Program-made: the position numbers and the translations under genes
Notes under the pieces: generated by a model
Databases searched by the model: none
What the model was told of the DNA's origin: nothing
What the model saw: only the letters and a program-made list of their open reading frames with translations
In this document: in pieces, positions 1-64,000 of the stretch
Layout: each line of letters starts with the position of its first letter
Position numbering within the stretch: the stretch's first letter is position 1
Assembly (NCBI GenBank): GCA_963845565.1
Contig: CAWJSJ010000001.1
Location: 448,001-512,000, forward strand
Length of the DNA stretch: 64,000 bases
Origin: an uncultured Methylomirabilota bacterium
GTDB lineage: Bacteria > Methylomirabilota > Methylomirabilia > Methylomirabilales > 2-02-FULL-66-22
Reading direction: 5' to 3'

Positions 1-1068
1 GGCGAAAAGATCGTTCTGAACGTGGTGACCGCCGGCGACACGAACATGCACGAACTGCAAAAGAGCATCTTCGGTCCGGCGTTCAGCAAACAATTCCCAA
101 ATGTCGAAATCAACGCGGTTGGCAGCGGCCCGGGCGATCCGGGCAGTCGGGTGATCTTCCAGAAACTCAAGAGCCAGAAGGACGCCAACGTCGCCAAGTA
201 CGACATCGACGTGGCGGTGGTTCATCAGAGCATCATGCCGGACATGATCCAGAACGACCTGCTGGCCAAGTACGGCCCCGAGATCGCGACCTACAAGCTG
301 ATGACGGCGGCCAATGGGAAGAACGCCCTGGGTTTCAACGTGGAAGGCTTCGTCATGCCCATGTTCCAGAGCCAGGTGGTCCTGGCGTATAACCCGGACA
401 TGGTCAAGAATCCGCCGAACACTTTCGAGGAATTGGTGACGTGGATCAAGGCCAACCCCCGAAAGTTCGGATACAACGGGGTCAAGGGCGGCATGAGCGG
501 GACGGCCTTCGTCACCGGCTGGACCTACTGGAAGTCCGGGAAGTATGACCAGTACGCCACGGGGGCCTACGATAAGACCGCCCAGGCCGGCTGGCCGGCG
601 GCCATCAAGGAGCTGAAGACCCTTCCCGTGACGATGACCACCGGAAACAACGACACGCTCGACAAGCTGAATCGCGGCGAGATTGCCATGGGGCCGGTCT
701 GGGTGGATATGCTGATCAACATGAAGAACGAGAATCGCATGGATCCCAAGATCAGGATGAAGCTGATCGCCCCTGGCTTGCCCGGACAGCCGATGTACCT
801 GGTGGTGACGAAGAAGTCCCCGAATTACGAGATGGCCAAGAAGTACGTGGAGTTCATCACCTCGCCCGAGCAGCAGGCCAAAGTCGTGGTGGAGCGACAG
901 GGCTGGCTCCCCGGCATTGACTCCAAGCACGTGCTTTCGGTGGTCTCGCCGAAGGCGAAGGAGATGCTCTTTGGGGACATCCCGCCCGAGACGCTGGAGA
1001 AGAACGGGCTCGTCTTCCCGCAGCAGCAATACTTCAAGGATCTGCTGACCGCGTTCGAGGAGAACTGA
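1..1068 (+). CDS. ABC transporter substrate-binding protein (PotD/AfuA-like family), 5'-truncated by window edge
   Basis: Frame open from base 1. Motifs LAYNPDMV..PP.TFEEL..W.K.NP.KFGY and L..GEIAMGPVW. Followed by two permeases and an ATPase. Confidence 0.85.
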   Translation, partial: GEKIVLNVVTAGDTNMHELQKSIFGPAFSKQFPNVEINAVGSGPGDPGSRVIFQKLKSQKDANVAKYDIDVAVVHQSIMPDMIQNDLLAKYGPEIATYKLMTAANGKNALGFNVEGFVMPMFQSQVVLAYNPDMVKNPPNTFEELVTWIKANPRKFGYNGVKGGMSGTAFVTGWTYWKSGKYDQYATGAYDKTAQAGWPAAIKELKTLPVTMTTGNNDTLDKLNRGEIAMGPVWVDMLINMKNENRMDPKIRMKLIAPGLPGQPMYLVVTKKSPNYEMAKKYVEFITSPEQQAKVVVERQGWLPGIDSKHVLSVVSPKAKEMLFGDIPPETLEKNGLVFPQQQYFKDLLTAFEEN

Positions 1069-1092
1069 CAACCCCTGCACCCACGGAGACGC

Positions 1093-1123
1093 GGGCGAGG
1101 GGGCCTTATCCCCCTCGCCCTTT
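1093..1123 (+). terminator. 11-bp GC stem-loop after the SBP gene (partial terminator or mRNA stabiliser)
   Basis: GGGCGAGGGGG-ccttat-CCCCCTCGCCC followed by TTTC. Confidence 0.65.
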
Positions 1124-1127
1124 CATT

Positions 1128-1943
1128 ATGCGATTCTCAACGCGGATTGCTTGCCTGGTCATCGCCCTGCCCCCGCTCGCCATCGTGATCTGGCTGTTCT
1201 TTCTGCCTTTTCTGTCGTCGGCGCACCTCAGCCTGATACGCGAAGATCAGTGGAGCCTGCGGAACTACTATCTGGTCTGGCGTCTGTACAAGTACGACGT
1301 TCTGTACACGCTCTGGATCGCCTTCATCAGCTTGGTCGCGGTGCTGGGGATCGCCGTGTTTCTGTGCGGCTATCTCCGCCTTCACTCCAACAGGATGGTC
1401 GAGTTTCTATTCAAGATCCCGCTCTTCATCCCCTTCGTCGTCGTCGGCCACGCCATGCGGGTGCTCCTGGCCCCCAGGGGAACACTGAACGCGGTCCTGA
1501 GTCAGGTGGGCGCCATCAACATGAGCGACCCGCCCTCGATTGCGTTCGGGTGGATCGGGATTTCCGTCTCGCTGATCTGGAAGAACCTTGCCCTGGCGGT
1601 GCTCTTGGTCCTGGGGGCGTACCGATCCGTGGACGAGACGTTCCTGGAGGCGGCGCGTAATTTCGGCGCCTCCGGCTTCCGGCAGATCAAGGACATCCTG
1701 CTGCCGATGTCGAAGGCCTCCCTGGCGGTGGCAGGAGCCTTCATGTTCACTTCGATGCTGGCCTCGTTCTCGGTCCCTTTGATGATCGGCAGCGGCGAGC
1801 CACCCCAGATGGTGATGATCGACGTCTTCTATCGGATCAACTATCAGGGAGACTACGGGACCGCCAACGCCTTGGGGGTGGTATCGTACCTGATGGCCAT
1901 GGGGGTGGCGGGGTACTACCTGCGAACCATCTCGCAGAAGTGA
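1128..1943 (+). CDS. ABC transporter permease (PotB-like)
   Basis: About 6 TM segments, EAA loop EAARNFGAS. Confidence 0.9.
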   Translation: MRFSTRIACLVIALPPLAIVIWLFFLPFLSSAHLSLIREDQWSLRNYYLVWRLYKYDVLYTLWIAFISLVAVLGIAVFLCGYLRLHSNRMVEFLFKIPLFIPFVVVGHAMRVLLAPRGTLNAVLSQVGAINMSDPPSIAFGWIGISVSLIWKNLALAVLLVLGAYRSVDETFLEAARNFGASGFRQIKDILLPMSKASLAVAGAFMFTSMLASFSVPLMIGSGEPPQMVMIDVFYRINYQGDYGTANALGVVSYLMAMGVAGYYLRTISQK

Positions 1944-1951
1944 ACGGGATA

Positions 1952-2034
1952 GTGAGCTGTCAGCGTTCAGCATTCAGCGGTCAGCCACGACTCTGCGGCC
2001 ACTGTTGAACGCTGAGGGCTGACCACTGAGAGCT
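1952..2034. repeat. Intergenic palindrome of heptamer repeats (TCAGCnn x4 ... GCTGAnn-like x4)
   Basis: tcagcgt tcagcat tcagcgg tcagcca ... gttgaac gctgagg gctgacc actgaga. Confidence 0.75.
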
Positions 2035-2039
2035 TCGAC

Positions 2040-2834
2040 ATGATTCAACGGACGCTTCGGATGGCAGGCGTGGTCGCGGCGGCGGTGATCATTTTCGGCC
2101 CGCTCTCCAGCCTGGTCATCTGGTCTTTTGCGGAGAAGTGGTACTGGCCACATCTGTTCCCGCAGCAGGTGGGGTTCTTCTACTGGGCCAAGGTGCTGCA
2201 GGGGGATATGCTACGGGCGCTCACGGACGGATTCCTGATCGCCATCGTCGTCACGATCCTCACCCTGGTCATCACGATCCCGCTCGCCTATGTTCTGGCG
2301 CGCCTCCCGATTCCCTTCAAGCCGCTGATCCTCATGGTCTTCCTGTTGCCGCAGGCATTTCCACAACTCCCGGTGTTCGTGAACTCCACCACGTTGCTCT
2401 ACCGGGTGAACCAGGGCGGAAAGTTCTGGGGTGTCGTCTTGATCCATATGGTCGGCGCACTGGTGTTTGCGGTCTGGACCATGACGGCGGTCTTCAAATC
2501 GGTGCCCGAGACACTGGAAGAGGCCGCGATCAACCTGGGCGCCTCCCGTTTCAAGAGTTTCTATTCCGTGTCGCTTCCCCTGGCAACCCCCGGAATCATC
2601 GCCAGCACGCTGCTGGTGTTTCTCTATTCGCTGGACGAGTTTACCGGAACGCTCCTGGTGGGAAGTCCGTTCGTCCTCACGCTGCCGGTGTACATGTACC
2701 GGACGTCGGTCGGGTACGAGCTGCAGGTGGCTTCGATCAGCGCGCTCTTGCTGATGGTGCCGGGCATCGTCCTGCTCGTGCTCCTGGAGCGCTACATGAA
2801 ATCCGAGTACCTGTCGATGTTCGGACGGATCTGA
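2040..2834 (+). CDS. ABC transporter permease (PotC-like)
   Basis: TM segments, EEAAINLGAS EAA loop, FLYSLDEF motif. Confidence 0.9.
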   Translation: MIQRTLRMAGVVAAAVIIFGPLSSLVIWSFAEKWYWPHLFPQQVGFFYWAKVLQGDMLRALTDGFLIAIVVTILTLVITIPLAYVLARLPIPFKPLILMVFLLPQAFPQLPVFVNSTTLLYRVNQGGKFWGVVLIHMVGALVFAVWTMTAVFKSVPETLEEAAINLGASRFKSFYSVSLPLATPGIIASTLLVFLYSLDEFTGTLLVGSPFVLTLPVYMYRTSVGYELQVASISALLLMVPGIVLLVLLERYMKSEYLSMFGRI

Positions 2835-2839
2835 TTCGA

Positions 2840-2921
2840 AGAGCCGAGAGTGGAGAGCCGAGAGCCGAGAAGAGATTCCGAAGCCGAGACTCGAGCTCTC
2901 GGCTCTAACCGCTCGGCTCTA
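2840..2921. repeat. Intergenic palindrome of heptamer repeats (AGAGCCG units, then inverted CGGCTCT units)
   Basis: agagccg agagtgg agagccg agagccg ... ctctcggctct ... ctcggctct. Two more AGAGCCG units at ~3982-3996. Confidence 0.75.
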
Positions 2922-2931
2922 AAGGGGTGCC

Positions 2932-3972
2932 ATGGTTGAGGTCCGAGTCGAAAACGTCCGCAAGACGTACGGAAAGGTCGAAGCGCTGAAGGGCGCCTCG
3001 CTGACCTTTGCTAGCGGGGCGATGACGGCCATCCTGGGCCCGAGCGGCTGCGGGAAGACCACGCTTTTGCGAAGCATCGCGGGCTTCATTCAGGTGGATG
3101 AGGGCCGCGTTTTCCTCGGTGGCGACGAAGTAACGCAGCTTCCGCCCCAACGGCGGGGGACGGCCATGGTCTTCCAGAACTACGCCCTCTGGCCCCACAT
3201 GACCATCTTCGGGAATGTGGCCTACGGTCTGCGGCTGCAAAAAATCCCCGAGGGGGAGATTCGCCGACGCGTCCTCAAAGTGCTGGAGTTGGTCGAGATC
3301 GGGAACCTGTCCGACGTGGAGACCCGCAAACCCGCCGCACTCAGCGGGGGACAGCAGCAGCGCGTCGCGCTGGCGCGCGCGCTCGTGGTGGAGCCCAAGG
3401 TGCTCCTAATGGACGAGCCCCTGTCCAATCTGGACGCCAAGGTCCGGCAGCGCTTGCGGGCCGAGCTGCGCCGGCTGCAAAAACAGATTGGGATCACGGC
3501 CATCTACGTCACCCACGACCAGGAAGAGGCGCTGGCCCTTGCGGACACGGTGGTGCTCATGGATCAGGGGCGGATCGTCCAGACGGGCACACCGCAAGAC
3601 ATCTACCTCAAGCCCGAGACGGCCTTCGCCGCGGAGTTCCTGGGTGTAAGCAACCAGTTGGAGGCGGAGGCCGCCGACGGACGCCTTGTGGTCGCGGGAC
3701 AGACGGTGGCATACGCCGGGCCCGCGCGGGGCAAAGCCGTCATGATTGTCCGGGCCTCGGATATTCACGTCGAAGACCCCGCTGCCGTGGCACGCCCAGG
3801 AATGGTCACGTTGACTGGGGCCCTGGAGGAGAGCCTGTTTCTGGGCGCACACTACCGGCACTACATCCGGGTCGGTGACGTGATCGTGATGGCCGACAGC
3901 CCCGACCCCCGGCCTGCCGGTGCGGTTCGGCTGGTGATGCCGTCGGACAGGGTGCAGGTGTATGGGAAGTAG
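2932..3972 (+). CDS. ABC transporter ATP-binding protein (PotA-like)
   Basis: Walker A GPSGCGKT, LSGGQQQR signature, LLMDEP, YVTHDQ, C-terminal TOBE-like region. Confidence 0.95.
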   Translation: MVEVRVENVRKTYGKVEALKGASLTFASGAMTAILGPSGCGKTTLLRSIAGFIQVDEGRVFLGGDEVTQLPPQRRGTAMVFQNYALWPHMTIFGNVAYGLRLQKIPEGEIRRRVLKVLELVEIGNLSDVETRKPAALSGGQQQRVALARALVVEPKVLLMDEPLSNLDAKVRQRLRAELRRLQKQIGITAIYVTHDQEEALALADTVVLMDQGRIVQTGTPQDIYLKPETAFAAEFLGVSNQLEAEAADGRLVVAGQTVAYAGPARGKAVMIVRASDIHVEDPAAVARPGMVTLTGALEESLFLGAHYRHYIRVGDVIVMADSPDPRPAGAVRLVMPSDRVQVYGK

Positions 3973-4014
3973 GGAGCGCTTAGAGCCGAGAGCCGAGGAG
4001 GGCATGAGCCCGGA

Positions 4015-4152
4015 ATGAAAAAGAAAGCGGTCATCCTGGACACGCACCCCGGCATCGGCACGTCCGGGCCGGACGTTGATGATGGTCTGGCGATTGCCCT
4101 GGGCCTTCTTCGTCCAACCTGCAATCTCCTCGGGTCACCTTTCACGTATTGA
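4015..4152 (+). pseudogene. N-terminal remnant of an inosine/uridine-preferring nucleoside hydrolase
   Basis: MKKKAVILDTHPGIGTSGPDVDDGLAIALG resembles the IUNH N-terminal D-x-D-PG...DD motif. Stops after 45 aa. Confidence 0.65.
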
Positions 4153-4261
4153 GCGCCGGCTGGCCGGTTCCATGGTGGCGACGATTCCCATCGTGATCCT
4201 GTTCTTTGTGCTGCAGAAGTACTCCGTCCAGAGCGTGACCTCGACCGGGATCACGGGGTAG
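4153..4261 (+). pseudogene. C-terminal remnant of a carbohydrate ABC permease (MalG/UgpE-like)
   Basis: LAGSMVATIPIVILFFVLQKYSVQSVTSTGITG* is a typical sugar-permease C-terminus. No matching 5' part is present. Confidence 0.7.
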
Positions 4262-5059
4262 ATGGGCCTCCCGCCCGGCGTGGTCGGCGTCCGCTTCGCC
4301 CTGCCGCTGGTTTCGGGGCACTTCATCCGACGGCTGAATCGCTTTGCGGCCCTGGTCCGGGTGCAGGGGCGGGACGAGCGGGTCCACGTGCGGAACTCGG
4401 GGCGGCTGCGGGAATTGCTGACACCCGGTCGTCGTGTTCTCCTGGAGCCGGCGCGCGGCGACGGGCGGCGGACTCGGTTCACGCTGGCGCTGGTACGCCT
4501 GGCGTGTGGCTACGTCTCCGCCGATGCCCACCTGCCCAACGCGCTGGTGGAGGCGGGGTTGCGGCGGAACGCGGTGCCGGGGTGCCGCGGCTACCGGTTT
4601 CTGCGCCGGGAACCGGTCATGGGCCGAAACCGGGCGGACTTCCTCCTGGCACGGGGGGACGCGCGCTGCCTGGTCGAGGTCAAGTCGGTGACCCTGGTCG
4701 AGGAAGGTCTCGCGCTTTTTCCGGACGCCCCCACGGCACGCGGCCGCGTTCACCTCGAGCACCTGATCTCGGCACGCGGCCGGGGCGCGCTGGCCGTGGT
4801 TCTCTTCGTGATCCAGCGGAGCGATGCCACGGCTCTCGCGCCGAACTGGACAACGGATCCGGCATTTGCCGCCGCACTGACGCGGGCGAGACAGGCCGGC
4901 GTGCGGATCCGGGCGATGACCTGTCGCGTCACACGGGCCGGCGTGTGGCTCGCCGGGTCCGTGCCGGTGCGTTTCCGCGCTGGGAGTGGTTCGCCTGTCG
5001 GCAACCCCGTCCTGTGCGTGAAAGAGGTTGACACTAGAGCGCTCCGCCGACTAGGGTAG
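4262..5059 (+). CDS. sfsA: DNA/RNA nuclease SfsA (sugar fermentation stimulation protein)
   Basis: FIRRLNRF, HVRNSGRLRELL, RADFLL, VEVKSVTL, FPDAPTARG..HL, LFVIQR motifs. Confidence 0.92.
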   Translation: MGLPPGVVGVRFALPLVSGHFIRRLNRFAALVRVQGRDERVHVRNSGRLRELLTPGRRVLLEPARGDGRRTRFTLALVRLACGYVSADAHLPNALVEAGLRRNAVPGCRGYRFLRREPVMGRNRADFLLARGDARCLVEVKSVTLVEEGLALFPDAPTARGRVHLEHLISARGRGALAVVLFVIQRSDATALAPNWTTDPAFAAALTRARQAGVRIRAMTCRVTRAGVWLAGSVPVRFRAGSGSPVGNPVLCVKEVDTRALRRLG

Positions 5060-5071
5060 GCTGTTGTCAAC
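5027..5071. promoter_or_regulatory. Possible sigma70 promoter (TTGACA-N18-TAGGGT) within a GTTGACA...TGTCAAC inverted repeat
   Basis: GTTGACA at 5027-5033, TAGGGT at 5052-5057, TGTCAAC at 5065-5071. Confidence 0.35.
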
Positions 5072-5121
5072 GAAGATCCAAATAATGGCCAACCTATTTC
5101 GTAACGGCTCCTAAGCGCTCG

Positions 5122-5670
5122 ATGCGGGACAGCGTGGCGGGACGGACGGCGACAACGCGAGGCGGGACGGCAGTTCGGGTCCCGCGACTCTGGCCGATAG
5201 TCGGCATCCTGGCGACTCCGGTGGCCCTCGGGCTGGGGGTCTTCCTCCGCCGGTACCGGGGGGCGGATCGCACGGCCATGGCGCTGGGGGTTCTGGTCGG
5301 CGCTGGGATTTGTCTCGTCGTAGGTCTGGCCTGGTTTCAGCGCCGATTCGGCGGGACGAAAATGGACCGCCAGAGGTTGCGCTGGACGGGATTTCGCGTT
5401 GGGGCGATCGCGGGTGGCTGCGCGGGCGGCATCGGCGTGGTCCTCTTGGCGGTGCGGTGGGCCATCGATCAACTGGGCGGTCCCGTCGGTGAGCAGTTCG
5501 GCCCGGCGTTCCTGCGTGCGCTGCTGGCCCTCTGGTGGAAGACCCTTCCGGGTCTGCCGGCGTACCTGGCTGCCGGCATCGTGCTGGGAGGTGTGCTGGG
5601 ACTGGGCGTCGCCGAGGCGATCGGGGCCTGCGCGCGCCGAATCCCCAGCGAGGCACCCCGGGAAAAGTAG
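5122..5670 (+). CDS. Hypothetical membrane protein (~4 TM)
   Basis: Four Gly/Leu/Val-rich hydrophobic segments. Fills the gap between sfsA and the SEC-C gene. Start uncertain. Confidence 0.55.
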   Translation: MRDSVAGRTATTRGGTAVRVPRLWPIVGILATPVALGLGVFLRRYRGADRTAMALGVLVGAGICLVVGLAWFQRRFGGTKMDRQRLRWTGFRVGAIAGGCAGGIGVVLLAVRWAIDQLGGPVGEQFGPAFLRALLALWWKTLPGLPAYLAAGIVLGGVLGLGVAEAIGACARRIPSEAPREK

Positions 5671-5751
5671 CGGTTCTCCGGGTTTTTGATGAGTTCGCCG
5701 CGCGTCGTTGCCGCGCCGGTCGCGATCGCTCCCGTATAAGGATGACTTACG

Positions 5752-7158
5752 TTGTCAACCGTCCGGCTCCAGCGTCATGCCCCGTGTCCCTGCGGAAGCC
5801 TCCGCGCGCTCGCCGACTGCTGTCTGCCCTGGGAAGAGGCATTCCGACGCCTGGTCGCACGCCTGGCCGCGTTCGCCGCCGCGCCCACCGCGCGCCGGCT
5901 TGAGGGGCGCGCCGCGGCCGTGTTCTGGAATATCGAAGCACCCGACGACACCCCCCACGGCCGCAGCGCCGGGAGTGACGCCTGCTTTGCCGAATGGTTC
6001 CTGCACGACTACGTCGCACCGAAGCGAACGGGTCCGCTGCTGGGGGAGTTCGCCGACGGGGCGGACGGTTTGATCGGTCGCGAAGAGCGGTTGCTCTTCT
6101 CCATGCTGCTCACACCAATTCGAGCCTTCGAGATCGCGGAACCCCCGGGTCCTCGGGGGGTGGCAGTGAAGGATCTGTTGGCGGGATCCGAATGGGTGCT
6201 GGGGCCGCTCGGGGTGCCGGATGGGTTGATCCGGTCCGACGTGTGTATCGGTCGGCTGCTCCCGGTCGGGCGACTCGGGCGGCCCGGGATCGGCCTGCTC
6301 AGGCTTCCGCCGGGAAGTCAAGGGGAGTTGATGGCCTATCTCCGCGCCACCTACCGGTTGTCGCGGGCCGGCCGGCACGTGTCGCTGGAGGATTACGCCG
6401 ACAGGGCGGGGCACCTGTATCACCATTTTTTTCTCGATCGCGGACGAGAACTGGGTGGGCGCGCCCACCGCACCTGTCGATGGACGCCGTTCATCGCCGG
6501 ACAGATCCGGTACCGCGGGGACGAGACAGCGCGTATCCGGGCGGCGTTGAATCGCCAGCCCGAACTCGAACCGGTGACGGACTGGGAGGACGGAGCACGC
6601 TACCTCTGGCTGGACCCGGTGCAAGGCGTGACAGCGGGGACGGTTTGGTTTCGAGGGGACGAGATTCAAGCGTCTGCCGAGACCGAGGAGGATCTGGGAC
6701 GACTGGGCGGATTCCTCGAGTTGTGCTTGCGCGGTCTGGTGCGGCGAGAGCCGGCGGAAGCCGCGCCCACCGCACCCGTTGCTCCGGCAAGTGCGGCGCG
6801 ACACGGGGCGGGGTCGGCAGGAGCGGTCTTCATCCGGGGGTTCTTGGAGCGTTGGCCGGAGATGGCGTCGCCGACGCTCTCCGACGAGACCCCGCGGGAG
6901 GCGTGCCGATCGGCGGCCGGCCGCGAGGCGGTGGTCCAGCTGCTTCTTGGGCTCGAGCGGGACATGGCGCGCCAGAAGCGGCTCGACCGGGCGTGGGGCG
7001 AGATCGGACCGCTCTGGGAACGACTGAGCCTGTCGCCCCCGCCTCCGCAGCACGGATCAGCGGGCGAGGAGCGCGTGCCGTCGGTGACGCCACACCCGAG
7101 GTCGTCAAAACCGAGTGGTGACGGGCGGGCGGGCGGTCGGGCGTCGAAACGGACGTGA
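5752..7158 (+). CDS. SEC-C metal-binding motif protein
   Basis: N-terminal RHAPCPCGS....DCC (SEC-C/SecA C-terminal motif), F.EWF..DY motif, C-terminal W....PTL.DETPRE segment. Confidence 0.7.
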   Translation: MSTVRLQRHAPCPCGSLRALADCCLPWEEAFRRLVARLAAFAAAPTARRLEGRAAAVFWNIEAPDDTPHGRSAGSDACFAEWFLHDYVAPKRTGPLLGEFADGADGLIGREERLLFSMLLTPIRAFEIAEPPGPRGVAVKDLLAGSEWVLGPLGVPDGLIRSDVCIGRLLPVGRLGRPGIGLLRLPPGSQGELMAYLRATYRLSRAGRHVSLEDYADRAGHLYHHFFLDRGRELGGRAHRTCRWTPFIAGQIRYRGDETARIRAALNRQPELEPVTDWEDGARYLWLDPVQGVTAGTVWFRGDEIQASAETEEDLGRLGGFLELCLRGLVRREPAEAAPTAPVAPASAARHGAGSAGAVFIRGFLERWPEMASPTLSDETPREACRSAAGREAVVQLLLGLERDMARQKRLDRAWGEIGPLWERLSLSPPPPQHGSAGEERVPSVTPHPRSSKPSGDGRAGGRASKRT

Positions 7159-7192
7159 CGGAGTTGTTTGTATTCATCAGAGGAGAGGTCGC

Positions 7193-7492
7193 ATGGATCC
7201 AGTTCAAGAAGGAGTCGGGGGCGACCCGACGGCGTTCCAGCAACAGGTCGAGGCCGCCTTGGCCAAGGTCCGCCCGGCACTGCAGGCGGATGGGGGCGAC
7301 ATCGTGCTGGTGGCGGTGGATGGGCAGGACGCCCGGGTGCGCCTGAAGGGCGCTTGCCACGGGTGACCAGGCGCTCAGCGGACACTCCAGTTCGGAGTGC
7401 AGCGTTTTCTGCAGCACGAGGTGCCGGGCTTCGGGCGCGTGATCGACGACGCGGAGAACGACGAAGAAGACGAGTGGATTAAGCGGATGTGA
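7193..7492 (+). CDS. NifU/Nfu C-terminal domain protein, probable selenoprotein (GACHG-U-P)
   Basis: RBS AGGAGAGG at 7181-7188, ATG 7193. VRPALQADGGDI.LV...V.LKGACHG, then TGA (7364-7366), then PGAQRTLQFGVQRFL..EVP continues the Nfu fold. SECIS-like hairpin downstream. Confidence 0.8.
7371..7405 (+). promoter_or_regulatory. Candidate bacterial SECIS element
   Basis: Upper stem CACTCC(7383-88)/GGAGTG(7394-99). Loop AGUUC with G at position 2, starting 22 nt after the UGA. Lower stem CGCT/AGCG. Confidence 0.65.
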
Positions 7493-8342
7493 CGGGACCG
7501 GCGGCGCCTTCGGACGGCGAGGCCTCGTGGGTGTGGCTGTGTGCCACGGCGGGGTGGTCGTGCTCGTGCTCGTGCCAGAGGCCTTCGTGCGCGTGGCGGT
7601 GACGATGGATCAAGTTGGCCGCCCGGAGGATTGTCCGGTTCTGTAGGATGCGCTCGGGAGGATCGGAGGCGAGAATGCGCCGGTCCTCTCCGAACACCAC
7701 CACCCGGCCGGCGATCTCGGGGACGATGTGAAGGTCGTTGGTGGAGGTGACGACGGTTTTCCCCTGCGCCTGCGCCTCCAAGATAAGATCCACCAGGATC
7801 CGGCTGCTCCGGGGGTCCAGACCCGCCGTGGGCTCGTCGAGCAAGAGGACCTGCGGATCCACCGCCAACATCGCGGCCAAGGCGACCTTCTTTTTCTCGC
7901 CCCCCGAGAGCGCAAACGGGGGGCGCTCCGCCAGTCCACGCAGACCGAACCGGTCCAAACCCTCCTGCATCTTCCGGCGCACGGCGTCCGGCGGATCGTT
8001 GAACTGAAGGGGCCCGAAGGCGATCTCGTCCTCGACGGTCGGATTGAAGAGTTGGGCGTCCACATTCTGGAACAGGACGCCGACCTCCTTTCGGAAGAAC
8101 ATCCCAAAGGGATCGCGGGAGAGGAGGGACTCGGTGATCTCCCGTCCGAAAGCCCGATAGCTCCCCTGCTGGGCGAAGAGGAGTCCTGCGAGGAGTTTGA
8201 GCAGGGTGGTCTTTCCGCAGCCGTTCGCCCCCAGCAGGACCACCCGCTCCCCGGTGTCGACCGTCAAAGAGATGCCCGCCAGCGCCGGGATGTCCGGTGC
8301 ATACGCGTAGCAGGCCGAATCCACTTCCAAAAGCACAGACAT
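7479..8342 (-). CDS. nikO: ECF-type Ni/Co transporter ATPase (NikO/CbiO) with His-rich C-terminal tail
   Basis: GANGCGKT, LFQN.D.QLF.PTV.DEIAFGP, LSGGEKKK, LLLDEP. Tail HRHRHAHEGLWHEHEHDH. Start taken at MSVLLEV. Confidence 0.88.
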   Translation of the reverse strand: MSVLLEVDSACYAYAPDIPALAGISLTVDTGERVVLLGANGCGKTTLLKLLAGLLFAQQGSYRAFGREITESLLSRDPFGMFFRKEVGVLFQNVDAQLFNPTVEDEIAFGPLQFNDPPDAVRRKMQEGLDRFGLRGLAERPPFALSGGEKKKVALAAMLAVDPQVLLLDEPTAGLDPRSSRILVDLILEAQAQGKTVVTSTNDLHIVPEIAGRVVVFGEDRRILASDPPERILQNRTILRAANLIHRHRHAHEGLWHEHEHDHPAVAHSHTHEASPSEGAAGPVTSA

Positions 8343-8371
8343 TGGATGCCATCTCCCCTTCGTGAACGGGA

Positions 8372-9301
8372 TCAGGCGAAGTGCGCTCCGCCGCAGAGGG
8401 CGGCAACCAGCGCCACACATGCCCAATCCCGTAGCGCCAGCGGGCGTCCGGTGGGAACGCGGAACTCGCCCGTGAAGCCGCGCGCCGTCATCGCATCGGT
8501 GACCTCGGTCATCAAGTGGAGGCTCTTCTCCCAGGCGGCGGCGATGCGCGATCCCACCCACATCTGATCCGAGGCGAGCGGCCCCCGACAGATCGTCCGG
8601 CTCTTCTTGCCGAGATGGACCTCCTCTGACTGTCGGAGGAGCAGGTGCAGATAGCGGACGGCCATCCCGGCCGTGCACAGGAAGACGGCCGGGATGCGGA
8701 GCGACCGCAGGGAAGCGAGCAGGGCGGTCCAGCGCGTGGACAGCGTCAGGCACAAGACGGCGGTCACCGAGGCCAGTGTGCGGAGGAGGAACGTCGTCGC
8801 CGTGAGGAGGCCCTCGGCGCTGACGCCGATCGACGCCGGGATGGCATACGGGCCCAGCTGCCGGTCCGTGTCGAAGCGCAGGATGGGCAGGAAGACCTGA
8901 CCGCCGCTCGTCAGGTTGAGGGTGGCAGGGAGGGCCATCAGGGTCGAAAAGAGGAGAGCGATCAGGAGGCCGGCCCCCAGGATCTCGCGTGGGCGGATTC
9001 GCGAGGCGAGGACCGCGGCTGCGGCGAGCACGGCGTGTGCGGCCAGCGCGGGGAGAGAGGCCGCGAGGCTCGTGCTGACCAAGAAGAGCAGGGTGGCCAG
9101 CAGACGGGCACGCGGGTCCACTTGCTGCATGATCCCGGGCCGCCGGGCGATCTCCTCGCGGAGGTGGGCCTCGGCGAACACGGAGGCCAGCCGGCGCAGC
9201 GTCCGGTCGAGGTACCGGGTGCGGGGCGGCCGAAGTCCTCTGGCCTGCAGCGTCTCGAAAAACTGGCGCTCGCGCGGCGGAACCGTTCTGGGGTCCCTCA
9301 A
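8372..9301 (-). CDS. nikQ: ECF transporter T component (NikQ/CbiQ)
   Basis: QQVDPRARL, L..L.SLRIP, RYL, KKSR, AMTARGF motifs. Probable TTG start overlaps the upstream TGA. Confidence 0.85.
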   Translation of the reverse strand: MRDPRTVPPRERQFFETLQARGLRPPRTRYLDRTLRRLASVFAEAHLREEIARRPGIMQQVDPRARLLATLLFLVSTSLAASLPALAAHAVLAAAAVLASRIRPREILGAGLLIALLFSTLMALPATLNLTSGGQVFLPILRFDTDRQLGPYAIPASIGVSAEGLLTATTFLLRTLASVTAVLCLTLSTRWTALLASLRSLRIPAVFLCTAGMAVRYLHLLLRQSEEVHLGKKSRTICRGPLASDQMWVGSRIAAAWEKSLHLMTEVTDAMTARGFTGEFRVPTGRPLALRDWACVALVAALCGGAHFA

Positions 9302-9633
9302 CGGGTCCCCTTCGTCAGCCAGCGCGTCAGGACGTAGGCGCCCCCCCCGCACAGGCCGACGCCGACGAAAGCGGAGAGAACGTACGACAAGCTGCGATGA
9401 GCAAGCGGGGCCTCGTCCTGGCCCGGGAGCGCGTAATCCGGGATGGGGGCTTTCCAGAGATCTGACAGCCTCTCCATGCCCGAAGGGGCATACCCGATCA
9501 TCTGCCTCACCTCATCCAGGCCCCATTCGCCCCAGGCGCTGCCGGCGCGCAAAAGTTCCGGCAAATACAGCCCGATTGGGGAGAGCGCGGCCATCACGAG
9601 CAGGGCGACCCAGTACGGGCGGTACTCCTTCAT
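9298..9633 (-). CDS. NikN/PDGLE-like small membrane component
   Basis: LSPIGL...AWGEWG...PSGMERL..LWKAPIPDYALPG. ATGA overlap with nikM. Confidence 0.8.
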   Translation of the reverse strand: MKEYRPYWVALLVMAALSPIGLYLPELLRAGSAWGEWGLDEVRQMIGYAPSGMERLSDLWKAPIPDYALPGQDEAPLAHRSLSYVLSAFVGVGLCGGGAYVLTRWLTKGTR

Positions 9634-10322
9634 GGCGACACCTCGCCGCCGGCGGGTCGGAGGACCCAGGCCGACCGAGAGCCGTGGAGGTGATACACGA
9701 CCAGGGCGGTGAGCAGAGCCTCGACGAGGCCGAAGAGGAAAAGATGCTCCAGGACCATGACGGGGACCGTCACGGACAGGGGGTAGGGCGCGTACAGGGC
9801 CCGGCCATCGCCTGCCGTGTGGAGCCAGGGCTGGAGGCCGAACATCAGGGCGGTGGTGAAGGAGGCCGCCGTGAGGCCCAACCAACCGCCGATTCCCGCG
9901 GAGATCGCCTGCCCTTTGCGGGAGGGGAGGAGCCGGGACAGCACCCGGTATACGGCATAGCCCGTGAAGGGCATGACGAAGGCGATGTTCAGGCAATTGG
10001 CCCCGATCGCGGTGATCCCTCCGTCGCCGAACAGGAGGGCCTGGATGACCAGGGCGATACTTATGGCCAGCGCGGCGCCCCAGGGCCCCACGGCAACCGC
10101 GATCAGAACCCCACCGACGGCGTGGCCGGTGGTCGCGCCTGGAAGCGGGATGTTGAACATCATCACTAAGAACGAGAATGCCGCCGCAAGGGCCAGTAAC
10201 GGGGCGCGCCGCGCCGCCAGCGCCGTGCGGGCCTTGCGAGCGGCCAGGCCCCACAGGGGAATGCAAGCGGCGTACGTGGCGAGATAGGTGGGAGGACCGA
10301 GGTACCCATCCGGGATGTGCAT
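9630..10322 (-). CDS. nikM: ECF S component NikM/CbiM
   Basis: N-terminal MHIPDGYL (NikM-type), MMFNIPLPG.TTGHAVGG, IQALLFGDGGITAIGAN. Confidence 0.9.
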   Translation of the reverse strand: MHIPDGYLGPPTYLATYAACIPLWGLAARKARTALAARRAPLLALAAAFSFLVMMFNIPLPGATTGHAVGGVLIAVAVGPWGAALAISIALVIQALLFGDGGITAIGANCLNIAFVMPFTGYAVYRVLSRLLPSRKGQAISAGIGGWLGLTAASFTTALMFGLQPWLHTAGDGRALYAPYPLSVTVPVMVLEHLFLFGLVEALLTALVVYHLHGSRSAWVLRPAGGEVSP

Positions 10323-10346
10323 TGGGACTCCCTGCGGTGCGTCGGT

Positions 10347-10373
10347 ATGGCACCACGGTGCAGTTCGTGCCAC
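10347..10373. promoter_or_regulatory. Candidate NikR operator (TGGCAC-N13-GTGCCA)
   Basis: Perfect 6-bp inverted repeat with a 13-bp spacer in the nikR-nikM intergenic region. Confidence 0.55.
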
Positions 10374-10392
10374 CGCCGCAACAAAAAAAAGC

Positions 10393-10812
10393 TTACCCGA
10401 GCGCATGCCCTTCCGCGGTGGCGGAGAAGGTGCCGTGCTTGACGCCGCGCGTGCCGATGAGACGATCGGCGATCACTTTCAATTCGTTGGCCTTGCCCCG
10501 TAACACCAGGACCTCCAGGCAGTGGTGCGGATCGAGGTGCACGTGCAGCGTGGAGACAATAGTGCGGTAGTGCGCGTGCTGGAGGTCGGTGAGCTTATCC
10601 GCCAGTTCGCGCACCTCGTGGTTATACACCAACGTCAGCGTTCCCACCGTCTCGGCGGTCCCGAGATCCCACTGTTCCCGCACGAGACTTTCCCGGATCA
10701 GGTCCCGGAGGGCCTCCGACCGGTTGCTGTATCCCTTCCGGTGGATCAGCCGGTCAAACTGTTGCAGGAGCGGTTCTTCAAGCGACACGCCGAATCGGGT
10801 GACACCGGACAT
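10393..10812 (-). CDS. nikR: Nickel-responsive regulator NikR
   Basis: RFGVSL ribbon, NRSEA.RDLIR, LQH, HVHLD.HHCLEV Ni-binding motif. Confidence 0.95.
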   Translation of the reverse strand: MSGVTRFGVSLEEPLLQQFDRLIHRKGYSNRSEALRDLIRESLVREQWDLGTAETVGTLTLVYNHEVRELADKLTDLQHAHYRTIVSTLHVHLDPHHCLEVLVLRGKANELKVIADRLIGTRGVKHGTFSATAEGHALG

Positions 10813-11043
10813 ACGACCTCCACACAGAATATATTGCCAACTTCCCGGCCTGGATGCAAGCCCGATCTGGGCGTTGTCCGTGGATGCCGTCCAGGCGGAT
10901 GGGGTGTTGCCGTGCGGTGCCGCCGCCAGGCTTCACGCCGGGGGGGGCGCGGCCAGGATGCAATACTTGACTGGAGCAATAAGATCGTTGATTATCGGAG
11001 GTAACGTATCGGTATGTGCCACACGGGGAAAGGGGAGCGCTCT

Positions 11044-11973
11044 ATGGCAACCAGCGAGATCACGCCGCGCGTTGACGCCGTGCGGGTTTTCAACCGGTTT
11101 TACACCAAACACATCGGCGTCTTGCACGAGGGGCTGCTGGGGAGCCGGTTCTCTCTCACCGAGGTGCGTGTGCTCTACGAACTCGCCCACCGGGAGCAAC
11201 CGACGGCCGCGGACCTGATTCGAGAGCTGGGGTTGGACGCCGGCTACCTGAGCCGCATTCTGCGGGGTTTCGCGAAGCGCGGCCTGATCACCAAGACGCG
11301 GTCCACCGCCGACCGCCGGCAAGCACTGTTGTCACTGACCGCCCGCGGACGGAAAGCCTTCGCCCCTCTCAACGCCCGCTCGCATGCGGAAGTGGCCGCC
11401 ATGTTGACCGGCCTTTCCGTCGCGCGGCAAGGCCGTTTGATCGAGGCGATGGGCACGATCCAGACGGTGCTCGGTGCCCAACCCGAACCGAAGATCGCGT
11501 ATGTGCTGCGACCCCATCAGCCGGGGGATATGGGGTGGATCATCCATCGTCATGGGGTACTGTATGCGCGGGAGTACGGATGGGATGAGACCTTCGAGGC
11601 CCTGGTGGCGGAGATCGCGGCGAAGTTCATCCGGCATCTCGACCCCAAACGGGAGCGGTGTTGGATCGCGGAGCGGGAGGGGGGTATCGTCGGCTCGGTG
11701 TTCCTGGTCAGGAAATCCGAAACGGTGGCGCAGTTGCGTCTGATGTATGTGGAGCCCGACGCGCGGGGGTTGGGCATCGGCCGGCGCCTGGCCGAGGAAT
11801 GCATCCGCTTCGGGCGACAAGCGGGGTACCGAAAGATGGTGCTCTGGACCAACAGTGTCCTGGTGGCGGCCCGGCACATCTACCAAGCGGCGGGTTTTCG
11901 CCTGGTCCATTCGGAGCCGCATCATAGCTTCGGTCATGATCTGATCGGCGAGACCTGGGAGTTGCCGCTGTAA
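11044..11973 (+). CDS. MarR wHTH - GNAT acetyltransferase fusion
   Basis: VR.FNRFYT..IG.L, LTE.RVLYEL, LDAGYLSR, DRR. C-terminal LR.MYVEP.ARGLGIG acetyl-CoA motif. Confidence 0.92.
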   Translation: MATSEITPRVDAVRVFNRFYTKHIGVLHEGLLGSRFSLTEVRVLYELAHREQPTAADLIRELGLDAGYLSRILRGFAKRGLITKTRSTADRRQALLSLTARGRKAFAPLNARSHAEVAAMLTGLSVARQGRLIEAMGTIQTVLGAQPEPKIAYVLRPHQPGDMGWIIHRHGVLYAREYGWDETFEALVAEIAAKFIRHLDPKRERCWIAEREGGIVGSVFLVRKSETVAQLRLMYVEPDARGLGIGRRLAEECIRFGRQAGYRKMVLWTNSVLVAARHIYQAAGFRLVHSEPHHSFGHDLIGETWELPL

Positions 11974-12070
11974 GCGAATGCAGAGCCGGGAAGCGGTGGG
12001 CGCGGAGGGGGCCGTGTCTTGGCGTCATAATGGGGAAGTGCCCGGCGCGCTGGTTGGGGCGGGCGTGAGA

Positions 12071-12988
12071 ATGCGCCCCGATGTGCGTGGGCTCCTGCCT
12101 GTCGCTGCGGCTGCCGCCGCCGGGATACTGGTCGGCACGGCGATGGTGGCCACGCGGTTTGTCATCGGTCAGACGGCTCCCGCGTCGCTCGCGTTTCTGC
12201 GCTACCTCATCGGGTGCTGCTGCTTGGTCCCGCCGCTCCTGCTCTCTGGCGGTTTACATTTCGAGCGACGCGACCTGGTTCCCATCGGTCTGCTCGGGAT
12301 CACCCAGTTCGGCATCCTGATCGCCCTGCTGAATTTCGCGCTGCAATACATTCCGTCGGGTCGCGCGGCCCTGATATTCGCCACCGTGCCCCTGCTGACG
12401 ATGCTGCTGGCAACACTCCTCGGACAAGAGCGACTCACCGTGGCGAAGACCCTGGGGGTGCTCGTTACCATCGTCGGGGTGGCTTTCGCGCTCGGCGACA
12501 AGGCGGTGGGATCGGGTGGCGCGGCCCACCAGTGGGTTGGAGAACTTGCCGTGCTGGCGAGCGCCCTCTGCGGCGCCGTGTGTAGCGTCCTCTACCGACC
12601 GTACCTTCGCAAGTACCCGCCAGTGGCCGTCAGCGCGCTGGCCATGCTGTCTTCAGTCGGATTCCTGGCACTGCTCGCCGCCACGGAAGGCTTCTTCGAC
12701 GCGTGGCCCGCCTTTACCCCCGGCGGGTGGCTCGCCATCCTGTTCATCGGCGCGAGCAGCGGGATCGGCTACTATCTCTGGCTATGGGCGCTGAATCACA
12801 CGACCGCGACCAAGGTCACCGTGTTCCTGGCGCTCAGCCCCATCACGGCCGCTGTGCTGGGCGCTGTGTTCCTCGCAGAACTACTGTCGCCGATGTCCTG
12901 GCTCGGGATCGTCGGCGTTGGGCTCGGCCTGTGGGTTGCGCACCGGGACGACTCTTTGGCGGTGGTCCCCGGCGGAAAGCGGGCGTGA
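12071..12988 (+). CDS. DMT/EamA family transporter
   Basis: About 10 TM segments in two EamA repeats (P..LAFLRY; ALQY..SG.A.LI). Start uncertain. Confidence 0.88.
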   Translation: MRPDVRGLLPVAAAAAAGILVGTAMVATRFVIGQTAPASLAFLRYLIGCCCLVPPLLLSGGLHFERRDLVPIGLLGITQFGILIALLNFALQYIPSGRAALIFATVPLLTMLLATLLGQERLTVAKTLGVLVTIVGVAFALGDKAVGSGGAAHQWVGELAVLASALCGAVCSVLYRPYLRKYPPVAVSALAMLSSVGFLALLAATEGFFDAWPAFTPGGWLAILFIGASSGIGYYLWLWALNHTTATKVTVFLALSPITAAVLGAVFLAELLSPMSWLGIVGVGLGLWVAHRDDSLAVVPGGKRA

Positions 12989-13259
12989 ATCCGGCGGATG
13001 ACAAATCGCCAGGGACCGCGCGGGGGGATGCGATGCGCCAGTAGCACTGAACCGGGTCAAGGGCAAATCTGATGGTTAGCGGGGCATATTTCGAACATTT
13101 CCCCCCCCGTTTGTAGTCGCACGTCCTCCTTGTAACAACTCTGATCCAATGCGCACTGTTCGTTGGTAATCCGCGCCGTTGATGTGCTACGATCCGCCCC
13201 CAAGGCGATCCCGTAAGGATCTGGGTGTCGGTGTTCGGACGGGACCATGCAGGAGCGAT

Positions 13260-13802
13260 ATGCCGAGTCGGTTGATCATCGTATTGAGCGTCCTGTATCC
13301 CGTGGTGGTGTACGTTGGGGGCCGGTATTTTCCGCCGCAAGCGCTCGCGCTGGTCCTTGCGCTGGTCGTCCTGACGCGCAGGACGGGTGCCTTCGGCGTC
13401 CGGATCGGCCCCTGGTCGGTGGCGTGCGGTCTGATTCTGGCCGTTCTGGCGTTCGGACTCAACGACGCGCTGCCGCTCAAGATGTATCCCGTGGCGGTGA
13501 ACGCATCCCTGCTGGCGATCTTTGCCTCCAGCCTGAGATACCCGCCCCCCATCGCCGAGCGCATCGCCCGCATCCGCGTTCCCGACCTTCCGCCGGAGGC
13601 GGTGGCGTACACGCGCAAGGTGACGCAGGCGTGGTGCGCCTTTTTCGTGGTGAATGCGTTGGTCGCCTTGTGGACCGCCACCCGGTGGCCGGTCCAGGCG
13701 TGGTTCTACTACAACGGGATCATCGCCTATCTCCTGGTCGGGGTCATGTTCGGCGCTGAGTGGCTGGTGCGGCGACGCGTGCTGGCGGGGTACCATTGGT
13801 GA
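13260..13802 (+). CDS. COG4648-like membrane protein typical of aryl-polyene/fatty-acyl clusters
   Basis: RBS AGGAG. LYP..VY.G, LKMYPV.VN...L..FA.SL..PP.I.ERIAR, YTRKVTQAW..FF..N, W..YNG.IAY.L.G..F..EW.VR. Confidence 0.8.
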   Translation: MPSRLIIVLSVLYPVVVYVGGRYFPPQALALVLALVVLTRRTGAFGVRIGPWSVACGLILAVLAFGLNDALPLKMYPVAVNASLLAIFASSLRYPPPIAERIARIRVPDLPPEAVAYTRKVTQAWCAFFVVNALVALWTATRWPVQAWFYYNGIIAYLLVGVMFGAEWLVRRRVLAGYHW

Positions 13803-13856
13803 GGAGGGCGAAGGCATCGCGGCAGTCGCAGATCCAAGGGGAACACGGGGCATGCG

Positions 13857-15302
13857 ATGAGAGTGCTCCTGCTACGACCGGATCCCGGTAACGAGCGCTT
13901 CGGCCTGGGGCCGTTTTTTCGGGTGGAGCCGCTCGGCCTGGAGTACATCGGGGCGGCGCTCCGCGCTTGCGGCCACGAGCCGTGGATCGCGGATCTGCGG
14001 TTTCGTCCGGGCCTGGACACCTGGATCCGGCGCACCCGGCCCCAGTTGGTCGGCATCTCCTGCCTGCATTCACTCGAATACGACCGAGTGCGCGCGACCG
14101 CCCGGGCGGTCCGGCGGGCGGCGCCGGAGGCGTTCGTTCTGGTCGGGGGGCATGCGGCGGCGGCATTCCCGCGGCCGCTCGAATGCGACGAGGTTGATGC
14201 CATCTGCCTTGACGACGGCGAGGAGATCGTGCCGGCCCTGGTCGAGGCGATCGAGCGCGGTGCCCCCCTCGACATGCTGCCGGGGCTCCGACTGCGAATG
14301 GGCGGCGAGTGGCTCGCCACGCCTCCCCGGCCACGGCAGACCGGTCTGGATCTTGTACCCCTCCCGGCGCGCGACCTGGTCGAGCAACACCGGAATGGCT
14401 ATCACTGCCTGCTCTTCAAGCCGATCTGGCTGGTCGAGACGGCACGTGGCTGCCCGTATCGGTGCAGCTTTTGCTCGGTCTGGCAACTCTATGATCGTGC
14501 CTACCGGGAACGGTCCGTGGCGGCGGTGGCGGAGGACTTCGCCTCCGCCGGAGACGCCGTCTTCGTTGCGGACGACCTCTTCTGGCACCATCCGGCACGG
14601 AGCCGCGAACTCGCCGAGGCGCTCCGTAAACGTGGCGTGTCGAAGCGCTGGATCCTGGTGCAGACTCGGACCGACCTCATCTCGCGCCAGACGGAACTCC
14701 TCGAGGTGTGGCGGCCTCTGGCGAAGGATTTTGACATCTTCTTCGGGTTTGAGGCGGCCAGCGACGCCGGCCTCTCCCAGGTGGACAAAGACGCAGGGGT
14801 CGGGGCAAGCCTCGAGGCGGTGCGCATCGCCCGGTCCCTGGGTTACGGGGTCAACGGGAACTTCCTGATCGATCCCGACTGGACGGAGACCCATTTCGCG
14901 GAGCTGTGGGATTTCGTGGCGCGCCACGATCTCCGCCGGGCGGGATTCACCATCCTGACGCCGCTGCCGGGCACCGAATTTTTCGATCGGCTGGCCCCGC
15001 GGCTGGCGGGGCAGCCGTGGCATGCTTACGATATGCACCATCTGCTCTGGGAGCCGCGACTCGGCGCGCGGCGTTTCTTCGAGCTGTATGCCGAAACCTG
15101 GCGGCGATCCATCCTCAACGCGTCCGGAGACAAGACGTGGCTGGACTGGGTGCGGCAGGTGCGACCAACGATGGTACCGTATCTGCTGCGCGTGCTCTGG
15201 CGCACCCAGCGGATGATGAAACCCGAGGCCTACCTCGGCGAGTACCAGGCAACGAACCGGACGTGTCCCGGGTCTTCGAGCAGCGCCGGGGTCGCATCGT
15301 AG
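13857..15302 (+). CDS. B12-binding radical SAM protein (HpnR/BchE-like)
   Basis: EPLGLEYI, VGGHAA, GE (cobalamin-binding domain), ETARGCPYRCSFCSVW, TILTPLPGT. Confidence 0.9.
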   Translation: MRVLLLRPDPGNERFGLGPFFRVEPLGLEYIGAALRACGHEPWIADLRFRPGLDTWIRRTRPQLVGISCLHSLEYDRVRATARAVRRAAPEAFVLVGGHAAAAFPRPLECDEVDAICLDDGEEIVPALVEAIERGAPLDMLPGLRLRMGGEWLATPPRPRQTGLDLVPLPARDLVEQHRNGYHCLLFKPIWLVETARGCPYRCSFCSVWQLYDRAYRERSVAAVAEDFASAGDAVFVADDLFWHHPARSRELAEALRKRGVSKRWILVQTRTDLISRQTELLEVWRPLAKDFDIFFGFEAASDAGLSQVDKDAGVGASLEAVRIARSLGYGVNGNFLIDPDWTETHFAELWDFVARHDLRRAGFTILTPLPGTEFFDRLAPRLAGQPWHAYDMHHLLWEPRLGARRFFELYAETWRRSILNASGDKTWLDWVRQVRPTMVPYLLRVLWRTQRMMKPEAYLGEYQATNRTCPGSSSSAGVAS

Positions 15303-15363
15303 CGAAATGGTGCGGTGTCGGGCCGCGACCTCAGCGGCGGGAGGTAGGCGCAGGACCGTGGCA

Positions 15364-16257
15364 ATGGAGACCGTGGTGGACACCCCGGACCGGCCGAAGC
15401 CCTTCCGACATGTGCTGGCCGCCCCCTGGTTCTATCGTCTGGGGTTCGCGGCGGCGCGCGCGGTGCCCGTTCCCGTTCTGTACGGGATTGCCGATGGCCT
15501 GGGCGTGGCCACGTATCTGACCAACGGCAGGTTGGTCGCCGCAGTGCGCGCGAACCTGACGCGCGCATTCCCCCAGGCATCCGAGCGTGAACGATCACGC
15601 CTGATACGGCGGATCCTCCGGAACTACGTGCGATACCTGGTCGATTACGGCCGTTTTCGGTGGACGCGGCGAGAGGGGTTCGAGGCGCTGATCCCTGCAC
15701 TCGAGGGCGGAGATCACCTACAGGGAGCGTTTGCCGCCGGGCGGGGCGTGATCCTGGTTACGGGGCATGTGGGCAACTGGGAATTGGGGGGGACGTTCTT
15801 CGGCCAATCCGGCGTCAAGATCCATGTGGTCACCCTGCCGGACGGGCACCGACAGATCGACGCCATTCGGGAGCGATATCGGGGGCGCCACGCGATCAGC
15901 ACGATCGTCCTCGACGGGTCGCCGTTTGCCTCGTTGGAGATGATGGCAGCGCTGAAGCGCAACGAGATGGTGGCTATGCTGGTCGACCGGTGGGGGGAAG
16001 CGGATGGGATCGAGTCGCCCTTCTTGGGCGGGACGCATCACCTTCCCCGCGGCCCCTTTGTGCTGAGCCGGGCGACCGGGGCGCCGATCCTGCCTGCCTT
16101 TGTCGTGCGCGACGGGGCCTCCTACCTGGGGATTGTGGAGCCTCCCTTTGTCGTCGAGGGGGACGACTTGGGGCCCTATGCGGCTCGCGTCAGCGGTGCG
16201 CTGGAGCGCGTCATCCGGCGCTACCCGGATCAGTGGTATAATTTCATTCCTGTGTGA
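15364..16257 (+). CDS. Lysophospholipid acyltransferase (lipid A lauroyl transferase/PatA-like family)
   Basis: GHVGNWE (HX4E), MLVDR, F.G, GP..L...TGAPILP, IRRYPDQW. Confidence 0.88.
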   Translation: METVVDTPDRPKPFRHVLAAPWFYRLGFAAARAVPVPVLYGIADGLGVATYLTNGRLVAAVRANLTRAFPQASERERSRLIRRILRNYVRYLVDYGRFRWTRREGFEALIPALEGGDHLQGAFAAGRGVILVTGHVGNWELGGTFFGQSGVKIHVVTLPDGHRQIDAIRERYRGRHAISTIVLDGSPFASLEMMAALKRNEMVAMLVDRWGEADGIESPFLGGTHHLPRGPFVLSRATGAPILPAFVVRDGASYLGIVEPPFVVEGDDLGPYAARVSGALERVIRRYPDQWYNFIPV

Positions 16258-16287
16258 GGCGGCGAGCGCAACCGGAAGGACGGCGAC

Positions 16288-17817
16288 ATGCACCTGACGA
16301 CGCTGGCGGGACGGCGGATTCCCGGTATCACGCGATCGCTTCCGCGGACGGTTCGGTCGCTCTGCCCGGAGTGCCTCCAGACGATCCCGGCAGAGGAATT
16401 GGCCGAGGATGGGCGCGTAGTCATGCGGAAGGCGTGCCCGACGCACGGGCCGTTCAAGGACGTCGTGTTCTCCGACGCCGAGATGTTCCTCCGCATGGAG
16501 GCGTGGCATTTCGGAGACGGCCAGGGGTTCGCGAACCCCCAAGGAGATGCGGACGGGGAGTGTCCGCAGCGGTGCGGCATCTGCGGCTGGCACACCAGCC
16601 ACACCTCGCTGGCCAACGTGGACCTGACCTCCCGGTGCAATCTGTCCTGCCAAGTGTGCTTTGCCGACGCCAACGGGCAGGCCTATGAACTGTCGTTCGA
16701 GCAGGCCATGGACACCCTGCGCCGGCTCCGGGGACAGTGCCCGGCGCCGGCGTTCGCGGTGCAGTTTACCGGCGGGGAACCGACGCTGCATCCGCGGTTT
16801 CTCGACATCGTGGCCGGGGCGAAGGCCCTGGGGTTTTCCCACCTCCAGGTGGCCAGCAACGGGCTGAAGCTGGCGGATCCGGATTTCGCGTGCCGGGCCC
16901 GGGACGCGGGCCTGCAGTACGTGTACCTCCAAATGGACGGGACGACCGACGAGGTGTTCCTCGCGCTCCGCGGCGCGGCACTCCTCGATCGAAAGCTCGC
17001 CGTGCTGGCGTCGGCACGGAAAGCCGGCCTTCGGATCATCTTCGTTCCCACCATTGCCAAGGAGGTGAACGACCACCAGATCGGCGACCTGTTCCGACTG
17101 GCGTTCGAGCACCTGGACGTGCTCTCCGGCATCGCCTTCCAGCCGATGACCTTCACCGGCCGCGTGCCGGAAGGGGACCGGCTGCGTCTGCGCTTCACGC
17201 TCTCGGACCTGGCGCGCGAATTTGGCGAACAAACGGGAATCACGCGGCTGGACGCGGACTGGTTCCCGCTGAGCGCCGCCGTGCCCCTCATCCGGTACGC
17301 CGGGGCCCTGACCGGCACCGCGCTGGTCAACCACACGTGCCACCCGCATTGCGGTCTGATGACCCTGCTGTTCGTCGATCAGGACCGGCGGGCGGTCCCG
17401 ATCACGCGGTTCCTGGACCTCTATTCCCTCCTCACGGATCTCGACGCGTTGGCGGCAAAGACGCACCCGACGAGCATCAAGGTCCTGTCGAAGGCCCGGG
17501 CGCTCCAGGCGCTCAACCGGCACTTCCATTCCGACCGCGCCCCGGAGGGGCTGACGTTCTTGCGATTCCTCCAGACACTGGACGGATTCGGCGACAAGCG
17601 GTACTCCTGGAGCGACGCCCACCGGGGGTACACGTACAAGACCTTCTACGTGCTCGGGATGCATTTCATGGACGCCTACAATTACGATCTCGAGCGCGTT
17701 TCGCGGTGCGGGGTCCATTATTCCGCTCCCGATGGGAAGATCTATCCGTTCTGCTCGTACAATTCGGGGCCGACCTTTCGAAAGCGAGTGGAAGAGGGAG
17801 TGGGATGGGCGCGCTGA
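16288..17817 (+). CDS. Radical SAM protein, tetraether synthase (Tes/GDGT-MAS)-like
   Basis: SLCPEC...K.CP.HG, CP..CGIC..H..HT.LANVDLT.RCNL.C.VCFA, VQF.GGEPT, YLQ.DG, FQP, CHPHCG, GMHFMD.YNYD.ERV.RC.VHY, DG.I.PFC.YN. Confidence 0.8.
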   Translation: MHLTTLAGRRIPGITRSLPRTVRSLCPECLQTIPAEELAEDGRVVMRKACPTHGPFKDVVFSDAEMFLRMEAWHFGDGQGFANPQGDADGECPQRCGICGWHTSHTSLANVDLTSRCNLSCQVCFADANGQAYELSFEQAMDTLRRLRGQCPAPAFAVQFTGGEPTLHPRFLDIVAGAKALGFSHLQVASNGLKLADPDFACRARDAGLQYVYLQMDGTTDEVFLALRGAALLDRKLAVLASARKAGLRIIFVPTIAKEVNDHQIGDLFRLAFEHLDVLSGIAFQPMTFTGRVPEGDRLRLRFTLSDLAREFGEQTGITRLDADWFPLSAAVPLIRYAGALTGTALVNHTCHPHCGLMTLLFVDQDRRAVPITRFLDLYSLLTDLDALAAKTHPTSIKVLSKARALQALNRHFHSDRAPEGLTFLRFLQTLDGFGDKRYSWSDAHRGYTYKTFYVLGMHFMDAYNYDLERVSRCGVHYSAPDGKIYPFCSYNSGPTFRKRVEEGVGWAR

Positions 17818-17839
17818 CGCGGGGCTTGCTGTGACCGGG

Positions 17840-18562
17840 ATGAGGCTCCGCTTCGCTGCGATCGCGGCGCTGGGGTTGTCCTGGTGGACCCCTGGGGGAC
17901 CGGCGGCGGCGCCTGCCCCTGCTCCGATTGAGGGCAAGGAGCGAATCGAGGTTATCGAGCGCCTCCAGACGCAGCAGCGACAGATTACGAGTCTTCGGGC
18001 CACGGTTGTGCAGAGGAGGCGGCACCCGCTCCTGACCGCCGAGGCGGTGAGCGAGGGCACCTTGCTCTTCCAGAAACCCAACCGGGTTCGGTGGGAGGTG
18101 GACAAACCGGATCGGGCCGTCATGGTGATCGACGGGCGCTCGTTGATGACCTATCGCCCCGACAGGCAGGAGGCCGAGCGAAGGGATTTCGGGGCGGATT
18201 TCGGCGCCCGCGCGGCCGTGGAGTTTCTCGCCTCGGGAATGAGTCTTGCGGTGCCCGAACTCGAGAAGCGGTTCCAGGTGGACATGCACCGGGAGGACGG
18301 GATCTTGGTCCTCGTGCTCACGCCCCGATCCCGATGGGCGGCGAAGGCGGTCGCGTCGGTGGCGCTCTATCGGCAAGCGCAGGACGCGGTGCCCAGCCGG
18401 ATCGTGATCTCCGGCCAGCCGGGCGATCGGACGGAGATCACGCTGACCGATATCGTCATCAATCCCCCGGTTGCCGAGGACGCGTTTACCCTCCGTCTTG
18501 GGCCGGGGGTCCGGGTGACGGACATCAGCAGACCGGGAGGAGAGAAGGGCAGTGACCGTTAG
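17840..18562 (+). CDS. LolA-like outer-membrane lipid/lipoprotein carrier
   Basis: Signal peptide, S.G.L.F.KP.R.RWE..KP..MVIDG, C-terminal IN......F. Confidence 0.82.
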   Translation: MRLRFAAIAALGLSWWTPGGPAAAPAPAPIEGKERIEVIERLQTQQRQITSLRATVVQRRRHPLLTAEAVSEGTLLFQKPNRVRWEVDKPDRAVMVIDGRSLMTYRPDRQEAERRDFGADFGARAAVEFLASGMSLAVPELEKRFQVDMHREDGILVLVLTPRSRWAAKAVASVALYRQAQDAVPSRIVISGQPGDRTEITLTDIVINPPVAEDAFTLRLGPGVRVTDISRPGGEKGSDR

Positions 18563-19655
18563 GCCGTCCGCCACCTGCGGGGTGATCGAGCTTCCGGTGC
18601 GCCGAATCCACCTGGAATTGACGAACCGGTGCAACTTCGCCTGCGAGTTCTGCCCAGACGATCGCATGGTTCGGCCTCGCGGCGCCATGCCGCTCTCCCT
18701 GGTCGAGCGTCTGCTGGCGCAAGCCGGCCGGGACCGTGTCGCCCGGGAGGCGCACTTCCACGTCATGGGGGAACCGCTGCTCTATCCCGCGCTGACCGAC
18801 GCGGTCCGCCTTGCCCGCGGCAGCGGGCTGGAGGCGTGGCTGACCACGAACGGGAGCCTGTTGACCCCGGACCTGCTGACGGACCTCCGGGACGCCGGCC
18901 TCTCCCACCTGACTATCTCGCTGCAGACGCCCGATGGCCCCACCTTCGGCCTGCGTGGGTCCCATCGCCTCTCCTTTGCGGAGTACCAGGAGCGGATGGT
19001 TGGCGCAGTGCGCCGCTTTCTGGCGGACGAGTCGGGGATGCACCTTTCGGTCTGCTTTTTGTCCAATCCGCTGCGCCGGTTCCATGCCCCGGGCGCGGCC
19101 CGGCTGCGCGTGGCCGAGTCCGGGAAGGAGTTGCGCGCGCACATGGCGCGTTGGGTGGACGAGATCTTCGGCGGTACGGCCTTCGAGCGCCAGGTGCCGG
19201 AACTCCGCGCTCGGATCCGGAAGGCCGGCATCTTGAAGGAAGGCTGCATCCCCCTGACCGCACACCTTGACTTCCGGGTCCGCGTCCTGGGGAACTGGGC
19301 GGGGCACTTCGCAGGTCCTTTCGTTCCCGCCCGGTTCGGCTACTGCCCGGGGCTGGCCGAGCAGTTCGGGGTCCTGTGGAACGGGGACTACGTGATCTGC
19401 TGCGCGGATTACGACGGACGAACGGCCTTGGCGAACGCCTCGGAAACCTCAGTGGTGGAGTATCTGTCGCTGCCCGCGGTGCAGGAGATCGCGGGTGGCT
19501 TCCGACGGCATCGCGTCATCCACCCGCATTGCCGGCAGTGTCTCGGGGATCGGCACCCGGTGAGTTCCTTCCTGCGGCAGGCCGGATCGATCGTCTATTT
19601 CAAGGTCTACCGGAAGTTCATGAAGGATGGAGTCACAGGGCGGGGCACGGCATGA
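18552..19655 (+). CDS. Radical SAM protein with twitch/SPASM domain
   Basis: ELTNRCNFACEFC, GEPLL, TTNG, C-terminal YC....Q.GVLWNGD.V.CC.DY...CRQC. Confidence 0.9.
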   Translation: MTVRPSATCGVIELPVRRIHLELTNRCNFACEFCPDDRMVRPRGAMPLSLVERLLAQAGRDRVAREAHFHVMGEPLLYPALTDAVRLARGSGLEAWLTTNGSLLTPDLLTDLRDAGLSHLTISLQTPDGPTFGLRGSHRLSFAEYQERMVGAVRRFLADESGMHLSVCFLSNPLRRFHAPGAARLRVAESGKELRAHMARWVDEIFGGTAFERQVPELRARIRKAGILKEGCIPLTAHLDFRVRVLGNWAGHFAGPFVPARFGYCPGLAEQFGVLWNGDYVICCADYDGRTALANASETSVVEYLSLPAVQEIAGGFRRHRVIHPHCRQCLGDRHPVSSFLRQAGSIVYFKVYRKFMKDGVTGRGTA

Positions 19656-21007
19656 ACCTCCTGCTCATATCACCACTGACATCCAAGAGCCTGCTGGGGG
19701 CCGATTTCTATTTCCGGATGCCGACGCTGGGCCTGCTGCGGGTCGCCGGCGCGACACCGCCCGAGTGGACGGTGAGTATCCTCGACGAGAAGGCGGAGCC
19801 GATCGATTTCTCGCGCCCGGCGGACCTGGTCGGAATCACGGGGATGACCCCCGCTATCAACCGCGCGTACGAGATTGCCGATGCGTTCCGCGGCCGCGGC
19901 GTGCCCGTGGTGATGGGGGGAATCCATGTCAGCATGTTGCCGGACGAGGCGCTGGCGCATTGCGATGCCGTGGTCATCGGCGAAGCGGAAGGGCTCTGGG
20001 CGCGTCTGCTGGCGGACTTCCGGGAGGGGCGGCTGCAGCGCCGCTACCAGCACACCGCATTTCCGCCCTTGACGCGGCTCGGCAGCCCGCCGTGGCCCCT
20101 CTACGACGGGAAGCGGTACCTGCCGTTTCACTGCGTGGAGACCAGTCGGGGATGCCCGCACGGATGCGATTTCTGTTCCGTGACGAATTACTTCGGAGGA
20201 TGTTACCGCACGCGCCCGCCGGCGGAGGTGGAGGCGGAGATCCGCGGACTGCGCCCCTTCGCGGGGCGATTCACGCTGAAGAACGTCGTCTTCTTCGTGG
20301 ACGACAACATCGCGGGGGACCGCGCCCATGCGTGCGACTTGCTGACCCGGATGATTCCCTATCGGCTCAAGTGGCTTGGCCAGGCGTCGACCGGCATTGC
20401 TCGAGACGACGAGGTGCTGGACCTGTGCCGGAAGAGCGGCTGCATGGGTCTGCTGATCGGTTTCGAGACGCTGTCTCGGGAGCGGCTCAAGGCGGTGCGT
20501 AAGGGATTCAATCGCCCCGACGACTACCTGGACGCCATCCGGAAAATTCACGATTACGGGATCGGCATCAGCGGCGCGTTCGTCTTCGGTCTGGATGGCG
20601 ACGACGAAGGGGTGTTCGACCGGACCTACGAGTTCGTGCAAAAGGCGAGGCTGGAGAGCCCCTACTTGTCTATCCTTACCCCCTACCCCGGGACACGCCT
20701 ACACCGAAAACTTGCGGACGAAGGGCGCATTGTCGATTTGGACTGGTCCAATTACAACACCAACAACGTGGTGTACCGGCCCCAGGGGATGACGGCAGAG
20801 CAGTTGTTCGACGGGTATTTCCAGCTGCAGAAGGCGGTCCACACGGTGCCGGCCATCGTGCAGCGGTTCTGGGGAACCACCTCGCGGGCCAACTTCTGGC
20901 TGCCCATGAATTACGGGTTCCGTCGCTCGGTCCAGAAGCTGGCGGCGCGGTCGCGAGAGTTTCGCCCGGTCGGGTCGGGCTTTACGAACACGACGCCCGC
21001 CGCGTGA
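19652..21007 (+). CDS. B12-binding radical SAM protein (paralogue A)
   Basis: P.LGL..VA..TP, DE, VVMGGIH, IGEAE, TSRGCPHGCDFCSV, FFVDDN, ILTPYPGT. Confidence 0.92.
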   Translation: MNLLLISPLTSKSLLGADFYFRMPTLGLLRVAGATPPEWTVSILDEKAEPIDFSRPADLVGITGMTPAINRAYEIADAFRGRGVPVVMGGIHVSMLPDEALAHCDAVVIGEAEGLWARLLADFREGRLQRRYQHTAFPPLTRLGSPPWPLYDGKRYLPFHCVETSRGCPHGCDFCSVTNYFGGCYRTRPPAEVEAEIRGLRPFAGRFTLKNVVFFVDDNIAGDRAHACDLLTRMIPYRLKWLGQASTGIARDDEVLDLCRKSGCMGLLIGFETLSRERLKAVRKGFNRPDDYLDAIRKIHDYGIGISGAFVFGLDGDDEGVFDRTYEFVQKARLESPYLSILTPYPGTRLHRKLADEGRIVDLDWSNYNTNNVVYRPQGMTAEQLFDGYFQLQKAVHTVPAIVQRFWGTTSRANFWLPMNYGFRRSVQKLAARSREFRPVGSGFTNTTPAA

Positions 21008-22185
21008 CCGTGATGCGATGCGCGCGCGCTTCTCGGATCCTGATCCTGGACGGCTTCTGGAACAAGGCGCTGGCGGGGGTGCGCTCCCTGGGGCGGCGCG
21101 GCTTCTTCGTCGGTGTGGGGGAAAGGACGCGGCTCACCCCCGCGATGTTCTCGCGCTACTGCCGGCGCCGGCTTGTGCACCCCTCCGTCTCCAGGCGGCC
21201 GGATGCGTTCCTGGCGGTGTTGGAGCGGGAGCTCGAGATCGGCGGCTACGATGTGCTCTTGCCCATGGAACTCTCCACGCAACTCCTGGTCACGGCGCAT
21301 CGGGAGCGTCTGGCACCATTGGTGCGGATCCCCTTCGCGGATGCCGAGGCGACCCGCCGCGTCGATGACAAGGGATCGCTCGCCGCGTTCGCAACGGCGC
21401 GCGGGATCGCGTGCCCGGCCACGTTCTTTCCACGGGGGCCGGTGGATGCCGCCGCGATGGCGGGCGAGTTCCCCTATCCGGTCCTCATTAAGCCGCGCCA
21501 TTCCTCGGGCGGGCGGGGGATCGCACGGGTGGAATGCGCCGCGGACTTCGCGACGGCGTATGCCCGGGTCCATGGCCGATCGGCCGCGCCGATCGTGCAG
21601 GAATGTCTCCCCCCGGGCGGGGAGGCCCTGGGTGTGGCCGTACTGATGAACTTCGCCTCGGAACCGAGGGCGTCATTCACCTACCGGCGCCTCCGGGAGT
21701 ATCCGATCACCGGCGGCCCGAGCACGCTTCGAGAGAGCATCTGGGATCCGGCGCTTCAACAGCGCGCGGAACACCTGCTGGCATCGTTGAGCTGGACCGG
21801 GGTGGCCATGGTGGAGTTCAAAGTGGATCCGCGGGACGGCGAACCGAAACTGCTGGAGGTCAATCCCCGTTTCTGGGGCTCGCTCCACCACGCGATTCTC
21901 TGCGGCGTCGATTTTCCGTTCCTCCTGTACCGGTTAGCCATGGACGGGGATGTGGATCGGGTGATGCGATATCAGGTCGGGGTCAGGAGCCGCTCGCTGC
22001 TCCATGGCGACATGATGCATTTTCTGGCGAACCCCAACCGGTGCCACCTGACGCCCAGGCTACACGACTTCTCCATCCCCGATGACGTCCTCTCGGCGGA
22101 TGATCCCTTGCCGACTCTCGGGCGCATCGCGTCCCTGGTGGCACTGGCGCGCGACCGGGAATTGCGCGCACTGGCGTGGAACTGA
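21004..22185 (+). CDS. ATP-grasp ligase
   Basis: DK, PVLIKP..SSGGRG, IVQE.LP, R.REYP.TGGPS, MVEFK, LLEVNPRFWGS. Confidence 0.88.
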   Translation: MTVMRCARASRILILDGFWNKALAGVRSLGRRGFFVGVGERTRLTPAMFSRYCRRRLVHPSVSRRPDAFLAVLERELEIGGYDVLLPMELSTQLLVTAHRERLAPLVRIPFADAEATRRVDDKGSLAAFATARGIACPATFFPRGPVDAAAMAGEFPYPVLIKPRHSSGGRGIARVECAADFATAYARVHGRSAAPIVQECLPPGGEALGVAVLMNFASEPRASFTYRRLREYPITGGPSTLRESIWDPALQQRAEHLLASLSWTGVAMVEFKVDPRDGEPKLLEVNPRFWGSLHHAILCGVDFPFLLYRLAMDGDVDRVMRYQVGVRSRSLLHGDMMHFLANPNRCHLTPRLHDFSIPDDVLSADDPLPTLGRIASLVALARDRELRALAWN

Positions 22186-22186
22186 G

Positions 22187-23242
22187 ATGAGGCGTCGGGA
22201 ACGACGAGCCTGCAGATCGGCAGTGGTCCGCCGCGCATGGACGTTGGCCGCGGTGTTGCTTTTCCTAGGCGGCGCGGCATGTAGTACGACGGACAAGCGC
22301 GTCGGGCCGCAGGTGTACTCGCAGCCCCGCTACGGGATCGATCGGTTCGTCGAGGCAAAAGGCTACCGCCTCCATTACGTGGAGGCGGGTTACGGACCGC
22401 CGGTGGTGCTGATTCCGGGCGCCTTTACGACCTATCGAGCGTGGGACGGTATGCTGCCCGCCCTGTCCGTCCACCACCGGGTTCTTGCGTTCGACTACGT
22501 CGGCGTCGGGGATTCGGACCAACCGAGTGACGGGTTCGGGTATACGTTGGAGGAGCAGGCGGATGTGATGCGGGAGGCGATCGTCACTCTCGGTGTGGTC
22601 GGGACGAGGGTTATCGGTGCGTCGTACGGAGGTGCGGTGGCGTTGAATCTTGCCGCCCGGTATCCGGAACTGGTCAGCCGGGTCGTCTGCATCGAGGGCG
22701 GGGCGCTGATCGCACCCGAGGTGCTGAACTACAGTGCACTCGGACGCCTCATCGATTGGCCCGTGCTGGGGGACATCATCTGGGGGTTCATGAAGTCCGG
22801 TCTCTTCGACACGATCACGGCGCGATCGGTGATGGGGAACGCCTGGGCGGACTTGACGCCGGAAGCCCGCCGCGATGTCACCGGGGTCTTCTCGGCGAAC
22901 ATCATGACCGTGTCGCGGGCGTCGTGGATGGGAATCTACCGAGCGATCACGACTCGGATCGACTTCCTGGAGGCCCTGCAACGCACCCGAACCCCCGTGC
23001 TCTACCTGTACGGGGAGGCGTCGAAGTATCGGGCCGTGGCCGAGGCGAACGCGAGGCAGTTCTCGGAACGCCATCCGACCATCGAAGTGGTGGCGTTCCG
23101 TAACGGGATCCACGACTTGCACCTGCAGTATCCCGAAGAGATCAGCAGGCTGGCCTTGGGCTTCTTCGGGGCGGCGCCGAGCGCGCAGTTGGCCGGCGGG
23201 GGCGCGGCCAAAGCGGAGAGCGCGGCAGTCGTGGGGCCGTGA
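22187..23242 (+). CDS. Alpha/beta hydrolase, predicted lipoprotein
   Basis: Hydrophobic leader ending in GAAC lipobox, D..G.G.S, G-A-S-Y-G nucleophile elbow, GIHDLH. Confidence 0.85.
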   Translation: MRRRERRACRSAVVRRAWTLAAVLLFLGGAACSTTDKRVGPQVYSQPRYGIDRFVEAKGYRLHYVEAGYGPPVVLIPGAFTTYRAWDGMLPALSVHHRVLAFDYVGVGDSDQPSDGFGYTLEEQADVMREAIVTLGVVGTRVIGASYGGAVALNLAARYPELVSRVVCIEGGALIAPEVLNYSALGRLIDWPVLGDIIWGFMKSGLFDTITARSVMGNAWADLTPEARRDVTGVFSANIMTVSRASWMGIYRAITTRIDFLEALQRTRTPVLYLYGEASKYRAVAEANARQFSERHPTIEVVAFRNGIHDLHLQYPEEISRLALGFFGAAPSAQLAGGGAAKAESAAVVGP

Positions 23243-23264
23243 GGTCACCAGGAAAGGGATCGAC

Positions 23265-24620
23265 GTGACACCCTGCGATCATTCGGGACGCCATCCGTTT
23301 CGCATCCTCCTGGTCTCCCCGGTGGACAAGGCCATGCTGGGGCAGGACTTTTACTTCAGATTCCCCCATCTCAGTCTGCCCACGTTGGCCGCCTACACCC
23401 CGGCGGAGGCCTCCGTGGAGATCGTGGATGAAAAGTTTCATCCCTTGCCGGAGGGGCAGGGTTACGATCTGGTCGGCATTTCCGCCATGACCCCGCTCGC
23501 GCCCAAGGCGTATCGCATTGCAGACACGTACCGGCGGCGAGGGATTCCTGTGGTCATGGGCGGGTATCACCCGACCGTGCTGCCGGACGAGGCGCTCGAG
23601 CACGCGGACAGTGTCTGTATCGGGGAAGCGGAGACGCTCTGGTCCACCATCGTGACGGACGCCATGGCCGGCCGACTCAAGGAGCGATACCGCTCCGACG
23701 CGTTTCCCTGCCTCGACAATCTGCCGGCACCCCGGCGGGAGTTGCTGCGGGTTCCCCGCTCCCGGCGGTTCGAGCACATCAACGTGCATTTCGTGCAGAC
23801 GACCCGGGGCTGCCCCTTCCGGTGTTCCTTCTGCGCCGTGACCAGCGTGCTGGGGGGCAAGCTCCGACACCGCCCCGTCGCGGAGATCGAAGCCGAGATC
23901 GAGGCGCTGGGCGTTCGCCGTTTGGACCGAGGCCAGAAGCGCGACCGGTTTCATAACATCATCTTCTTCACCGACGACAACATCGTGGGCCACCGAGGGT
24001 ACTCGCGAGAACTCTTGCGCATGGTCGCTACCTTCAACCTGAAATGGGTCGGACAAGCCTCGACCAACGTAGCCGACCACGAGGAAATCCTCGGCCTTCT
24101 CCGGGATTCGGGCTGCATGGGGCTGGCCGTAGGCTTCGAGACGCTCTCACAGAAGAACATCCGGGACGTCGGTAAGGGCGTGAACCGGACGCAGGAGTAT
24201 CTGGAGCGCATCCGCAAGATCCATTCCTACGGGATCGGGCTCGCGGGGAATTTCATCTTCGGATTCGATCACGACGACGCCACGACTTTTGCCGAGGTGG
24301 TCCGTTTCGTGGATGCGGCCCGGCTCGACGGATTCTACTACTCGCTCCTGACCCCGTATCCGGGGACCCCGTTTTTCGACCAGATGAAAGCCGAGGGCCG
24401 CCTGCTGGAGACGGACTGGTCGCTGTACGACACGGACCACGTGGTGTACCGTCCCCGGCTGATGGATGCCGAAACCCTGATGAAAGGTTATCGCTGGGCC
24501 TGGCGGCGCAGCCTTGAATACCGGAGCATTCTCACCAGGCTCCTGGGCTCGCGGAACCAGCTCATCTTTTTCGGCCCCATGAACTACGGGATGCGCCGTA
24601 CGATCCTGGCGCACCGGTAA
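23265..24620 (+). CDS. B12-binding radical SAM protein (paralogue B)
   Basis: L.LPTLAAYTP, VVMGGYH, IGEAE, QTTRGCPFRCSFCAV, FFTDDN, LLTPYPGT. Visibly similar to 19652..21007. Confidence 0.92.
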   Translation: MTPCDHSGRHPFRILLVSPVDKAMLGQDFYFRFPHLSLPTLAAYTPAEASVEIVDEKFHPLPEGQGYDLVGISAMTPLAPKAYRIADTYRRRGIPVVMGGYHPTVLPDEALEHADSVCIGEAETLWSTIVTDAMAGRLKERYRSDAFPCLDNLPAPRRELLRVPRSRRFEHINVHFVQTTRGCPFRCSFCAVTSVLGGKLRHRPVAEIEAEIEALGVRRLDRGQKRDRFHNIIFFTDDNIVGHRGYSRELLRMVATFNLKWVGQASTNVADHEEILGLLRDSGCMGLAVGFETLSQKNIRDVGKGVNRTQEYLERIRKIHSYGIGLAGNFIFGFDHDDATTFAEVVRFVDAARLDGFYYSLLTPYPGTPFFDQMKAEGRLLETDWSLYDTDHVVYRPRLMDAETLMKGYRWAWRRSLEYRSILTRLLGSRNQLIFFGPMNYGMRRTILAHR

Positions 24621-24656
24621 GGGGGTGGGTCGGACCTCAGAGAGGAGGGAAATGTC

Positions 24657-25634
24657 ATGCGGTGCACAGCGAGAGCGCTTTTCCTCTGTATGGTTGTTTC
24701 GCTCTGCGTTTCGCACACCGTGGCCGCTGAAATCCTCACCAATGAGGCGGTCGTCACGATGGTCAAGGCAGGACTCGGGGACGACGTGATCGTCGGCAAG
24801 GTCCGGCTGACGCAGGGACAGTACGATCTCTCCACCAACGGCCTCCTGCGCCTCAAGGCCGACGGAGTGAGCGAAGCGGTCATCAAAGCCATGATCGAGG
24901 CGTCGGCCGGTGGGGAGGCACCCGGGCCGAAGCCGGTCCAGGCAGCGACGGCTCCCGCGGAGGCAGCGCGTCGCGAAGAGGCGGCCATCGCGCTCTACAA
25001 ACAGGGGAAGATGGCAGAGGCCGCGGCGGCGTTTGACCGGCTGATCGCCGAGAAGCCGGACGACGCCGGACTCAGGGTGTGGAAGGCCCTCACGCTGCTG
25101 GAGCAGGCGCGCGAGATCAAGGACAACAATGCGTCCGGGTACAAACCCCTGGTCATGAACGCCTATGCCATCCTTCAGCCGCTCAAGCCGAGGCTGGCGA
25201 CCAACGCGGATTGGAATTTCGCGATGGCCAAGGCCTTCTGGCTGAACGCCTCGCCCACCTGGGCGAGTCGGGCCGCGGGGAACGCACTCCGCCTGCAGGC
25301 GAATTATCCGGAAGCGCAGCTGCTCCTGGGCGACCTGGCCTATGACAGCGAGGTGAGCTCGCTGAACCAGGCCCCCGGCAGTCCGGGGCGGGAGGCCACA
25401 CTGCGGTGGGCGGGCGCCGCGCCTCGGAGGGAAATCGACAAGGCGCTGGCCATGCCGGACCTGCCCCCATCACTCCGCGCGGAGGCGTTTTACAAGCTCG
25501 GTGTGATCTCGGCGGAATTGCAAGGCAAGTCAGAGACGGCGCGTGAATACTGGGAGCGCGCGGTGGCCGCCGATCCCGCCTGCCGATACGGCCGCATGGC
25601 CCAACGCCGTCTCCAAGCGCCGCCCGCGAAGTGA
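24657..25634 (+). CDS. Secreted TPR-like protein
   Basis: RBS GAGGAGG, signal peptide, LTN..VV.MVKAGL.D..I..K...YDLS...L..LK..GVS..VI.AM domain, TPR-like helices. Confidence 0.7.
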   Translation: MRCTARALFLCMVVSLCVSHTVAAEILTNEAVVTMVKAGLGDDVIVGKVRLTQGQYDLSTNGLLRLKADGVSEAVIKAMIEASAGGEAPGPKPVQAATAPAEAARREEAAIALYKQGKMAEAAAAFDRLIAEKPDDAGLRVWKALTLLEQAREIKDNNASGYKPLVMNAYAILQPLKPRLATNADWNFAMAKAFWLNASPTWASRAAGNALRLQANYPEAQLLLGDLAYDSEVSSLNQAPGSPGREATLRWAGAAPRREIDKALAMPDLPPSLRAEAFYKLGVISAELQGKSETAREYWERAVAADPACRYGRMAQRRLQAPPAK

Positions 25635-26557
25635 TGCACGCGACAGCAAGCGGGGGCCGGACTGCCGCCTCCTGCGGACGGACGCGCGCGGCCCCGCCCT
25701 TTGTCGCCGGCCCTCCTGTTCCGGTGGCGAGTGTGCGAGACCTGAATGCCCTGACGGTGGACCTGGAAGATTGGTACCACGTGTGCGGGGTGAAATCGGT
25801 TGAGGGCCCTCGGCAGTGGGGGGCTTTGGAAAGCCGCGTCGTCCGGAGCACCGAACGCCTTCTTTCGCTCCTGCAGTCGCACGGCATCCGGGCCACGTTC
25901 TTTGTGCTGGGGTATGTCGCCGAGCGGGAGCCGGGCCTGGTGCGTGCCATCGCCCGAGAAGGGCACGAGGTGGGCCTCCACGGGCACGTCCACCGCAGGA
26001 TCTTCGAGATGTCGCCCGCCGAGTTCGACGAGGATCTGGTTCGCGCCCAGGCGGCCGTCTCGGCGGCCGCGGGCACCGACGTGGTCGGCTACCGGGCGCC
26101 GGAGTGGTCTATGCGTCCGCATACCCTGTGGGCCTTGTCGATTCTGAGAAAGCGAGGAATTCTCTACGATTCCAGCATGGTGCCCCTCACCCGGATGGGG
26201 GATCGATCCTTTCCCCGTGTTCCCTGCCGCTTCGACACTCCGAATGGAGAGATCGTGGAGTTTCCGTTGACAACAGTTCGATGTTTCGGCGAAAGTATCC
26301 CCTTCTCGGGGGGGTTGCCTCTGAGGTTGACTCCCTACTTCTTCATCGTGTCGCAGATCCGTCGCCTGAACGCGGCCGGGAAACCCGCACTGGTATATGT
26401 CCATCCCTGGGAATTCGACCTCGAACAGCCGAGGATCGGGCTGCCGTGGAGCCGCAGGTTCATGCACGATTTCAACCTGCCGGCGACCCCACGGAAACTC
26501 TCGGGCCTTCTGACACATTTCCGGTTCGCTCCGATCCGGGAGGTGCTGGTCACTTAA
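25631..26557 (+). CDS. Polysaccharide deacetylase (DUF3473-type)
   Basis: NALTVDLEDWYH, ATFFVLG, HG..H, GYRAP.WS, YDSS, Y.HPWEFD. True start may lie further downstream. Confidence 0.88.
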   Translation: MMHATASGGRTAASCGRTRAAPPFVAGPPVPVASVRDLNALTVDLEDWYHVCGVKSVEGPRQWGALESRVVRSTERLLSLLQSHGIRATFFVLGYVAEREPGLVRAIAREGHEVGLHGHVHRRIFEMSPAEFDEDLVRAQAAVSAAAGTDVVGYRAPEWSMRPHTLWALSILRKRGILYDSSMVPLTRMGDRSFPRVPCRFDTPNGEIVEFPLTTVRCFGESIPFSGGLPLRLTPYFFIVSQIRRLNAAGKPALVYVHPWEFDLEQPRIGLPWSRRFMHDFNLPATPRKLSGLLTHFRFAPIREVLVT

Positions 26558-26779
26558 TTGTGGGATCGACAGTACGCCTCATCACTCGGGATCTTCGTTG
26601 GCGTCGCCGTCGTTTGCCTCATCGGGATCATGTCCCTGCTGCTCTGGCTCGGCTGGGCCGGCGTCGCGGGACTCTCGGCGATCGCGGGCGGATTCTTGGC
26701 CTGGTTCTACTGGGCCCCTCGTCCGGACCTGACCCCGAGGGGCGACGAGCCCGAACCGGATGGGACGCAGCATGACTAG
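26558..26779 (+). CDS. Small two-TM membrane protein
   Basis: 73-aa ORF with two hydrophobic segments, tightly packed between the deacetylase and the ketosynthase. Confidence 0.55.
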   Translation: MWDRQYASSLGIFVGVAVVCLIGIMSLLLWLGWAGVAGLSAIAGGFLAWFYWAPRPDLTPRGDEPEPDGTQHD

Positions 26780-27995
26780 TCGCGTCGCCATCACGGGGAT
26801 GGGGATCGTGACGTGCTACGGCATCGGCACGTCCGCGACCTGGGGAAAGATCCTCGCCGGGGAACCCGGCATCCGCCCCATCACTCTCTTTGACACGTCC
26901 GATTATCGCGTGACGCGGGCGGGGGAGTTTACCGATCTTCCGGTCGCGCCGTGGCGGCGATTCCGTGCCACGCGGATGGACCGCGCCTCCAACCTGTTGC
27001 ATCATGCGCTCGCCGGCGCACTGGGCGGGTTGGACATGCCGGCGACCGCCACGGTGCCCGTGCCGCCCCTGGTGGTCCTCGGCACCACACTCGGGGGCAT
27101 GACCTCGGGGGAGCAATACCATGGGATGTATCTCCGGAAAGGGCCGGCCCTGGCGCGACCTTCCCTGGTGGTGGGGCACCTCGCCCAAGCGCAGGTCCTC
27201 CAAATCATGGACGAGTTCTCGCTTCCGGGCGTGCCGCGCATCTTTTTGAACGCGTGCACGTCAAGCGCCAACGCCATCGGCCATGCGTTCCGCGCGGTTC
27301 GCGGCGGGCGGGCCCAGGTCGCGCTGTGCGGAGGGTATGACGCGCTGTGCGTTTTCGGGTTCACGGGGTTCCACTCGCTCCAGGCGCTGACGACCGACGT
27401 GTGCCGGCCGTTCGATCGGAGTCGCGACGGGCTTTCGATCGGCGAAGGGGCCGGGATCCTCCTCCTCGAGTCGTGGGACCGCGCCCAGGCGCGTGGGGCG
27501 CCGATCCTCGGAGAGATCGTCGGGTACGGGGAATCGACCGATGCGTTCCACATGACGCGCCCGGAACCCGAGGGTTGCATGGCGGCGCTGGCGATCCAGG
27601 CCGCCGTCCGGGACGCCGGGATCAGCGCCGCGGAGGTGGATTACGTGAACGCGCACGGAACCGGGACACCGTTCAACGACCGGTCGGAGACGGCCGCCCT
27701 GGTGGCCGCCATGGGGGAGCGTGCCTATACGATTCCGGTGAGCTCCACCAAGGCGATGATTGGCCATCTGCTGGGCGGGGCCGGTGCCGCGGAAGCGATT
27801 CTCACCGTGTTGGCCCTCAGGGACGCATGGCTTCCGCCGAATGGGAATTACCAGACGCCCGATCCCGACTGCGCCCTACGGATCGTCCGGCAGGCGGAAC
27901 GGCCGACACGCATGCGGTATGCGCTCTCCAATTCCTTCGGCTTCGGCGGAGCCAACGCCACCCTGGCGTTCCGAAGTGTGCGGGCGGACTCCTGA
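26772..27995 (+). CDS. fabF: Beta-ketoacyl-ACP synthase (FabF-like, active) 1
   Basis: RVAITGMG, NACTSS (catalytic Cys), AHGTGT..ND, KAMIGHLLG, SNSFGFGG.N. Confidence 0.92.
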   Translation: MTSRVAITGMGIVTCYGIGTSATWGKILAGEPGIRPITLFDTSDYRVTRAGEFTDLPVAPWRRFRATRMDRASNLLHHALAGALGGLDMPATATVPVPPLVVLGTTLGGMTSGEQYHGMYLRKGPALARPSLVVGHLAQAQVLQIMDEFSLPGVPRIFLNACTSSANAIGHAFRAVRGGRAQVALCGGYDALCVFGFTGFHSLQALTTDVCRPFDRSRDGLSIGEGAGILLLESWDRAQARGAPILGEIVGYGESTDAFHMTRPEPEGCMAALAIQAAVRDAGISAAEVDYVNAHGTGTPFNDRSETAALVAAMGERAYTIPVSSTKAMIGHLLGGAGAAEAILTVLALRDAWLPPNGNYQTPDPDCALRIVRQAERPTRMRYALSNSFGFGGANATLAFRSVRADS

Positions 27996-29062
27996 TGGAC
28001 AGGGTCGCGATTTCGGGTATCGGCATCGTGAGCCCCGGGGCGTTCGGGCGAGAGGCGTTTCTCCGGACCCTCTCGCCCGAACGCCGGACGGATCCGACCT
28101 TTCGGGTTCCCGAGTTTGCCCTCGAACACCACCTGGACAACGCGCGATCGTTCCGCCGGGTTGCCGATGCGACCAAGTTCGCCCTGACCAGTATGGCTCT
28201 GGCGATTGCCGATGCAGGATTCCGTGCCGCCGACTTCGGGGGCGAGCGAGCGGGTCTCGTGGTCGGGGTCAGCCACGGCGCGGTGACCTACGCCGTGGAG
28301 TTTCACCGGACCCTCTTGCGGGAAGGGGCGCTCTCGGCGTCGCCCCTCTATTTTTCCGAATCGGTTCCGAATGCACCGGCAGGAAACGGAGCCATCGCGT
28401 TCCAGATCCGCGGCCCGGTGCACACACTGATCGGGGACGAACCGGTCGGGACGCAAGCCATCGATCTTGCCTCCACCCTGCTCTACGACGGGTGCGTGGA
28501 TCGCTGCGTGGTGGCCGGAACCGAGGAATGGAACGGGGTGGTGGCGCACGCGTACGCCCAGATGGACCACGTCCATCGGAACGGCCGGGACCGCGGGGAC
28601 ACCCCTGCGCTGAGTGACGGGGCCGCGGCGTTGGTGCTCGAGCTGGAAAGTACGGTCGCGAGGCGGAAGGCGACGCCTCATGCGGTCATCGGCGGATGGC
28701 ACCTTGGGCGGTGCCTGGCGGGCTCGCTCGAGGACGCGATGGCGGATACCATCCGCGTGGCGTTCGGACCCACCGGGCATCCTGCCGCGGAGGCGGATCA
28801 TGTCGTGCCTCCCACGGGTCGGCACCGTCGTGCCGCGATGCGCGGCGTGGGTGCGGCGCGCGGGACTGCAGCAGGACAGCCGACGTGGCTTGACCTCCTT
28901 CCCGTCCTGGGCAACCCGATGGGGGCCTCCAATCTGTTCCAGGTCGCGATCTCGGCGGCCCTGATCTCGAACGGAACGCTGGCAGGGCCGGGCCTGGTCG
29001 TGTCCACGGGTATCCAGCGTACGCTGGCGGCCGTCGTGATTTCGGCAGCGGAACGGGAGTGA
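27995..29062 (+). CDS. KS-like protein lacking the catalytic triad (chain-length-factor-like) 1
   Basis: RVAISGIG, ASPL.F.ESV.NA..G..AI...IRGP..T, LSDGAAALVLE. Cys position reads GDEPVG, no HGTGT. Confidence 0.8.
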   Translation: MDRVAISGIGIVSPGAFGREAFLRTLSPERRTDPTFRVPEFALEHHLDNARSFRRVADATKFALTSMALAIADAGFRAADFGGERAGLVVGVSHGAVTYAVEFHRTLLREGALSASPLYFSESVPNAPAGNGAIAFQIRGPVHTLIGDEPVGTQAIDLASTLLYDGCVDRCVVAGTEEWNGVVAHAYAQMDHVHRNGRDRGDTPALSDGAAALVLELESTVARRKATPHAVIGGWHLGRCLAGSLEDAMADTIRVAFGPTGHPAAEADHVVPPTGRHRRAAMRGVGAARGTAAGQPTWLDLLPVLGNPMGASNLFQVAISAALISNGTLAGPGLVVSTGIQRTLAAVVISAAERE

Positions 29063-30195
29063 CCGGGGTGGACGATCTGCGTTGCGCGCTGCGCGAGATC
29101 CACGGTGGGGCGGTCGCAAAGCGTCTTCTGGCAGATATTCTGTGCTGGGCCGAGCGCGACGGCGTGTTGGAGCGCATGCGCAGGCTGTCCCATTTTACCG
29201 AGGCGGACCTCTGCCGCGCCCTGGATTCCGATCTCGGGTACGCGCTCGGTGCCGGGAATCGGCGACGCATGATCCGGCTCCTCCTCTGCTTGCTTGGCGA
29301 GTGTGGGCGCCTGCGGGAGGCGGATGGAACGTGGGCGTGGCGCTCGGACGGTTCGACCCACGGCCTGGAGAGCGACGAGGAGTCACCTCCGGCGGAGGGA
29401 CGATCGGCCACGGACGCGCAATACGGCTTTTTCCATCGGTGTCTGGAATCCGTCCCGACCTACCTGCGCGGCGGGAGCTCTTCCGTACTCTTTGACCAGA
29501 CGCACGCGGCGGTCTGGGACAGTTTCCTGGGCTGCGCGGAATTCCAGACCTGTCGCTCGCTGCTTCTCGAATTGATGGGAATCGAACGGCACCCCTCCTG
29601 TCGCTTCCTGGATCTGTGCCACGGCCCCGGCTGGGGGATGGAGGCGGCGATCTCCCGGTTTCCGGCGATCCGGGTCACCGCCGTGGACTTCACGGATGTC
29701 TTTCGGGACACGGCGAGAGCGCGGGCGGAGCGCGCGCAGGCCAGCAACCGGCAGCGGGGCCACATGGCTGTTCCGATCACCTGGGTGGGCCCCGAGCAAT
29801 GGCACGGGTTTGGGGACCCCCTCCCGTTTCCCGACTGTGCGTTCGATGCCGTCTTCTTCACCTGCGGGGACCCGTATATTCCTCGCCCCTTGCGGGGGGC
29901 CGTGTATCGAGAACTCGGCCGACTTCTCGCGCCGGGCGGACGGCTGGGAGTCCTGACACGGTCCTGTCCGGATCGAGGCGCCCGACACGTCCCGTCGTTT
30001 TGGCTTCGCGTCTCCGCGCTGGCGCACGATTTCGCCGAGAGCGTGTGCGCAGGATGGGAGGGTTTTGCTGAGGCTGACGACACGATCCGATTGCTGGTGA
30101 GCGCCGGCTTTCAGGGGAGCATCAACGCATCAGGGGACATGAGTCTGCTGGATTCCTCGCTGTGGATCCTCAGGAAGCGGTGCGGCGATGGCTGA
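29059..30195 (+). CDS. Class I SAM-dependent methyltransferase
   Basis: FLDLCHGPG, V.AVDF, LPFPD.AFDAV, R.LAPGG.L. Confidence 0.8.
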   Translation: MTGVDDLRCALREIHGGAVAKRLLADILCWAERDGVLERMRRLSHFTEADLCRALDSDLGYALGAGNRRRMIRLLLCLLGECGRLREADGTWAWRSDGSTHGLESDEESPPAEGRSATDAQYGFFHRCLESVPTYLRGGSSSVLFDQTHAAVWDSFLGCAEFQTCRSLLLELMGIERHPSCRFLDLCHGPGWGMEAAISRFPAIRVTAVDFTDVFRDTARARAERAQASNRQRGHMAVPITWVGPEQWHGFGDPLPFPDCAFDAVFFTCGDPYIPRPLRGAVYRELGRLLAPGGRLGVLTRSCPDRGARHVPSFWLRVSALAHDFAESVCAGWEGFAEADDTIRLLVSAGFQGSINASGDMSLLDSSLWILRKRCGDG

Positions 30196-31393
30196 GACCG
30201 TGGTCGTTACGGGACTCGGCGTGGTGTCCCCGCTCAATCCCGAGGGTGACCTGGAACGATTCTGGGCATCGTTGTGCGCCGGAGATACGGCACTGTGTGA
30301 GGTGCATTCCTTCGACACCTCGCGGTATCCGTACCACGTAGCGGCGGAGATCGATCGGGATCGGTTGGGAGTCTCGGGTGCGACGGAGGCGCCAGCGTGG
30401 CGTATGGCCGAAGTGGCTTGCGATCAAGCGCTCACCCATGCCGCCGCCGCCCGGTGCACGTTCGAGCCCCGGCGCGCCGGCATCGTGGTCGGGACCGTGC
30501 TCGGTGGAACGACGACGGGCGAGCGGTACATTCGGGCTGAGAACCGAGAACGAGGACGTGATGTCGCGGTGCTGACACAGTATCCGCTCCGGGCCGTGGC
30601 CGCCCTCTTGGCGCGGAAGACGGGGTATGCCGGTTGCGCGCTGACCGTGTCGACCGCCTGTGCGTCGGGGACCGATGCCATCGGGCTGGCCTCCCGCCGG
30701 ATCGCGTCGGGCAGGGCGGACCTGATGATCGCAGGTGGCGTGGATGCCGTCTGCGAGCTTTCGTTTTCCGGTTTCGCCGCCTTGAAGGCTCTGACGACGG
30801 ACAAGGTGCGCCCCTTTTCGCGGAATCGGACGGGCTTGGCGCTCGGAGAGGGCGCGGCGTTCTTGGTCTTGGAGGCGGCGCACGCGGCGGCGCGCCGTGG
30901 GGCGTCGGTGCTCGGTGAGATCGCCGGCTACGCCTCCCGCGCCGACGCGGTCCATCTGACTGCGCCCCATCGTGGGGGGCGGGGGCTAGCCGCCGCGGCT
31001 GCGGCCGCCCTCCGCGACGGGGGGTGCCGCCCGGACGCGATCGACTATGTGAGTGCCCACGGGACGGGGACCCCCTATAACGATGCGATGGAAACGATGG
31101 CCCTCAAGACCGTCCTGGGGACCCACGCGCACCGGGTCGCAATCAGCTCGATCAAGGGAGCCCTCGGTCATGCATTCGGAGCCGCCGGGGCGATCGAAGC
31201 GGTGACGTGTCTCCTGGCGATGCGCGACGGCATCATCCCGCCGACCATCAATCTCGAGGAACCCGACCCGGCGTGCGATCTGGACTTCGTGCCGAACCGG
31301 GCGCGACGGACGACGGTGCGCGCCGCGCTGTCGCTCTCCGCGGGGTTCGGCGGGCAGAACGCCGTGCTGGCGATCCGGGCCCCCGCGCCATGA
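30188..31393 (+). CDS. fabF: Beta-ketoacyl-ACP synthase (FabF-like, active) 2
   Basis: VVVTGLG, STACASG, SAHGTGT..ND, SSIKG.LGH..GAAG, S.GFGGQN. Confidence 0.92.
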   Translation: MAETVVVTGLGVVSPLNPEGDLERFWASLCAGDTALCEVHSFDTSRYPYHVAAEIDRDRLGVSGATEAPAWRMAEVACDQALTHAAAARCTFEPRRAGIVVGTVLGGTTTGERYIRAENRERGRDVAVLTQYPLRAVAALLARKTGYAGCALTVSTACASGTDAIGLASRRIASGRADLMIAGGVDAVCELSFSGFAALKALTTDKVRPFSRNRTGLALGEGAAFLVLEAAHAAARRGASVLGEIAGYASRADAVHLTAPHRGGRGLAAAAAAALRDGGCRPDAIDYVSAHGTGTPYNDAMETMALKTVLGTHAHRVAISSIKGALGHAFGAAGAIEAVTCLLAMRDGIIPPTINLEEPDPACDLDFVPNRARRTTVRAALSLSAGFGGQNAVLAIRAPAP

Positions 31394-32358
31394 GCCACCC
31401 CGTTCGACTCGTCAGTATCGGAATCGCCCGAACCGATGGCGACGGGGCGGGGGTGAACGGAGGGCTCGCCGGTCGGCTCTCGGGGGCCCTGTCGGCGGTC
31501 TCGCGGGACGGCGCGCAGGTCCGCCTGGCGCACGGCATCGAGGAGGCGACGTTGATCGCCGCCTACGACGCGCTGCGTCTCGCCGGTGTGCGCACGCCGC
31601 TGGGGACCGCGGAGATCGGCGTTGCGCTGGGCGTGGAGGAGGGGATCGACGGCATCAAGGCCCAGTACTACCGGGAGGTCGTGAAAGACGGCCCGCTGGG
31701 CGCAAGCCCGATCGTTTTCCCCCTGACGACTCCCAACACCGTCGCCGCGCGTATCTCCATCGCCTTCGATCTGCGCGGAGAGATTGTTACCATGTGCGGC
31801 GGCACCCTGTCCGGGGCGCATGCCCTCGGGCGTGCGATGGAGGCGCTGCGCGAGGGGCGGTCGTCGGCCATGCTCGCCGGCGGTACGACGTCCGTGGAGC
31901 GGGAGTTCCTCGACGCGCTCTCCCTCGTCGGCGGGTTCGAGGGTGGGGCGCCGGGCTGCGCTGCGTGCCTGTTTCTCCTCCGGGCCCCGGGATCGGCCGA
32001 CGTGGGCAGCGTCGCGGGGCAGATCCTCGGGTATTCCGAAGCGGTCGGCGCGCACGACGTCCGGGATGCGGTCGAGGCATGTCTGCAGGACGCGGCGTTG
32101 GCGCCGTCGCAGGTCCGATCGGTGCGCGTGGCGTCGGCGCTCGATCCCCGCGTGTTGGTCGAGTCGGTCTGCGGGGTGGGTGTCGATGCGCCGATGCGCC
32201 GCTCTCCGTCCGCGCGGTGGTATTCCGCCTCGTTCCCTCTGGCCGTCGCGGAGGCCATCGGACAGGCAGCGGACGGACCGCGGGAGCCGACGCTGGTGGT
32301 GGGATCGGACTGTCTGGTGGGGGCCGCGGCTGCTGTCGTGCGAGGGGGAGGATGTTGA
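31390..32358 (+). CDS. KS-like protein lacking catalytic residues (chain-length-factor-like) 2
   Basis: GPLGASP..FP.TTPN.VA..ISI.FDLRG..VT. GGTLSG replaces TACASG, no HGTGT. Confidence 0.75.
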   Translation: MSHPVRLVSIGIARTDGDGAGVNGGLAGRLSGALSAVSRDGAQVRLAHGIEEATLIAAYDALRLAGVRTPLGTAEIGVALGVEEGIDGIKAQYYREVVKDGPLGASPIVFPLTTPNTVAARISIAFDLRGEIVTMCGGTLSGAHALGRAMEALREGRSSAMLAGGTTSVEREFLDALSLVGGFEGGAPGCAACLFLLRAPGSADVGSVAGQILGYSEAVGAHDVRDAVEACLQDAALAPSQVRSVRVASALDPRVLVESVCGVGVDAPMRRSPSARWYSASFPLAVAEAIGQAADGPREPTLVVGSDCLVGAAAAVVRGGGC

Positions 32359-33668
32359 CGTTCCATCCGGACATCTATCAACTGCCGGCCGCCGATATCG
32401 CGCGCATTCAGGACACGCTCCTGCGGGAGGCGATCGAGCGGGCCGCGCGCACCTCTCCCTTTTATCGCGCGCGGTTTTCCGGGGGTGGACCGGACCCGGC
32501 GGCGATCAGGTCGCGGGCCGATCTGACGCGGCTTCCTTTCACGTCCAAGGAGGACATCCAGGAACGCACGCCAGAGTTTTGGGCGGCACCGTGCGAGAGG
32601 CTGACGGAGTTGGTGGCCACGACCGGGACGACCGGGGAGCCCATCTACGTCGCGATGACGGATCGAGACCTGGAACGCCTGGGAGAGAACGAGCGGCGGG
32701 GGTTCACCTGGCTCGGCGCCAAGCCCGGCGACCGCTACCACATCGCCATTACTCTCGACAACCTCTTCGTGGCGGGATTGGCATATTACCTCGGTTTACA
32801 CCGCGTGGGCGCCAGGGCGATGCGTGTCGGCGCGCAACCGGTCCGGCGGCATCTTGACCTCATGAAACAGTTGCGGCCCGACGGGATTGTGGCCGTCCCC
32901 TCGTTGCTGCTCGCCCTGGCGAACCAGGCGCGCCGCGATGGCGATGATCTCGGCGCGTTCGCTCCCCGGAAAGCGATGCTGATCGGCGACGCCATCCGTG
33001 ACCGAGGCCTCGGCCCGAACGCGCTCGGCCGCGCCCTGGAGCGGGCATGGGGAGGGGAGCTGTTCTCGACCTACGGCCTCACCGAGGCGGGGCTGGCGTT
33101 CCACGAATGCCCGGTGCATCAGGGCCTTCATTCGCATCCGGATCTTGTGGTGGTGGAGATCGTGGACGACGCCGGCCGCACGGTGCCGGAGGGCGAGATC
33201 GGAGAACTGGTCATCACTTCCCTCCAGATGGAGGGGATGCCGCTCATCCGGTATCGCACGGGGGATGTCAGTTTCGTGGTGCCCGGCGCCTGCCCCTGCG
33301 GGAGAGGGGGCGATCGCATCGGCCCGATCCTGGGCCGGAAGCAGCACCGGTTGAAGGTGAAGGGGACCACGCTGTATCCGAAGACCATCGAGGACGCGCT
33401 GGTGGCGGTGGAGGGAGTCGAGAACTTCGTGATCGAGGCGCGGAACGGCGATGGCGAGACCGACGCCCTCCTCGTTCGCATTGGCGCCCTCCGCGACGAT
33501 CCCGGGTTTCGCCGGACGATCGGTGACGCGCTCTACGCCAAGGCCCGGGTGACGCCGGACATCGTGATCGCCGCTCCCGAGGCGATCGAGCGTCTGCTGT
33601 TCGAGGGCGGGCGGCGGAAACCACGGGTATTCGTCGACCTGCGAAAGACCGAGAGCACGTCGCGATGA
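32352..33668 (+). CDS. Phenylacetate-CoA ligase/F390 synthetase-like adenylating enzyme
   Basis: LPFT.K.D, TTGTTGEP, STYGLTE, EC....G.H, GELVIT.L....PLIRYRTGD, GR....K.KG. Confidence 0.9.
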   Translation: MLTFHPDIYQLPAADIARIQDTLLREAIERAARTSPFYRARFSGGGPDPAAIRSRADLTRLPFTSKEDIQERTPEFWAAPCERLTELVATTGTTGEPIYVAMTDRDLERLGENERRGFTWLGAKPGDRYHIAITLDNLFVAGLAYYLGLHRVGARAMRVGAQPVRRHLDLMKQLRPDGIVAVPSLLLALANQARRDGDDLGAFAPRKAMLIGDAIRDRGLGPNALGRALERAWGGELFSTYGLTEAGLAFHECPVHQGLHSHPDLVVVEIVDDAGRTVPEGEIGELVITSLQMEGMPLIRYRTGDVSFVVPGACPCGRGGDRIGPILGRKQHRLKVKGTTLYPKTIEDALVAVEGVENFVIEARNGDGETDALLVRIGALRDDPGFRRTIGDALYAKARVTPDIVIAAPEAIERLLFEGGRRKPRVFVDLRKTESTSR

Positions 33669-34735
33669 GCCACGAACTGGAATCGGACCTGGGATTCTCG
33701 CCGGCCGAGATCGCCGAATGCTTGGCCCGGGAGGGGCTGCTCTCTCTCGAATTGGAGTTCACCAAGAAGTGCAACCTGCGCTGCGTGTACTGCTACTCCG
33801 CTGCCGGGGAGGCCCTGGAGGGGGAGCTGTCGCTGGAGGAGATCCTCTCCGTCATCGAACAGGCCCGGGGGTTGGGAGCGCGAAAGGTCGTGCTTTTGGG
33901 CGGCGGGGAACCGTTCCTTTTCCCCCAGGTTGCGGAGATCGTCCGCCATATCCATTCCGTCGGTCTCTCGCAAGCCGTGTTCACGAACGGGATGCTGCTT
34001 GACGAGGAGATCTGCCGATTGCTTTTCGAATGCGGCGTGACGGTCGCGATCAAGCACAACAGCTTCCGGCCGGGGGTTCAGGACGATCTCGCCGGGGTGC
34101 CCGGCGCCCACCGATTGATCCGGCGTGGGTTGCGCCTTCTGATGGAAGCGGGATATCCAGCCGAAGGACGCTCCCTCTGCGTCCAGTCGATCATCTGTCC
34201 CCAAAACCGGGACGAGATCGAGGCGCTGTGGGTTTGGGCCCGGGAGCGCGGGATCACCCCGTATGTCGAGGTGCTGACCAACCAGGGGCGGGCGCGGCAG
34301 CATCCGGACCTTCACCTGTCCTCCGAGGAGCTCCATACCATCTTTCGCCGGCTCGCGGAGCTCGACCGGGAACGATTCGGCGCCCGATGGGTCCCACGGC
34401 CACCGATCGCGGGATTCACCTGCCGGCGCCATCTGTATAGCTGCCTGGTCAATTCGCAGGGGTGCGTGCAGCCGTGCATCGGTGTGGATCTGCCCGTCGG
34501 AAGTATCCGCGAGAAACCGTTGGCCGAGATCCTGCGAAGCAGTGCAGCCATCCGCGAGCTGCGCGGGATCTATCGGCGTATCGATCCTGCCTGCCGGGCG
34601 TGCGAGTTCGCCGGGGAATGCTACGGATGCCGGGGGAATGCCTTCCAAGCCACCGGCGACTATCTCGCCGCGGATCCGGATTGCTGGGTCACGCCCCGCC
34701 CTGAACCGGGACCGGCGCCTGACCGCACCGCGTGA
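33665..34735 (+). CDS. Radical SAM/SPASM domain protein
   Basis: CNLRCVYC, GGGEP, FTNG. SPASM: C.....C.V...G.V.PC...CRAC....C.GCR...DPDC. Confidence 0.92.
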   Translation: MSHELESDLGFSPAEIAECLAREGLLSLELEFTKKCNLRCVYCYSAAGEALEGELSLEEILSVIEQARGLGARKVVLLGGGEPFLFPQVAEIVRHIHSVGLSQAVFTNGMLLDEEICRLLFECGVTVAIKHNSFRPGVQDDLAGVPGAHRLIRRGLRLLMEAGYPAEGRSLCVQSIICPQNRDEIEALWVWARERGITPYVEVLTNQGRARQHPDLHLSSEELHTIFRRLAELDRERFGARWVPRPPIAGFTCRRHLYSCLVNSQGCVQPCIGVDLPVGSIREKPLAEILRSSAAIRELRGIYRRIDPACRACEFAGECYGCRGNAFQATGDYLAADPDCWVTPRPEPGPAPDRTA

Positions 34736-34745
34736 AGGGATACCC

Positions 34746-36110
34746 ATGCGGATTCTTCTCGTCTCGGTGAATCGCGCGTTGGCGCCGTATGCCGTGGCGC
34801 CGTTGGGGGTCTCCTATGTCGCCGGCGCGGCCAGAGCGGAGGGGCACGACGTGGCGTTACTCGACCTCTGTTTCTCGCAGGATGTGGCGGAGGACATCGC
34901 TCGCGCGCTTCACCGGTCCACTCCGGAGCTGATCGGCGTGTCGATCCGGAACGTGGATAATCTGACCTTCCCTGCCTCGGTCTCCTATCTCGAGGAGATC
35001 CGGGCAGCCGTTGCCGCCCTGCGATCGCAGTCCCGCGCCCCAATGGTCCTCGGGGGCCCCGGCTTCTCCATCTTTCCTGAGCGGCTGCTGTCCTTGCTCG
35101 GGGTCGAGTTCGGTGTGATCGGGGAAGGGGAAGAGACCTTCTGTCTGCTGGCGCGGCATCTGGCCGAGGGCGGGGTTGTCCCCGAACTTCCGAACCTCCT
35201 GCGACGGGGCGGGGACGCGCGCCGTATTTCCAGAGTGGCGGCCCCCTTTGCCGGCAACGGGAGACCGGCCCGCGACCTGCTCGACAACCCGCGATATCTC
35301 ACGCTCGGTGGAATGGCGAACCTGCAAACCAAACGCGGTTGCCCGTTTCAGTGCACCTACTGTACGTATCCTCACATTCATGGCGAGTCCCTCCGGCTGC
35401 GTCCGCCCGCCGACGTGGTGGATGAGTTGGCGTCGATGGTCGAGGAGTCCGGCCTCGATGAGGTGTTTTTTGTGGATGACATCTTCACCTGGCCCCCGGA
35501 CCATGCCCTGGGGATCTGTGACGAGATCGCGCGTCGGAAGCTTCGGGTGGGGTGGACCTGCTTCGCGACGCCCCTCGGGATGACTCCGGATCTGGCCCGG
35601 GCGATGAAGCGCGCCGGTTGCCGCGGTGTGGAGTTCGGCACGGATACGGCATCGCCGCGCGTGTTGCGAGCCCTCGGCAAGCCGTTCCCCCAGGAGCAGA
35701 TCGGCGCGGCCTCCCGGGCGTGCCGAGAGGCCGACGTGCCCGATGCCCACTACCTGATCTTCGGGGGACCCAGGGAGAGCCCGGACACGATGGCGGAGAC
35801 GTTTGCCTTCTTCGACGAGATCGCGCCGCGAGCGGTCCTCGCGTTTCTCGGCATCCGGGTGTATCCGCACACCGGTCTTCACGAGATGGCGGTGTCCGAC
35901 GGCGTCGTCGACGCGAGCGATGATCTGCTTGCGCCCCGATTCTACGTCTCTCCGGAGATCGGGGCGGACGCGTTGCAGGCCGCGGTCGATTCGCATGCCG
36001 CGGGCCGCCCGAACTGGGTTGTGCCCGGGTTGGGCGTCCGGTCGGACCCGGCACTCCTCGCGGCGCTACGGCGGATGGGATGCCGCGGTCCGCTGTGGAA
36101 CCTGTTGTGA
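34746..36110 (+). CDS. B12-binding radical SAM protein (lipid-biosynthesis type)
   Basis: PLGVSYVA, IGVSIRNVDN, VLGG.GFSIFP, GEGE, QTKRGCPFQCTYCTYP, FFVDD.F, GIRVYP.T. Confidence 0.92.
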   Translation: MRILLVSVNRALAPYAVAPLGVSYVAGAARAEGHDVALLDLCFSQDVAEDIARALHRSTPELIGVSIRNVDNLTFPASVSYLEEIRAAVAALRSQSRAPMVLGGPGFSIFPERLLSLLGVEFGVIGEGEETFCLLARHLAEGGVVPELPNLLRRGGDARRISRVAAPFAGNGRPARDLLDNPRYLTLGGMANLQTKRGCPFQCTYCTYPHIHGESLRLRPPADVVDELASMVEESGLDEVFFVDDIFTWPPDHALGICDEIARRKLRVGWTCFATPLGMTPDLARAMKRAGCRGVEFGTDTASPRVLRALGKPFPQEQIGAASRACREADVPDAHYLIFGGPRESPDTMAETFAFFDEIAPRAVLAFLGIRVYPHTGLHEMAVSDGVVDASDDLLAPRFYVSPEIGADALQAAVDSHAAGRPNWVVPGLGVRSDPALLAALRRMGCRGPLWNLL

Positions 36111-36195
36111 CGCCCACCACTCGGGACGCTCCTGCAGGGCAGATCGGCGGGTGTCGCCCGGGACGGGAGCCCGTCAGGGAAAGGCAGGCGGGGAG

Positions 36196-36924
36196 ATGGG
36201 GCAGGTAGTGCTGGTCACCGGCGGAAGCCGCGGGATCGGGCGCAGCGTTGTGTTGGCCTTCGCCGACCCCGGCGCGTTCGTCGGTATCAATTACCGGCGT
36301 GAGGCGGACGCCGCCGCGGAGGCTCTGGCAGAGGTCCGGCGTCGGGGTGCCGACGGGATGACGTTGCAGGCGGATGTCACCGATCTGAGTCAAGTCCGCT
36401 CGATGGTCGGCGCGTTGGCTGCCCGCTGCGGCGGGATCGACGTCCTGGTCAACAACGCGGGGGTCAACCGGGACGGCCTCCTTGCCATGATGGACCCTCA
36501 GGATTGGGATACGGTCCTCGATCTCAATTTGAAAGGCGTGTTCCACTGCTGTAAGGTCGTCGGGCGCGTCCTGATGACGCAACGGCGCGGCGCGATCGTG
36601 AACGTGTCCTCGCTGAGCGGGATCATCGGTTTACCGGGGCAAACCAACTACGCCGCCGCCAAGGGGGGCGTGAACGCCTTGACGCGGGCCCTGGCGCAGG
36701 AAATGGGGCGGTTCGGGGTTCGCGTGAATGCCGTCGCCCCCGGTCTGGTGGACGGCGAGATGACGGCGAGGATTCCTGCCGCTCAGCGTGCGCGGTTGAT
36801 GGCCGGCATTCCGATGGGTCGAATGGCGACCCCGGAGGAGGTTGCCGCCGTGGTCAGATTCCTTGCCTCCGATGCCGCATCCTACATCACGGGACAAGTC
36901 CTTCCGGTGACCGGTGGAATCTGA
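36196..36924 (+). CDS. fabG: 3-oxoacyl-ACP reductase
   Basis: TGGSRGIG, VNNAG..RD, NYAAAK, VNAVAPG, YITGQ. Confidence 0.93.
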   Translation: MGQVVLVTGGSRGIGRSVVLAFADPGAFVGINYRREADAAAEALAEVRRRGADGMTLQADVTDLSQVRSMVGALAARCGGIDVLVNNAGVNRDGLLAMMDPQDWDTVLDLNLKGVFHCCKVVGRVLMTQRRGAIVNVSSLSGIIGLPGQTNYAAAKGGVNALTRALAQEMGRFGVRVNAVAPGLVDGEMTARIPAAQRARLMAGIPMGRMATPEEVAAVVRFLASDAASYITGQVLPVTGGI

Positions 36925-37017
36925 CCCGATCGCGCACACGTCCCGCGCGAACGGGCGCGCACCTGCACACGCCGGGCGACGGATGCGCCGCAGCAACATT
37001 TCCCCTGCAAAACAACT

Positions 37018-37046
37018 TTGACGGTCTGCTCGGGCCTTGGTATTCT
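37018..37046 (+). promoter_or_regulatory. Internal sigma70-type promoter upstream of the ACP gene
   Basis: TTGACG-N17-TATTCT with an extended TG, in a ~250-bp gap. Confidence 0.65.
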
Positions 37047-37172
37047 CACCCGTCATGCGGCGCCACGCAGGGGGCGCAGCCGAGCCGAGTGCCTCGCGCG
37101 AAGAGGTGTGCGGCCACCTCATACGGTCGCGTGTCGCCTTCCACCGCGTTGTCCCATCGGAGTGTCTGGCGT

Positions 37173-37430
37173 ATGAATGAGATTGTGCAGCGGGTCAGGG
37201 CATTGCTTTCGACGCGACTCAAATTGGCGACGGCGGTCGCGGGGATCACCGACGATACGCCGCTCTTCGGCCCGACCGGTCTTGGGCTCGACTCGATCGA
37301 TGCGCTGGAGTTGGTTTTGGGCCTGGAGAAGGAATTCGGGGTCGTCGTGGAGGATCGGGCGACGGCCGTCACGGTCCTGGCCTCCATCCGGACGATCGCG
37401 GAGCATATTCAGTCGCAGGGAAAGGGTTGA
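37173..37430 (+). CDS. Acyl carrier protein
   Basis: ITDDTPLFG..GLGLDSIDALEL...LEKEFG (phosphopantetheine Ser), aryl-polyene-cluster style ACP. Confidence 0.92.
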   Translation: MNEIVQRVRALLSTRLKLATAVAGITDDTPLFGPTGLGLDSIDALELVLGLEKEFGVVVEDRATAVTVLASIRTIAEHIQSQGKG

Positions 37431-37434
37431 GCGT

Positions 37435-37860
37435 ATGGTCGGAGATCCCGCCTCGTTTCTTCCTCATGGCCTCTCGTTCCGGTTCGTCGATCGGGTCCTG
37501 GAACTCGTTCCGGGAGAGCGGGTCGTCGCGCTGAAGAATGTGACCGCGAACGATCCGCATCTGCAGGATCATTTCCCCGGACATCCGCTCATGCCGGGCG
37601 TGCTCTTGGTGGAGTCCATGGCGCAGACCGCCGGACTGCTCCTGCCGGAAGGCTCCTCCGCCTTTCTGGCGCAGATCAAGGAGGCGCGTTTTCGCGCGCC
37701 GGTGATTCCCGGCGATCAGCTTCGGATTGAAGCCGTCCGCCGCGGCGGCCTGAGCGATCTGCACCGCTTCGAGGTCGCGGCCTTGGTCAACGGCACTCCG
37801 GCCGCGGAGGCAGAGATCGTGCTGGCGGTCGTGAGGGCGAACGCGGGGGGCCGGCCGTGA
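37435..37860 (+). CDS. fabZ: 3-hydroxyacyl-ACP dehydratase
   Basis: LPH...F.FVD, KNVT.N, HFPG.P.MPGVL.VE.MAQ, FR.PV.PGD. Confidence 0.92.
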   Translation: MVGDPASFLPHGLSFRFVDRVLELVPGERVVALKNVTANDPHLQDHFPGHPLMPGVLLVESMAQTAGLLLPEGSSAFLAQIKEARFRAPVIPGDQLRIEAVRRGGLSDLHRFEVAALVNGTPAAEAEIVLAVVRANAGGRP

Positions 37861-38786
37861 CCGTTCGCGAGACGCGCGAGGGGTGCGCTACCGCCACGCT
37901 TGGCGACGCGTCGAGTTGGCGCGGTACGACCGCCGTTCTGGGCAGCGAGACTGTGGCCTGCAATCTGTGCGGGACAGCGGACGCCGCCCCGGTGGTGGGC
38001 GGGGCATTCGCGATGGTGCGATGCCGCACCTGCGGACTGGTCTATCTGAATCCACGGCCGACGCCCGATGTCTTGCTGGCCTTGTACGTGGACTACCATG
38101 CCCGGTTCGGCCAGAACGAGACGGTCTGGGATCGTTTGATGAATCGGATCTTCCGCGAGGCGGAGGATCTACTCTGCGCGTCGGTCCGCGGCCCGGGACC
38201 GCAGCGTCTTCTGGATGTGGGATGCGGGTTCGGTGGGTTCGTCGCCGCGATGCGGCGCCGGGGGTGGGACGTCGAGGGGTTGGATCCTTCTCCGACGGCA
38301 GTGGCGGCCGCCAGGGCGATGGAGCGTCCGGTCCGTCTGGGGACCCTGGACGCACTCCAGGGTGAACGCGGGAAATATGATGCCATCACCATGTTCTATG
38401 TGCTCGAACACCTCCCCGATCCCATGGGGGCGCTCCGCACAGCCTGGAGCCTGCTTGGACCCGGGGGAATCCTGTTGCTTCGGGTCCCGCACACCACGCC
38501 CATCGTCCGCCTGCTGGCGCCCTTCGGCGCGGGCGGATCGCTCTACGATCCGCCGTTTCACCTGTACGATTTTTCTCCGACGGTCCTCCGGGAGATGGTC
38601 GCGCGCGCGGGGTTTGATGATATCCGGACGTTCCCGGGACGGCCGACCGTCCCATCCCGGCCGGGGGCCCGCGCCGCCGCGGCGTGTTTCGGGGCGCTGG
38701 CCGCAACGCTCCACAGGCTGACGCGAGGCGCGGTGCTCCTGCCGGGGGTGAGCAAGACCACGATCGCCCGGAAACCATCAAACTGA
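37857..38786 (+). CDS. SAM-dependent methyltransferase with N-terminal Zn ribbon
   Basis: CNLC...CRTCGLVYLNPRP, LLDVGCG.G, VLEH..DP, L.PGG, PFHL. Confidence 0.88.
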   Translation: MTVRETREGCATATLGDASSWRGTTAVLGSETVACNLCGTADAAPVVGGAFAMVRCRTCGLVYLNPRPTPDVLLALYVDYHARFGQNETVWDRLMNRIFREAEDLLCASVRGPGPQRLLDVGCGFGGFVAAMRRRGWDVEGLDPSPTAVAAARAMERPVRLGTLDALQGERGKYDAITMFYVLEHLPDPMGALRTAWSLLGPGGILLLRVPHTTPIVRLLAPFGAGGSLYDPPFHLYDFSPTVLREMVARAGFDDIRTFPGRPTVPSRPGARAAAACFGALAATLHRLTRGAVLLPGVSKTTIARKPSN

Positions 38787-41296
38787 TGCTGGAATCCTGG
38801 CTCCGCCGATTGGCCCGAACCATAGACGCCAACCCGCGTCGCATCGCCATCGCCTGCCTGCTCGCGGCTCTCCTGGCCGCCGCCGTTGTCGTACGGATTC
38901 CCGTCACGACCGAACTGCTGGATGTCATGCCGGGCCGGGCCCCCGCGATCGTGGCGTTCACGGATTTCCTGCGGGACTTCGGGGTCCTGAATGGGCTGGT
39001 CATCGTGGTGGAAACCCAAGAAACGTCGGCCGAGACGCTCCTGGCCGTGGTTGAGTCGCTGGGCGAGCGATTGTCCGCCTCCGCGGCGGTGGCGTCGGTG
39101 GACTACAACGCGTTGCGGTCCGGTTTCCGGTTTGTCGCCGAGCATTTTCCTGTGTACCTGGACGACGGCGCGGTTGCCCGGCTTTCGCGCCGGCTGACCC
39201 CGGGGGGAATTCAGGCCCAGATCACGCGGAACCGGGAGGCATTGTTGTCTCCCGTGGCGTTTCCCTTCGAGGCCGAGGCGATCGGGAAAGATCCGCTGGA
39301 CATCCGGGCCTTGGTGCGGGACAGCCTCGTGACGCGGGTCTCCACCGGGGCGCTCGACCTGTCCACGGGCTATTACCTCGATCGCTCCCACCGTTTGGCG
39401 CTGTTGATGGTGCGGCCCCGCGGTTCGACCCGAGATCTATCCTTCGTCCGGAGCTTAGAGGAGGAGGTGCGCCGCATCGCGGCGGAGGTGATTGCGGCGG
39501 AAGGCGATCCGCGGACGATCCGGGTCGGCTTGGCAGGGGGGTATGCCCGCGCCGCCGAGGCGGTGGCGGTGATCTGGCAGGACATGCTGCTCTCCTTCGG
39601 CGTGTCGCTGGTCCTGGTGGTCTTTCTCCTGTGGGCGGCGTTCCGTCCGTCAATCATCGTGATCGGGGTTTTCGTCGCGACGCTGTTCGCGGCGCTCGCC
39701 TGGACCCTGTGGTTGGCGTACCTGCTGTACGGTACCCTCAATATCGTGACCAGCATCGTGGCGGCCATGCTGGTCGGGTTATTCGTGGACTACAATATCC
39801 ACGTCTACCAGCGGTTCCGGGAGTCCTTCCGGGCGAACGGGAGGACGGCGCAGGCCCTGGAGACGACGCTCACCGGAACAGGGAAGGCGATTCTCAGCGG
39901 GGCGCTCACCACGGCGTTGTCCTTTTTTTCTGTGGTCGTTACCAGCTTTCGCGGGATGCACGAATTGGGGGTCGTGGCGGGGTGTGGGGTGCTCGTGTGT
40001 CTGCTGGCGACTCTCGTGTTCATGACTGCGCTCCTCACCTGGCTTGCTCAGAGCCGGCCGACGCGGCTCCTGGCGGGCCGGCCGGTCGATCTCGGGGCGG
40101 GCTGGGCGGCACGCCTCGTCGCTCGGCGTGGGGGGGCGCTCACCATCGGGTTCGTGCTGCTGGTGGCGATCGCCGTCTGGGGCGCGACGCTGGTTCGGTT
40201 CGATGCGAGCCTCGAATCACTCGGGCTGCGAGACAGCGCGGTACAGGCGGTGGAGGAGACGCTCCAGCGAGTGCTCGGCCGGAGCGGCGAGCCGCTCTTT
40301 GTCGTCGTGCGAGGCGCCAACGATGGGCAGATCGCACGGGATTTCGATGCGCTGGACCGGCAGGGCGCACGCTGGCGCGCCCAGGGCACGATCGGCGGTT
40401 TCGCGTCGGCGGGGCTGCTGTTGCCGCCGCCGTCTCGACAGCGGCAGACCCTGGCGCGCCTGGCCGCCGAGGGGCTCCCGGGGCGGTTCGACGGACCTGG
40501 ACTGGCCAAGCTCGTCCGGACTGAGATGGGCCGGCAGGGTATGGTCGCGGACGCCGCCCTCGATGGCTACGCGGCGGGAATCGTCCGGGCGCTATCCGCC
40601 GGCGAGGTGGTCGGCCTGGCGGAACTCGCCCGGACGCAGGACCCCCGTGCCGCCTATTACTACCATCACGACCGACGGGCCCTGGCGGCACACCTGACGC
40701 CGCCGGGTTCGGGCTGGGACCGGGCCACACTCTCGGCACTCGAAGCGGACGTGCGCCTGCTCGGAGCAGGGTTTCGCCTGGTCGGCCCGGCCGTTTTCTT
40801 GGAGCAGATCCGGGCGACGATCCTGTGGGAGGCAGGACTGGCGGTGGTGCTCTCCTTTGCTGCGAACCTGTGCATCGTCCGGTTCCACTTCCAGAACTGG
40901 CGCCGTGTGTGGCTGGTCATGGTCCCGGTCACGGTCGGGGCGATTCTGACGGTGGGGAGCATGGGGGTGTTGGGGATGCGGTTCAATTTCTTCAACGTGG
41001 CAGGCATCGCCCTGATCTTCGGATTCGGCGTGGACTACGGGATCTACCTGATGCAAGCGCACGTGGAAGGGAACTCCGCGTGCGGCGCCGACGCGGTGCG
41101 ATCGGTCGGAGGGGGTGTGATCCTGTGCGCCGTCACGACGCTGGCAAGCTGCGGGAGCCTGATCACCACGCACTATCGGGGCCTCGCGTCCATCGGGGCG
41201 GTCCTGTGCCTGGGCACGCTGTTCTGCCTGGCGACCACGCTGCTGCTCCTGCCTCCCCTGATGGGGCGCTTCGGGAAGACGGGCATTCGGCCGTGA
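38786..41296 (+). CDS. MMPL/RND family lipid exporter
   Basis: Two periplasmic domains and two TM blocks containing GL.VDY.IH and GFGVDYGIY. Confidence 0.9.
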   Translation: MLESWLRRLARTIDANPRRIAIACLLAALLAAAVVVRIPVTTELLDVMPGRAPAIVAFTDFLRDFGVLNGLVIVVETQETSAETLLAVVESLGERLSASAAVASVDYNALRSGFRFVAEHFPVYLDDGAVARLSRRLTPGGIQAQITRNREALLSPVAFPFEAEAIGKDPLDIRALVRDSLVTRVSTGALDLSTGYYLDRSHRLALLMVRPRGSTRDLSFVRSLEEEVRRIAAEVIAAEGDPRTIRVGLAGGYARAAEAVAVIWQDMLLSFGVSLVLVVFLLWAAFRPSIIVIGVFVATLFAALAWTLWLAYLLYGTLNIVTSIVAAMLVGLFVDYNIHVYQRFRESFRANGRTAQALETTLTGTGKAILSGALTTALSFFSVVVTSFRGMHELGVVAGCGVLVCLLATLVFMTALLTWLAQSRPTRLLAGRPVDLGAGWAARLVARRGGALTIGFVLLVAIAVWGATLVRFDASLESLGLRDSAVQAVEETLQRVLGRSGEPLFVVVRGANDGQIARDFDALDRQGARWRAQGTIGGFASAGLLLPPPSRQRQTLARLAAEGLPGRFDGPGLAKLVRTEMGRQGMVADAALDGYAAGIVRALSAGEVVGLAELARTQDPRAAYYYHHDRRALAAHLTPPGSGWDRATLSALEADVRLLGAGFRLVGPAVFLEQIRATILWEAGLAVVLSFAANLCIVRFHFQNWRRVWLVMVPVTVGAILTVGSMGVLGMRFNFFNVAGIALIFGFGVDYGIYLMQAHVEGNSACGADAVRSVGGGVILCAVTTLASCGSLITTHYRGLASIGAVLCLGTLFCLATTLLLLPPLMGRFGKTGIRP

Positions 41297-42738
41297 AGTG
41301 GGATGCCGTGGTCGTCGGGTCCGGAATCGGCGGGCTGGCCTGTGCCGGCATGCTGGCGGCGCAGGGCGCCAAGGTGGCCGTACTGGAGCAGGCGACGGCT
41401 CCCGGTGGCTACCTGACCTCCTTTCGTCGAGGCGGCTTCACTTTCGACACCGCGGTGGACTGCATTGCCGGCCTCGATCCGGACGGCTTACTGACGTGGC
41501 TCCTGCGCGCGTTGGGGGTGGACGGCCGCTTGACCCGAATCCGTCTGGACCCCATCCGGGTGAGCAGATTTCCCGGTGTGACCATCCCGGTGGATGCGAG
41601 CTTGCCGGCCTACATCGACCGATTGTCCTGCCGCTTCCCCTCCGAGCGACACGGCATCGCGGCGTTCTTCCGGCGCGCCGGGGAGATCTATGACGGGGTG
41701 GAAGCCATGATGAACTCGGTCAAAACGGGGAGAGCGCACGCCGATGCGTTTCCCGCGGCGCTGCTGCGCTACGGCCACCTGACCTACGGGGACTTGCTGC
41801 GTCACGATATCCGAGACGCCCAGCTCTCCGCCATCCTGTCCGATCGCTGCCCCTTTCTCGGCTCACCCCCGGTCCGCGTGTCTGCGACCCGGATGATCGC
41901 CCTGGTGATGAGCTATTTCCGGTCCGGCGCCTACCGGCCGGCGGGTGGCCATCAGCGGCTTCCCGACCTCCTGGTGGAGGGCATCCGGCGCGCCGGATGC
42001 GAGGTCTGGCTTGGGCGCCCCGCCAGGCGGATCCTCCTGGAAGGCGGGCGGTGTACCCGCGTCCTGGCCGACGACGGTGCGGAGTTTCCCGCCAGGCACG
42101 TCGTGTCGAACGCCGACTTCCGGGAAACCTTCGGACGTCTGATCGGGGGGGCCGTGGGCGGAGCCGTCCTCGCGGGTGCTCGCGAGCGACCGCTCTCGCC
42201 GTCGTTCTTTGTTGCGTATGCGGGAGTCCGCAAGGATACCGGGCGGCACGGCGCCTCGAGCATCGGATCCTTCGGAGACTTCGATCTGGATGCGTTTCTG
42301 GACCGGTATATGCCCTTCTCGGACGCGGATGCGCTCGGCGTGACCATCCCCACAGTGGAGGACCCCAGTCTGGCCCCCCCGGGACACGATGTCGTGGTGG
42401 TCCACGAACTCATCCCCAACGGCTACCCGTGTGATTGGACCCGAGCGAAGAGTGCCCGCCTGGACCACGTGCTCCGCAAGGCCGAGCGGGTTCTGCCGGG
42501 ATTGACGGAACGGGTGGTCTCCCGTGACGCTGCTACCCCCTCGACACTGGAGCGGTACACCCGGAATGCGGGGGGTGCCGCGTATGGTTGGGACCAAACC
42601 CCGCACCCGTTCCGGGTCCGCCATGGGATCGACAATTTGCATCTGGCTGGGCACTGGGCGGAAGCCGGCGGCGGCGTCCTGGCCGCCGCCTACGCCGGGA
42701 TGCGGGTTGCCGCCAGGATCATCGAGGCCGGCGCATGA
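41293..42738 (+). CDS. Phytoene desaturase (CrtI)-like FAD oxidoreductase
   Basis: VVVGSGIGGL, E....PGGY..SF.R.GF.FD, P.GG, DPSLAP.G, ATP.T.ERYT.N..GA.YG, NL.LAG.W..GGG. Confidence 0.9.
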   Translation: MKWDAVVVGSGIGGLACAGMLAAQGAKVAVLEQATAPGGYLTSFRRGGFTFDTAVDCIAGLDPDGLLTWLLRALGVDGRLTRIRLDPIRVSRFPGVTIPVDASLPAYIDRLSCRFPSERHGIAAFFRRAGEIYDGVEAMMNSVKTGRAHADAFPAALLRYGHLTYGDLLRHDIRDAQLSAILSDRCPFLGSPPVRVSATRMIALVMSYFRSGAYRPAGGHQRLPDLLVEGIRRAGCEVWLGRPARRILLEGGRCTRVLADDGAEFPARHVVSNADFRETFGRLIGGAVGGAVLAGARERPLSPSFFVAYAGVRKDTGRHGASSIGSFGDFDLDAFLDRYMPFSDADALGVTIPTVEDPSLAPPGHDVVVVHELIPNGYPCDWTRAKSARLDHVLRKAERVLPGLTERVVSRDAATPSTLERYTRNAGGAAYGWDQTPHPFRVRHGIDNLHLAGHWAEAGGGVLAAAYAGMRVAARIIEAGA

Positions 42739-43781
42739 GTCGAAGCAACTCGGTCGCCGCAGTCATCGCCGCCTACAACGCCCGGGAACGGATCGCCGAG
42801 GTCATCACGGGAGCCTTTCGTCATGTGCGGACCGTGATCGTTGCGGACGACGGCTCGACGGACGGGACGGCGCAGGTCGCCAAGGAGGCGGGCGCCGAGG
42901 TGATCGTGTTGTCGGAGAATCGCGGGAAGGGCAACGCGCTTCGAGTCCTCTTCGCCGAGGCCCGGAGACGCGGACTGTCTGCGGTGATCGCGCTCGATGC
43001 CGACGGCCAGCACGACCCGGACGACATTCCCGCCTTTCTCGGAGTTCACCGCGACCACCCCGACGCGATCCTCACCGGGTCGCGGATGGGGGCTCCGGAC
43101 CGCATCCCGCGCCACCGGCGCAATTCGATGGTGGTGGCGCGCTTCTTCATCTCCCTGGCCGCCAATCAGTTCATCGAAGATACCCAATGCGGGTTCCGCC
43201 TGTATCCCCTCTCGGCGCTCGAGGCGCTCTCCCTCCACCGGGAGCGGTATGTGACCGAGACCGAGATCCTGCTCAAGGCGGGGGACTCGGGACGGGCGAT
43301 CCGATCCCTCCCCATCAAGGCGCTGTACCCGCCCGGACACCCAACCCACTTCCGGTCCGTCCCGGACGTCGCCGCCATCTCCGTCTACGTGATCTCCTAT
43401 CTGATGGTGAAGTGGGGAATCGAAGGGCTGCGACCCGGCGTCGTCAATACGTACCGGGGGGCGGGTACGGCGCGCGATCGGTTTTCTCTCTCGCCCGGGT
43501 GGGATCGCGCCTTCGAAGTCTTCACGCTCTGTGCATCCCTCCCGCTGACCATGCTGTATGGCGCATGGTACTACCTGGCCCGCTGGTGCGGCCTTCCGGT
43601 CCTCCAGAGCTTGGCGCGGAGCGAAATCCCGGTGGGGAGGCTGCTCTTGTCCGTCCTGTTGCTCCCGGGACTGCTGGCGGTGTCGATCGTGGATCTGCTC
43701 GGAAACCGGTTGGGGATGCGTCCGGACCTCACGACCGGTTTCGTCCGTCGGTACTATCTGAACCCCTGGACGTGGCGATAA
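42735..43781 (+). CDS. GT2 glycosyltransferase with C-terminal TM segments
   Basis: AYN, DDGSTDGT, N.GKG.AL, DADGQH, DTQCGFRLY. Confidence 0.9.
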   Translation: MSRSNSVAAVIAAYNARERIAEVITGAFRHVRTVIVADDGSTDGTAQVAKEAGAEVIVLSENRGKGNALRVLFAEARRRGLSAVIALDADGQHDPDDIPAFLGVHRDHPDAILTGSRMGAPDRIPRHRRNSMVVARFFISLAANQFIEDTQCGFRLYPLSALEALSLHRERYVTETEILLKAGDSGRAIRSLPIKALYPPGHPTHFRSVPDVAAISVYVISYLMVKWGIEGLRPGVVNTYRGAGTARDRFSLSPGWDRAFEVFTLCASLPLTMLYGAWYYLARWCGLPVLQSLARSEIPVGRLLLSVLLLPGLLAVSIVDLLGNRLGMRPDLTTGFVRRYYLNPWTWR

Positions 43782-44060
43782 GGATATCGGCCCGAGGGAC
43801 GGTCCGGCTCCGGAGGCGCTCTGGCAGGGCAGGCTCCCGGGGCGTGGTTCAGGCCGCGGGGCGCACCGACGACCTGCGAGGGGCGGGCAGGATCACGACG
43901 GCATTCGAGATTGTCCGAAAGAACACGCCTTTCCGGGGTTGCGGTCCTCGGCGGCGTTTTTCACTTTCCGTCCGGGAGATACTTGCCTATAGTGACCCCG
44001 GCGTTTCGCGGTTTCCATTAACCCCGCGCGGCAGACGCGCGCAGCAGGAGGAGAGGGTCC

Positions 44061-44327
44061 ATGGCGTTGATGATCAATGATGAGTGCAGCAGTTGCGGTG
44101 CCTGCGAGGCGGAGTGCCCGAACACGGCCATCGCCGAGGGAACGGATCATTACATGATCAACCCCGACCTGTGCACGGAATGTGTCGGCTTCTTTGCCGA
44201 GCCGCAGTGCACGAGTGTCTGTCCGACCGATAGCATCGTCCCCGATCCCGCTCGGAAAGAGGGCAAGGATGCCCTGCTGGCCAAGTTTAAGAAGATCAAT
44301 CCGAACAAGGAGCCGGTGCTGAGCTAG
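44061..44327 (+). CDS. YfhL-type 2[4Fe-4S] ferredoxin
   Basis: CSSCGACEAECP ... CTECVG...PQC..VCP, RBS GGAG. Confidence 0.93.
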   Translation: MALMINDECSSCGACEAECPNTAIAEGTDHYMINPDLCTECVGFFAEPQCTSVCPTDSIVPDPARKEGKDALLAKFKKINPNKEPVLS

Positions 44328-44349
44328 ATCCAATCCGCGCTTTCTCCTT

Positions 44350-44395
44350 GACGGGGTCGGGGATGCCCGGGCATTCTTGGCCCCGTCGTTTTTTT
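44350..44395 (+). terminator. Rho-independent terminator
   Basis: GACGGGGtcggggATGCC/GGCATtcttggCCCCGTC long stem followed by T7. Confidence 0.8.
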
Positions 44396-44427
44396 GTTGG
44401 CTGAGGGGCCGTGCGGGAGGCGCGGGC

Positions 44428-44810
44428 GTGTGCGGGGCCATCGTCGATGCGGTGGGTGTCCACATCGGCGCCGGGATCGGCGGGGCCTCGGGCAGTCGAA
44501 TCGCGTACGCCGCGGACCGAGCGCTCTCTCTCGTGCGTGGAGCCGATGACGATCGTCGGCGCGCGTCACAAGGCATCGGCGTGCGCTTCGACGTGACCCT
44601 GCGGCGCTTCTAGGGGCGTTGATGCCGTCGGGAGCTGCACTGACGGTCCTGCTGCGGCCCGACGTGCTGGGCGATCCGATCACCGCGGACGGACTGCTGA
44701 TGCTGGTCATCCGATGCATGTGCATGGCGCTGGACGTCAAACGGCTCCGGATCGCGAATCGCGTGCGGGCGTCGGTCGCGGTGGTGGCGCGCAAAACCTT
44801 CCGCTTGTCC
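44428..44810 (+). pseudogene. Degraded DUF554-family membrane protein remnant
   Basis: Fragments in different frames resemble the N-terminal, middle and C-terminal motifs of DUF554: GAIVDAVGVHIGAGIG; SLSCVEPMTIVG; GLLMLVI...LDVKRLRIAN. Confidence 0.5.
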
Positions 44811-44825
44811 CCGGGGTGGTGAACG

Positions 44826-45986
44826 GTGCGTAGGCTTCCCGTCGCGCTTCTCGTCCTGGCCCACACGGTCGTCGACGCCTCGCAAAACATCCTGCCCGTG
44901 GTCCTCCCGCTCCTGGTGGCGCGGTTCCAGCTCAGCTACTCTCAGGCCGGATTGGCTGCGGCGCTTCTGAACATCTCGTCGTCGCTCATTCAGCCGCTAT
45001 TCGGCTGGGTGTCCGATCGCCGGCCCACCCGCTGGTTCATGCCGGTTGGCGTTGCCTGGACCGGGGTGCTGATGTGCCTGGTCGGGCTGGTCCCGAACTA
45101 TCCCGCGCTTCTATTGGTGATCGTCCTGACCGGGGTGGGCACGGCGGCGTTCCATCCGGTCGCATCCATGTCCGTCGCGCTCGCTTCGGGGACCAGGCGG
45201 GGGCTCGGGATGTCTCTCTTCTCGGCGGGCGGGAACCTGGGTTTTGCCATCGGTCCGGTCTTGGCCGCCTGGCTGGTGGCCGGGTTCGATCTGTCCGGCA
45301 CGGTGGCGGTGGCCGTCCCCGGGGTGGCCATGGCTGGCGTGATGTATCTCTGGCGCGACGAATTCGCCACCCGACCCGCGGTTCGGGACCCGCGCGCACC
45401 GTCGGGAGACGACCGCATCCCCTGGGGCCGGCTCGGAACCCTGTGCGTGCTGATTACGTTGAGGTCCTGGGGCTACTCCGGGCTGATCACCTTCATTCCG
45501 TTGCTGCTCCATACACAGGGCGTGTCGCTGCAGGAAACGGGACGCCTGTTGTTCGCCTTTCTGTTCTTCGGCGCACTCGGCGGATTGGCCGGCGGGCACC
45601 TGTCGGATCGGGTCGGACGGCATCAGGTGATTTCCGTATCTCTTCTCGCCTTCCCCGTCCTGATGGCGATCGCGCTCGTCGTCTCGGGACCGCTTCAGCT
45701 GTTCTTCCTCGCCAGCGCCGGTGTGACCTTGCTGGCGTCCTTCTCCGTGACAGTGGTCTTTGCGCAGGACCTCCTCCCGCACCATCTGGGACTGGCGTCC
45801 GGGCTGACGCTGGGGTTGGCGTTCGGGGCGGGCGGGGTCGGGGTCGGACTGTCGGGCGTGTTGGCGGACGCCTTAGGGATCGAGGCCAGTGTCTGGATCC
45901 TCTTGGCGCTACCAGGAATTGCCGGCGTGCTTGCGCTGATGCTCTCGCCGGGCCGGCGCAGCGACGCGCTCGAGGAAGAGGCCTGA
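44826..45986 (+). CDS. MFS transporter (Fsr/fosmidomycin-resistance-like)
   Basis: H..VD, QP.FG..SDR, AFHP, RG.GMS.F..GGN.G.A.GP, GG.LSDR.GR, G.ASG. Confidence 0.9.
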   Translation: MRRLPVALLVLAHTVVDASQNILPVVLPLLVARFQLSYSQAGLAAALLNISSSLIQPLFGWVSDRRPTRWFMPVGVAWTGVLMCLVGLVPNYPALLLVIVLTGVGTAAFHPVASMSVALASGTRRGLGMSLFSAGGNLGFAIGPVLAAWLVAGFDLSGTVAVAVPGVAMAGVMYLWRDEFATRPAVRDPRAPSGDDRIPWGRLGTLCVLITLRSWGYSGLITFIPLLLHTQGVSLQETGRLLFAFLFFGALGGLAGGHLSDRVGRHQVISVSLLAFPVLMAIALVVSGPLQLFFLASAGVTLLASFSVTVVFAQDLLPHHLGLASGLTLGLAFGAGGVGVGLSGVLADALGIEASVWILLALPGIAGVLALMLSPGRRSDALEEEA

Positions 45987-46592
45987 TCGCACCCGAGGGC
46001 CGGCGTAGTTACCGGTGCCTGGTGCGGGCGGTCGGGGAGGCCCGAACCGGCAGATACTCGGGCCGGAAATAGGGCGCCATCCCCACGAAGCCCGCCAGGT
46101 TGATCCGCCACCCACCCTCCTCGCGGTTCAAAAAACGCGGCCGCACGGCAATCTGACTCTTGCTCTCTCGAACATGCCGCAATATGAACCGGGCGCGCAG
46201 CAAGGCGATCCCGCCCTACTCGGAGATCGCGCCGAAGAGAATCTGAAGAGACATCTCCAACGGTTGTTGACCTCTCATCCGTCTGCTTGTGAATAACCTA
46301 TGTGGCGAACGACGATCGAGATTCGCCTCTGAAACATCTCGCGCCGAGGCGGCTCCGGCCTGAGGTCCCATTCCTGTAAACACATCTGCCGCGTTGAACC
46401 GGCTCTCGCTGGTTCGATCTCAAGAGAGCTTCATTTTCTCGGATAGTTATCCAGAAACCTCTTCCGCCTAGCTTTCACATCAGCCCATCTAGTGGTGGGG
46501 GGGACGTATCTGGTGCGCTTGGGAATGAAGAGGTCCGGCTTCCCCTGCTCTCGCCCGATTACTTCTCTTGTGAAAACTCTGAGAAAAAAGTG

Positions 46593-46622
46593 TTGACACG
46601 CAGGGAACACTCGATGTATAAA
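46593..46622 (+). promoter_or_regulatory. Sigma70-type promoter
   Basis: TTGACA-N18-TATAAA, ending 19 bp before ATG 46642, with an A-rich tract upstream. Confidence 0.65.
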
Positions 46623-46641
46623 TCTCAACGGATGGTGACTA

Positions 46642-47214
46642 ATGATGCTCGAAAAATTATTCTCTTCCAAAACACGTGTCGAGATTCTGCGCCTCCTCTT
46701 TTCGAATCCCGACAGTCGGTACTATGTCCGCCAGATTTCCCGGGAACTCTCACGGGACATCTCCGGGATCAAGCGCGAGCTGGACAACCTGGACAAGGCC
46801 GGCTTGCTCGCCAGCGAGAAACTCGGCAACCTTCGGTATTACAGCGCCAACAAATCTGCCGCGATCTATCCAGAACTCAAAGCCATCATTGCCAAGACCG
46901 TCGGCGTGCAATGGGCGATCGCGGGGCCGCTCGGTGGGTTGACCGGGCTGCGCCATGCTTGGATGTATTCCATGAATTCCCATCCGCCCGGCGAAGGGTC
47001 GGGACCGGTCTTGGTCCTCATCGTCGGACGGGTCGACCTCGCGGACCTCAACGAGGCGATCACGCAACTGGAGGGGAAACTGGGTCGTGAGATCAATTAC
47101 ACGGTGTTTGACGAGACGGAATTCCAGCGGCGGCGAGCGGAGGCGGACCCGTTTTTGACCGAGGTGTTTGGCGGCCGGAACGTTCTGCTCATCGGGCGCG
47201 ACGATGGCGTATGA
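46642..47214 (+). CDS. ArsR-like wHTH fused to a degenerate minimal nucleotidyltransferase (MNT) domain
   Basis: LF.SKTR..IL.L....P...YYVR.I.R, REL..L...GLL, GN.RYY.AN....IY.ELK.I..KT.G, E.KLGREINY, PFL. The GS...DxD motif is replaced by YSMNSHPPGEGSGPVLV. Confidence 0.8.
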   Translation: MMLEKLFSSKTRVEILRLLFSNPDSRYYVRQISRELSRDISGIKRELDNLDKAGLLASEKLGNLRYYSANKSAAIYPELKAIIAKTVGVQWAIAGPLGGLTGLRHAWMYSMNSHPPGEGSGPVLVLIVGRVDLADLNEAITQLEGKLGREINYTVFDETEFQRRRAEADPFLTEVFGGRNVLLIGRDDGV

Positions 47215-47653
47215 GGAGTTGCGCGAGAAGGGGTTGGTGGACGATGTCAAACCGAACTTCTCGACGGTGAGCGCCCTTATCGTGCGGGCACACAAAGACG
47301 TGGCGACGGCACGAGCCAATGCCAGTATCGACCGGGAATGGGCGTACGCGATCGCGTATCAGGGAATGCTTCGGGCCGCCAAGGGTATGATTTCGGCCGA
47401 AGGTTTGCGCCCGCGGGGTCGGGACCAGCAGCGAACGGTGGTGATGTTGGTCGATGCGATCCTCGGCGAGAACGCGCGACCCCTGGTGAATGCCTTTGAT
47501 CGGATGCGCCGGCGGTGGCAGGTCATCGTGGAGGAGGTCGGTCAACCGGTGTCACGGTATGAGGTGGAGGGCGCGATCAAGGACGCCCAGCAGTTCATCG
47601 AGCGTACGGTCGAGTGGACGCGGACGAGAAATCCTCAGTTGACGTTGCTCTAG
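47204..47653 (+). CDS. HEPN-domain protein, degenerate
   Basis: A..D..TA, WAY.IAY..ML.A, G.RP, FD.MRR architecture. Expected His and Rx4(H/Y) positions read QQRT and RRWQVIVE. Confidence 0.72.
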   Translation: MAYEELREKGLVDDVKPNFSTVSALIVRAHKDVATARANASIDREWAYAIAYQGMLRAAKGMISAEGLRPRGRDQQRTVVMLVDAILGENARPLVNAFDRMRRRWQVIVEEVGQPVSRYEVEGAIKDAQQFIERTVEWTRTRNPQLTLL

Positions 47654-47693
47654 CAGCGTCGTGGGGAGCTGTGAAAGAAAGGAGGTGAAGCTG

Positions 47694-47753
47694 ATGGCCA
47701 CCAAGAAGCCCGCCGCGAAGAAGACCGCGAAGAAGCCCGCGAAGAAGAAGTAA
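47694..47753 (+). CDS. 19-aa Lys/Ala-rich micropeptide MATKKPAAKKTAKKPAKKK
   Basis: Perfect SD AAGGAGGTGA at 47679-47688, ATG, TAA. Paralogue immediately downstream. Confidence 0.72.
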   Translation: MATKKPAAKKTAKKPAKKK

Positions 47754-47806
47754 GACGACCCGGCTCGTTTTGACTCAACGCTTCCCGTGGGAAGGAGGTG
47801 ATTGCT

Positions 47807-47863
47807 GTGGCGACGAAGAAGAAGCCGGCCGCCAAGAAGGCTGCCCCGAAGAAAAAGAAGTAA
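47807..47863 (+). CDS. 18-aa Lys/Ala-rich micropeptide MATKKKPAAKKAAPKKKK
   Basis: Perfect SD AAGGAGGTGA at 47792-47801, GTG start, TAA. Synonymous differences relative to the first copy. Confidence 0.72.
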   Translation: MATKKKPAAKKAAPKKKK

Positions 47864-47882
47864 GCTTACAGTCAAGTGATTA

Positions 47883-47906
47883 CGCTGGGGGCGGCACCCC
47901 CCAGCG
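47883..47906 (+). terminator. 9-bp GC hairpin after the micropeptide genes (terminator or 3' stabiliser)
   Basis: CGCTGGGGG-cggcac-CCCCCAGCG, with no clear U-tract. Confidence 0.5.
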
Positions 47907-47936
47907 GGACTCATACACTATTTTATATCATATCGA

Positions 47937-48028
47937 TTCGTCAAGGGCAGAATATAAATAAATAATTTTATCATTCGTTTCGTGTGTTTACGAAACTAAC
48001 CTTATGATAAAACGTAATGCTTGACGAA
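47937..48028. repeat. AT-rich segment with three nested inverted-repeat pairs
   Basis: TTCGTCAAG/CTTGACGAA, TTTTATCAT/ATGATAAAA, GTTTCGT/ACGAAAC. Confidence 0.65.
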
Positions 48029-48282
48029 ATACTCTGGCGGGGAAAACGGGATTTTTTCTCGCTTGACGTTTGATGGCTACGCGCTGCGGGTGGTAGTGCC
48101 CTACCGTTCGACCTGTCGGAATCCTTGGAATCTTCCGTATCGCCCATGGTGCCGACCGTGGGCTTTTCCTCTTGCAACAGCTCTCAGAAGAACTGTCTTG
48201 CGGGTGGTGCCCGTTCATCTGAGGCAGGACGCCGGGGGCGCATGCGACGTCTCGCGGCGGCCGAGAGTGGAGGAAGGATCCC

Positions 48283-49749
48283 ATGGGGGAGCGTTTCAGG
48301 AATCTGATCGATGGCAAATGGGTGGATTCGGCCAGCGGTTCCACCTTCGATGATGTCAGCCCGATCAACAAGACCGACATGCTGGGGAGTTTCCCTCGGT
48401 CCGATCATCGAGACGTAGACCGCGCGGTCGAGGCGGCACGCAGCCATTTGTCGACGTGGTGTCGGGTACCCGCTCGACGCCGCAGCGAGGTCCTGTGGGC
48501 GGTTGCCGAGACGCTCCACCAGCGCGGGGAAGAGCTTGCGACGTTGCTGACGCGGGAGACAGGCAAGGTCCTCGCCGAGGCGCGGCTGGAGATCGCGGAG
48601 GCCACGGCCCTCTTGTACGCCATGGCGGGCGAGGGCGTCTACGCCGAGGACGGGGTTGCTGCCCTTGGGCAGTCGGGCCCGCTGGGCGTTACGATGCGAC
48701 TTCCCGCAGGAGTCGTGGCACTGGTTACACATTGGTCCTTCCCGGTGGCTGCGTCGGTGTGGAAGCTGGCGGGGGCGCTCGCGGCGGGCAACACGGTGGT
48801 ATTCAAGCCGGCGGAGGATGCGCCCCTGACTGCCGGTCGCCTGGTCGAAATTTGGCTGGAGGCGGGTGTGTCGCCTGGGGTCATCGGTTTGGTGCACGGG
48901 CAGGGCGAAGAGGCCGGCGCCCCACTGATTCGGCACCCGGACGTGGCGCTGGTGTCCTTCGTCGGATCGCCCGAGGTCGGCCGGGAAGTGGCCATCGCGT
49001 GCGCGGCGGAGCAAAAGCAGGTGTCTCTGGAATTGGGAGAACAACTCGCGATCCTGATTCTGGACGATGCCGACCTCGAACTGGCCGTGGAGGGAACGGT
49101 CTGGGGAGGCTTTGCCATGGCGGGCCAGCGATGGCGGCGCGCGGCGCGCATCTTTGTCCATCGCAAGATCGCCAAGGAGTTCGCCGAGCGAGTCGTGAGC
49201 CGGCTGCAAGCCGTGCGTCTGGGGGACGGGCTGCTCGAGACCACCGACATGGGGCCGGTCATCAACGAGACTCAGCTCAAGCGGGTTCACGGTTACACCC
49301 GTGTAGGCCAACGCGAAGGCGCCAAGCTGCTCGCCGGCGGAGAAATCGTGAAGGAGGGCGACTGCAAGCGGGGATTCTTCTACGCGCCGACGCTGTTCGG
49401 CGACGCGACGCTCAAGATGCGGATCGCGCAGGAGGAAGTTCGCGGTCCGACCATGGTGCTCGTCTCCGTGCCGGGGCTGGAGGAGGCCGTGGAATTGGCC
49501 AACTCGGCTCGCCGCGACCTGACGGCGGTGGTCTACACGCGCGATCTTTCCAGGGCGTTCCGGGCCGTCGACGGGTTGCGGGCTGCCAACGTGTACGTGA
49601 ATGCTGCCGCCGGAGGAACGGGGACGCGACCGTCGCTGGTTGGATTCCGACAGCTGGGCCGGATCCGCCGGGAGGCCGCGGCGCAGAATCTCGACGGATT
49701 CGCCGCCTGGAAGACTGCAACACTCGATCCCTTCGGAAAGCGAGGGTAG
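48283..49749 (+). CDS. Aldehyde dehydrogenase-fold protein, predicted catalytically inactive
   Basis: N.I.G.W, E.GK...EA..E, GNTVVFKP, MGPVIN..QL, G.F..PT. PWNFP reads HWSFP, ELGGK reads ELGEQ, GQRC reads GQRW, EEIFGP reads EEVRGP. Confidence 0.88.
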   Translation: MGERFRNLIDGKWVDSASGSTFDDVSPINKTDMLGSFPRSDHRDVDRAVEAARSHLSTWCRVPARRRSEVLWAVAETLHQRGEELATLLTRETGKVLAEARLEIAEATALLYAMAGEGVYAEDGVAALGQSGPLGVTMRLPAGVVALVTHWSFPVAASVWKLAGALAAGNTVVFKPAEDAPLTAGRLVEIWLEAGVSPGVIGLVHGQGEEAGAPLIRHPDVALVSFVGSPEVGREVAIACAAEQKQVSLELGEQLAILILDDADLELAVEGTVWGGFAMAGQRWRRAARIFVHRKIAKEFAERVVSRLQAVRLGDGLLETTDMGPVINETQLKRVHGYTRVGQREGAKLLAGGEIVKEGDCKRGFFYAPTLFGDATLKMRIAQEEVRGPTMVLVSVPGLEEAVELANSARRDLTAVVYTRDLSRAFRAVDGLRAANVYVNAAAGGTGTRPSLVGFRQLGRIRREAAAQNLDGFAAWKTATLDPFGKRG

Positions 49750-50047
49750 GCGGAAGTTCAGGGAAGCGCCCCCACTGGACCGCCGCCGCATATTCCGGAT
49801 GTCGACGTTGCCGAACAGGGAGCAGGCGCGTGCGTCACGAGATCCTCCTCCTCCCACAACGGACCACGGCCATATACCTTGGCCGGGCGATCGAGGATAT
49901 GGTGACGGCGGTCTGAGATCCCACCAGGGCGCGACGACACTCAGGCTGAGGACTCGGCTTCCGCCGTAAGTGCTCGGCACCTGGGCCGCGGCGGGCGCGG
50001 CCACACGGGTCGGCGGGGTCTCCTTGCGGGTCGTCCCGGAGATTCGC

Positions 50048-50077
50048 TTTACATTTTGCGTGCCAGTGTGTTATAGC
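50048..50077 (+). promoter_or_regulatory. Possible sigma70 promoter for the lptC-rpoN operon
   Basis: TTTACA-N18-TATAGC with TG just upstream of the -10, close to ATG 50087. Confidence 0.45.
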
Positions 50078-50086
50078 ATCCGACAA

Positions 50087-50677
50087 ATGTGGGGAACGAG
50101 ACGGACGAGTCGCTGGGTATGGCTGTCGGCCACCCTGATCGCGATGCTCCTCGGGTCGGGCATTTCTCGCACGCTACTGGCCGCGCAATCCACAGGACCG
50201 CCGGCCGTCCCACCTCAGATTGCCCTGCAAAAGGTCCATATGATCGAGACCCGTGAAGGGGCCAAGTTGTGGGAGCTTCAGGCCGATCAAGTGGAGGTCA
50301 ACGAGCGCGACGGCATCACCGTATTGACCCGCGTTACCCAACCGATCCAGATCGCGTTCTTTTCCAATCAGGGCCAAGTCACGTGTGTCGCAAATCGTGC
50401 CACGCTGGATCTGAAAACGAAGGATGTCCACCTGCAAGGAGCCGTCTGGGCGCGGTCCGAACAGGGGATGGAGCTCAGGACGGAAGCGTTGACGTGGACG
50501 GCAACCTCCCGGCGGCTGCATACGGACCAGGCCGTCACGATCACGCGCGGTACGTTGGTAAGCCAGGGGCGGGGCATGGAGGCAGAGACCGACCTCGAGC
50601 GTGTCCGCCTCTTCAAAAACATCACGTCCCAGGTCGGGCCCGCGCGCATCCCGACGGGAAGGAGTCGTTCGCGATGA
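50087..50677 (+). CDS. lptC: LPS export protein LptC
   Basis: N-terminal TM, K.WEL.A, L.TE.L.W, TD..V.I, G.GM. Upstream of lptA-lptB. Confidence 0.85.
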   Translation: MWGTRRTSRWVWLSATLIAMLLGSGISRTLLAAQSTGPPAVPPQIALQKVHMIETREGAKLWELQADQVEVNERDGITVLTRVTQPIQIAFFSNQGQVTCVANRATLDLKTKDVHLQGAVWARSEQGMELRTEALTWTATSRRLHTDQAVTITRGTLVSQGRGMEAETDLERVRLFKNITSQVGPARIPTGRSRSR

Positions 50678-51183
50678 CGGGACGTCGCTGGGGGATGTTG
50701 GTGTTGGCGGTGTTACTGGCAGCGCCTGGGATCGGGAGGGCGGCAGAAGAGCGGGCCGCGATCACGATCGCGGCCGACACCCTGGAAGTCAGTCGGAAAA
50801 CCCGCTCGGCCGTGTACCGCGGCAACGTGGTGGCCAACGACCGGTCTCGCGGTGTAAGCATCTTGGCGGACCAGATCGAGTTCTACTTCGACGAGAAGAT
50901 GGAGGAACTGGAGCGCGCGTTGGCGACGGGGAACGTCCGGATTTCCTACGGCGAGCGCCGGGGCGTGGCGGAACGCGCCGAATACTATCCCAACGAATCC
51001 CGCGCGGTCCTGATCGGGCATCCCAAGGTGTGGCAGCAAAATGATGTCATCACCGGATGCCGGATCACGCTGCTGATCCGGGAAGACCGGAGCCAGGTGG
51101 AGGGGTGCGACGGGGAGCGGGTGAACGCCGTCCTGTATCCGAAGCGAGGGGAGGGAGCACCGGCGGCAAGCCCGCGTCGGTGA
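50674..51183 (+). CDS. lptA: LPS transport periplasmic protein LptA
   Basis: Signal peptide, I.I.AD.L, Y.GNV, A.GNV, A..A.Y, L.G.P.V.Q, RV..V..P. Confidence 0.88.
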   Translation: MTGRRWGMLVLAVLLAAPGIGRAAEERAAITIAADTLEVSRKTRSAVYRGNVVANDRSRGVSILADQIEFYFDEKMEELERALATGNVRISYGERRGVAERAEYYPNESRAVLIGHPKVWQQNDVITGCRITLLIREDRSQVEGCDGERVNAVLYPKRGEGAPAASPRR

Positions 51184-51193
51184 GAGCCGCGCC

Positions 51194-51940
51194 ATGGCAA
51201 TGACGGACAACGGTCGGGGGCGCAACCTTCGTGCGGAGGCGTTGGTCAAGGCCTACAAGAAGCGGGTGGTCGTGGCCGGGCTGAGTCTGGCCCTGGACGC
51301 GGGAGAGGTTGTCGGACTCCTGGGACCCAACGGCGCCGGCAAGACCACGGCCTTTTATATGATCTTGGGCCTCACGCGGCCCGACTCGGGGCGGGTCGCC
51401 TTGAACGGGAACGATATCACCTTTCTGCCCGTGCATCAGCGTGCCCGCCTGGGGATGGGGTTCTTGCCGCAGGAGCCCTCCATTTTTCGCAAGTTGACCG
51501 TGGAGGAGAACGTCCTGGCGATTCTGGAGGCGCGCGGCATGCCGGCGGCGGCGCGCCGGGAACGTGCGCAAACGCTTCTTAGCGACCTGAACATCTCCCA
51601 CCTCGCTAAGAGTCGCGCCTACACCCTTTCCGGCGGAGAGCGACGGCGCGCCGAGATCACCCGGACGCTGGCGACCGACCCGGCCTTCATCTTGCTGGAC
51701 GAGCCATTTGCCGGGATCGATCCGATCGCGGTCTACGACATCCAAGGCATCATCGGCCAACTCAAGGACCGCGGCATCGGCGTGCTCATCACCGATCACA
51801 ACGTGCGTGAGACCTTGCAGATCGTGGACCGAGCCTATATTATTCACGAAGGGAAGATCCTGGTGTCCGGCACGGCGACCGAGTTAGCCTCGGACGAGCG
51901 CGCCCGCCAGATCTACCTCGGAGAACGTTTCTCGCTGTAA
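51194..51940 (+). CDS. lptB: LPS export ABC ATPase LptB
   Basis: GLLGPNGAGKTT.FYM, LSGGERRR.EI, LLDEPFAGIDP, ITDHNVRETL, YLGE.F.L. Confidence 0.96.
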   Translation: MAMTDNGRGRNLRAEALVKAYKKRVVVAGLSLALDAGEVVGLLGPNGAGKTTAFYMILGLTRPDSGRVALNGNDITFLPVHQRARLGMGFLPQEPSIFRKLTVEENVLAILEARGMPAAARRERAQTLLSDLNISHLAKSRAYTLSGGERRRAEITRTLATDPAFILLDEPFAGIDPIAVYDIQGIIGQLKDRGIGVLITDHNVRETLQIVDRAYIIHEGKILVSGTATELASDERARQIYLGERFSL

Positions 51941-51960
51941 CGGAAGGACCGCCGGCCTCC

Positions 51961-53397
51961 ATGGCGTTCGACACCAGACTCCGGATGCTTCAGACGCAGC
52001 GGATGATCATGACGCCGATGCTGCAGCAGGCGATCGGCCTGTTGCAGTTGTCGCGTTTGGAGTTGGTCCAGGAGTTGCGACAGCAGATCGAGCAGAACCC
52101 GGTGCTGGAAGAGGTCCTCGAAGAGGTGGAGGAGCCGCAGCTCACGCAAGAGCAGGAAGCGCCGCCCGAGCCCGAGGTCACCGCGGAGGCGGACACGGAT
52201 GGGGCAGATCGGCTGGGCGAGTTCGACTGGGACAACTACCTCCAAGATGCCTCCGACTATCGGCCCCAGATCCCCCGGGAGGAACTCGAGCGGTTCGACG
52301 CGGAGATCCATCTGACGCGACCCCGCTCGCTCATCGACCATCTGCTGTTTCAGCTCCACCTCAGCACCTCGGACCCGGAAATACTCCAGCTGGCAACCGT
52401 GGTGATCGGGAACTTGGACGAGGCCGGGTACCTCAAGGAACCCTTGGAGGGATTGGCGACGGGCGCGGAGGTCGCGCTGTCTCGGCTGGAGGAGGCCCTG
52501 CGGCTGGTCCAAAGCTTCGAGCCCACCGGAGTCGGCGCCCGCGACCTTCGGGAGTGCTTGCTGCTCCAGGTGGACAGCCGTCCGGACTTGCACCCGCTCG
52601 CCAAGGAGCTGATCGGGTCCCACCTGGCGGACCTGGAGCGGCGGAACTGGGAGCGGCTGGCGGAGACGCTCAAGGTCCCCGTCAAAGAGGTGCAGGAAGC
52701 GGTCGAGTCGATCGCGTCGCTCGAACCGAAACCCGGGCGGACTTTCGGGACCGAGGATCCGCGCTACATCACGCCCGACGTGTACATCGTCAAGGTGGAC
52801 GGTGAGTTCCTGGTGCTGCTGAACGACGAAGGGTTGCCGCGCCTGCGGGTGAGCCCGTACTACCGCACCATCCTGGCGAACAAGACGGGAAGCGCCAAGG
52901 ACGTCCGGGAATACATCGAGGGGCGGATGCGCTCCGCCCTCTGGTTGATTCGGAGCATCGAACAACGGCAGCGCACGCTGTTCAAGGTCGCGTCCAGCCT
53001 TGTGAAGTTCCAGCGAGAGTTTCTGGAACGGGGCATCACGGCGCTCAAGCCATTGACGCTCAAAGAGGTGGCCGAGGATATCGGTATGCACGAGTCCACG
53101 GTCAGTCGCGTGACCACCAACAAATACGTCCAGACGCCGCAGGGGTTGTTCGAACTGAAGTATTTCTTTCATCGGGGCGTTCCCAGCAGCCAGGGAGGGG
53201 ATAACGTCTCCTCCTTGAAGGTCAAGGACCTCATCCACAAACTGCTGACGGTGGAGGACAGCGGCCGCCCGCTCTCGGATCAACGGATTGTGGAAGTGCT
53301 CCGACGCGAGCATGCCATCGAAATCGCCCGGCGCACGGTGGCCAAGTATCGTAGCCAGTTGAGGATTCCCTCTTCGAGTCGGCGGAAGCGGTACTGA
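51961..53397 (+). CDS. rpoN: RNA polymerase sigma-54 factor
   Basis: Gln/Leu-rich region I, GVGARDL.ECL, MHESTVSR, RpoN box ARRTVAKYR. Confidence 0.97.
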   Translation: MAFDTRLRMLQTQRMIMTPMLQQAIGLLQLSRLELVQELRQQIEQNPVLEEVLEEVEEPQLTQEQEAPPEPEVTAEADTDGADRLGEFDWDNYLQDASDYRPQIPREELERFDAEIHLTRPRSLIDHLLFQLHLSTSDPEILQLATVVIGNLDEAGYLKEPLEGLATGAEVALSRLEEALRLVQSFEPTGVGARDLRECLLLQVDSRPDLHPLAKELIGSHLADLERRNWERLAETLKVPVKEVQEAVESIASLEPKPGRTFGTEDPRYITPDVYIVKVDGEFLVLLNDEGLPRLRVSPYYRTILANKTGSAKDVREYIEGRMRSALWLIRSIEQRQRTLFKVASSLVKFQREFLERGITALKPLTLKEVAEDIGMHESTVSRVTTNKYVQTPQGLFELKYFFHRGVPSSQGGDNVSSLKVKDLIHKLLTVEDSGRPLSDQRIVEVLRREHAIEIARRTVAKYRSQLRIPSSSRRKRY

Positions 53398-53474
53398 GCT
53401 GAGCGGGCAGGCGTCCCGGGGTCAGTCGCCCGGTGGCATTGTGAGGCCTGTGTAGTCTCCGAAAGGAGTCGACC

Positions 53475-54002
53475 ATGCACCTGTCAGTGAAAGGGCGAAA
53501 CCTGGAAGTGACGGACGCCCTCCGCACCTACGCGGAGGAAAAGGTCCAGCGGATGGGCAAGTACCTAGAGGGGATCGTGTCCGGGAGTGTCGTGTTGTCG
53601 GTGGAGAAGCATCGGCAGATCGCGGAGGTGACGCTGCGGGTGCGGGACCTCACCGTCCGGGCGGAGGAAAGTACCGACGATCTCTATTCGTCCATCGACC
53701 TGGTGGCGGAGAAGCTGGAACGGCAGATCCTGCGCCATAAAGAGCGCATCGTCGCCCACATGGACCGGTCCGGCCGCCGCGAGGAACGACAGACCGTCCG
53801 ACCGACGGCGCCGGTCGAGGAGCCGCGCGTGGTCAAGACCAAGCGCTTTGCCGTCAAGCCAGCCGAGGTGGAGGAGGCCATCCTCCAGATGGACTTGCTC
53901 GGGCATAATTTTTATGTCTTCCGGAACGCGCTGACGGACGAGGTGAACGTCGTGTACCGGCGGCGCGATGGGCACTACGGGCTGATCGAGCCCGAGGGGT
54001 AG
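53475..54002 (+). CDS. hpf: Ribosome hibernation promoting factor (long HPF)
   Basis: GRNLEVTDALR.Y.E.K, DLY.SID...KLERQ, C-terminal EEAILQM.LLGH.F.VF.N...NVVY.R.DG.YGLI. Confidence 0.95.
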   Translation: MHLSVKGRNLEVTDALRTYAEEKVQRMGKYLEGIVSGSVVLSVEKHRQIAEVTLRVRDLTVRAEESTDDLYSSIDLVAEKLERQILRHKERIVAHMDRSGRREERQTVRPTAPVEEPRVVKTKRFAVKPAEVEEAILQMDLLGHNFYVFRNALTDEVNVVYRRRDGHYGLIEPEG

Positions 54003-54004
54003 CC

Positions 54005-54589
54005 ATGGACCCGGTGGAGGCTCCGGCCGAAGCCAGCCTGCACGGGGTGCTGGTGGACGTCAGCGGAATCGGGGTCCTGCTCTTGGGAGAGAGCGGGACC
54101 GGGAAGAGCGAATGCGCGCTGGATCTGGTCACTCGCGGTCACCGCTTGGTGGCCGACGATGTGGTGGAGATCTGGCGGGAGGGGCCCCTGGGGGTCATCG
54201 GGCGTGGGCCCGCCCGGATCAGGTACCACATGGAGATCCGGGGGTTGGGGATCATCAACGTCCGGCACCTGTTCGGCGTCGCGGCCGTCCGTGAGCGGAA
54301 ACGGATCGAGCTGGTAATTCACTTGGAGGCCTGGCGGCCCGACGAGGAGTATGAGCGGCTCGGGCTGGTGGATCGGATGCACACCCTGCTCGGCGTCGAG
54401 ATTCCGATGCTCCGAATCCCGCTGTCGATCGGCCGGAACGCGGCCATTTTGGTGGAGGTGGCGGCGCGTAATCACGTGTTGAAACGGATGGGGGTCCATG
54501 CGGCGCGGGCCTTCACCACAGCTCTGGGAGCCGGTCCGGGCGCGACGGATTCTCCGGTCGGTCCCTGCGGAGCCGACGAACCGGCGTGA
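54005..54589 (+). CDS. hprK: HPr kinase/phosphorylase, catalytic domain only
   Basis: LHGVLVDV.G.GVL..G.SG.GKSE.AL.L..RGHRLVADD, MEIRGLGII, GRN. Confidence 0.9.
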   Translation: MDPVEAPAEASLHGVLVDVSGIGVLLLGESGTGKSECALDLVTRGHRLVADDVVEIWREGPLGVIGRGPARIRYHMEIRGLGIINVRHLFGVAAVRERKRIELVIHLEAWRPDEEYERLGLVDRMHTLLGVEIPMLRIPLSIGRNAAILVEVAARNHVLKRMGVHAARAFTTALGAGPGATDSPVGPCGADEPA

Positions 54590-54637
54590 GACCCGAGAGG
54601 GGAGGGTTCGCCGCCTGTTCTCGGCGGCGAGGCGACG

Positions 54638-55504
54638 ATGAGCGGACTCGACGTCATCGTGGTGACGGGTATGTCGGGGGCGGGAAAGAGCGCCGCCAGT
54701 CGCTGCCTGGAGGATCTCGGATTCTTCTGCATCGACAATCTGCCGGCGGCACTTATTCCGAAGGTTGCCGAGCTGTGCGCCCAGTCCGAGAAGCGCATCG
54801 AGCGCGTGGCCCTGGTGATCGACGCCCGGGAGGGCCGGTTCCTGGACGCCCTGTTCGAGATCCTGGTGGATCTGCGGCGCGAGGGGAACCAGGTACGCAT
54901 GGTGTTTCTCGACGCCAGCGACGAGGTGCTGGTGCGCCGCTTCAGCGAGAGCCGGCGCCCGCACCCGATGGCCCCCGGCGGCTCGGCACCGGAAGGGATC
55001 CGGGCGGAGCGGGCCCGCCTGGCCGCTCTCAAGGCCAAGGCGGACCTGGTCATCGATACCTCCGGCTTCACCGTTCATGAGTTCCGCAAGCTGCTCGCCA
55101 CGTCGTTTCTCGACCTCCCGGCGCCCCCGCGGACGGTCTTGGCCTTGGTGTCCTTCGGGTACCGGCATGGGCTGCCGGTCGATGCGGATCTAGTGTTCGA
55201 CACCCGTTGCCTCCCCAATCCGCATTTTGTGGAGGCGTTGCGCCCGCTGACCGGGCTGGCGGAGGGCGTCAAGGAGTACGTGCTGGGGTCCGCTCAGGCG
55301 CGAGGGTTTCTGGATCAGATCCAGACGTTTCTCACTTTTGCCCTGCCCCTCTACCTACACGAAGGGAAGGCATATTTGACGATCGCGATCGGTTGCACCG
55401 GGGGACGCCATCGGTCCGTTGCGCTCGCGGAAGATTTGGCGCGGCGTATGCGCGACATGGCGTACGAGGTATCGGTGCGGCATCGCGACGTGGAGCGAGA
55501 ATAA
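54638..55504 (+). CDS. rapZ: RNase adapter RapZ
   Basis: VTGMSGAGKS, CIDNLP, RRFSESRRPHP, SFG..HG.P, D.R.LPNP, IGCTGGRHRSV. Confidence 0.95.
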   Translation: MSGLDVIVVTGMSGAGKSAASRCLEDLGFFCIDNLPAALIPKVAELCAQSEKRIERVALVIDAREGRFLDALFEILVDLRREGNQVRMVFLDASDEVLVRRFSESRRPHPMAPGGSAPEGIRAERARLAALKAKADLVIDTSGFTVHEFRKLLATSFLDLPAPPRTVLALVSFGYRHGLPVDADLVFDTRCLPNPHFVEALRPLTGLAEGVKEYVLGSAQARGFLDQIQTFLTFALPLYLHEGKAYLTIAIGCTGGRHRSVALAEDLARRMRDMAYEVSVRHRDVERE

Positions 55505-55507
55505 GCC

Positions 55508-55933
55508 ATGATCGGGATCATAGTGGTCACCCACGGAGACCTCGGGACGGAGCTCCTCCGCACGGCGCAGGAGATTGTAGGGAAGTTTCCCAGCGTGGAA
55601 GCGGTGTCCGTCCACGCGTCGGAGCAGATCGACAAGGCCCGCAAGAAGATCGAGGCCTCGCTGCAGCGAGTCAGCGACGGCAGCGGCGTGCTCATCCTCA
55701 CCGACCTGTTCGGCGGGACGCCGTCCAACTTGGTGCTCTCCTATTTGGAAGCGGGCCGTCTCGAGGTCGTGACTGGGGTCAATCTTCCGATGCTGATGAA
55801 GCTGCCGTCCCTCCGGGAGGAGCGGGACCTGCGCACGCTGGCGGATAGTCTGGCCAAGTATGGTCAGCGCAACATCCTGGTGGCCAGCGAATTCCTCGCC
55901 AAGCAGGGAAAACCCGTTACCCCTACCCGCTGA
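55508..55933 (+). CDS. PTS EIIA component, mannose/fructose family
   Basis: IGII.VTHG, ILTDLFGGTPSN, V.TGVNLPML. Confidence 0.92.
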   Translation: MIGIIVVTHGDLGTELLRTAQEIVGKFPSVEAVSVHASEQIDKARKKIEASLQRVSDGSGVLILTDLFGGTPSNLVLSYLEAGRLEVVTGVNLPMLMKLPSLREERDLRTLADSLAKYGQRNILVASEFLAKQGKPVTPTR

Positions 55934-56084
55934 CGCCCGCTCCGACACGCGCCGGGGCGTAGGTCGCTGACGAAGCCGGCGCGCCTCGCGCAGGCCGCTG
56001 CAACGCAGATCGCCCGCCCCGGCTGCGGCCACGGTTGGCCCGCAGGAGCGGGCAGGGCGTGCAGCGGGGAGACACGCCGGAGAG

Positions 56085-56381
56085 GTGAAAGGCGACGACG
56101 TGGAAGACGGTGGCGTGACCCGCGACGTGGTGATCCGGAACCGCCTGGGCTTGCACGCGCGGGCCTCCGCGCAGTTCGTCAAGACGGCCGGCCGGTTCCA
56201 GGCGGAGATCACGGTGGAGGTGGGTGCGCGGCGGGTGAACGGAAAGAGCATCATGGGTCTGCTCCTGCTCGCAGCAGCGCAGGGGACGATGTTGCGGCTC
56301 CGGGCCGCCGGGGCGGACGGATCGGCGGCGATCGAGGCGCTGGCCGTCCTCGTGGACGGTCTGTTCGGGGAGCCGGAATAG
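56085..56381 (+). CDS. ptsH: Phosphocarrier protein HPr
   Basis: N.LGLHAR (His15) and NGKSIMG (Ser46), FGE. Start uncertain. Confidence 0.92.
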   Translation: MKGDDVEDGGVTRDVVIRNRLGLHARASAQFVKTAGRFQAEITVEVGARRVNGKSIMGLLLLAAAQGTMLRLRAAGADGSAAIEALAVLVDGLFGEPE

Positions 56382-57229
56382 TGGCGGGTGTGGGCGGCTC
56401 GGGCAACGCCGGTTCCGGCGGGACACGGGATGCGCCCGCGTGGCGCGTACTCTCCCACCAGGCGAGCGACGGCCCGCGGAACATGGCGGTGGACGAGGCG
56501 ATCGCCCGGAGTGTCGGGGCGGGGCAGGCCCCACCCACCGTCCGGTTTTACGCCTGGCGCGCGCCGACGGTGTCGTTGGGTTGCCTGCAGCGAGCCGACG
56601 GCGCCATCGCCGCGGCGGCGTGTCGTCGGTTGGGTGTGGCCGTTGTCCGGCGGCCCACGGGAGGGCGCGCCGTCCTGCATGATCGAGAGTTGACCTACAG
56701 CCTGTGCCTTCCGCTGGACGACGTCTGGGGTCGTTTGACGGTCGCCGAGAGCTTCCGCCTGGCGAGTCAGGGGCTTCTCGTCGGGCTCCGGCGTTTGGGC
56801 GTGCCGGCAGTGCTGGCGGAGGGCAACGGTGACCCACGGACGTCCGGAGGAACCGAAGCCTGTTTCCAGCTGCGCCGCCTGCCGGCCATCCTGGCGGGAG
56901 GGCGCAAGCTCCTCGGGTCGGCACAGCGACGGTGGCATGCGGTACTCCTGCAGCACGGTTCGCTCCTGGTCGACGTGGACCTGGAGATGCACCAGTCGGT
57001 CTTCCCCACCTGGACGCGGGGGGGAGCGGAGAACGGCGTGACGGGGCTGAAGGCAATCCTCTCGCAGGTTCCTCCGCGGTCTGCCTTGGAGTCGGCGCTG
57101 CTGGGCGGATGGCATGAGGTCCTGGGCGTGGTGTGGCAGCCGGCCGAGTTGACGGTCGGGGAACGGGAGGAAGCCGAGCGGCTCGTCGGAATGCGGTACG
57201 GTGACCCGGCCTGGACCTGGCGCCGGTGA
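56381..57229 (+). CDS. Lipoate-protein ligase A / LipM-like octanoyltransferase
   Basis: NMAVDEA, R.Y.W..PT.SLG..Q, VRRPTGGRAVLHD.ELTYS, G.KL.GSAQ, LQHGS. Confidence 0.92.
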   Translation: MAGVGGSGNAGSGGTRDAPAWRVLSHQASDGPRNMAVDEAIARSVGAGQAPPTVRFYAWRAPTVSLGCLQRADGAIAAAACRRLGVAVVRRPTGGRAVLHDRELTYSLCLPLDDVWGRLTVAESFRLASQGLLVGLRRLGVPAVLAEGNGDPRTSGGTEACFQLRRLPAILAGGRKLLGSAQRRWHAVLLQHGSLLVDVDLEMHQSVFPTWTRGGAENGVTGLKAILSQVPPRSALESALLGGWHEVLGVVWQPAELTVGEREEAERLVGMRYGDPAWTWRR

Positions 57230-57315
57230 CGCCCGAGCGCGTCTCGGGCTGAGATTTCACAGGGTTCGGACGGTTCGTGCCGATCCGTGGGCCTATGCCA
57301 GGTCGGCCAAACCGC

Positions 57316-57344
57316 TTGACACCCTGGTGGGGCTTTGGTAGCCT
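57316..57344 (+). promoter_or_regulatory. Sigma70-type promoter
   Basis: TTGACA-N17-TAGCCT with an extended TG, ~40 bp before the TPR gene. Confidence 0.7.
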
Positions 57345-57383
57345 CAACAACCGATTCTCGCACAGCAACGGGAATTTTTACCT

Positions 57384-60300
57384 ATGGCCTTCGATAAGCG
57401 AAAATCCCTGCAAAACGCGCTCGCGTATACCCAGCAAGGGAAGTGGGACCGCGCCATCGCAGAGTACCAGTCTATCCTGAAAGCCGAGCCGCGCGATCTG
57501 ACCGTCTGCAACAATCTTGGGGACCTGTACGCCCGCGCCGGCAAAACGGGAGAGGCGATCGATCAATACCTGAAGCTGGGAGAGCTCTACCGCTCCGACG
57601 GGCTCTCGGTCAAGGCCATTGCCGTTTACAAGAAGATCGCCAAGCTCGATCCCACGCATACTCAGGCCTATCTGGCCTGCGCCGATCTGTATTGGGAACA
57701 GGGGCTGGTCGGCGAGGCCAAGATTCAGATGACGACGGTGGTCGACCATTATGCCAGGTCGGGGGATACGCCCAAACTGATCGAGGCCTATCGACGTCTG
57801 ACGCAGTTCGACCCGACCAATGCGGCGATCATTGTCAAACTCGCCGATCTCATGGTGAAGGAGAACCTGCGCGAGGCCGCGGCGGCGGAATACGAGCGCG
57901 CGGCGCAGGCCGCCCAGGCGGCCGGTCACGCGGCGGACGCGAAGCGGTTGGCGCAGAAGGCGCGCGACCTCTTGCCCGACGCGCCACGGCCGACGCTCGA
58001 ACACGCCGAGACGCTGATCGCCGCGGGGAAGCATCCGGAATCACTCGACATTCTGACCGCGATCACCGCGGCGGACGCGGGCAACGCCAAGGCCTGGCGT
58101 TTGTTGGGGGAGGTGCTCGCGTTGCAGGGCAACCCCGACGAGGCCGTCGAGGCGCTCCGGCGGGCGGTCTCGCTGGGAGTCGGCGAACCCGAAGTGGCGC
58201 GTACCTTGGGCGTCGTGCTCCTGCAGACGGGTCGGGCCACCGACGCGATCGCCGTCTGCCAGCGGGCGACCAGTGAGTGGCTGGCCCAGGGCGAGCCCGA
58301 TGCGGCCGTGGCCTGCTGCCAAGAACTGTTGAGCGCGGCTCCGCAGACAACGGCGCTGCATGCCCACTTGGCCTCGACGCTCCAACGCCTCGGGCGCCAT
58401 GAGGAGGCGCGAGTCGCCCTGCGATCGCTGGGCGCCGCTCAAGAGGCCGCCGGCGAGGTTGAGGCGGCGATCGACACCTACCATCGTGTGGTGGAACTGG
58501 AGCCGACCGATGGCGTCGCGCGGGCACGGTTGGAGGTATTGGAGCCCAGCGCCCCCGCTGTCGCGGAGCCGGCTCCGTCGCCACCCACCGACATGTCCGA
58601 GCCGACCGCGCCCGACGACACGCCGGTGGTCGAGCTGTCGGAGGATGCCCCGGATCTCACGCTGGCGTCGCTGGAGGAACTGGGTCTCGCCTTGGGGCCG
58701 GAAGAGACAGACACGGCGTCCGCGGAACCGGTGGTCGAACTGAGCGACGAGACCACGGAGGACTCCGTCTCGGCACTGAATGACCTCGACCTTTCCTTCG
58801 GGAGAGAGGACATGGCCCTCCTCGTGGAGGAGCCGGACCAGGCGACGACGACGGATGCCATCCCCCTTGCGACGGACGCGAGTGCGCCGACTCCGGGGAG
58901 CGTCGAGGACGAAACGCCGACGGCAGATTGGCTGACGCAAGGATTCCCATCCCTCGACGCAGGGGAGGTCGATCGTGCGGTTGTCACCGCCGAACCCGAT
59001 ACGCCGGTAGCGGAGATTCCCCAAGAACCGTCCGACCTCTTTGCGGGCGTCGGCGCCCCGGACGCGCATGACGGGCTTACGCTCGGGGGGGACGCGCCCC
59101 GGACTCCACCACGCGCCGAGTCGTGGCCGGTGATTGACGCGCCGAGCGACGAGGCGACGACGGGCGATCCCTCGCCCGCGATCGAGGCACCACCCGACGT
59201 GCCCCCGGCCTTCGAGACAGCGCCGTTCATCGAGATCCCGGTCGAGGAATTCCCGGTTGTAGAGATTCCCGACACGGTCGGCCCATCCTCGGAATCCCTG
59301 CTCGACCTTGAGCCGGCGGTCGGGGCACTCGCTCCGGTGGAGGATGCGGAGTCCTCGAGCCAGGTTACCGAGCAGTTGGCGGAAGCGGACGTCTACCAGA
59401 AATACGGCCTGGAGGAAAAGGCGCGCGAGCGGTTGCTGGAGGTGGTCCGCCTGGCGCCGGATAACCTGACCGCGCGACGCCGACTCAAGGCGATCTACCA
59501 AGACCGCCGGCAACGCGAGGAGGCCTGCGGCGAGATTTGGACGATCGCGCGGATCTTGCGGAAACGCGGTCAAGAAGAGGCGGCGCTGGCGGAGGCTCGG
59601 GAAGGTCTGTCGTTGATACCGGGTCAGGCGGACCTTACGCAGTTCCTGGCGGACAGCCCCGAGGGAGAGACGTCGCCCGCCGTGGGATTCCCGGCGGCGG
59701 CCGAGGCGGCACCGGGTACCGCGGAGCGGGCGGAACTTCCGCCGTCGGAGACGTTGCCCCAGCTCTGGGATGTCGAGGCGTCCGCCGACGCCCCAAATGC
59801 GGGTGAGGAAGTGCCGTCCGCGCCGTCCGTGTCTTCGCTCGACGACACGGATGCCACGGCGTCGGTGGGCGCCGATCCTGGCGTAGACCTTGATCGCATC
59901 CTCGGGCCCGTCGAGGGCGACGACCTTCCGTCGGAGCTTCGGGCGCTCTTGGACGACGGCGAACCGGATCCAATCGTGGTTCTTGACGACATCCGGAATG
60001 ATAACGATCAGGGGATGGCAGACGACGTGGCTGAGGCGGAGTTCTACGTGTCGCAAGGCATGTTGGACGAGGCTCAGGCGGTGTATCGGCGCATGCTGGC
60101 GCGCAGTCCGGACCATCCGGATGTCGGTGCCTTGGCGGAGCAAATCGCGCGCGTCACAGCGGCTTCCGCCTCCGTATCGGTCCCGCCTGGACCGGTCGTG
60201 GAGTCGGAGCCCGCGCCGGCGGCCACGGATGCCGAGGGGTCGGAGGCGACCGAGCCGACCCTCGCCATGGAGTTCGACCCGGCATTCTCGCAGGTCACGC

Positions 60301-60917
60301 CCGCCTTCACCGTGATGGACGTCCCATCCGAGGACGCCCCGGCTGGATTCGTGAATCTCGGCGCCGAGCTGAACGAGGAACTGGGGGCAGGCGAGCCGGA
60401 GGACTCCCTTCCAGGCGGCGGCGCGCTGGTGGACGGGCTGCTCACGGAGTATCAGGAGACGGTCCAGGGCCCGCTCAACGAGAGGGAGTACGAGACGCAC
60501 TACAATCTCGGCATCGCCTACAAGGAGATGGAACTGTACGACGAGGCCATCCAGGAGTTCCGCCTGACCGCCCAGGAGCCGAAGCGGGCGTTGGAGTGCG
60601 CCGACCTCGTGGGGCTGTGTTTCTTGGCGAAGGGGCAACCCGAACAGGCGATCCGAGATCTGGAGGCCGGTTTGGCGATCGAAGGGCACGCGCCGGAGGC
60701 GTACCACAGTCTGCGCTACGACCTCGGGACGGCCCTGGAGGCGGTTGGTGACCTGCCGCGGGCACTGGAACATTTCGAGCGTCTGCAGTCGGAAGGCCCG
60801 CGCTTCCGGGATGTGCCGGCGCGGGTCCAGGCGCTTCGGGACCGCATCCCTCAGGCGCAGGCCCCGGCCGCGGAGCGACAGACGGCGCGTAAAAAGAAAA
60901 AGATCTCCTTCATCTAG
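57384..60917 (+). CDS. Large TPR protein with acidic Pro-rich linkers
   Basis: N-terminal TPRs (NNLGDLY.R.G, KAIAVYKKI), internal EA.VY.KYGL and EAEFY..QG repeats, C-terminal ETHYNLGIAY.EM.L..EAI, ends KKKKISFI. Confidence 0.85.
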   Translation: MAFDKRKSLQNALAYTQQGKWDRAIAEYQSILKAEPRDLTVCNNLGDLYARAGKTGEAIDQYLKLGELYRSDGLSVKAIAVYKKIAKLDPTHTQAYLACADLYWEQGLVGEAKIQMTTVVDHYARSGDTPKLIEAYRRLTQFDPTNAAIIVKLADLMVKENLREAAAAEYERAAQAAQAAGHAADAKRLAQKARDLLPDAPRPTLEHAETLIAAGKHPESLDILTAITAADAGNAKAWRLLGEVLALQGNPDEAVEALRRAVSLGVGEPEVARTLGVVLLQTGRATDAIAVCQRATSEWLAQGEPDAAVACCQELLSAAPQTTALHAHLASTLQRLGRHEEARVALRSLGAAQEAAGEVEAAIDTYHRVVELEPTDGVARARLEVLEPSAPAVAEPAPSPPTDMSEPTAPDDTPVVELSEDAPDLTLASLEELGLALGPEETDTASAEPVVELSDETTEDSVSALNDLDLSFGREDMALLVEEPDQATTTDAIPLATDASAPTPGSVEDETPTADWLTQGFPSLDAGEVDRAVVTAEPDTPVAEIPQEPSDLFAGVGAPDAHDGLTLGGDAPRTPPRAESWPVIDAPSDEATTGDPSPAIEAPPDVPPAFETAPFIEIPVEEFPVVEIPDTVGPSSESLLDLEPAVGALAPVEDAESSSQVTEQLAEADVYQKYGLEEKARERLLEVVRLAPDNLTARRRLKAIYQDRRQREEACGEIWTIARILRKRGQEEAALAEAREGLSLIPGQADLTQFLADSPEGETSPAVGFPAAAEAAPGTAERAELPPSETLPQLWDVEASADAPNAGEEVPSAPSVSSLDDTDATASVGADPGVDLDRILGPVEGDDLPSELRALLDDGEPDPIVVLDDIRNDNDQGMADDVAEAEFYVSQGMLDEAQAVYRRMLARSPDHPDVGALAEQIARVTAASASVSVPPGPVVESEPAPAATDAEGSEATEPTLAMEFDPAFSQVTPAFTVMDVPSEDAPAGFVNLGAELNEELGAGEPEDSLPGGGALVDGLLTEYQETVQGPLNEREYETHYNLGIAYKEMELYDEAIQEFRLTAQEPKRALECADLVGLCFLAKGQPEQAIRDLEAGLAIEGHAPEAYHSLRYDLGTALEAVGDLPRALEHFERLQSEGPRFRDVPARVQALRDRIPQAQAPAAERQTARKKKKISFI

Positions 60918-60942
60918 GGCCTTTCACCCGGGTCAGACAGCG

Positions 60943-61758
60943 ATGAGTTACGAACAGTTCTACCAGCTTCGGGAGCAGCCGTTCTCCAACACGCCGGACG
61001 CCCGCTTTTTCTTCGAGGTCGACCAGCACGCCGAAGTGCTGGCCCGGCTCATGTACGCCGTGGACACCATGAAGGGGTTAGCGGTCGTCGTGGGGGACGT
61101 GGGCACCGGGAAGACGACCCTGGCGCGGCGCATGCTGGATCGGCTGGATGATGAGCAGTACGAGTCGGCGCTGCTGGTCATCATTCATTCGGCCATCTCC
61201 GCCGAGTGGCTGCTCCGGCGGATCGCGGCCCAGATCGGCATCGGGCAAGCGGCGGAGGAAAAGGTCGCCCTCCTGACCCAAATCTACCAGCGGCTGATGG
61301 AGCTGCACGAAGCGGGTCGGAAGGCGGTGGTACTCATCGATGAGGCGAACATGCTCCAGCAGCGTGAGCTGATGGAGGAGTTGCGGGGGTTCCTCAACCT
61401 GGAGGTTCCCGGCAGCAAACTCATCACCTTCATCCTCTTCGGGTTGCCCAGCCTCGACGCGATCCTGGCGCTGGATGCGCCGTTGATGCAGCGGGTGGCG
61501 GTCAAGTGCCGGCTCAGCTCGCTGAATCCGGAAATGAGCAAAGCCTACATTCTGCACCGGCTGAAAGTGGCGGGGGCGACGCGGGAGATCTTTCCGGAGG
61601 CCGTGCTCGATCAGGTCGCGGCGGATTCCCGGGGGATTCCGCGCCTGATCAACACGATCTGCGACAACGTCCTGCTGGAGGGGTTTCTACGGAAGCGGGA
61701 CAAGCTGGATGTGGGCTTGGTCACGGACGTGGTCCGGGACTTGGGAGTGACCGTTTAG
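60943..61758 (+). CDS. ExeA/GspA-family AAA ATPase
   Basis: Y..FY.L.E.PF..TPD, G.VG.GKTT, LIDEA, G.P, GIPRLIN.ICD. Confidence 0.9.
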   Translation: MSYEQFYQLREQPFSNTPDARFFFEVDQHAEVLARLMYAVDTMKGLAVVVGDVGTGKTTLARRMLDRLDDEQYESALLVIIHSAISAEWLLRRIAAQIGIGQAAEEKVALLTQIYQRLMELHEAGRKAVVLIDEANMLQQRELMEELRGFLNLEVPGSKLITFILFGLPSLDAILALDAPLMQRVAVKCRLSSLNPEMSKAYILHRLKVAGATREIFPEAVLDQVAADSRGIPRLINTICDNVLLEGFLRKRDKLDVGLVTDVVRDLGVTV

Positions 61759-61776
61759 ACCGGCCGCGAGGGTGGC

Positions 61777-62310
61777 GTGAATCTTCCGAACGCGCTGAGC
61801 CTGATCCGGATCTTTCTGATTCCGGTGTTGGTGGTGTTTTTGATTGCGGTCCCGCGGCCATACAACCTCACGGCCGCGGCGGTTTTTCTGGCGGCGGTCC
61901 TGACGGACTGGCTGGACGGACGGATCGCCCGCAGCACGCGCCAGGTCACGGCGCTGGGCAAGCTGCTCGACCCGGTGGCGGACAAACTGCTGATCGCGGC
62001 CAGCTTGATCTCGCTGGTCCAGGTCGGCCGCGTTCCGGCGTGGATGGTCGTGCTGATCGTGTGCCGCGACCTGGCCGTGACCGGGCTCCGGGCCATCGCC
62101 GCCTCCCAAAACTTGATCATCCAGGCCAGCGATTTTGGCAAGGCGACCATGACGACCGAGGTGATCGCCGTGGCGTTGATGATCCTCAACTGGCCTGCCG
62201 CCGCAGTGTCCCTCGGGCAGGCGACGCTGGTCATCGCGATCGCGCTGTCCCTGGTGTCGGGCTTCCTCTACTTTCAGAAGTTCTGGCGGTGCATCGACCT
62301 CGGCAAGTAG
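61777..62310 (+). CDS. pgsA: CDP-diacylglycerol--glycerol-3-phosphate 3-phosphatidyltransferase
   Basis: MNLPN.L..IR, TD.LDG.IAR...VT..GK.LDP.ADK. Confidence 0.93.
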   Translation: MNLPNALSLIRIFLIPVLVVFLIAVPRPYNLTAAAVFLAAVLTDWLDGRIARSTRQVTALGKLLDPVADKLLIAASLISLVQVGRVPAWMVVLIVCRDLAVTGLRAIAASQNLIIQASDFGKATMTTEVIAVALMILNWPAAAVSLGQATLVIAIALSLVSGFLYFQKFWRCIDLGK

Positions 62311-62373
62311 CGGACATTCGGCGCGTGGCCGAGGCGGGCGGGGTTGGGTGCGACCGCCCGGAGGGAGAAGACT

Positions 62374-62991
62374 TTGGCGCGTGACCTGTTCCTGGTGGCG
62401 GTCGCCTATCTGCTCGGGTCGGTGCCCTGCGGGATCGTGATTGCCCGGCTGCAGGGCAACGTGGATCTCCGGCGGGTTGGGAGCGGGAACATCGGGGCCA
62501 CGAATGTCCTGCGGGCAGTGGGGAAAGGCGCGGCGGCGCTCACGCTGCTGGGGGACATCGGGAAGGGTGCACTGGCCGTCAGTGTGGCGAGATGGGTCGG
62601 GGCGTCCTCGGAGGTGGTGGCGGCCGTGGCGCTGGCCGCAGTCGTCGGACATCTCCTCCCCGTGTTCGCGCGGTTTCGGGGCGGCAAGGGAGTCGCCACC
62701 ACGCTGGGGGTCGTCCTGGCGGCGGTGCCGGTCGTGGGAGGCCTCCTCTTGCTGATCTGGCTGGCCGTGGCGGCGATCTGGCGGTACTCCTCGCTGGCGG
62801 CGCTGTCAGCCACGGCGGCACTCCCCCCGCTCGTGTGGTTGCTGGACGGCCGGCCGGCGATGCTGGGAGCGAGCGGAATTCTGCTGGTGCTGATCTTCGC
62901 GCGGCACCGGGACAACATCCGGCGGCTGCTGGCGGGCACGGAAGGAAAGATTGGGCAGAAGGTGCCCGGAGTGGGTTGCGGGGGACACTAG
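62374..62991 (+). CDS. plsY: Glycerol-3-phosphate acyltransferase PlsY
   Basis: YL.GS.P, D.R..GSGN.GATN, D..KG, GH..P, F.GGKGVAT, H..NI.RL..G.E. Confidence 0.93.
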   Translation: MARDLFLVAVAYLLGSVPCGIVIARLQGNVDLRRVGSGNIGATNVLRAVGKGAAALTLLGDIGKGALAVSVARWVGASSEVVAAVALAAVVGHLLPVFARFRGGKGVATTLGVVLAAVPVVGGLLLLIWLAVAAIWRYSSLAALSATAALPPLVWLLDGRPAMLGASGILLVLIFARHRDNIRRLLAGTEGKIGQKVPGVGCGGH

Positions 62992-63012
62992 GGACCGAGC
63001 GTGAGGTGTGCG

Positions 63013-64000
63013 ATGGCGCTGATCGTTCAGAAGTACGGCGGGACTTCGGTGGGAGATCCGGAACGCATCAAGAACGTGGCGCGACGCGCGACTTTGGCGC
63101 GGGCCGCGGGCCACGAGGTGGTGGTGGTGGTCTCCGCCATGGCGGGGGAGACCGACCGGTTGATCGGACTGGCGCACAAGATGTCCGACCGCCCGAACGA
63201 GCGCGAGTTGGACGTCATCCTGGCGACCGGGGAGCAGGTCAGCATCGGGCTTCTGTCGCTGGCGATCCACGGACTCGGGCACCGCGCGCGGAGTTTTACG
63301 GGCAGCCAGGTGCGCATCCAGACCGACGACGTGCACACCAAAGCCCGGATCGTGAGCATCGATGCCGAACGCGTCCGGCAGGCCTTGGCCGAGGGAGAGA
63401 TCGCCATTGTGGCGGGCTTCCAAGGTGTGAGCGCAGAGGATGAGATCACGACGCTGGGGCGGGGCGGTTCGGATCTGACGGCGGTGGCCATGGCGGCGGC
63501 GCTCCAGGCCGACGTGTGCGAGATCTATACGGATGTGGACGGGGTGTACACGACGGACCCCAACATTGTGCCGGAGGCGCGGAAGCTCGACCGCATCTCC
63601 TATGACGAGATGCTGGAATTGGCCAGTCTGGGCGCCAAGGTGCTCCAAACGCGCTCGGTCGAGTATGCCAAGAACTATCTGGTGCCGGTACACGTCCGGT
63701 CCAGCTTCAACGACCATCCGGGAACGATGGTTGTCAAGGAGGACGCGATCATGGAGAAAGTGGTGGTCTCGGGCATCGCCTTCAACAAACAGGAAGCCAA
63801 GATCACCATCACCCGAGTGGCGGACCGACCCGGCATTTCGGCGAACCTGTTTGGGCGCGTGGCCGAGGCCAATATCGTGGTGGACATGATCGTCCAGAAT
63901 ATCAGCCAGGACGGACTCACCGATATCTCGTTCACGGTCCCCAAGACCGATTACACGCGGGCTCTGGAGATCGCGCGTGCGGTGGCCAAAGAGATCGGGG
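63013..64000 (+). CDS. lysC: Aspartate kinase, 3'-truncated by window edge
   Basis: [50 protein letters not shown], start of an ACT domain. Absent from the ORF track because there is no stop in the window. Confidence 0.95.

Follow-up and report, generated by a model that had tools for sequence, protein, structure and literature searches.

Two putative polylysine micro-genes at the 3' end of a conserved wHTH-MNT/HEPN operon of Methylomirabilota and their relatives in other phyla

The stretch of DNA analysed here (the window, 64,000 nucleotides) contains two unannotated, lysine-rich mini-ORFs, ORF1 and ORF2, behind a regulator-like gene pair. Are these mini-ORFs genes, and what might such peptides do in the cell? 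An earlier note on this DNA had described tandem mini-ORFs with an identical 10-nt Shine-Dalgarno (SD) sequence, a 5-nt spacer and TAA stops, followed by a 9-bp hairpin. Direct reading of the sequence confirmed both the pair and the hairpin. The features of the locus are:

46593..46622, + strand: putative sigma-70-type promoter (TTGACA 46593-46598, 18-nt spacer, TATAAA 46617-46622)
46642..47214, + strand: winged helix-turn-helix (wHTH, ArsR-like) fused to a degenerate MNT (minimal nucleotidyltransferase) domain, 190 aa
47201..47653, + strand: HEPN-domain protein (Pfam HEPN, E 1.5e-5, 25.6 bits against a cutoff of 22)
47679-47688, + strand: SD1, AAGGAGGTGA, extended Shine-Dalgarno 1 (column conservation 0.98, 12 genomes)
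47694-47753, + strand: ORF1, MATKKPAAKKTAKKPAKKK, candidate polylysine micro-gene 1, ATG...TAA, 19 aa, 9 Lys
47792-47801, + strand: SD2, AAGGAGGTGA, extended Shine-Dalgarno 2 (column conservation 0.89, 12 genomes)
47807-47863, + strand: ORF2, MATKKKPAAKKAAPKKKK, candidate polylysine micro-gene 2, GTG...TAA, 18 aa, 9 Lys
47883-47906, + strand: GC hairpin CGCTGGGGG-CGGCAC-CCCCCAGCG (9-bp stem, 6-nt loop), at which the operon probably ends or is terminated
47907..47915, + strand: tail GG(G/C)ACT(C/T)ATA past the hairpin, nearly invariant in 12/12 genus loci
48142-48173: separate terminator-like hairpin of the aldehyde dehydrogenase (ALDH) gene

The sequence AAGGAGGTGA is a maximal SD, fully complementary to the 3' end of 16S rRNA. 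It occurs three times in the window, compared to 0.08 expected (0/100 shuffles gave three copies), and 25 times on both strands of the whole 5.36-Mb genome. No start codon is suitably spaced from the third copy in the window, at 17059. The 5-nt spacers are AGCTG between SD1 and ORF1 and TTGCT between SD2 and ORF2. Lysine makes up 47-50% of the residues in the two window peptides and the rest are solely A, T and P, a composition that supports the proposed likeness to the polycationic tails of histone H1. The synonymous differences between the copies (GCC ACC vs. GCG ACG, and CCC vs. CCG) are present as described. Of the 39 K-rich ORFs (10-70 aa) listed for the genome, this type is represented only by ORF1 and ORF2, including variants of them with longer starts.

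The arrangement is conserved in relatives. A regular-expression search downstream of wHTH-MNT/HEPN orthologues, which had been proposed as a check, found the mini-ORF pair in 32/32 genomes whose DNA was read. The tandem pair follows wHTH-MNT/HEPN in 12/12 genus loci and in 20/20 genomes of families f2, f4, f5 and f7, in which HEPN identity is 34-63%. For 11 more genomes, known by coordinates only, a strict-pattern match lies 500-650 nt past the orthologue and shares its contig and strand. ORF1 is intact in 11 of the 12 genus loci (14-19 codons) and ORF2 in all 12 (15-19 codons); the 23 intact copies out of 24 encode 14-19 aa and differ in length by whole-codon steps. These in-frame indels are weaker evidence than usual because slippage of AAG/GCN repeat units may favour them. 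ORF1 is frameshifted in locus L002 of genome G009, so one copy is dispensable. SD, start and, in 23 of the 24 copies, frame, the features whose conservation had been made the test, are kept in the 12 aligned genus loci, and the pair is present order-wide. It is scarcely credible that the mini-ORFs are functionless chance open frames in low-complexity DNA. AAG/GCN repeats are indeed stop-free in frame and expandable by slippage, but conservation of SD, start, stop and hairpin across the order contradicts this explanation. A reversed-pattern control matched 0/251 genomes of the phylum, compared to 32/251 for the true strict pattern, and the genome has a single such locus with an RNA depth 30-50 times that of its flanks.

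The manner in which the locus diverges is of the coding type. Across 12 genomes, column conservation was 0.84 in ORF1 and 0.87 in ORF2 but 0.45-0.57 in the five spacers, and the SD-to-start spacing, start and stop codons are kept in the genus loci while the spacers drift. Variable ungapped columns of ORF2 at codon positions 1, 2 and 3 are 4/16, 4/16 and 9/15, respectively; those of ORF1 (5/13, 5/13 and 7/12) show a modest third-position excess. For the selection on the peptide that the earlier note suggested, the support comes from composition and codon statistics rather than from a measured peptide.

Could the abundant RNA itself be the product, for example as an Hfq or CsrA sponge, with the open frames incidental? 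Hfq binds A-R-N motifs, which the AAG repeats match, and CsrA binds GGA motifs, which the SDs contain; high RNA depth and an invariant 3' hairpin would also suit such a role. However, the mini-ORF region is no more folded than shuffled sequences (MFE z-score +0.27), RNAalifold of 12 orthologues found only the terminal hairpin with 0/18 pairs compensatory, and a search of Rfam 15 with both strands of 46000-49000 gave 0 matches at E<=1. In addition, SD spacing, start and stop are kept, Lys codon choice follows genomic GC, the Ala, Pro and Thr codons vary synonymously, and other phyla show the same order of SD, ORF, stop and terminator although their DNA sequences are unrelated. We consider a non-coding product very unlikely and regard the two mini-ORFs as very probably real, translated genes.

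Transcripts of this region are abundant in two metatranscriptome runs (X1 and X2) of one study, from which all high-depth RNA evidence derives. Contigs with 0 differences to the window cover 47608-47774 (depth 245), 47745-47864 (depth 328), 47661-47819 (depth 401) and 47790-47860 (depth 375). In the same runs, the adjoining MNT/HEPN contig has a depth of 8 and the ALDH contigs 2.5-5; mini-ORF RNA is 30-50 times deeper than the flanking genes, in contigs that carry no strand or ends and one depth each and are a poor basis for gene ranking. Contigs of two other studies bridge HEPN to ORF2. No RNA contig covers 47876-48009, which includes the hairpin. Past 47864, the high-depth X1 contig runs into ORF1-type spacer sequence; the sampled strain therefore differs there and this contig is uninformative on the 3' end. 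A depth step near 47650 was calculated from mean contig depths; being arithmetic on averages, it does not show that a transcript starts there. Two matches came out of the promoter scan, compared to 0.9 expected, and neither accounts for the abundant 3' RNA. One candidate, TTGACG-16-AATAGT on the minus strand (47944-47917), was rejected as a conserved promoter as its second hexamer is poorly conserved in the alignment. The scan omitted the site at 46593-46622, we believe on account of the A at position 6 of its second hexamer.

The boxes of this latter site are present in 11/11 aligned genus loci, TGTTGACA being invariant and (T)GTATA nearly so, while alignment of the 11 loci breaks down farther upstream. 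We infer that TTGACA/TATAAA at 46593-46622 is the operon promoter. The peptides had been called stand-alone, which is contradicted here: the mini-ORFs form the 3' part of a conserved operon that begins with wHTH-MNT and HEPN.

What are the two larger proteins of this operon? Residues 9-63 of wHTH-MNT match Pfam HTH_5 and HVO_A0114, and its match to NCBIfam ArsR/SmtB is under the family cutoff. The MNT assignment comes through the L070 orthologue (46% identical), which matches the Pfam Polbeta nucleotidyltransferase (NTase) family with E 5.7e-9. The catalytic motif of MNT proteins is GS-x(9-13)-DxD. In alignment A1, the window MNT has SM..SHP..GPVL at the GS..ARG..SD.D positions (YSMNSHPPGEGSGPVLVLIVG in the catalytic region vs. 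YGSVARGREQRLSDVNLLVVG in L070), and no MNT orthologue retains both Asp residues. HEPN probably starts at ATG 47201 (MAYEELREKGL), the longest ORF beginning at 47168. The RNase motif of HEPN proteins, Rx4-6H, is absent at the homologous position in 9/9 orthologues, where DRMRRR is conserved. PDB sequence searches returned only ArsR-type wHTH matches for the MNT protein and only spurious PPR repeat matches for HEPN. As judged from these alignments, the catalytic motifs of both proteins are lost.

HEPN/MNT pairs are known as type VII toxin-antitoxin systems, as in Shewanella and Aphanizomenon, and the window operon resembles them in that its MNT and HEPN genes are adjacent, overlapping and in that order. 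It differs in the fusion of MNT to an ArsR-like wHTH, in the loss of GS/DxD and of Rx4-6H described above, and in the vertical conservation of the pair across the order, in which polylysine genes are its constant additional cistrons. The type VII assignment was rejected since neither the MNT GS/DxD nor the HEPN Rx4-6H motif is present. Most likely, the catalytically dead pair would serve the operon as its DNA-binding regulator or sensor rather than as a toxin-antitoxin, and it is possible, although we say so tentatively, that the mini-ORFs are regulated by it.

The presence of an NTase-fold gene beside tandem near-identical small ORFs also raises the possibility that an enzyme acts on the peptides as its precursors or targets, be it the adjoining MNT by nucleotidylylation or a RiPP-like pathway. 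Thr3 is conserved across the genus. This residue is, however, Ala or Lys in other families, the neighbours vary by lineage, the MNT lacks the GS and DxD positions, and the conserved module has no other modifying enzyme, protease or exporter. A substrate role is extremely improbable.

The hairpin at 47883-47906 occurs once in the genome and is identical in 12/12 genus loci, hence without covariation. Families f2, f4 and f5 retain the stem core GCTGGGGG..CCCCCAGC with variable loops, and f2 and f4 have a similar ..TTATA tail 3' of it. Because no T-run follows the hairpin, its role as a terminator is only a likely assignment. A plain terminator role does not account for its absolute invariance. 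In each of the 12 genus loci the ALDH gene follows in the same orientation at a distance of 420 nt, and single-amino-acid runs followed by a hairpin and a co-oriented gene recall the leaders of his, trp and leu operons, in which a short ORF rich in one amino acid precedes an attenuator. Homopolymer leader ORFs are known, as reported for mycobacterial polycysteine sORFs (10.1101/834739). The mini-ORFs might in this way sense Lys-tRNA supply and attenuate ALDH. Several observations make this highly improbable. RNAalifold of the 12 orthologues gave no alternative antiterminator pairing. The ALDH is generic and without a link to lysine (under every NCBIfam equivalog cutoff, best 411 bits vs. 770), and it possesses conserved -35/-10-like boxes of its own as well as the separate hairpin at 48142-48173. 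The downstream gene is convergent in 45/65 loci of the class described below; in Nitrospirota, the wHTH-MNT + mini-ORF pair faces a convergent lpxC. The member in Nitrospira defluvii lies at about 135.6 kb of FP929003.1, flanked by a HARE-HTH gene and lpxC. Finally, the non-Lys positions are constrained to A/P/T/V/G/S, which a codon sensor would not need.

Similar mini-ORFs are found far beyond this order. When species genomes were scanned with a pattern, 109 of them came to light in many phyla (109 of 119 pattern-matched ORFs encode 11-59 aa), a set that is preselected in that the pattern itself requires an SD and M-A-(A/T)-K-K...K-K. The class was defined by a strong SD at 5-8 nt, about 11-60 codons, >=35-50% Lys with A/T/P/V/G/S making up the remainder, TAA or TAG as the stop and a hairpin downstream; both window ORFs have such an SD, Lys content and a TAA stop, and the hairpin lies 19 nt past ORF2. 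Residues beyond position 5 (n=1954) are 57% K, 24% A and 19% V/T/P/G/S/R, with 0.4% others; there are hardly any acidic, aromatic or large hydrophobic residues, and TGA is never the stop. The AAA share of Lys codons declines as GC rises (rho -0.53), which argues that lysine is conserved rather than a DNA repeat. This share is 0.23 in the mini-ORFs vs. 0.46 in neighbouring genes (56 loci, p 2e-7). In E. coli, iterated AAA is reported to cut output more than AAG does (PMC4363877), and avoidance of AAA would fit selection for faithful poly-Lys synthesis. A perfect hairpin follows the stop in 81/104 arrays (median 24 nt), with T-runs after it in 42 and A-runs before it in 9. Class neighbours vary by lineage; for example, the pattern scan placed Eisenbacteria members behind sigma-54 activators. 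Among the class, the window locus differs by its embedding in an order-wide wHTH-MNT/HEPN operon, which is common to some Nitrospirota.

The 30-aa and 21-aa extended ORF forms matched nothing in Pfam (E<=0.01), and these forms and five relatives no relevant NCBIfam family (E<=1), although HMMER composition filters may hide matches in both. All 10 exact relatives sought were missing from a collection of 15 billion proteins, in keeping with the view that such peptides fall below the reach of gene callers. For a 48-aa Nitrospira member, 8000 protein candidates were scored and 0 kept, where composition filtering is suspected rather than absence. A literature search found no paper on stand-alone polylysine micro-genes, and six peptide strings occur in none of about 8.4 million texts. 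By their sequence features, the mini-ORFs belong to a widespread, undescribed class of putative bacterial polycation genes.

Since rRNA is the most abundant polyanion of the cell, one may ask whether the peptides are ribosome-bound microproteins that fill rRNA pockets. The ribosomal bS22, bL37, bTHX and eL41 are likewise 20-35 aa, strongly positive, highly expressed and long unannotated; the window peptides are comparable to them in size and charge, and their maximal SD and their abundant RNA also suit this reading. These proteins are Arg-rich, conserved in sequence and single-copy, with aromatic or hydrophobic anchors. In contrast, the present class is dominated by Lys and Ala, almost lacks aromatic and large hydrophobic residues, and keeps only its composition constant; its members vary in length (11-59 aa), in sequence and in copy number (1-3). 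The strict pattern is patchy (32/251 genomes of the phylum), no Pfam or NCBIfam model matched, including the bS22 family PF08213, and 131 neighbour ORFs show no linkage to ribosomal genes. Moreover, the genome has a separate bS22-like ORF at G000:C1:112957. A ribosomal role is unlikely.

Closer in composition are the K/A/P-rich, repeat-built polycations Hc2 (HctB) of Chlamydia, AlgP of Pseudomonas and the N-terminal domain of DdbA of Streptomyces. The window peptides matched no HMM of Hc2 (PF07382, the histone H1-like Hc2 family) or of Lys-Ala repeats (Pfam E<=0.01, NCBIfam E<=1), where composition filters may again hide matches. At 18-19 aa they are about a tenth the size of these proteins and have no other domain, and they come from unannotated tandem micro-genes inside a regulator-like operon, with no Pfam/NCBIfam match. 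The length of Hc2 varies with repeat number (165-237 aa, PMC2848022). DNA is the partner documented for Hc2 (PMC2848022) and DdbA (PMC3643593), and polyphosphate granules are that of AlgP (PMC9239181).

The best overall explanation, which we hold with moderate confidence, is that the mini-ORFs are the last cistrons of the operon and that their translation yields disordered polycations with affinity for some polyanion of the cell. The order would be promoter (about 46593-46622), wHTH-MNT, HEPN, polylysine genes 1 and 2 and GC hairpin, and the mini-ORF part of the transcript would exceed the upstream genes through an internal promoter or a more stable 3' segment. The peptides would be of about 2 kDa with a net charge of about +9 and only Lys, Ala, Pro and Thr; because this make-up offers no hydrophobic core, disorder and electrostatic action are expected. 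Peptides so short may be unstable in vivo. We lean towards polyanion binding: they may be freely diffusing counter-ions or condensers of DNA, rRNA or other RNA, or polyphosphate, acting as the Lys/Ala/Pro tails of histone H1, Hc2 and AlgP do but without a folded domain. The genome contains five HU/IHF genes, spermidine-synthase-family genes and PPK1. A role as substitute for HU, polyamine synthesis or polyphosphate was rejected as all three gene families are present, and for the same reason no missing function points to the target of the peptides.

A more far-reaching and rather unlikely view is that the operon is a domesticated toxin-antitoxin-like module, in which the dead MNT-HEPN pair is sensor, regulator or buffer of a dose-sensitive polycation. 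A burst of synthesis from the maximal SD would compact the nucleoid, the ribosomes or polyphosphate and so act as a reversible switch for dormancy or stress, the hairpin and ACTYATA tail might be a HEPN/MNT site on mRNA or DNA, and the class would represent categorically new, ribosomally made and polyamine-like counter-ions across phyla, with a regulator that differs per lineage.

Should these peptides indeed be synthesised, bacteria of many phyla would contain abundant gene-encoded polycations that annotation, protein collections and the searched literature lack and that trypsin-based proteomics would not see, and gene-caller length thresholds drop a whole class of conserved genes. Beside polyamines and nucleoid proteins, cells would then have a further, tunable means of neutralising the charge of DNA, RNA or polyphosphate or of condensing them. 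The present locus gives a handle on regulation, as its fixed partner is a catalytically dead MNT-HEPN with a DNA-binding domain. Carriers within reach of experiment are Methylomirabilis enrichments and Nitrospira defluvii, whose complete genome contains an 18-codon member (L018).

The mini-ORF pair is a real object and, as judged from its predicted peptides, a new and miniature form of Lys/Ala-rich polycation protein. Direct reading of the window sequence confirmed the layout described in the earlier note, which had claimed tandem histone-H1-tail-like micropeptides of 18-19 residues, each behind a perfect Shine-Dalgarno (SD) sequence, with a hairpin after the pair. The features are as follows.

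Features of the operon and its surroundings (window coordinates)
46593-46622, plus strand: promoter-like TTGACA-18 nt-TATAAA, upstream of the wHTH gene
46642-47214, plus strand: ArsR-type winged-helix (wHTH) protein, 190 aa, upstream neighbour
End at 47653, plus strand: HEPN-domain protein, upstream neighbour
47679-47688, plus strand: SD1, AAGGAGGTGA, 5 nt before ORF1
47694-47753, plus strand: ORF1, MATKKPAAKKTAKKPAKKK, ATG to TAA
47792-47801, plus strand: SD2, 10-mer identical to SD1, 5 nt before ORF2
47807-47863, plus strand: ORF2, MATKKKPAAKKAAPKKKK, GTG to TAA
47883-47906, plus strand: GC hairpin, 9 bp with 6-nt loop, T-run absent on its 3' side
48283-49749, plus strand: generic aldehyde dehydrogenase (ALDH), 420 nt downstream

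The window contains three copies of the SD 10-mer (expected, 0.08), a count that 0 of 100 shuffles attained; the whole genome (5.36 Mb, 66% GC) contains 25. At the third copy (17059), a start codon was sought at SD distance and none was found. ORF1, ORF2 and their longer-start variants were the only ones of their kind among 39 K-rich ORF rows (10-70 aa) listed for the genome. Small basic ORFs of other types were seen outside the window. One of 31 aa (MGSVVKKRRKK..., G000:C1:112957 of the source genome) is bS22-like; another of 23-25 aa (G000:C2:1783858) has GAGGAGGG as its SD, Cys/Gly at its start and PAKKK at its end.

ORF1 and ORF2 are very probably translated genes. When 40 relatives were searched at the DNA level, 18 of the 20 same-genus genomes gave a match, and all 12 loci fetched have the fixed order wHTH fused to a minimal nucleotidyltransferase domain (wHTH-MNT), HEPN, mini-ORF1, mini-ORF2, ALDH. 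Each mini-ORF in these loci keeps GG(A/G)GGTGA, a 5-8-nt spacer and an ATG, GTG or TTG start, and the peptides, 14-19 residues long, follow the scheme MA(T/A)KK..KKKK. Twenty-three of the 24 copies are intact. The other, copy 1 of a single locus (L002:1595-1660, genome G009), is frameshifted by a 2-nt deletion, either an assembly error or the loss of a redundant copy; its copy 2 is intact and encodes a peptide identical to that of the window. In the alignment of the 12 loci, mean column conservation was 0.98 and 0.89 for SD1 and SD2, 0.84 and 0.87 for ORF1 and ORF2, 0.975 for the hairpin plus tail, and 0.45-0.57 for the five spacers. Frame, SD and start, whose loss in relatives had been named as refuting the claim, are thus kept while the spacers drift. 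Variable ungapped columns at codon positions 1, 2 and 3 were 5/13, 5/13 and 7/12 in ORF1, and 4/16, 4/16 and 9/15 in ORF2. The ORFs consist of AAG/GCN repeats, whose slippage could account for part of their in-frame variation in length. The promoter-like site upstream of the wHTH gene is kept in 11 of 11 loci, and the DNA farther upstream is unalignable.

The earlier note had also named a structured non-coding RNA as a refuting outcome, and this received no support. Rfam gave no match at E<=1, the 271-nt region folded no better than its shuffles (z = +0.27; 116 of 200 at least as good), and RNAalifold on 12 orthologues predicted the terminal hairpin as the only structure, with compensatory change at 0 of 18 pairs and a covariation term of -0.36. 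The mini-ORF region is not a structured RNA. All 12 genomes compared have an identical hairpin, which occurs once in the source genome; its stem core GCTGGGGG..CCCCCAGC is kept in three other families with variable loops. We read it as the operon's 3' end, a role that alone does not account for its invariance or for the conserved ACT(C/T)ATA tail. A lysine attenuator of ALDH is highly improbable beside these folding results. Directly 3' of the hairpin (from 47907) lies a nearly invariant GG(G/C)ACT(C/T)ATA, followed about 23 nt later by an invariant CGTCAAG (47939-47945), both in a 33%-GC stretch. A sigma-70 promoter at 47907-47945 was rejected on either strand, as the spacing of tail and CGTCAAG does not fit. 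A second conserved non-coding unit lies between the mini-ORFs and ALDH (48070-48173). It comprises a -35-like TTGATG (48070-48075), an extended -10-like TGGTAGTGC (48091-48099) and a terminator-like hairpin GCCCATGG..CCGTGGGC plus TTTTCCTCTT (48142-48173); most of the 12 genus loci share the boxes and the hairpin. The unit has no Rfam match and may represent either a small RNA or a leader that attenuates ALDH.

Orthologues of the wHTH protein (at least 48% identity) were found across the genomes of the order, in 18/20, 15/15, 6/6, 1/2, 1/1 and 14/20 genomes of families f1, f4, f5, f6, f2 and f7, respectively. These tallies take in the unpublished-flagged G050 (f4) and G028 (f5), and the wider phylum count G217 (f9); sequence-level statements rest on none of the three. 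A strict SD/peptide pattern matched 32 of 251 phylum genomes and its reversed control 0 of 251; a chance origin of the pair is scarcely conceivable. When the DNA downstream of the orthologue was read in 20 pattern-negative genomes (f2, f4, f5, f7), K-rich mini-ORFs lay 50-60 nt past HEPN in all 20, in two copies in 18 by our first criteria; in the other two the first copy is present too, less K-dense. The strict pattern had missed them because their SD is GGGGGTGA or their peptide starts MAKKK. The search downstream of wHTH-MNT/HEPN orthologues that had been proposed as a check therefore found mini-ORFs in 32 of 32 genomes read (12 genus + 20). In 11 further genomes the pattern match shares contig and strand with the orthologue and lies 500-650 nt downstream of it. 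Named records with the module include Methylomirabilota L034 (three copies) and Methylomirabilis oxygeniifera (L060). Homologues of 32-46% identity lie directly upstream of polylysine mini-ORFs in four Nitrospirota MAGs (L070, L062, L027, L074), with a convergent lpxC on the other flank, so that the adjacency spans two phyla. In Methylomirabilis-like f7 (L145-L150, ~1058-1150 oriented), the first copy has 23-32 aa, is less K-dense and ends G(K/R)GC with a C-terminal Cys, and may be a diverged paralogue; the second is of the plain polylysine type.

The wHTH orthologue in L070 gave a match to the Polbeta nucleotidyltransferase model of Pfam. The catalytic motif of MNT domains is GS..ARG..SD.D and that of HEPN domains Rx4-6H. 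The window protein has other residues at the former positions, and both Asp are kept by none of the aligned orthologues; none of 9 HEPN orthologues has the latter motif at the corresponding position, where DRMRRR is conserved. From sequence, both proteins look non-catalytic. Lacking both motifs, the pair differs from HEPN/MNT toxin-antitoxins and is not a working one; it would be a DNA-binding sensor or regulator complex. The proposed regulatory partnership is conserved and specific to this lineage, and we suggest only tentatively that the pair regulates the mini-ORFs.

A scan of 185,579 species genomes for SD, start and A-(T/A)-K-K...K-K gave at least 118 loci, a set biased by its selecting pattern. 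Among the matches listed, 99 of 123 were ORFs of at most 40 aa, and 109 of the 119 with a stop in reach were short and rich in K (11-59 aa, 79 distinct peptides). The record titles of these included Nitrospirota, Methylomirabilota, Eisenbacteria, Verrucomicrobiota, Chloroflexota, Dormibacterota, Acidobacteriota, Dadabacteria, several Patescibacteria groups and others. Past residue 5 (the first five being pattern-constrained), the 109 contain K 57%, A 24%, V 6%, T 5%, P 3%, G 2%, S 2% and R 1.5%, with all remaining residues together at 0.4% of 1954. The 109 mini-ORFs among the matches listed (L013-L130) start with ATG (81), TTG (16) or GTG (12) and stop with TAA (70), TAG (39) or TGA (0), compared to 53, 20 and 47 in 120 neighbouring genes; a single step separates TAA and TAG from AAA and AAG, consistent with an evolution of length via Lys-to-stop changes. 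In the matches listed, the AAA share of Lys codons drops with GC (rho -0.53). It is 0.23 in mini-ORFs vs. 0.46 in neighbouring genes (lower in 46/56 loci, p = 2e-7), which fits avoidance of the A-runs that impair poly-Lys synthesis (PMC4363877). Among the matches listed, a perfect hairpin (median 13 bp) begins a median of 24 nt past the stop in 81 of 104 arrays, with T-runs after it in 42 and A-runs before it in 9, and 45 of 65 loci have a convergent gene on the downstream side. Neighbours are constant inside lineages and different between them.

Neighbours of the mini-ORFs by lineage
Nitrospiraceae: HARE-HTH upstream, lpxC convergent downstream
Moraniibacteriota: prmC convergent downstream
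Verrucomicrobiota: PolB-like exonuclease downstream, same strand
Eisenbacteria: sigma-54 activator upstream, uvrA downstream
Dadabacteria: class-V aminotransferase upstream, rho convergent downstream
One acidobacterium (L063): ppk1 upstream, ppx convergent downstream

With such changing neighbours, that the peptides are the substrate of an enzyme is extremely improbable. In Eisenbacteria (L023, L024, L051, L058, L076, L088 and others) a conserved CTGGCACGTCCT, resembling a sigma-54 -24 box, lies 10-30 nt past the mini-ORF stop, between it and the terminator hairpin. Candidatus Nitrospira defluvii, a described Nitrospira with a complete genome, offers a usable experimental system: its member (FP929003.1, ~135.6 kb; L018:2014-2070) has 18 codons, starts with TTG, has a T-run terminator of canonical type and lies between the HARE-HTH gene and convergent lpxC.

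Pfam and NCBIfam hold no family for these peptides, and none of ten exact relatives (20-59 aa) was in a collection of 15 billion proteins. In the literature searched, with subscription journals largely outside it, no description of stand-alone polylysine micro-genes was found and six peptide strings occurred in none of the texts. We propose that the products would be translated, disordered polycations of net charge about +9, made from the operon's last two cistrons and binding a cellular polyanion, with the first two products as the operon's candidate regulator. Polyanion binding is the role we lean towards, with some reserve; a ribosomal microprotein, also small and basic, is unlikely. Since the genome carries HU/IHF (5 genes), spermidine-synthase-family genes and PPK1, no simple substitution applies. 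In the Acidobacteriota MAG L063, a 19-aa polylysine mini-ORF (2015-2074, minus-oriented) follows the polyphosphate kinase 1 gene at a distance of 110 nt; this placement between ppk1 and Ppx, a single case, is suggestive of a polyphosphate link.

Eleven rows were recorded as RNA containing part of the window stretch. The Logan contigs come from four metatranscriptome runs in three studies (X1 and X2 from one, X6 and X8 from two others).

Metatranscriptome contigs matching the operon
X1, 47608-47774: 0 differences, depth 245
X1, 47745-47864: 0 differences, depth 328
X1, MNT/HEPN, 46838-47637: 0 differences, depth 8.06
X2, 47661-47819: 0 differences, depth 401
X2, 47790-47860: 0 differences, depth 375
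X2, MNT/HEPN, 46789-47634: 4 differences, depth 8.07
X1 and X2, ALDH: 0-1 gap, depth 2.5-5
X6, 47561-47836, bridging HEPN to ORF2: 0 differences, depth 5.1
X8, 47435-47816, bridging HEPN to ORF2: 2 differences, depth 9.9

The 30-50-fold step inside one locus is beyond DNA carry-over and argues for abundant RNA covering the mini-ORFs, the depths being one strandless value per contig, without ends, and the high ones coming from a single study (X1, X2). Such RNA might itself act as a sponge, a reading we consider quite improbable beside the kept frames, SDs and starts of what we take to be translated genes. Many partial matches from other K-rich contigs point to similar transcripts of other organisms in these communities. 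One high-depth X1 contig runs past the ORF2 stop (47864) into the spacer type that follows ORF1, which suggests environmental strains with at least three tandem copies, as in L034 and in genome G010.
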